A stretch of DNA of 15,920 bases from Paraphysomonas bandaiensis (lineage: Eukaryota > Protista > Chrysophyceae): contig CBFFRP010000483.1 of NCBI GenBank assembly GCA_965644295.1, forward strand, positions 1 through 15,920, read 5' to 3'. Made by a program: the position numbers and the translations under genes. The notes beneath the pieces were generated by a model. The model had not been told where the DNA came from and did not search any database. It saw only the letters and a list, made by a program, of their open reading frames with translations. Of the stretch, positions 1-15,920 are shown one piece after another (positions within the stretch are counted from its first letter, which is position 1; every line of letters starts with the position of its first letter).

Positions 1-462
1 TACAATGTTACATTAGACGAATTAAATAAAGTTTCTGAATCTTTACATTGGGTTCATGAATTAGATGAATATGATGATGGCCCTGATGTAGAATATAATA
101 TTAAAGATACAATTAAAAAACGTTGCAATCAAAGTGATAAACACAGTGATCAGTGTAATCAAAGTGATAAACACAGTGATCAGTGTAATCAAAGTGATAA
201 ACACAGTGATCAGTGTAATCAAAGTGATAAACACAGTGATCAGTGTAATCAAAGTGATAAACACAGTGATCAGTGTAATAATACTAATACTATTACAAGC
301 GCTATTAAAAAGCTTAGCTATAAAAAAAGCAATGAAACAGACGAAGATACAGATGAAGATACAGATGAAGATACAGATGAAGATGATGATGAAGATGAAA
401 CACCCCGTGCAAGTCACGAGACAGTGAAAAACATAATGAAAACTTTTAATATAAATATTTAA
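1..462 (+). CDS. 5'-partial hypothetical protein (C-terminus) with a 10-aa tandem repeat and an acidic tract
   Basis: Frame 1 is open from base 1 to TAA 460-462: YNVTLDELNKVSESLHWVHELDEYDDGPDVEYNIKDTIKKRC(NQSDKHSDQC)x5 NNTNT...(TDED)x4...NINI*. It is missing from the ORF track because the start lies upstream of the window. Confidence 0.75.
   Translation, partial: YNVTLDELNKVSESLHWVHELDEYDDGPDVEYNIKDTIKKRCNQSDKHSDQCNQSDKHSDQCNQSDKHSDQCNQSDKHSDQCNQSDKHSDQCNNTNTITSAIKKLSYKKSNETDEDTDEDTDEDTDEDDDEDETPRASHETVKNIMKTFNINI
127..276 (+). repeat. 30-bp coding tandem repeat, 5 perfect copies
   Basis: AATCAAAGTGATAAACACAGTGATCAGTGT at 127, 157, 187, 217 and 247. Confidence 0.97.
337..399 (+). repeat. 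12-bp coding repeat ACAGATGAAGAT (TDED) x4 plus GAT/GAA run
   Basis: Direct reading; the first copy has one mismatch. Confidence 0.9.
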
Positions 463-490
463 AAAATTAATATATAAATATATATTAATG
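456..490 (+). promoter_or_regulatory. Conserved upstream motif TATTTAAAAAATTAATATATA-n-TATATATTA-ATG (copy 1)
   Basis: Near-identical to 744-777; both copies end at an ORF start codon. Confidence 0.65.
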
Positions 491-742
491 AGAGATAAAT
501 TTATAGTAGAAATATATGATAATAATAATAATCTGATTACATCACAAAACTTTACATCCTATAAGGCAATAGCTCAGGAATACGATATACAATATTCAGA
601 AGCTAGAAAACTTAATGCTTTATGTGAGTCACGTACAACATGTAAATACTTACATCCATCATTAAAGCGACTGATTAACAGAATAAAAATTTATGATATT
701 AATAATATAGATAGTTATAATATTAAAAAAATAAAAATTTAA
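488..742 (+). CDS. Small putative DNA-binding protein with a NUMOD1/IENR1-like helix-turn-helix pattern
   Basis: VEIYDNNNNLITSQNFTSYKAIAQEYDI resembles the NUMOD1 pattern V-x-x-YD-x-x-GN-L-I-x-x-F-x-S-x-x-x-A by eye. The conserved motif precedes it. Confidence 0.6.
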   Translation: MRDKFIVEIYDNNNNLITSQNFTSYKAIAQEYDIQYSEARKLNALCESRTTCKYLHPSLKRLINRIKIYDINNIDSYNIKKIKI

Positions 743-743
743 T

Positions 744-777
744 TATTTAAAAAATTAATATATAGTATATATTAATG
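744..777 (+). promoter_or_regulatory. Conserved upstream motif (copy 2)
   Basis: TATTTAAAAAATTAATATATAGTATATATTAATG ending at ATG 775. Confidence 0.65.
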
Positions 778-1110
778 GACAAATATAAATTTTATAAGAT
801 TGATGAGAAGGACTTTAAAAACTCAGTTGAAATTACGACTAGATTTAGACACAGAAAGAAAGGGAAAGAATTAGATGTACCCGATATGCACTTTTTATAT
901 AATATGGTTGAGGAAAATCTTCCCGAAGACGCAAATATAATGGTTAGAGCGTTAAACGGTCACAGATACTTTACATTTAAAGGGTATACTAGTTACCAGC
1001 TGAACGTTCAGGATTTTGATGACTATTATAAAAACTCAGTCAAGAATACTGAGAAATTTGAGAAGTTTGAATTTATTGATATAACTGTTTTCATGGACAA
1101 GGAAAAATAA
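775..1110 (+). CDS. Hypothetical 111-aa virus-like protein
   Basis: Clean ATG-TAA ORF in AT-rich DNA with globular composition, preceded by the conserved motif. Confidence 0.75.
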   Translation: MDKYKFYKIDEKDFKNSVEITTRFRHRKKGKELDVPDMHFLYNMVEENLPEDANIMVRALNGHRYFTFKGYTSYQLNVQDFDDYYKNSVKNTEKFEKFEFIDITVFMDKEK

Positions 1111-1935
1111 ATAATTAAAAAATTAAAAAATTAAATATTTAAAAAATAATATAGTTGGAGTATGAGCTCCGTCGCTTCTCTTCATTCCTCTTCATTCCAT
1201 TATGTACTGCGTACTTGCGTACTTCCACACTGTCCATAGGTACGATCATGTAGGTACATGTACGGTTACACATTGTACATAGGTACGATGATGCGTGCAT
1301 ACGTACGATGGTATCAGTTACACGTACGATGGTTGAGTTTGTGTCTAGATAGTTCATTCTACATCTCACTTAATTATAATATATATAATTATGTTCGATT
1401 GCTTCCTCTCGCTAGCACATCACTTGTTGACTTGGTAGCGGATGATTCCGTTTTACCTTCCTTTCTTTCACTATGGCTTGTTGCTTCTTATACAGCCAAT
1501 ATCACGTAACGTATTCATTGACCCGTTAACGTTCTTTTATACGGTTGTCTCGGTTTGTTGTTGACGTTCGTGTGAAGCATTTTTGATTCAGCAGCCTCTG
1601 TGCATGCTTCTATATGCTTCTATGTGGATATCTATACATATACCACTTCTATATATGAAATTAAGGAGATGACAGTGTATATACTAATGCACATGATACA
1701 TACATATACAGTGATATACATACATATACAGTGATATATACATACATATACAGTACTATACATGCATATACAGTGATATACATACATATACAGTGATATA
1801 CATACATATACAGTGATATACATACATATACAGTGATATACATACATATACAGTGATATACATACATATACAGTGATATACATACATATACAGTGCTAAG
1901 AGGGCTCATGTGATGTCATTGTTGTTGTTTTATAG

Positions 1936-2034
1936 TATGGTCGTACAGCTCTTCTCTTGGCTGCCTCTGGAGGTCACAGAGATACATGTGAATATCTCAT
2001 AAGCAAAGGAGCAGATATCACTATAGGAGGCAGA
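1936..2034 (+). CDS. Ankyrin exon 1: YGRTALLLAASGGHRDTCEYLISKGADITIGGR
   Basis: TATAG| 99 nt |GTAAGT; matches the ankyrin consensus G-x-T-A/P-L-H-x-A-A-x-x-G-H...L-x-x-G-A-D. Confidence 0.92.
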
Positions 2035-5000
2035 GTAAGTAACCCCCCTATACATACATATACAGTGATATACGTACATATACAGTGATATACATACATA
2101 TACAGTGCTAAGAGGGCTCATGTGATGTCATTGTTATTGTTTTATAGGATGGTTCTACAGCTCTTCACGAGGCTGCCTCTAATGGTCACAGAGATACATG
2201 TGAATATCTCATCAGCGAAGGAGCAGATATCACTATAGGAGACAATGTAAGTAACCCCTCTATACATACATATACAGTGATATACATACATATACAGTGA
2301 TATACATGCATATACAGTGATATACATACATATACAGTGCTAAGATATTTTTTATAGGATGGTTCTACAGCTCTTCACAAGGCTGCCTCTGGAGGTCACA
2401 GAGATACATGTGAATATCTCATCAGCGAAGGAGCAGATATCACTATAAGAGACGATGTAAGTAACCCCCCTATACATACATATACAGTGATATACATGCA
2501 TATACAGTGCGAAGAGGGCTCATGTGATGTCATTGTTGTTGTTTTATAGGATGGTTGGACAGCTCTTCACTATGCTGCTCGTAAAGGTCACAGAGATACA
2601 TGTGAATATCTCATCAGCAAAGGAGCAGATATCACTATAAGAGACACTGTAAGTAACCCCCCTATACATACATATACAGTGATATACATGCATATACAGT
2701 GATATACATACATATACAGTGATATACATACATATACAGTGATATACATACATATACAGTGATATACATACATATACAGTGCTAAGAGGGCTCATGTGAT
2801 GTCATTGTTGTTGGTTTATAGAGGGGTTCTACAGCTCTTCACTATGCTGCTCGTAAAGGTCACAGAGATACATGTGAATATCTCATCAGCAAAGGAGCAG
2901 ATATCACTATAAGAGACAATGTAAGTAACCCCCCTATACATACATATACAGTGATATACATACATATACAGTGATATACATGCATATGCAGTGCTAAGAG
3001 GGCTCATGTGATGTCATTGTTGTTGGTTTATAGAGGGGTTGGACAGCTCTTCACGAGGCTGCCTCTGGAGGTCACAGAGATACATGTGAATATCTCATCA
3101 GCAAAGGAGCAGATATCACTATAGGAGACACTGTAAGTAACCCCCGTATACATACATATACAGTGATATACATACATATACAGTGATATACATACATATA
3201 CAGTGATATACATGCATATACAGTGATATACATACATATACAGTGCTAAGAGGGCTCATGTGATGTTATTGTTGTTGTTTTATAGGATGGTTCTACAGCT
3301 CTTCACGAGGCTGCCTCTGGAGGTCACAGAGATACATGTGAATATCTCATCAGGGAAGGAGCAGATGTCACTATAAGAAACGATGTAAGTAACCCCCCTA
3401 TACATACATATACAGTGATATACATACATATACAGTGATATACATACATATACAGTGATATACATACATATACAGTGATATACATACATATACAGTGATA
3501 TACATGCATATACATACACAGTGCTAAGAGGTCATATATAAGTATGCGTATTTTTTGTACTTCACTGACTCATCATGTGAAGACGGTATCTAGATATGAA
3601 TATGCGACGATGCACAGTGCCGCTTCTTTATGATGCTTATTGTTTTGCAGGATGGAGAGACTCCTGTGGACTCGGCAGAAGATGATGAGACGCGTAATGT
3701 CATCAGAAGGGCACATGTTAGTATGCGTGCTGTATGCTTGTTTCTTGTTCGTAGACCCAGAGAGATGACCTCATTGGACCATATGTGCATTGTATAGGCT
3801 GAGAGACAGAGACGGAGGCAGCAAGAGGAGGAGGAAGCTGCTGCAGAGGTATGTGTGTGATGATGATGTGGTTCTATGGTATGATATGTTTGTGTGCCCT
3901 TGACTGCGACCATATATGTATGTGTATAGTTGGCACAGCTGTTAAGGTGAGTAGCACCCACTTATATATGTGCTCAAGCTTCTATATGTGCCACAGAAGC
4001 TGCATTCGAACGAGGTGTTCATATGGCTGCGGAAAATATTTGCCGGTATGACTACAGCATCAACTCCCTTATTCTGATGTCGTTACTCATAGTATTTTTG
4101 CACACATATATTATATGTACTATTATAGGCAGGTGTATATATATGTGCAGTTATATTATGTATACAAGAAGTAACATATAATACTGCTGTGATCACTTGT
4201 AGGCACAAGCATTGACGCCAAGTCGGTGTTCGACAAATTGACAGAAGCACACTTTGATAGCATGGCCATCATTGGGGATAGTGCTAAATATTTGATGGAG
4301 AATAATGGTAGCGAGCTTAAAGTGATGGGCATAACGAACTTGGCTGTCCGTGTCCGACTCATGACGGGCTTAAAAGAGCTTTGCCCTCCCCCCCTGTCTC
4401 CGCCCTCTCCGGTATCCTCTCCTACCTCCCTTTATCGTGTGTCGTCGGGTGAAATTATTGAGAATATACAGCCATTGACTGCGACATCAGCAAGGAGAGG
4501 AGTGTGTATTGGTAACCTTCTGGGTGGCATGTTCTCTGGTAACTTCGTCCATAAAAACTTATACGGTCAATTCGAGAAACATGAAGTCATCATCAAGACC
4601 AATGGACGACAACGAGACTTGCAGCGGGAGTTGCAAAACTTTGCCCTGCTGTTGAAAGCAGGAACAGCCACAGGGTGTGTGCATGTGTACGGGGGTTGTG
4701 GAGAGGGACTTTGCCAGTATATTGTAATGGAGCGCCTCGAGTTTGATTTACGCGTCGTAATAGACCAAGACTACGCCTGGGCAAAGTACGACTGGGTGAA
4801 TCAGTTGGTTTTGGCCTTAAAGGAATTGCATGCATGTGGTTTATGCCACCTGGACCTCAAACCTGCTAATGTGTTGATCGGAGGCAACCAATTGAAATTC
4901 TGTGATTTGGATTGTTCTAGAAGGTTTCGCTGTGTGAATGACCTTGATGGGCCAGAGCTGTGTCGCTGCGATGACAGCACCCCCCCTAAGCTGATATTCT

Positions 5001-6455
5001 CTCAGCCATGGGTGAGTCCCGATGTTTATAACGGCAGTCCAGGTTTGCTCGTAGCCGACCCTGCCATTGATATATTTACTGCCGGGCTGCTGGTGGCGGC
5101 ACTGCTGAATAAAACCGACCCACGACGGCAGGATGTGCTCCCATGGCAAGAGGAGGCGCTCTTAACTAGAGCACTTTCATCCGATGAAACATACCTGAGA
5201 GGTTTACTCGCAGCCAAGATGAAAGGCATCAACAGGGGGTACGTCGACATGGTATTTGCAATGTGCAGGTTCAACCCTGCCGAGAGACCCACGGCTGCTG
5301 AGGTGGTGGACCAGATTGCGGATCTAGGATTCACTCGAGCCCATCGCAAAGACCAAGAGACACTTCATCACGTTCAAAGGGAGAATAAGTTCTTGCGACA
5401 TGATGTGATAGAGCGACTGTCTTCCCTACATGAGCAGTGGGCGGAGTCCATTCAGTCGGTGATTGCGAACAACAATCAATTTCAGCAGAAAATTGAGCAA
5501 TTTGAAGATAAGCGCTCGAGAATGCAAGCTGAGGATGCAGCTCGGGCGGAGGCGACTCAACAAAGCATTATCCAATTGACCGATGCGATGAGAGATATGC
5601 AGGGAAACCCGTCGTTAGTAGGTGCCCTGGATGCACTCTCTGCACAAATGGACTCTCTACACAATAGCCTCGCACAGTTGTTGAGAGGCACTCACACCAT
5701 CCCCACCCTCATGATTGTCCTTCCTGAAATCAAAGATCAATCGATGACGGGATATCTGCGCAGAGGGGTAACTCGAGTTTTCACTCAGAAGTACACCCTC
5801 TTCTTCCTCTGCAGCCACACCCGCGGCATCGCCCCTTGTGGGCCAAATGGAAAAGGTGATGAGGACTATAATATATACATGTGCATGCTTGTTGGTGCTG
5901 GTTATATATATATACATATATACGTTATTACATACGTGTTTGTCTGTGTGACATGTTACATATTACACATGTGTCTGAACTCTGTGCTGTAAAGGCTACC
6001 CTATCAAAGTCTATCGGGAGTGGCTAATAAAAGCCGGTCCTGTGCTGAAGCTCGGTCTAGTGCTCCTGAAGCTCGCCCTGTCATTAGTGGGGGGCATCCC
6101 TCTACCAGGTGTGATTGAGGCTTTGGGCACTGACCTGGATGTCCACAAGCGCTATGTGGATAAGGCGCTCTCTCTGGTCAACATGCCAGATAAGATAGAG
6201 GAGATTACGGAAGAGAAACTGGATAGTGTGGTGGATGCAGAGGACCCTACTGAGATGCTGAAGCAGATCGATGCCTCCACCGAGGACAGCAGACTGGCGT
6301 ATGAAACCATTAGGGAGTTACTGGAGAAAAGAGAGGGATACAACATAGCCACGACCTGTGGTCTGCGGCAAGTGGTGTGTCGCAATGGCAAGTGCGGGTG
6401 GGTCCTCAACAAGGACGACGTGCAGAAGGCATATGAAGACGCCAACAGTTTTTAA
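1936..6455 (+). CDS. Spliced gene: ankyrin repeats (7 + cap) - SAM - protein kinase - coiled coil - hydrophobic C-terminal domain; about 990 aa, start codon not identified
   Basis: Exon model, all introns GT-AG and frame-consistent: 1936-2034, 2148-2246, 2358-2456, 2550-2648, 2822-2920, 3034-3132, 3286-3384, 3651-3716, 3798-3848, 3997-4045, 4203-5855, 5995-6455. It joins ORF-track entries 4226.. and 6042.. in frame. Confidence 0.8.
2148..2246 (+). CDS. Ankyrin exon 2: DGSTALHEAASNGHRDTCEYLISEGADITIGDN
   Basis: TATAG| 99 nt |GTAAGT. Confidence 0.93.
2358..2456 (+). CDS. Ankyrin exon 3: DGSTALHKAASGGHRDTCEYLISEGADITIRDD
   Basis: TATAG| 99 nt |GTAAGT. Confidence 0.93.
2550..2648 (+). CDS. Ankyrin exon 4: DGWTALHYAARKGHRDTCEYLISKGADITIRDT
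   Basis: TATAG| 99 nt |GTAAGT. Confidence 0.93.
2822..2920 (+). CDS. Ankyrin exon 5: RGSTALHYAARKGHRDTCEYLISKGADITIRDN
   Basis: TATAG| 99 nt |GTAAGT. Confidence 0.93.
3034..3132 (+). CDS. Ankyrin exon 6: RGWTALHEAASGGHRDTCEYLISKGADITIGDT
   Basis: TATAG| 99 nt |GTAAGT. Confidence 0.93.
3286..3384 (+). CDS. Ankyrin exon 7: DGSTALHEAASGGHRDTCEYLIREGADVTIRND
   Basis: TATAG| 99 nt |GTAAGT. Confidence 0.93.
3651..3716 (+). CDS. Ankyrin C-cap exon: DGETPVDSAEDDETRNVIRRAH
   Basis: TTTTGCAG| ... |GTTAGT, phase 0; G-x-T-P-x-D-x-A capping pattern. Confidence 0.85.
3798..3848 (+). CDS. Charged helical linker exon: AERQRRRQQEEEEAAAE
   Basis: TATAG| ... |GTATGT, phase 0. Confidence 0.75.
3997..4045 (+). 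CDS. Exon encoding the start of a SAM domain: KLHSNEVFIWLRKIFA(G)
   Basis: CACAG| ... G|GTATGA. EVxxWL matches SAM helix 1, and phase 1 fits the acceptor at 4202/4203. Confidence 0.65.
4203..5855 (+). CDS. Large exon: rest of SAM domain, Pro/Ser linker, protein kinase domain, coiled coil, start of C-terminal domain
   Basis: SAM-like ELKVMGITNLAVRVRLMTGLKEL. Kinase motifs VIIK, RELQN, IVME, HLDLKPANVL, KFCDLD, WVSPD, DIFTAG and NPAERPTA. Q/E-rich heptads at about 5400-5690. Confidence 0.88.
5995..6455 (+). CDS. Last exon of the ANK-SAM-kinase gene
   Basis: The AAG| acceptor in phase 1 gives PCGPNGK-G-YPIKVYREWLIKAGPVLKLGLVLLKLALSLVGGIPLPG..., in frame with ORF 6042..6455. Confidence 0.8.
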
Positions 6456-6827
6456 GTAGTGCGTGGCAATACACATACCACCGCCGTGAAGATAATACAT
6501 ACATGTAGCTGTTATCTGTTGTGTGTACGAATAACTTGTGTCTTGTGTAAGTGTGTTCGACAGTCAGTGAACCTACTAGTATGGGAGGGTTTGCGTTGTG
6601 CTCTGTTCCCCATCAGTGCATCATCCAACACAACATGTGTATATTCTGTCAACTTTTGTCATATTTGGATGGTGAAATAACGTTACGCAGACAATAGTCA
6701 ATCAGTAAATTATAATCAATATATGTCTCATCATTCGTTGGTATTAATAACTATTGTTCTTAATTGTACACAGTACTGAGTGAATTATTCTAGGAGAGTT
6801 ATAGTAAAATTGAGATGTTGTATGTTG

Positions 6828-7016
6828 TGTTGAGATCTGAAGATTCTATATACTTGCAATTGAGTGCAGTATTATGTGAGATGCAAGGATCGAAAGATAT
6901 ATATGTAATTAGTACATTATATTGTGTAGTATGAAACTGAAGTAGAAGTGGGTGACTATACAGGATACGATCACTGAGTGTGTGGTTTGTACACTATAGT
7001 AGTAAATGAATGGTGT
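6828..7016 (+). repeat. 5' LTR (189 bp, lacking the last 6 nt)
   Basis: Identical by eye to 9451-9639; starts TGTTG. Confidence 0.93.
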
Positions 7017-9326
7017 AGGGAAGGACTGGGAGGACAAAGCAATGACAGGTTATTTCATAGGGTATCCAGCTGATCGAAAAGGATACAAGGTGCTAGTGGG
7101 GGACACCGTAGTACACTCTGTACACGTATTATTTGATGAATCGGTACCTGAGAGGTCTCAGGATTATTATAGAGAGCTGGAGGAGGCTCAAGTGGCTATA
7201 GATCCCGAGGCTCGTCAACCGGGTGAGTTTGAGTATCTTATCGGAAAGCACCATGAGGATGGTGGTCTGCTATACAAGACTAACAGAGTGGTGATAAGGA
7301 AGGGACTTATTGTGGGATACCGGTCGTTGGTTACTGGTAACCAGGTTCAAGTGGAGGATAAAACTCCTATTCATATTGCTGACATCAAGAAGATGACAGA
7401 GGATCTTGCGCAGAGGGTGGTTAGGGCCAGAGTTACTGACAACCGTGACGGCGGTATCAGCGGAGTGGTGCCACAGCAGTCGGAAAGTGGGCAGGTGCAG
7501 CCCCAGGCTGACTCAGCATTACCTTCGGGGGAAGGGACCCCTGCCGAGAATCATCCGCACGGCAAACGCGCAAGAACTCCAAGGACGGTAACGAATGTGT
7601 CGGTGTTAGGACAAATCCATCATTTGAGTGATGAGAGTGATGTGAGTGACCTTTTACAGGAGGCAGACTCAGTGTGGATGTCAGCGGAAGAGTCGACAGT
7701 GCCTCAGACACATCGTGAGTCCTTGGAGAGTGCCGAGCACAGGGAGTGGAGACGAGCTCGCCGTGTAGAGCGAGAGGGTTTGGCGAAGCGAGATACTATG
7801 GAGGTGACTCGTATACCGGACGGAGTCGTCCCACTGCACTCCAAGTACGTCTATGGAAAGAAGTACGATAAGGAGGGAGAGGTCCGCCGATATAAGGCTC
7901 GTCTTGTAGCAATCGGTTGTGGACAGCAGTCGAGTGGTTGGGCGAACCATTTCGCACCCGTTGTTAAGGGGGTAACAGTGCGACTGTTAATCGCCATAGC
8001 TTTCGTGATGAACATGGTAATTCATCAACTGGATGTGTCTAACGCATTTCTATATGCAGATATAGAGGGGGACGTATATATGAAGGCAACTCCGGACTTT
8101 CAGCTGCCTGAGGGGTACTGCTTTAAGCTGAAGAAGTCGTTATACGGGCTTCGGAGTTCCCCGCGGTCGTGGTGGAAAACATTGGATAAATTCATACGAT
8201 CTATGCATTTTAAACCATGTGTATTAGACCCGTGTTTGTATTATCAGTATAAGGGCGATGAATTGATATTATTAACGATATATGTGGATGATATCCTAGT
8301 GTTAGGTCGTGATGTCAACATGGTGAAGGATATTAAAGCTCAACTGTGTGCCCGGTTTGATATGAAGGATATGGGCGAGATGGAACATTTTCTGAATGTT
8401 CGAGTCACAAGAGAACGCCAGAGTATATTCGTCTTGACCAATCAGTATATGCGGCTAAGATCTTAGAAAAGTTTGAAAAGTATCTTGGGCCACCGCGAAA
8501 GGTACGGAAGAGTCCTCTACCGGCGGAAGCAATGGATTTAGTGGCAAAAGGGGCGCGGCATGAGCATACCGAGGAGGAACAGCTTATAGTAGATAACTTC
8601 CCATATCGGCCGCTGATAGGTGCATTACTATATCTATCGATGAACACGAGGCCGGATATTGCCTATGCAGTGGGAGTACTGTCTCGGTTCAGTAATAAGG
8701 TGAATATTGAAGTATGCAAGCTATTAACACACGTATGGCAATATATTCGTGGTTCTGTTGACAAAGGGATTCAATATGGGAGTAGACGGTTCGACTTCCA
8801 TATGTTTACTGACGCGGATTGGGCGGGAGACCAGCTCTCCAGGAAGTCCACGTCGGGGTACGTTGGGTTTGCAGCGGGAGGGCCTATAGTCTGGCAGTCC
8901 AAACTGCAGACGACAGTGGCAACGACAAGCATGCAGTCTGAGTATCAGTGTATTTACTCGGGTCTCCAAGAAGTGCTATGGGTTCGGGGGGTGACGGGTG
9001 AGATTAAGTTGAGGCTCATCAAACCCACACCATTCTTCATCGACAGTCAGAGTGCCCAGGATTTGGCCGAAAACCCAGTGTTTCACAAGAAGTCGAAGCA
9101 CATTGAGATTAAGTATCACATGGTGAGAGAGCACGTGGATCCCAATCAGTTCAATACGATTAAGTTAGTGCATGTGCATACATCGCAACAAGCAGCAGAT
9201 ATTTATACAAAGTCATTGGTTGGATTATCATATATGGAGCAGAGAAAGAGAAATCTTGGAGAGAAAATTAAGAGTTCCACTGAAGTGATTAATGAGGGAC
9301 CAAGGGATAAAAGAAGACGCAAGTAG
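7006..9326 (+). pseudogene. pol: Copia pol remnant: post-integrase region, reverse transcriptase, RNase H; one frameshift at about 8411-8414
   Basis: GYFIGY/KGYKV/VLFDE; YKARLVA, QLDVSNAFL, LKKSLYGL, YVDDIL; TDADWAG, IDSQSA, KHIEIKYH, AADIYTK. Removing one GA from AAGAGAACG restores VTRTPEYIRLDQSVYAAKILEKF and joins ORFs 7006..8466 and 8532..9326. Confidence 0.92.
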
Positions 9327-9441
9327 GTACTGAGTTTTTTAGACAGAGGTTTAGACTTAGAGATGAGTCTATTTTACTGTCAAGAATTTTTTTATCTCAG
9401 GCATTCAATAGCTGGGAGGCGTCATAGTACAACACTCAATT

Positions 9442-9450
9442 GAGGGGGAG
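9442..9450 (+). promoter_or_regulatory. Polypurine tract GAGGGGGAG
   Basis: Immediately 5' of the TG that starts the 3' LTR. Confidence 0.9.
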
Positions 9451-9645
9451 TGTTGAGATCTGAAGATTCTATATACTTGCAATTGAGTGCAGTATTATGT
9501 GAGATGCAAGGATCGAAAGATATATATGTAATTAGTACATTATATTGTGTAGTATGAAACTGAAGTAGAAGTGGGTGACTATACAGGATACGATCACTGA
9601 GTGTGTGGTTTGTACACTATAGTAGTAAATGAATGGTGTTGAACA
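9451..9645 (+). repeat. 3' LTR (195 bp, TGTT...AACA)
   Basis: TG...CA ends with a short terminal inverted repeat, following the PPT. Confidence 0.93.
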
Positions 9646-9955
9646 CATCGTACACAACTTAGGTTCTTTATCATGTAATGTTTATAATTTCATCTTATCA
9701 GTTGAGAATAGTAAACCTTAGCAAATAATGTCAACTTCTGTTATGTTGAGTTTTGCCGCTTGTGAGCAATTGCAAGCTGTAGTTAGGTATTTAAATTATA
9801 ACTCAATGTATATCCTATTAGCTATAACTGTCAAACTGAAGTATTGTATCACGACTGTACCAGATACAGAAGTTAATCATTAGGGATAAAAAACAGGGAG
9901 ACAAGCCCTTTTTCTAACCCCAAATCACCCTTGACCACAACCTCCTCAAGCTCAT

Positions 9956-9999
9956 CATCGATAGCATTCCATCACATGAGGAGATGCTATCATCTTATA
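9956..9999 (+). repeat. Degenerate partial orphan copy of the 85-bp satellite unit
   Basis: CATCGATAGCATTCCATCACATGAGGAGATGCTATCATCTTATA versus the unit CATCGATAGCACTCCATCTATCTCATGAGGAGATGCTCTCATCTTATA. Confidence 0.85.
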
Positions 10000-10231
10000 T
10001 TGAAAGTCTTGTTATTTAGCAATAGGCGTTGAAAGCCTGCACCGATTTAGTAGCTAGATGAATGCTAGTCAACCTAGTTAGACCTCTACCCGTAACTAAC
10101 CAGTACAAACTCTATTATCCTACTATTTAGCGCTACAGAAGCTGCTTGTGCGTCGCCGCAAGCACCAAGGTGCAACCACTTCCGTTCTTTATGTTGTTTG
10201 TGAGTTTCGCCCTGCTCGTGTGTCTTAGGAC

Positions 10232-10935
10232 TCACTGGCGCGTGTTGTCCGGGGGTCTCCCCTTGGGATAAGGTTCCGCCAGGCTCTGAGGTACAGGGTT
10301 CTGCATTAAGGTCCTGAGTGTACCAAGCACTATATGTGTGTGCTGAGAGGTTGACGGTGTGGTGGTATGTGGCGTTGTCGCCGTGTACCGTCTGGGCGTT
10401 GGGCATAGGTGGAGTTGCCGAAGACTGCGTCGCCGCTGTCTAGGGCCTGATGGTTTCATGCGGTCCGGTGCTATGGTCCTATGTGTATGATTGGTGGGGT
10501 TCATATGTGCGGTGGGCGGCGTTCCAGTCTCGGTTCGTTTGTGGATTCCTAGTAATCTTAGCACCCTTGGGCGTTTCCATTTCTGTCTGTGTTTTGGACG
10601 CGGTCGCGGTAGTAGCCTTGGGGAACCTTTCTGTAGGGTAACGTACCGTCTACTTCGATCTTGGATCATTAGCTTTGCTGCAGCGAAAAGCGGTAGAAGT
10701 AATCTGATGACCGCTGATTCGATGCTGCGCAGTCCTTGGGGTGTCAGTGACTCATATGGATGTGATCTCCAAAAACCGTCTCGAGTTGTGTAGTTGTGAT
10801 GGTACCCGTCCAGAATCTCTCCACCTGTGGAACGGAAGGATTCCAGGCCCTGCTGGAGAGCCGCTGGAGTACAGTGGTGGTCCATTGGGGTAGTTCCGGA
10901 TTTCTCAGTTCTTCTTGAAGCGCGTTTTTGTGTGT
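10232..10935 (-). pseudogene. Frameshifted coding remnant, possibly the 3' end of a non-LTR retrotransposon ORF
   Basis: Protein-like stretch in ORF 10744..10962 (LQEELRNPELPQW...AWNPSVPQVERFWTG) appears to continue in the frame of ORF 10232..11047 (SLTPQGLRSIESAVIRLLLPLFAAAKLM...RPPD). No RT or endonuclease motif is visible. Confidence 0.3.
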
Positions 10936-10936
10936 T

Positions 10937-12688
10937 CTCGTCATATAGAACACAATGGACACGAGTCCTCATCACTCGCACCCCCATCGATAGCACTCCA
11001 TCTATCTCATGAGGAGATGCTCTCATCTTATAGAACACAATGGACACGAGTCCTCATCACTCGCACCCCCATCGATAGCACTCCATCTATCTCATGAGGA
11101 GATGCTCTCATCTTATAGAACACAATGGACACGAGTCCTCATCACTCGCACCCCCATCGATAGCACTCCATCTATCTCATGAGGAGATGCTCTCATCTTA
11201 TAGAACACAATGGACACGAGTCCTCATCACTCGCACCCCCATCGATAGCACTCCATCTATCTCATGAGGAGATGCTCTCATCTTATAGAACACAATGGAC
11301 ACGAGTCCTCATCACTCGCACCCCCATCGATAGCACTCCATCTATCTCATGAGGAGATGCTCTCATCTTATAGAACACAATGGACACGAGTCCTCATCAC
11401 TCGCACCCCCATCGATAGCACTCCATCTATCTCATGAGGAGATGCTCTCATCTTATAGAACACAATGGACACGAGTCCTCATCACTCGCACCCCCATCGA
11501 TAGCACTCCATCTATCTCATGAGGAGATGCTCTCATCTTATAGAACACAATGGACACGAGTCCTCATCACTCGCACCCCCATCGATAGCACTCCATCTAT
11601 CTCATGAGGAGATGCTCTCATCTTATAGAACACAATGGACACGAGTCCTCATCACTCGCACCCCCATCGATAGCACTCCATCTATCTCATGAGGAGATGC
11701 TCTCATCTTATAGAACACAATGGACACGAGTCCTCATCACTCGCACCCCCATCGATAGCACTCCATCTATCTCATGAGGAGATGCTCTCATCTTATAGAA
11801 CACAATGGACACGAGTCCTCATCACTCGCACCCCCATCGATAGCACTCCATCTATCTCATGAGGAGATGCTCTCATCTTATAGAACACAATGGACACGAG
11901 TCCTCATCACTCGCACCCCCATCGATAGCACTCCATCTATCTCATGAGGAGATGCTCTCATCTTATAGAACACAATGGACACGAGTCCTCATCACTCGCA
12001 CCCCCATCGATAGCACTCCATCTATCTCATGAGGAGATGCTCTCATCTTATAGAACACAATGGACACGAGTCCTCATCACTCGCACCCCCATCGATAGCA
12101 CTCCATCTATCTCATGAGGAGATGCTCTCATCTTATAGAACACAATGGACACGAGTCCTCATCACTCGCACCCCCATCGATAGCACTCCATCTATCTCAT
12201 GAGGAGATGCTCTCATCTTATAGAACACAATGGACACGAGTCCTCATCACTCGCACCCCCATCGATAGCACTCCATCTATCTCATGAACTACTCTCGTCA
12301 TATAGAACACAATGGACACGAGTCCTCATCACTCGCACCCCCATCGATAGCACTCCATCTATCTCATGAGGAGATGCTCTCATCTTATAGAACACAATGG
12401 ACACGAGTCCTCATCACTCGCACCCCCATCGATAGCACTCCATCTATCTCATGAACTACTCTCGTCATATAGAACACAATGGACACGAGTCCTCATCACT
12501 CGCACCCCCATCGATAGCACTCCATCTATCTCATGAGGAGATGCTCTCATCTTATAGAACACAATGGACACGAGTCCTCATCACTCGCACCCCCATCGAT
12601 AGCACTCCATCTATCTCATGAACTGCTCTCGTCATATAGAACACAATGGACACGAGTCCTCATCACTCGCACCCCCATCGATAGCACT
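10937..12688. repeat. 85-bp tandem satellite, about 20.6 units
   Basis: Unit TAGAACACAATGGACACGAGTCCTCATCACTCGCACCCCCATCGATAGCACTCCATCTATCTCATGAGGAGATGCTCTCATCTTA from 10946. Fifteen identical copies are followed by 82-bp variants at 12221, 12388 and 12555 alternating with 85-bp units. Confidence 0.97.
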
Positions 12689-13151
12689 GCACCCCATCCA
12701 CACAATCAGACACATTACTGAATCATCGTGCTCAAACTCCATGCGCATGAGATAGAAGACATCATTCTGATAATTATGCGGGTCTCTTCAGAGGGTTCAT
12801 ACAGGCATCAGTCCAGTCTACTTTTTCTGTCCTATGTTCGTATGAAAACCCCAGATTTTCATAAATAATACTGGTTTTATATCCTATATACTGCATGTTT
12901 CTACTATACAAACCAGTATCACTCGAGCCCTACAAGTCGTAAGTCGTATGGACTCCTGCTTCTCTGTCCAGTGGAGGACTTCCAAAAATGCAACATCCGA
13001 AAAAACAAAAAGGTGGAACAAATTTCTAAAATCCGGGCGTTTGTTCCGACGTGGACCTCCAAAAATGGATCAATTTGCACCGCAACATCGCCACTCAGAG
13101 CAGTGCCTTAAAGTATAGTGTACAATATATCAGAATAGTTTGGAAGCCAGC

Positions 13152-13755
13152 ATGCCTACGAAGAGCTCTACACCAAAAAAGAGGGAGGGACGAGGGCGGA
13201 CCTACACCCACCTGGAATTGGACACTCTGCTGTCTCTTGTAGAAGAGAGACTGCCTCTGGGCATGGGTAAGCATGTGCAATAACATCCTACATTATGTGA
13301 TTCATTATACTTCAGACGGATGGGAGGACCTGACGTTGGAGTACAATCGCCAACTCCCACTTGAGCTTTCACGGGACATGGAGTCCCTGAGAAATAAGTT
13401 CAAAGGTTTAAGAAACAAGAAAACGCCCACAGGTACTGCTGCTTTCAATCAATATATGTTATAAAAATAATGAATTATTTAAGGTGATCATACTCAACTC
13501 GACGAGTAGCCTCACTTCGTCATAAGGAGTTAGGAGACACATCTTTTATAAGATCCCTCATTGCACTCAGCACTCGACGAGCAGGATATTGTGACCAAGA
13601 ACTGAGCAGTATTGCAGCAGGGGGACCGGTTCCACCACCTGGTGGAAGCGTAATTATGAACAGTGGTTACAGTTCACGTGGTTCGTCCCCTCCACCCTCT
13701 TTCTTGGGTACAAAACGCCAAAAGATAGACTTCTTCATTGATACTCTTGGAAGTA
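13152..13755 (+). pseudogene. Spliced Myb/SANT-like (DUF6818-type) DNA-binding protein remnant, possibly transposon-derived
   Basis: Exons 13152-13266, 13316-13432 and 13484- give MPTKSSTPKKREGRGRTYTHLELDTLLSLVEERLPLGMDGWEDLTLEYNRQLPLELSRDMESLRNKFKGLRNKKTPTGD, then a premature TAG at about 13507. KRQKIDFFID occurs near 13715. Family assigned by motif recall. Confidence 0.65.
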
Positions 13756-14003
13756 TAAGTTACCTTCTGTTGTTAAGTTTGTCAAGATATGACACAATTG
13801 GATAATTTACTAAGTTAACTGGACTTGTATTCACTCATGAATCAAGTTAAGATAAGAGAAGATTATAATAAATATAATAAACAATATATCACGTTATCTT
13901 TACTACCACTCATTTCTAGTACGATCTTATATCGTCATTATCTTCTTGTATCATTGGTCAATATATATTCAGTTCTCATTACTTCTCATAATACAGTTAA
14001 CCA

Positions 14004-14530
14004 CTACTGTACTCTCCAGTAACCGTCATAATTCCAATATCTTAGAATTACAGAGATAAAAGAACCCACCGGAACGTCTTCAGTATCCAACTCCTTTCCC
14101 AAAACTTCCTGAGAAACTGAATATACAACACCAGTCCATATGTGAAGATTAGCTCCCGTCTCATCACGGCCAATGGCAAACAAATTGTCCCCAATAGATG
14201 CCCTCGCCACTGACTCTTCACTCACGTTAATGAAGCATGTCAACTTTAGGTCAGGATAAGCAGACGCATTCAATATTCCAATGTCGACATACGCATGCTG
14301 TAATTCTTCGCTTTCAAAATGTCCAGCTGAGGCGTTAAGACATACTTCACTCCTTCATCTAGTGCACCAAACACAGTGACAGAATTCTTCAACTTCATAA
14401 CACAAGAAGGCGACATTTTGGAGACAGATTTGTTTACAGACAGATGAGTTTCGTCTCTCATTAATGAGGAAAGCTCAACAGCCACCGCTTCTACTATAGA
14501 AGCATCTGTAGAAGCATCTGAAGGCCGCAT
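14004..14530 (-). pseudogene. Frameshifted coding remnant, weakly trypsin-like serine protease-like
   Basis: Two abutting ORFs. Upstream extension gives HAYVDIGIL...SIGDNLFAIG...WTGVV, loosely like D-I-A-I-L...G-x-x-V-x-A-I-G...G-x-V. No catalytic His or GxSG motif is seen. Confidence 0.3.
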
Positions 14531-14612
14531 GAGAGCATCTATAGCTAAAAGGCCTATCTAGCTATAGATGCTCTCACACGGCGTCCAGACGCTTCTACAG
14601 ATGCTTCTATAG
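14494..14612. repeat. Long inverted repeat, 54-bp arms (49/54 matched), 11-nt loop
   Basis: 14494-14547 is the reverse complement of 14559-14612 with 5 mismatches. Confidence 0.92.
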
Positions 14613-15202
14613 ATGCTCTCATAGACTTCTATTCATCTCAACATTATTCAAATTTGTTTGATTCTTCCATCTCTGAAATCAGTTGCCGGTAGCTAGTATA
14701 CCGTATAGGCAGGCTACACACCTACAGCAGTGTTGAGCGTATCGGCAGTCAGCATCTTATTATTCGGAAATAAATTGAAGCAAAAATCTTCTATAGTACC
14801 TACATACAACTACAGCTGGAATACAGATAATTGTTGTCTCAATATTAGAGGCATTTTTGAACAAAAATACACAAAGGTTGCCAATGAAGGTCCGCTTTAC
14901 GAACACTGCTGGTCAAACAGAACGGTAGTATGGTATGTGTATTTCTGTGTATACTTGTATATGGTGCTGTATGGTGAACTGCCATATGGACTGTGTGTGT
15001 ATGTCAACTAACGTTCATCTCTAGATGTTGCTTTAAACTGTCAATAGTGCCATGAAACAAGATGATCTCTACACCAGAAGTCGATATCTATCTACTTGAC
15101 CGTCATATTCTCATCAACCCCTCACTCCACTAATGCGATGCCTGTTCAGAGTCTCACAGACCCCCCTCACGTACATACGACACTAACATAGACGTGTGCC
15201 AG

Positions 15203-15920
15203 TCAATGATCTTCTGCCGTTTGCTCCATTGCTTTCCGTTTACGCTCATTCCTCTGGCGGCCCTTCATGTAATTGTAGAGTGTCGTATTGACATTTCTCC
15301 GATGCGCATATCATCGAGAAGAGCGAGCGGGACTAGCAGCCGCGAATATACTCATACAAAAAGGTATAAAAACTTTGCTGAATAACGCATCTCGTTGTCG
15401 TGGTAGTAGTTTATTAATGTCCTCTGCTGCTCCGATCTCGTTCATCTCAATGGCTTTGGAGACTAGTGTGTTCATAATACACGAACATTTACTCCAATTT
15501 ACCCGGCCAGTTCTAGATAAATCGAAGCCTTTGATTCTTCTGTAGGGCAAGATATTTCTATGAGCTTCTCCCCCCCACCATAGATCCCACAACATTTTGA
15601 CGTGACCTTTCGGAAAACAAAAGCCCTCTGGAAATAAATGATGGCGCCCTCCCCAAAACTGCAATGCAGCGTTCTCTCGTGATGTGGATTGCTCTTCTTG
15701 TGTAGGAATTCGCTCTGCATTCTGTGATGTACATCTTGTTCTAATTTCTGCTAAAAGTGAATCACATAAACTGTCGAGGTGGGCACTTGTTACAGGCACC
15801 GCGCCATTAACCGTAAAATTATCTAGCATTTTCTGACTTAATGAATCCGGTAAAGTAGTATTCATTTCTTTCATATCACTAGATAAGCTCCCAACAGTTT
15901 TTCCAACGACGAAAAACGAT
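15203..15920 (-). mobile_element. C-terminal part of a Crypton-like (tyrosine recombinase transposon) protein, 5'-partial, degenerate at its end
   Basis: Frame is open from the right edge. The pattern FWGGRHHLFPEGFCFP...LWDLWWGG...ILPYRRI...D resembles the C-terminal domain I recall from stramenopile Cryptons. The tail LDDMRIGEMS / TTLYNYMK is split across frames. The recombinase domain itself is outside the window. Confidence 0.6.

What the first reader, a model, noticed from the sequence alone, without database searches (positions are those of the whole stretch)
1936..3384. Natural DARPin-like cassette array: one ankyrin repeat per exon, hypervariable only at binding-surface positions
Seen: seven exons of exactly 99 nt, all with phase-0 introns, so any exon can be added, lost, skipped or swapped without breaking frame. 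The scaffold (TAL, GHRDTCEYLI, GAD) is almost invariant at the DNA level; I see only two synonymous variant sites. Exon codons 1 (Y/D/R), 3 (R/S/W), 8 (L/E/K/Y), 11-12 (SG/SN/RK), 31 (G/R) and 33 (R/N/D/T) vary, often by whole-codon changes. Established: these are the beta-hairpin and helix-1 residues that form the ankyrin binding surface, largely the positions randomised in DARPin libraries. One-repeat-per-exon shuffling is known for LRR-ROCO and NB-ARC-TPR genes of the brown alga Ectocarpus. Inference: this is a diversifying ankyrin sensor module, a candidate variable immune receptor system in a protist.
Basis: partly seen in the sequence, partly recalled or inferred. Interest (0 to 1): 0.92.

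Follow-up and report, generated by a model that had tools for sequence, protein, structure and literature searches.

The report
Hypervariable one-exon-per-repeat ankyrin cassette array
A silica-forming marine alga (probably a diatom) builds the ankyrin binding domain of a kinase gene from near-identical 99-base exons that differ almost only at target-contact residues and are reshuffled between gene copies, a fast-diversifying receptor design known in principle from fungi and brown algae; its function is untested.

Summary
Seven 99-nt, phase-0, AG/GT-bounded exons (1936-3384) each encode exactly one Pfam ankyrin repeat. The introns are near-identical and carry a 20-nt minisatellite.

Variation sits in nine codons (1, 3, 8, 11, 12, 24, 31, 32, 33). 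These include all seven positions randomised in DARPin libraries. In 41 unique exons of the close subfamily, pN at these codons is 0.39 against a scaffold pS of 0.056. Whole-exon pN/pS is 2.05 (bootstrap 1.69-2.61).

The family has at least 281 such exons genome-wide, 139 of them in the close subfamily. Three gene copies share a 98.6-99.6% identical kinase half but carry unrelated arrays of 7, at least 7 and 5 repeats. Spliced contigs confirm the exon junctions.

New here:
- The window copy lacks the family's N-cap/ATG exon and abuts repeat DNA, so it may be truncated.
- A kinase-less array of at least 32 exons ends directly in a TTAGGG telomere.
- A 51-nt coiled-coil exon is a second variable-number cassette.

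Diversifying evolution is supported. An immune role is only inferred. The principle is known from fungal NLR repeats and Ectocarpus exon cassettes. This scan had already reported the same family on other pieces of this genome.

The parts
1141..1695 (+). Repeat-family DNA that bounds the array on its 5' side. There is no N-cap/ATG exon here. A 45-nt end motif (1650-1695) recurs in at least 15 places in the genome.
1696..1935 (+). The 3' part of an intron: a 20-nt minisatellite (unit ATACATACATATACAGTGAT, about 10 copies) followed by the stereotyped acceptor end.
1936..2034 (+). Ankyrin cassette exon 1 (99 nt, phase 0). It carries L in place of the TALH histidine.
2148..2246 (+). Ankyrin cassette exon 2
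2358..2456 (+). Ankyrin cassette exon 3
2550..2648 (+). Ankyrin cassette exon 4. It is identical to six exons of the telomere-adjacent array on contig C508.
2822..2920 (+). Ankyrin cassette exon 5
3034..3132 (+). Ankyrin cassette exon 6
3286..3384 (+). Ankyrin cassette exon 7, the last full repeat (GADV type).
2035..3285 (+). Six stereotyped introns lying between the cassette exons within this span (lengths 93-173 nt). Each has a fixed GTAAGTAACCCC 5' end, 2-6 copies of the 20-nt minisatellite, and one of two fixed 3' ends.
3651..3716 (+). C-terminal half-repeat (cap) exon, 66 nt, phase 0.
3798..3848 (+). Coiled-coil cassette exon, 51 nt (AERQRRRQQEEEEAAAE). There is 1 copy here, 6 on C640 and at least 10 on C124.
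3997..4045 (+). Exon carrying the start of the SAM-like region.
4203..5855 (+). Large exon carrying the SAM-like region, the protein kinase domain (HLD, non-RD), a coiled coil and the start of a conserved unannotated C-terminal domain.
5995..6455 (+). Last exon: the rest of the C-terminal domain and the stop codon.

Best explanation
The seven exons are the variable ligand-binding module of a cytosolic receptor-like kinase family in a silicifying marine alga. A complete paralogue (C124) shows the full architecture: an N-cap exon, n ankyrin cassette exons, a cap half-repeat, n coiled-coil cassette exons, a SAM-like region, a non-RD protein kinase, a coiled coil and an unannotated conserved C-terminal domain.

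Each 99-nt phase-0 exon encodes one ankyrin repeat. Nearly all differences between cassettes fall on the beta-hairpin tip and inner-helix residues that line the concave ankyrin face.

Inferred mechanism of diversification, in the germline over evolutionary time:
- Unequal crossing-over in the near-identical, minisatellite-bearing introns adds and removes cassettes without breaking the frame.
- Short-tract gene conversion inside exons reassorts a limited set of whole-codon alleles.
- Cassettes are exchanged among at least 139 close copies on several contigs, including a kinase-less array at a chromosome end.
- Selection keeps the scaffold uniform and keeps the surface diverse.

Inferred function: the array binds variable ligands. 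These are most plausibly molecules of other organisms such as viruses, parasites or conspecifics. The signal would pass on through SAM-like/coiled-coil oligomerisation and the kinase.

The copy in this window lacks the family's start/N-cap exon, so it may be a 5'-truncated or interrupted member.
For: Anatomy:
- Seven 99-nt phase-0 exons, each one full Pfam Ank unit.
- The exon aligns in register to DARPin repeats.

Focused variation, from 59 exons (41 unique) of the close subfamily:
- Entropy is 0.88-2.35 bits at codons 1, 3, 8, 11, 12, 24, 31, 32 and 33, and at most 0.57 bits elsewhere.
- pN at these nine codons is 0.39, scaffold pS is 0.056 and scaffold pN is 0.019.
- Whole-exon pN/pS is 2.05 (bootstrap 1.69-2.61). 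pN(hv)/pS(scaffold) is 7.0 (5.4-10.0).
- Intron flanks have pi of 0.044 and at most 0.118.
- There are 0 stops among 531 hypervariable codons, although 266 of them are one step from a stop.
- 76 unique exons of more distant arrays show the same hot codons, with hv pN/pS of 2.14.

Reassortment: all four gametes occur between every adjacent pair of hot codons (Rm = 8 within 99 nt), and 41 exons give 37 surface haplotypes.

Turnover:
- The kinase halves of C483, C640 and C124 are 99.57% and 98.64% identical over 2.6-2.8 kb.
- Their arrays have 7, at least 7 and 5 exons. The nearest exon in C640 or C124 differs by 4-13 nt per 99.

Transcription and splicing: cDNA-like contigs of run X14 join 3132|3286, 3716|3798, 3848|3997, 4045|4203 and 5855|5995. 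A metatranscriptome contig (X15) also joins 5855|5995.

Kinase: PF00069, E = 7e-17. The HLD, KPAN and DLD motifs are present.

Family size: 281 and 139 exons.
Against: - No functional or ligand data exist, and no expression link to infection.
- The window copy has no N-cap/ATG exon (tblastn finds one before 15 other arrays but not here). It abuts repeat-family DNA, so it may be non-functional.
- The RNA contigs cannot be assigned to this copy rather than to its 99%-identical paralogues. Run X14 is only a presumed RNA run.
- The pN/pS values are simple Nei-Gojobori proportions on recombining, non-independent exons, not a recombination-aware site model.
- Some diversity could be old variation kept while conversion homogenises the rest.
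- The SAM assignment is below the Pfam cut-off (E = 0.13).
- The C-terminal domain remains unidentified.
- About two-thirds of the 139 close exons lie on two small contigs. One of them (C526) is palindromic and may be an assembly artefact.
Confidence: 0.6

Rival explanations
1. This is an ordinary scaffold or adaptor ankyrin protein under concerted evolution. Tandem exons are homogenised by conversion, and the surface positions merely drift because they are unconstrained. There is no selection for diversity and no receptor role.
For: - In all ankyrin proteins the same positions are the least conserved, so the location of the variation alone is not diagnostic (established knowledge; compare the consensus).
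- In the more distant arrays whole-exon pN/pS is only 1.09 (0.98-1.23).
Against: - Unconstrained sites should not exceed the neutral rate. pN at the nine codons is 7 times the scaffold pS and 3-9 times the intron-flank diversity.
- Neutral conversion would homogenise hot codons together with their 6-30-nt neighbours.
- No stop codon has appeared among 531 hot codons, half of which are one step from a stop.
- Arrays differ completely between gene copies whose remainder is 99% identical.
Confidence: 0.15
2. The copy in this window is a dead or dying member. Its array was cut off from its N-cap/start exon by insertion of repeat DNA, so the seven exons are a relic or a passive cassette store rather than an expressed sensor. 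This is compatible with the family-level reading above.
For: - The conserved 31-codon N-cap exon with ATG precedes arrays in 15 other loci but is absent from the window.
- 1141-1695 is multi-copy DNA whose 45-nt end motif occurs in at least 15 places.
- 1-1140 is a multi-copy AT-rich element.
- The C374/C640 copy is likewise bounded upstream by a Copia copy.
- The C508 array has lost its kinase half to a telomere.
Against: - All seven exons, the cap, the kinase and the C-terminal exons are open, with canonical splice sites.
- The copy is 99.6% identical to C640, so any disruption is very recent.
- The contig starts 1.7 kb upstream, so further exons could lie beyond the insertion.
- An ATG followed by a GT donor exists at 1669-1676, but this is untested.
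Confidence: 0.35
3. The array is an assembly artefact: a collapsed or chimeric representation of a repeat, so that exon number and order are not real.
For: - The family sits on many short contigs (5-16 kb) that end inside arrays.
- C526 is an inverted, palindromic array typical of fold-back read artefacts.
- C640 and C374 overlap by 1.57 kb.
Against: - The seven window exons and their six introns are all mutually distinct. They are flanked on the 3' side by unique gene sequence within one contig.
- Independent DNA runs cover 3034-6500.
- Exon-exon junction contigs exist in cDNA-like data.
Confidence: 0.04

Closest known systems
Fungal NLR (STAND) proteins with highly internally conserved ANK, TPR or WD repeats (Podospora HNWD/het-e/het-d; Paoletti 2007; Dyrka et al. 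2014, PMC4986451)
   Same: - Near-identical tandem repeats.
- Repeat-number polymorphism.
- Concerted evolution with repeat reshuffling within and between loci.
- Positive selection at a few positions that map to the concave ANK face (inner helix and beta-hairpin).
   Different: - The fungal repeats are not split one per exon.
- They sit C-terminal to a NACHT/NB-ARC domain. Here the array is N-terminal to a SAM-like region and a kinase, with no NOD domain.
- The host here is a silicifying alga, and the introns carry a minisatellite.
Ectocarpus LRR-ROCO and NB-ARC-TPR exon-cassette genes (Zambounis et al. 2012, PMC3341825; 2024 follow-up PMC11378527)
   Same: - One repeat per phase-0 exon of constant length.
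- Exon shuffling and duplication.
- Positive selection on ligand-contact residues.
- Stramenopile host.
- Proposed but untested immune role.
   Different: - The repeat type is ankyrin (99 nt), not LRR or TPR.
- The signalling part is a kinase, not Roc-COR or NB-ARC.
- The C-terminal domain gives only a weak structural lead to ROCO proteins (TM 0.45).
Designed ankyrin repeat proteins (DARPin libraries; Binz et al. 2003, from my own knowledge; PDB chains)
   Same: - A constant consensus framework with diversity at repeat positions 2, 3, 5, 13, 14, 33 and 26. These correspond to exon codons 33, 1, 3, 11, 12, 31 and 24, all of which are among the nine hot codons.
   Different: - DARPins are man-made.
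- The natural array also varies at positions 10 and 1 (exon codons 8 and 32).
- The natural array uses a restricted, reassorted set of codon alleles rather than random codons.
Ankyrin-SAM-enzyme architectures such as tankyrase (ANK clusters, SAM, PARP), and vertebrate ANK1-3 genes with 99-nt repeat exons (my own knowledge; tankyrase chain 5jhq appears)
   Same: - An ANK binding array followed by an oligomerising SAM and a catalytic domain.
- One repeat per 99-nt exon is not unique to this gene.
   Different: - Those repeats are old, divergent at all sites and conserved between orthologues.
- They show no cassette turnover or surface-focused hypervariability.

Membership tests
Ankyrin repeat (Pfam PF00023, clan Ank) | A 33-residue helix-turn-helix-hairpin repeat that matches the profile above its curated cut-off. 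| tested here: met
   exons at 1936, 2550 and 3286 score 33.6-46.8 bits (cut-off 21.1) over profile positions 1-30 up to 1-33 of 33; the exon at 2148 aligns to DARPin and natural ANK chains.
Fungal-type 'high internal conservation' repeat receptors (Dyrka 2014) | More than 85% identity between tandem repeats over at least 100 residues. | tested here: met
   24 of 33 codons are essentially invariant, and scaffold pN is 0.019. Identity between whole repeats in this array is around or just below the 85% line, because 5-9 of 33 residues differ.
Fungal-type 'high internal conservation' repeat receptors (Dyrka 2014) | Repeat-number polymorphism and positive selection at binding-face positions. | tested here: met
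   (7, at least 7 and 5 repeats on copies with 99% identical kinase halves). (pN/pS). This compares paralogues or haplotigs, not named strains.
Fungal-type 'high internal conservation' repeat receptors (Dyrka 2014) | A central NACHT or NB-ARC (STAND) NTPase domain. | tested here: not met
   only Pkinase is found in the 588-aa ORF, and nothing in the last exon; no NOD domain in any exon.
Ectocarpus-type exon-cassette receptors (ROCO / NB-ARC-TPR) | One repeat per phase-0 exon of constant length, in runs. | tested here: met
   59 of 60 close-subfamily units are canonical.
Ectocarpus-type exon-cassette receptors (ROCO / NB-ARC-TPR) | A Roc-COR GTPase or NB-ARC signalling core. | tested here: not met
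   No Pfam Roc, COR or NB-ARC match. There is only a weak shape match of the C-terminal domain model (pLDDT 63) to ROCO proteins, TM 0.45.
Non-RD protein kinases (Dardick and Ronald 2006, my own knowledge) | An eukaryotic protein kinase domain whose catalytic-loop HRD arginine is replaced. | tested here: met
   (PF00069, 62 bits); the catalytic loop reads C-H-L-D-L-K-P-A-N, with the beta-3 lysine in VIIK and the metal-binding D in DLD.
SAM domain (PF07647/PF00536) | Profile match above the cut-off. | tested here: inconclusive
   SAM_2 gives E = 0.13 and 12.9 bits (cut-off 20.5) on the exon-11 part alone. The first 16 residues lie in exon 10 and were not joined.
Somatically assembled cassette receptors (lamprey VLR type) | The expressed gene differs from the germline by copy-choice insertion of flanking cassettes in somatic cells. 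| not testable with these tools
   This needs single-cell or clonal-lineage long reads. Only assembly contigs and Logan contigs were available.

The most novel reading that the evidence does not exclude
The family works as a cassette-exchange system rather than just a fast-evolving gene family. Kinase-less archives of dozens of intact ankyrin exons at chromosome ends (C508 ends in a telomere 83 nt after its last exon) would donate short conversion tracts to the few expressed kinase-linked arrays at high frequency, possibly within clonal lineages. The intronic 20-nt minisatellite would act as the recombination substrate. This would give a unicellular alga a receptor repertoire that changes on ecological time scales. 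It would be analogous in logic to subtelomeric antigenic-variation archives or to chicken Ig pseudo-V conversion, but used for recognition.
Probability: 0.07. Interest if true: 0.92.

Novelty: new variant of a known kind. Interest (0 to 1): 0.62.

Why it matters
Diatoms and their relatives suffer heavy mortality from viruses, chytrids and oomycete-like parasites. Yet no variable recognition receptors are known for them.

This family combines several features of receptors under arms-race selection:
- a consensus-like ankyrin scaffold;
- surface-focused hypervariability;
- frame-neutral exon cassettes;
- fine-scale allele reassortment;
- rapid array turnover next to an almost unchanged kinase.

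It gives a concrete, testable candidate for non-self or partner recognition in a major phytoplankton group. It also extends the 'highly conserved repeat with hypervariable face' strategy, known from fungal NLRs and brown-algal ROCO/NB-ARC genes, to a third repeat type and exon architecture with a kinase output.

The natural cassette alleles are also a ready-made, evolution-tested diversity set for ankyrin binder engineering.

Tried and rejected
As the tool suggested, I laid a part with fewer copies, 3034-6500.
- Exon skipping: junction contigs such as 3132|3651 carry letters that differ from the window (a GACAAT exon end, cap variants). They may come from paralogues or strain alleles, so I make no claim.
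C526, C585, C567 and C327 could not be read, only located.
- The search for homologous proteins with the 550-aa kinase exon gave one weak hit, because full-length relatives exceed its length band.
- The Atlas feature search gave only generic kinases.
- The listing of cluster members gave no organism names.
- C-terminal domain: there is no Pfam family. The AlphaFold model of a stand-alone homologue reached only pLDDT 63. Foldseek against the PDB found nothing. The Atlas gave only TM 0.45 to ROCO proteins. It is left as 'conserved, unannotated'.
- The AT-rich upstream ORF has no relative in IMG/VR.
- Paper searches found no description of this family in diatoms.
No model of the ankyrin solenoid was made, and the surface mapping rests on single-exon alignment to DARPin chains.
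- No complex prediction was run.
Full report
**What is in the sequence.**

The window is a whole 15,920-nt contig (C483) of a 62.5-Mb, 669-contig assembly. Between 1936 and 3384 lie seven exons of exactly 99 nt. Each is preceded by TAG and followed by GTAAGT, and all are open in the same frame. The six introns between them are 93-173 nt long. Each has a fixed 5' end, 2-6 copies of a 20-nt minisatellite, and one of two fixed 3' ends.

Each exon is one complete Pfam ankyrin repeat, covering profile positions 1-33 of 33 at 33.6-46.8 bits against a cut-off of 21.1.
- Only two purely synonymous variant sites exist in the seven exons, at codons 10 and 22.
- Codons 1, 3, 8, 11, 12, 31 and 33 vary by whole-codon changes.

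**The gene around it.**

Contigs of two runs, laid on 3034-6500, give the downstream model. Run X14 has no depth in the introns and behaves as cDNA. Run X15 is a marine metatranscriptome.

| Part | Coordinates | Content |
|---|---|---|
| Cap exon | 3651-3716 | half-repeat |
| Coiled-coil exon | 3798-3848 | 51 nt |
| Exon 10 | 3997-4045 | start of SAM-like region |
| Exon 11 | 4203-5855 | SAM-like region, kinase, coiled coil, start of C-terminal domain |
| Last exon | 5995-6455 | rest of C-terminal domain, stop |

- The large exon holds a weak SAM-like match (E = 0.13, below cut-off).
- It also holds a protein kinase domain (PF00069, E = 7e-17). Its catalytic loop reads HLD rather than HRD, a non-RD kinase. 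The beta-3 lysine, the KPAN asparagine and a DLD metal-binding aspartate are all present.
- A coiled coil follows, and then the first part of a conserved C-terminal domain.
- That domain exists as stand-alone proteins and behind many other kinases. It has no Pfam family. Its AlphaFold model was poor (pLDDT 63). It has no PDB match and only a weak shape match to ROCO proteins (TM 0.45). I leave it unidentified.

No model of the whole ankyrin solenoid was therefore made.

**A large family.**

A degenerate pattern for the scaffold GHRD..EYLI hits 281 places in the genome and none in the reversed control. The exact core of this subfamily, allowing up to 2 mismatches, hits 139 places.
- I found 60 units of the close subfamily. 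Of these, 59 have an open frame and canonical AG/GT borders.
- I found 83 exons of more distant arrays.

The genome carries several silicon-transporter genes above the Pfam cut-off. Its telomeres are TTAGGG. The host is therefore a silicifying alga, most likely a diatom, as earlier notes of this scan also say. I could not name it.

**Is the variation focused, and is it more than neutral?**

In the 59 close exons, amino-acid entropy is 0.88-2.35 bits at codons 1, 3, 8, 11, 12, 24, 31, 32 and 33. It is at most 0.57 bits everywhere else, and twelve codons are invariant even at third positions. Common variants occupy 20 of 27 sites in the nine hot codons against 6 of 72 scaffold sites (Fisher p = 3e-10).

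Nei-Gojobori proportions for the 41 unique exons of the close subfamily:

| Measure | Value |
|---|---|
| pN at hot codons | 0.389 |
| pS in scaffold | 0.056 |
| pN in scaffold | 0.019 |
| Whole-exon pN/pS | 2.05 (bootstrap 1.69-2.61) |
| pN(hot)/pS(scaffold) | 7.0 (5.4-10.0) |

- Intron flanks are as quiet as synonymous sites. Diversity (pi) is 0.044 for the 5' 30 nt. It is at most 0.118 for the 3' 45 nt, a figure inflated by the short intron type. The low synonymous diversity is therefore not just an exonic-splicing constraint.
- None of the 531 hot codons is a stop, although 266 are one mutation from one.
- The 76 unique exons of distant arrays have the same hot codons, a hot-codon pN/pS of 2.14 and very uniform scaffold codon usage.

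These are simple statistics on recombining, related sequences. The effect is large, but a recombination-aware model is still needed.

**Do the hot codons form the binding face?**

A single exon aligns in register to DARPin and consensus-ankyrin chains, so that exon codon i equals repeat position i+2. The DARPin library positions are 2, 3, 5, 13, 14 and 33, plus the restricted position 26. These numbers come from my own knowledge of Binz et al. 2003. The aligned DARPin repeats visibly differ at the columns for codons 3, 11, 12, 24 and 31.

Those positions correspond to exon codons 33, 1, 3, 11, 12, 31 and 24, and all seven are among the nine hot codons. If nine of 33 codons were picked at random, the chance of including all seven is about 8e-6 (my arithmetic; the hot set was defined post hoc by the entropy gap). 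The two extra hot codons are positions 10 (inner helix) and 1.

**How the diversity is arranged.**

The hot codons carry a small set of multi-nucleotide alleles, for example TCT/TGG at codon 3 and TCT-GGA/CGT-AAA at codons 11-12. These occur in almost every combination:
- All four gametes are seen between every adjacent pair of hot codons. This gives a minimum of eight recombination intervals within 99 nt.
- The 41 unique exons give 37 surface haplotypes.

Multi-nucleotide alleles are unlikely to recur by mutation. Short-tract gene conversion or template switching between cassettes is therefore the best explanation.

**Turnover between gene copies.**

Only three intact copies of this kinase exist, on C483, C640 (which overlaps C374) and C124, plus a decayed one on C365. 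From the coiled-coil exon to beyond the stop codon, the window is 99.57% identical to C640 (9 mismatches in 2780 nt) and 98.64% identical to C124.

The arrays, in contrast, have 7, at least 7 and 5 exons and no collinearity. Every window exon differs from its nearest exon in C640 or C124 by 4-13 nt. The 51-nt coiled-coil exon is a second phase-0 cassette, present 1, 6 and at least 10 times. Junction contigs of coiled-coil exon to coiled-coil exon occur in X14. The array therefore evolves one to two orders of magnitude faster than the rest of the gene.

1. *No start exon in this copy.* A conserved 31-codon N-cap exon with the start codon precedes the arrays of 15 other loci. On C124 it completes the gene model. 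There is none in the window. Instead, 1141-1695 is multi-copy DNA whose 45-nt end motif occurs in at least 15 places, and 1-1140 is an AT-rich element with at least 12 copies. The C374/C640 array is likewise bounded upstream by a Copia copy that is 98.8% identical to the one at 7019-9422 of the window. The window copy may therefore be interrupted or 5'-truncated. The RNA evidence cannot be assigned to this copy rather than to its 99% paralogues.
2. *A telomere-adjacent array.* Contig C508 carries at least 32 intact cassette exons and no kinase. Eighty-three nucleotides after its last exon it runs into CCTAACCCTAA-CTATTCGA followed by 236 perfect TTAGGG repeats. This is a kinase-less archive at a chromosome end.
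3. *A possibly artefactual contig.* C526 holds about 60 more exons as an inverted pair of arrays and may be an assembly artefact.

**Comparison with what is known.**

Fungal NLRs carry ANK, TPR and WD repeats with high internal conservation, repeat-number polymorphism, concerted evolution with reshuffling, and positive selection on the concave ANK face (Dyrka et al. 2014). [quoted passage not shown] 2012).

The present family shares the evolutionary mode of the first and the exon architecture of the second. It has no NOD or Roc-COR domain, so it is a member of neither. Its output is a non-RD kinase behind a SAM-like region. One repeat per 99-nt exon is also known from vertebrate ankyrin genes (my own knowledge), so that feature alone is not new. 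I found no description of this family in diatoms.

Earlier follow-ups of this scan reached the same reading on other pieces of this genome. I treated them as leads and re-derived the statistics here.

**Verdict.**

- Diversifying, cassette-based evolution of an ankyrin binding face is well supported at the family level.
- An immune or other recognition role is a reasonable inference, not shown.
- The particular copy in the window may be truncated.
- Novelty: a new variant of a known kind.

Noticed in passing
L031 (contig C508) 8200-9797: The last ankyrin exon of a kinase-less array of at least 32 exons is followed, after 83 nt of intron, by CCTAACCCTAA, the octamer CTATTCGA and 236 perfect TTAGGG repeats. 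The array ends at a telomere, as if the gene was broken in an intron and healed.
   Followed up: partly
window 1-1140: An AT-rich (26-28% GC) stretch of short ORFs, each preceded by an AAAAATTAATATATA-like motif. It is present in at least 12 copies (81-90% identical) in the genome. It has no Pfam hit and no relative in IMG/VR. It may be an endogenous virus-like or mobile element.
   Followed up: partly
window 124-279: A perfect 30-nt x 5 tandem repeat inside an ORF of the AT-rich element, encoding the decapeptide NQSDKHSDQC five times.
   Followed up: no
window 1650-1695: A 45-nt motif ending in AATGCACATG, directly abutting the intron minisatellite, recurs at 93-98% identity in at least 15 genomic places. 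It looks like a transposon terminus. It contains an ATG followed two codons later by a GT donor that could serve as a makeshift first exon.
   Followed up: partly
window 6827-9639: A small Copia-type element with 190-nt, 100% identical LTRs (6827-7016 and 9450-9639) and an RT ORF (PF07727), lying about 370 nt after the gene's stop codon. A 98.8% identical copy lies just upstream of the paralogous array on C374/C640.
   Followed up: partly
window 10936-12688: An 85-nt tandem repeat, 20.7 copies, 97% matches, with strong negative GC skew (-0.36 to -0.41).
   Followed up: no
window 3798-3848; L033 and L034: The 51-nt coiled-coil exon (AERQRRRQQEEEEAAAE) is itself a phase-0 cassette with 1, 6 and at least 10 tandem copies in the three gene copies. 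It is repeated in many other family members as well.
   Followed up: partly
contig C526 (not fetched), about 1660-16700: About 29 forward cassette exons are followed, roughly 400 nt later, by about 30 reverse ones. This is either a palindromic array or a fold-back assembly artefact.
   Followed up: no
protein P0003 (ENA metagenome fragment): Its first 69 residues equal the SAM-like part of this gene. It then continues into an N/K/I-rich ORF whose end resembles UDP-galactopyranose mutase. This may be an AT-rich element inserted into another copy of the gene.
   Followed up: no
window 14494-14612: A 119-nt near-perfect palindrome (88% self-complementary).
   Followed up: no

Follow-up and report, generated by a model that had tools for sequence, protein, structure and literature searches.

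Near-identical repeats that differ at a few hypervariable surface positions under positive selection are described for the sensor domains of fungal NLR proteins, which are composed of WD40, ANK or TPR repeats; unequal crossover and/or gene conversion reshuffles them both within a locus and from one locus to another (PMC1805685, PMC12222747, PMC13449251). An example of such high internal conservation (HIC) is provided by the WD40 repeats of het-d, het-e and nwd of Podospora anserina, in which the number of repeats is polymorphic and the hypervariable positions show many residue combinations (PMC1805685; PMC12222747; PMC13449251). The LRR and TPR genes of the brown alga Ectocarpus have one repeat per exon; these phase-symmetric exons are shuffled among family members, and positive selection acts on the residues of the binding face (PMC3341825; PMC11378527). 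Recombination between tandem repeats is expected to yield recombinant mosaics, and the pattern is known from both fungal and brown-algal receptor genes. Here an array of ankyrin exons upstream of a kinase frame is described and compared with these systems.

Architecture of the Locus

The window, meaning the whole stretch of 15,920 nucleotides that was analyzed, is the entire 15.9-kb contig C483 of a eukaryotic assembly of 62.5 Mb in 669 contigs. Seven phase-0 exons of 99 nt span positions 1936-3384, each of which encodes a single repeat of 33 residues that was identified as ankyrin from its sequence (..TALH.AA..GH…GAD..). All seven are open in frame 0, with ..tatag before each cassette and gtaagtaacc after it. 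The exon borders were predicted from sequence and the exons were translated singly, and the Pfam scan covered the continuous kinase frame that lies downstream. The features of the locus are as follows:

1936-2034, + strand: ankyrin (ANK) cassette exon 1, with a Y-G-R head, LLAASGG and a ..GGR tail
2148-2246, + strand: ANK cassette exon 2, with D-S, E8, AASN and GDN
2358-2456, + strand: ANK cassette exon 3, with D-S, K8, AASGG and RDD
2550-2648, + strand: ANK cassette exon 4, with D-W, YAARK and RDT
2822-2920, + strand: ANK cassette exon 5, a mosaic with an R-S head, G at intron position -8 (2814) and a YAARK body
3034-3132, + strand: ANK cassette exon 6, a mosaic with an R head (intron G at 3026), W3, E8-AASGG, K24 and GDT
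3286-3384, + strand: ANK cassette exon 7, with D-S, EAASGG and IRE..V..RND
2035-2147, 2247-2357, 2457-2549, 2649-2821, 2921-3033 and 3133-3285, + strand: the six introns between the cassettes
3651-3716, + strand: probable C-terminal capping half-repeat exon (DGETPVD...), with splice sites inferred from sequence
4226-5992, + strand: open frame downstream in the same gene, encoding a protein kinase domain (Pfam Pkinase, E = 6.8e-17)
~6831-9742: Ty1/copia element, downstream of the kinase frame

The introns have fixed ends that enclose 2-6 copies of a 20-nt minisatellite, and their lengths step by ~20 nt. Silent variants at the intron ends are in linkage with alleles of the adjacent exon. Copies of the capping exon with 94% identity follow the arrays on two other contigs, C640 and C124. 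As part of the same joint explanation as the mechanism proposed below, the stretch probably represents the putative binding array of an ankyrin-kinase gene. A second repeat, with its unit located at 3784-3892, is present singly in C483 and in ~5-10 copies in C640 and C124.

The Genome-Wide Cassette Pool

The earlier note had supposed that the window cassettes draw on a larger genomic pool, and the genome does contain one. A pattern search with the invariant 29-nt core of the cassette returned 141 occurrences in the genome. From seven contigs, 132 cassettes were extracted (C526, 75; C508, 32; C640, 8; C483, 7; C124, 5; C374, 3; C639, 2); the remaining nine core matches, on further contigs, lay outside the cassette analysis, and the junction searches described below spanned the whole genome. 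The analysis was conducted on 131 intact cassettes representing 76 distinct nucleotide sequences. Each of the 131 is 99 nt in length, reads open in frame 0 and lies between AG and GT, and with one repeat per exon and symmetric phase any set of these exons would stay in frame. Whole units, introns included, are 84-97% identical between contigs. One scan of metagenome contigs with the 29-nt core gave no match.

Variation among the cassettes is nearly confined to codons 1, 3, 8, 10-12, 22-24, 28 and 31-33, where it takes the form of discrete and often multi-base alleles. Those of codon 1 include GAT, AGG, TAT, GGG and GTT, those of codon 3 are TCT and TGG, and codons 10-12 read either GCC-TCT-GGA or GCT-CGT-AAA. 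No half-way codon (TGT, TCG, or GCT followed by TCT) was found among the 131 cassettes.

The two largest arrays, the 32 cassettes of C508 that run into a telomere and the ~75 of C526, are both without a gene end. An odd inverted junction on C526 cuts a cassette; that this contig is a simple foldback artefact was considered and rejected, as its two arms are not mirror images.

More than 120 sister exons elsewhere in the genome share codon variants with the window cassettes. Every codon allele of the seven is also found outside the window, and six of them are unique as wholes. Exon 1 is unique over its whole sequence with no private allele, and four segments of other cassettes are needed to compose it; exon 6 likewise needs four. 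Exon 2, also unique as a whole, equals two segments of other cassettes, and exon 7 equals two segments of C526 cassettes. Exon 3 is unique as a whole, with two C508 cassettes differing from it by 1 nt. Exon 4 is the commonest cassette type of the genome, with 11 identical copies on C508 and C526, and the body of exon 5 resembles it.

Selection on the Predicted Binding Face

Over the cassette pool, pN/pS was found to be 2.4. At the eight most variable codons (1, 3, 8, 11, 12 and 31-33) pN is 0.41 and pS 0.085, and for the framework codons the corresponding values are 0.026 and 0.042. The designed ankyrin repeat protein (DARPin) is reportedly built on a fixed framework with a 33-residue module in which positions 2, 3, 5, 13, 14 and 33 are randomized; these positions we take to be equivalent to cassette codons 33, 1, 3, 11, 12 and 31, respectively. 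By analogy with ankyrin and DARPin structure, the hypervariable codons are predicted to form the binding face.

Allele Combinations in the Window

It had been claimed from the window alone that all four combinations of codon alleles occur at three pairs of sites. Each of these combinations was re-read in the window exons and is present. For codons 1 and 3, which are separated by 4 invariant nt, D-S occurs in exons 2, 3 and 7, D-W in exon 4, R-S in exon 5 and R-W in exon 6. For codon 3 with codons 8-12 the combinations are W-YAARK (exon 4), S-YAARK (exon 5), W-EAASG (exon 6) and S-EAASG (exon 7), and for codon 31 with codon 33 they are G-N (exon 2), R-N (exon 5), R-T (exon 4) and G-T (exon 6). 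The patterns at the first two pairs rest on two cassettes, and the alleles of the third differ by a single base (AGA/GGA and AAT/ACT).

In a four-gamete test of the window, 37 of the 120 informative site pairs were incompatible. The PHI test on the window gave p ~0.02 for near neighbours and was not significant over wider spans, a marginal result, and the window by itself gives no statistical proof of recombination. The strong recombination statistics derive from the genome-wide pool.

Searches of the whole 62.5-Mb assembly found the R-W junction once and the W-E junction once, both in window exon 6, and the S-Y-AAR junction twice, in window exon 5 and in the collinear contig C124. The window therefore happens to hold rare recombinants.

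Support for the Mosaic Exons

The singleton junctions bear directly on whether the mosaics were created in silico, either by collapse of arrays or by mis-mapped short reads "converting" patches during polishing. Support was judged over positions 2785-3400 from contigs assembled from public runs, and so concerns assembled sequence and not single molecules. The best-matching run (X1), which is probably the assembly's own source sample, had depth in all 30 bins, including the bin at 3037-3057 that contains the unique junction of exon 6. Depth in this bin was 413, compared with 7800-9600 in the multi-copy bins on either side, and no alternative letters were reported; the low value fits a single-copy sequence, as expected, and the presence of depth at the junction speaks against an artefact of consensus or polishing alone. 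In three runs with other organism labels (X5, X6, X7) the cassette family was present with zero depth at 3037-3057, which suggests that the exon 6 mosaic is strain-specific.

We consider it unlikely that the mosaics are artefacts of assembly or polishing. The independently built X1 contigs cover every bin of the region without an alternative letter, all 131 cassettes are open with no chimeric codon at the level of single bases, and the recombination signal described below is genome-wide and independent of the window. This outweighs, in our reading, the facts that the window is a whole small contig duplicating the locus of C124 and C640, that the R-W and W-E junctions are assembly singletons absent from three other datasets, and that the inverted junction of C526 interrupts a cassette.

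Exchange Between Cassettes

The proposal that simple tandem duplication with point mutation is insufficient to account for the pattern was borne out in the pool. Of the 76 distinct cassettes, 60 lack any private nucleotide and differ from others by combination alone; 46 of these 60 can be written as two segments of other cassettes. The 53-54 mutational steps would permit a maximum of 54-55 haplotypes without homoplasy, and 76 were seen; the haplotype bound (H-S-1) accordingly gives a minimum of 21-22 recombination or recurrent events. A tree without homoplasy, which the earlier note had named as an outcome that would overturn its reading, is excluded by these at least 21 extra events.

The PHI test on the genome-wide pool gave p = 0.0005 at the nucleotide level and p = 0.0002-0.0004 when whole codons were used as characters, and incompatibility in the pool increases with distance. 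Clustering of hypervariable sites would bias PHI against such a result and not for it. When nine blocks, including the silent intron flanks, were used as characters, p was 0.02-0.06, and the distance signal is therefore not relied on by itself.

A further line of evidence comes from the silent bases that travel with multi-base alleles. The silent GCT at codon 10 is found together with CGT at codon 11 in 32 of 32 cassettes. The proposed link between the AGG allele of codon 1 and an intron variant was also recovered, in that a G at intron position -8, seen in the window at 2814 and 3026, accompanies AGG in 22 of 23 cassettes of the pool. These alleles are identical by descent. Four gametes were nevertheless found at 12 of 23 pairs of multi-base markers with silent hitch-hikers, and recombination is also seen between the alleles of exons and the silent variants at intron ends. 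As multi-base alleles occur together with their silent hitch-hikers in all four combinations, exchange between cassettes is real.

Scale of Exchange and the Part of Recurrent Mutation

The exchange had been described in the earlier note as frequent, short-tract and very fine in scale. Exchange as such was upheld; its frequency and very fine scale were not, given the strong linkage observed and a fourth gamete that is usually a single cassette. In the pool, the D/R by S/W combinations number 53/37/22/1 (D' -0.87, Fisher p = 4e-4), and those of S/W by GCC-TCT/GCT-CGT number 63/6/18/25 (D' 0.69, p = 3e-8). Association spans the exon from end to end and is seen even with the adjacent cassette (Cramer's V 0.46-0.59), because whole cassette types and multi-cassette units propagate. 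Codons 31 and 33 show no linkage in the pool, and for this pair recurrent mutation of single-base alleles suffices.

A home-made and descriptive search for recipient, patch and donor allowed 40 of 85 extended cassettes to be interpreted as recipients containing an internal multi-base patch that exactly matches another cassette. The upper bounds on patch length range from 5 to 92 nt and, being minimized over donors, are biased low. Since the framework is invariant, tract lengths are only loosely bounded. Many of the smallest patches are of 2 nt. A long heteroduplex followed by patchy mismatch repair would be indistinguishable from many tiny tracts; it is the former that we favour.

Could the same combinations have arisen by recurrent point mutation, with selection for a few allowed residues and no exchange of DNA? 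Most alleles at codons 8, 12, 32 and 33 are one base step apart, the single-base alleles of codons 31 and 33 are unlinked, pN far exceeds pS at the hypervariable codons, and patches as small as those noted above would be in keeping with it. It remains a quite improbable account of the whole, since it has to produce alleles that lie 3-6 bases apart, silent bases included, on several backgrounds and without intermediates (GCC-TCT versus GCT-CGT; T..GAT versus G..AGG with its intron base). Nor does it predict that incompatibility rises with distance; the recombination of silent intron markers with exon alleles speaks against it as well. As the sole cause, recurrent mutation is refuted by the silent hitch-hikers. 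Local compatibility could in part be due to multi-nucleotide mutations or to neighbouring residues being selected together, and under selection tandem double substitution could repeatedly produce two-base swaps of the TCT/TGG kind. Both points count against an explanation by exchange.

Array Turnover and Proposed Mechanism

Further observations point to unequal exchange and to a fast turnover of the arrays. C526 contains eight copies of a ~530-nt unit of two cassettes, nearly identical except in minisatellite length, and what mainly distinguishes these higher-order tandem duplicates is a swap of 4-5 bases at codons 31-33 in one of the two cassettes. C483 and the large contig C124 are collinear, with 94-98% identity, and only C483 carries the copia element. 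The window region from 3784 to 6560, kinase frame included, matches C640 at 99.6% identity, and that from 3784 to 6831 matches C124 at 98.2%. The ankyrin arrays beside this near-identical kinase sequence consist of seven (C483), five (C124) and eight (C640) cassettes, with none in common. There are at least three full ankyrin-kinase copies in the genome.

The explanation that we favour, and regard as probable, is unequal crossover together with short or patchy gene conversion in a repeat family of high identity, under diversifying selection. The near-identical framework and intron ends would allow cassettes to misalign and recombine. Unequal crossover would then duplicate or delete blocks of one to several cassettes, and gene conversion within and between arrays would move pre-existing multi-base codon alleles among cassettes, probably by way of heteroduplex on which mismatch repair acts in short stretches or patches. 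Selection would keep codons 1, 3, 8, 11, 12 and 31-33, those of the predicted binding face, diverse, and exons 5 and 6 would be rare recombinants made wholly of alleles from their neighbours and from other arrays. Such exchange would be evolutionary in its timing, and the assignment to conversion or to crossover, like the length of the tracts, is inferred from the patterns above; if the arrays do bind, the recombinants may offer new binding surfaces.

It is very unlikely that a programmed or somatic system operates here, in which the cassette-only arrays, one of them subtelomeric, would act as silent donor reservoirs from which short patches are converted into the expressed ankyrin-kinase genes while a clone grows: the long arrays without a gene end (C508 with 32 cassettes to the telomere, C526 with ~75), the unrelated arrays borne by three near-identical kinase genes, the shortness of the exchanged patches and the somatic recombination proposed for Ectocarpus repeat exons (PMC3341825) would fit such a system, whereas the strong linkage with rare recombinants is as for ordinary evolutionary exchange and several full genes are present where such a system would have one expression site. 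If it were true, a unicellular stramenopile would possess a self-renewing, DARPin-like receptor repertoire, with somatic recombination as hypothesized for brown algae.

Comparison with Known Systems

Read as crossover and conversion in a selected repeat family, the locus works like the fungal HIC and the Ectocarpus systems and is a member of neither family. With fungal HIC repeats it shares nucleotide identity of at least about 80% (an invariant 29-nt core and units that are 84-97% identical), variation at few positions with a non-synonymous excess, and polymorphism in repeat number with exchange between loci (arrays of 7, 5 and 8 cassettes; 11 copies of the exon 4 type). It differs in that the Podospora repeats are WD40, whereas those found here are ankyrin, each an exon of its own with a minisatellite intron. 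The NLR architecture (NACHT/NB-ARC) is also absent, Pfam finding only Pkinase here, and the locus therefore resembles a fungal HIC sensor domain in its working and is not an NLR. The host is a unicellular stramenopile, and RIP has no role here.

With Ectocarpus the locus shares a stramenopile host and one repeat per exon with symmetric phase, seen in 131 of 131 cassettes as predicted exons, together with shuffling within the family and positive selection at the predicted binding face. The Ectocarpus repeats are LRR and TPR in ROCO or NB-ARC genes, whereas here ankyrin repeats are combined with a kinase. The cassettes here are far more alike, and their exchange also has breakpoints inside exons and is not whole-exon shuffling alone. 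The DARPin, by contrast with all of these, is a man-made library; position 8 varies in the cassettes as well, and binding by the natural arrays is putative.

Lamprey VLR, chicken Ig pseudogene conversion, Borrelia vlsE and trypanosome VSG are somatic or clonal systems with one expression site and silent donors. The locus is like these templated gene-conversion repertoires in that short donor patches placed into the same framework would give mosaic binding or antigenic surfaces, and in that some candidate donor arrays are subtelomeric (C508). Theirs is a single expression site; here cassette-only arrays occur, and so do at least three full ankyrin-kinase copies.

By itself the locus reveals no new mechanism. 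It does provide an unusually clean view of the diversification of a repeat-protein surface, with a fixed framework, a finite set of ready-made alleles at each predicted contact codon, and recombination that deals out their combinations. With every repeat in an exon of its own and the alleles tagged by silent hitch-hikers, exchange and recurrent mutation can be told apart here more readily than in the fungal cases. The three versions with near-identical flanks make the locus tractable for measuring the lengths and rates of conversion tracts, and with it the combination of high internal conservation and hypervariable sites is extended to a marine protist, in ankyrin repeats that are attached to a kinase.

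Length Variation and the 5′ Flank of the Ankyrin-Kinase Gene

Two features of the ankyrin-kinase gene lie outside its seven-exon ankyrin array in the window:

1669-1674, candidate two-codon first exon (ATG ACA), with gtgtat directly after it
3784-3892, exon-plus-intron unit coding for a charged segment resembling AERQRRRQQEEEEAAAE

The exon-plus-intron unit is a second module of variable length in this gene, being present as one copy in the window and in tandem as approximately five copies in contig C640 and approximately ten in C124, a contig collinear with the window. On the other side of the array, the upstream flank (window 1150-1695) is matched by contigs C585, C567, and C327 at 95-99% identity, and is thus probably a 5′ region common to the gene family. 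The candidate first exon within this flank would fit the phase of exon 1 of the array.

Ends and Irregularities of Cassette Arrays on Other Contigs

The array of contig C508, comprising 32 ankyrin cassettes, ends within an intron minisatellite. Beyond this minisatellite there is a short inverted CCCTAA stretch, followed by ~1.4 kb of (TTAGGG)n reaching the contig end (whole region, 8340-9800 of C508). As the array runs via the CCCTAA stretch into these terminal repeats, it is capped by a telomere, without a gene end.

On contig C526 (9745-9760), a plus-strand array of 30 cassettes abuts a minus-strand array of 45 cassettes tail to tail. At this junction the minisatellite is fused directly to a reverse-complement cassette, which is cut inside the 29-nt invariant core, and no mirror-image relation exists between the two arms. 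Either it marks the breakpoint of an inversion, or the contig was mis-joined here. The array of C640 contains one broken cassette (at ~5112 of that contig), lacking the first 11 codons and the acceptor site, and is otherwise intact.

Repeats and Insertions Elsewhere in the Window

Three further features were identified:

127-279, 30-nt tandem repeat inside an AT-rich stretch
6831-9742, Ty1/copia element (RVT_2, E = 3.8e-55)
10936-12688, 85-nt tandem array (20.7 copies, 97% identity)

The Ty1/copia insertion is missing from C124, and a copy 98.8% identical to it is carried by contig C374. A break in the collinearity with C124 spans the 85-nt tandem array, across which GC skew is strongly negative.

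The AT-rich stretch (window 1-1150) has a GC content of 27%, compared to 45-50% farther along the window, and includes coding-like frames as well as an acidic run of (ACAGATGAAGAT)n. More than 10 other contigs carry copies of this stretch with identities of 86-92%, often located at most 2 kb from the contig end; the stretch may be a mobile element or a subtelomeric one.
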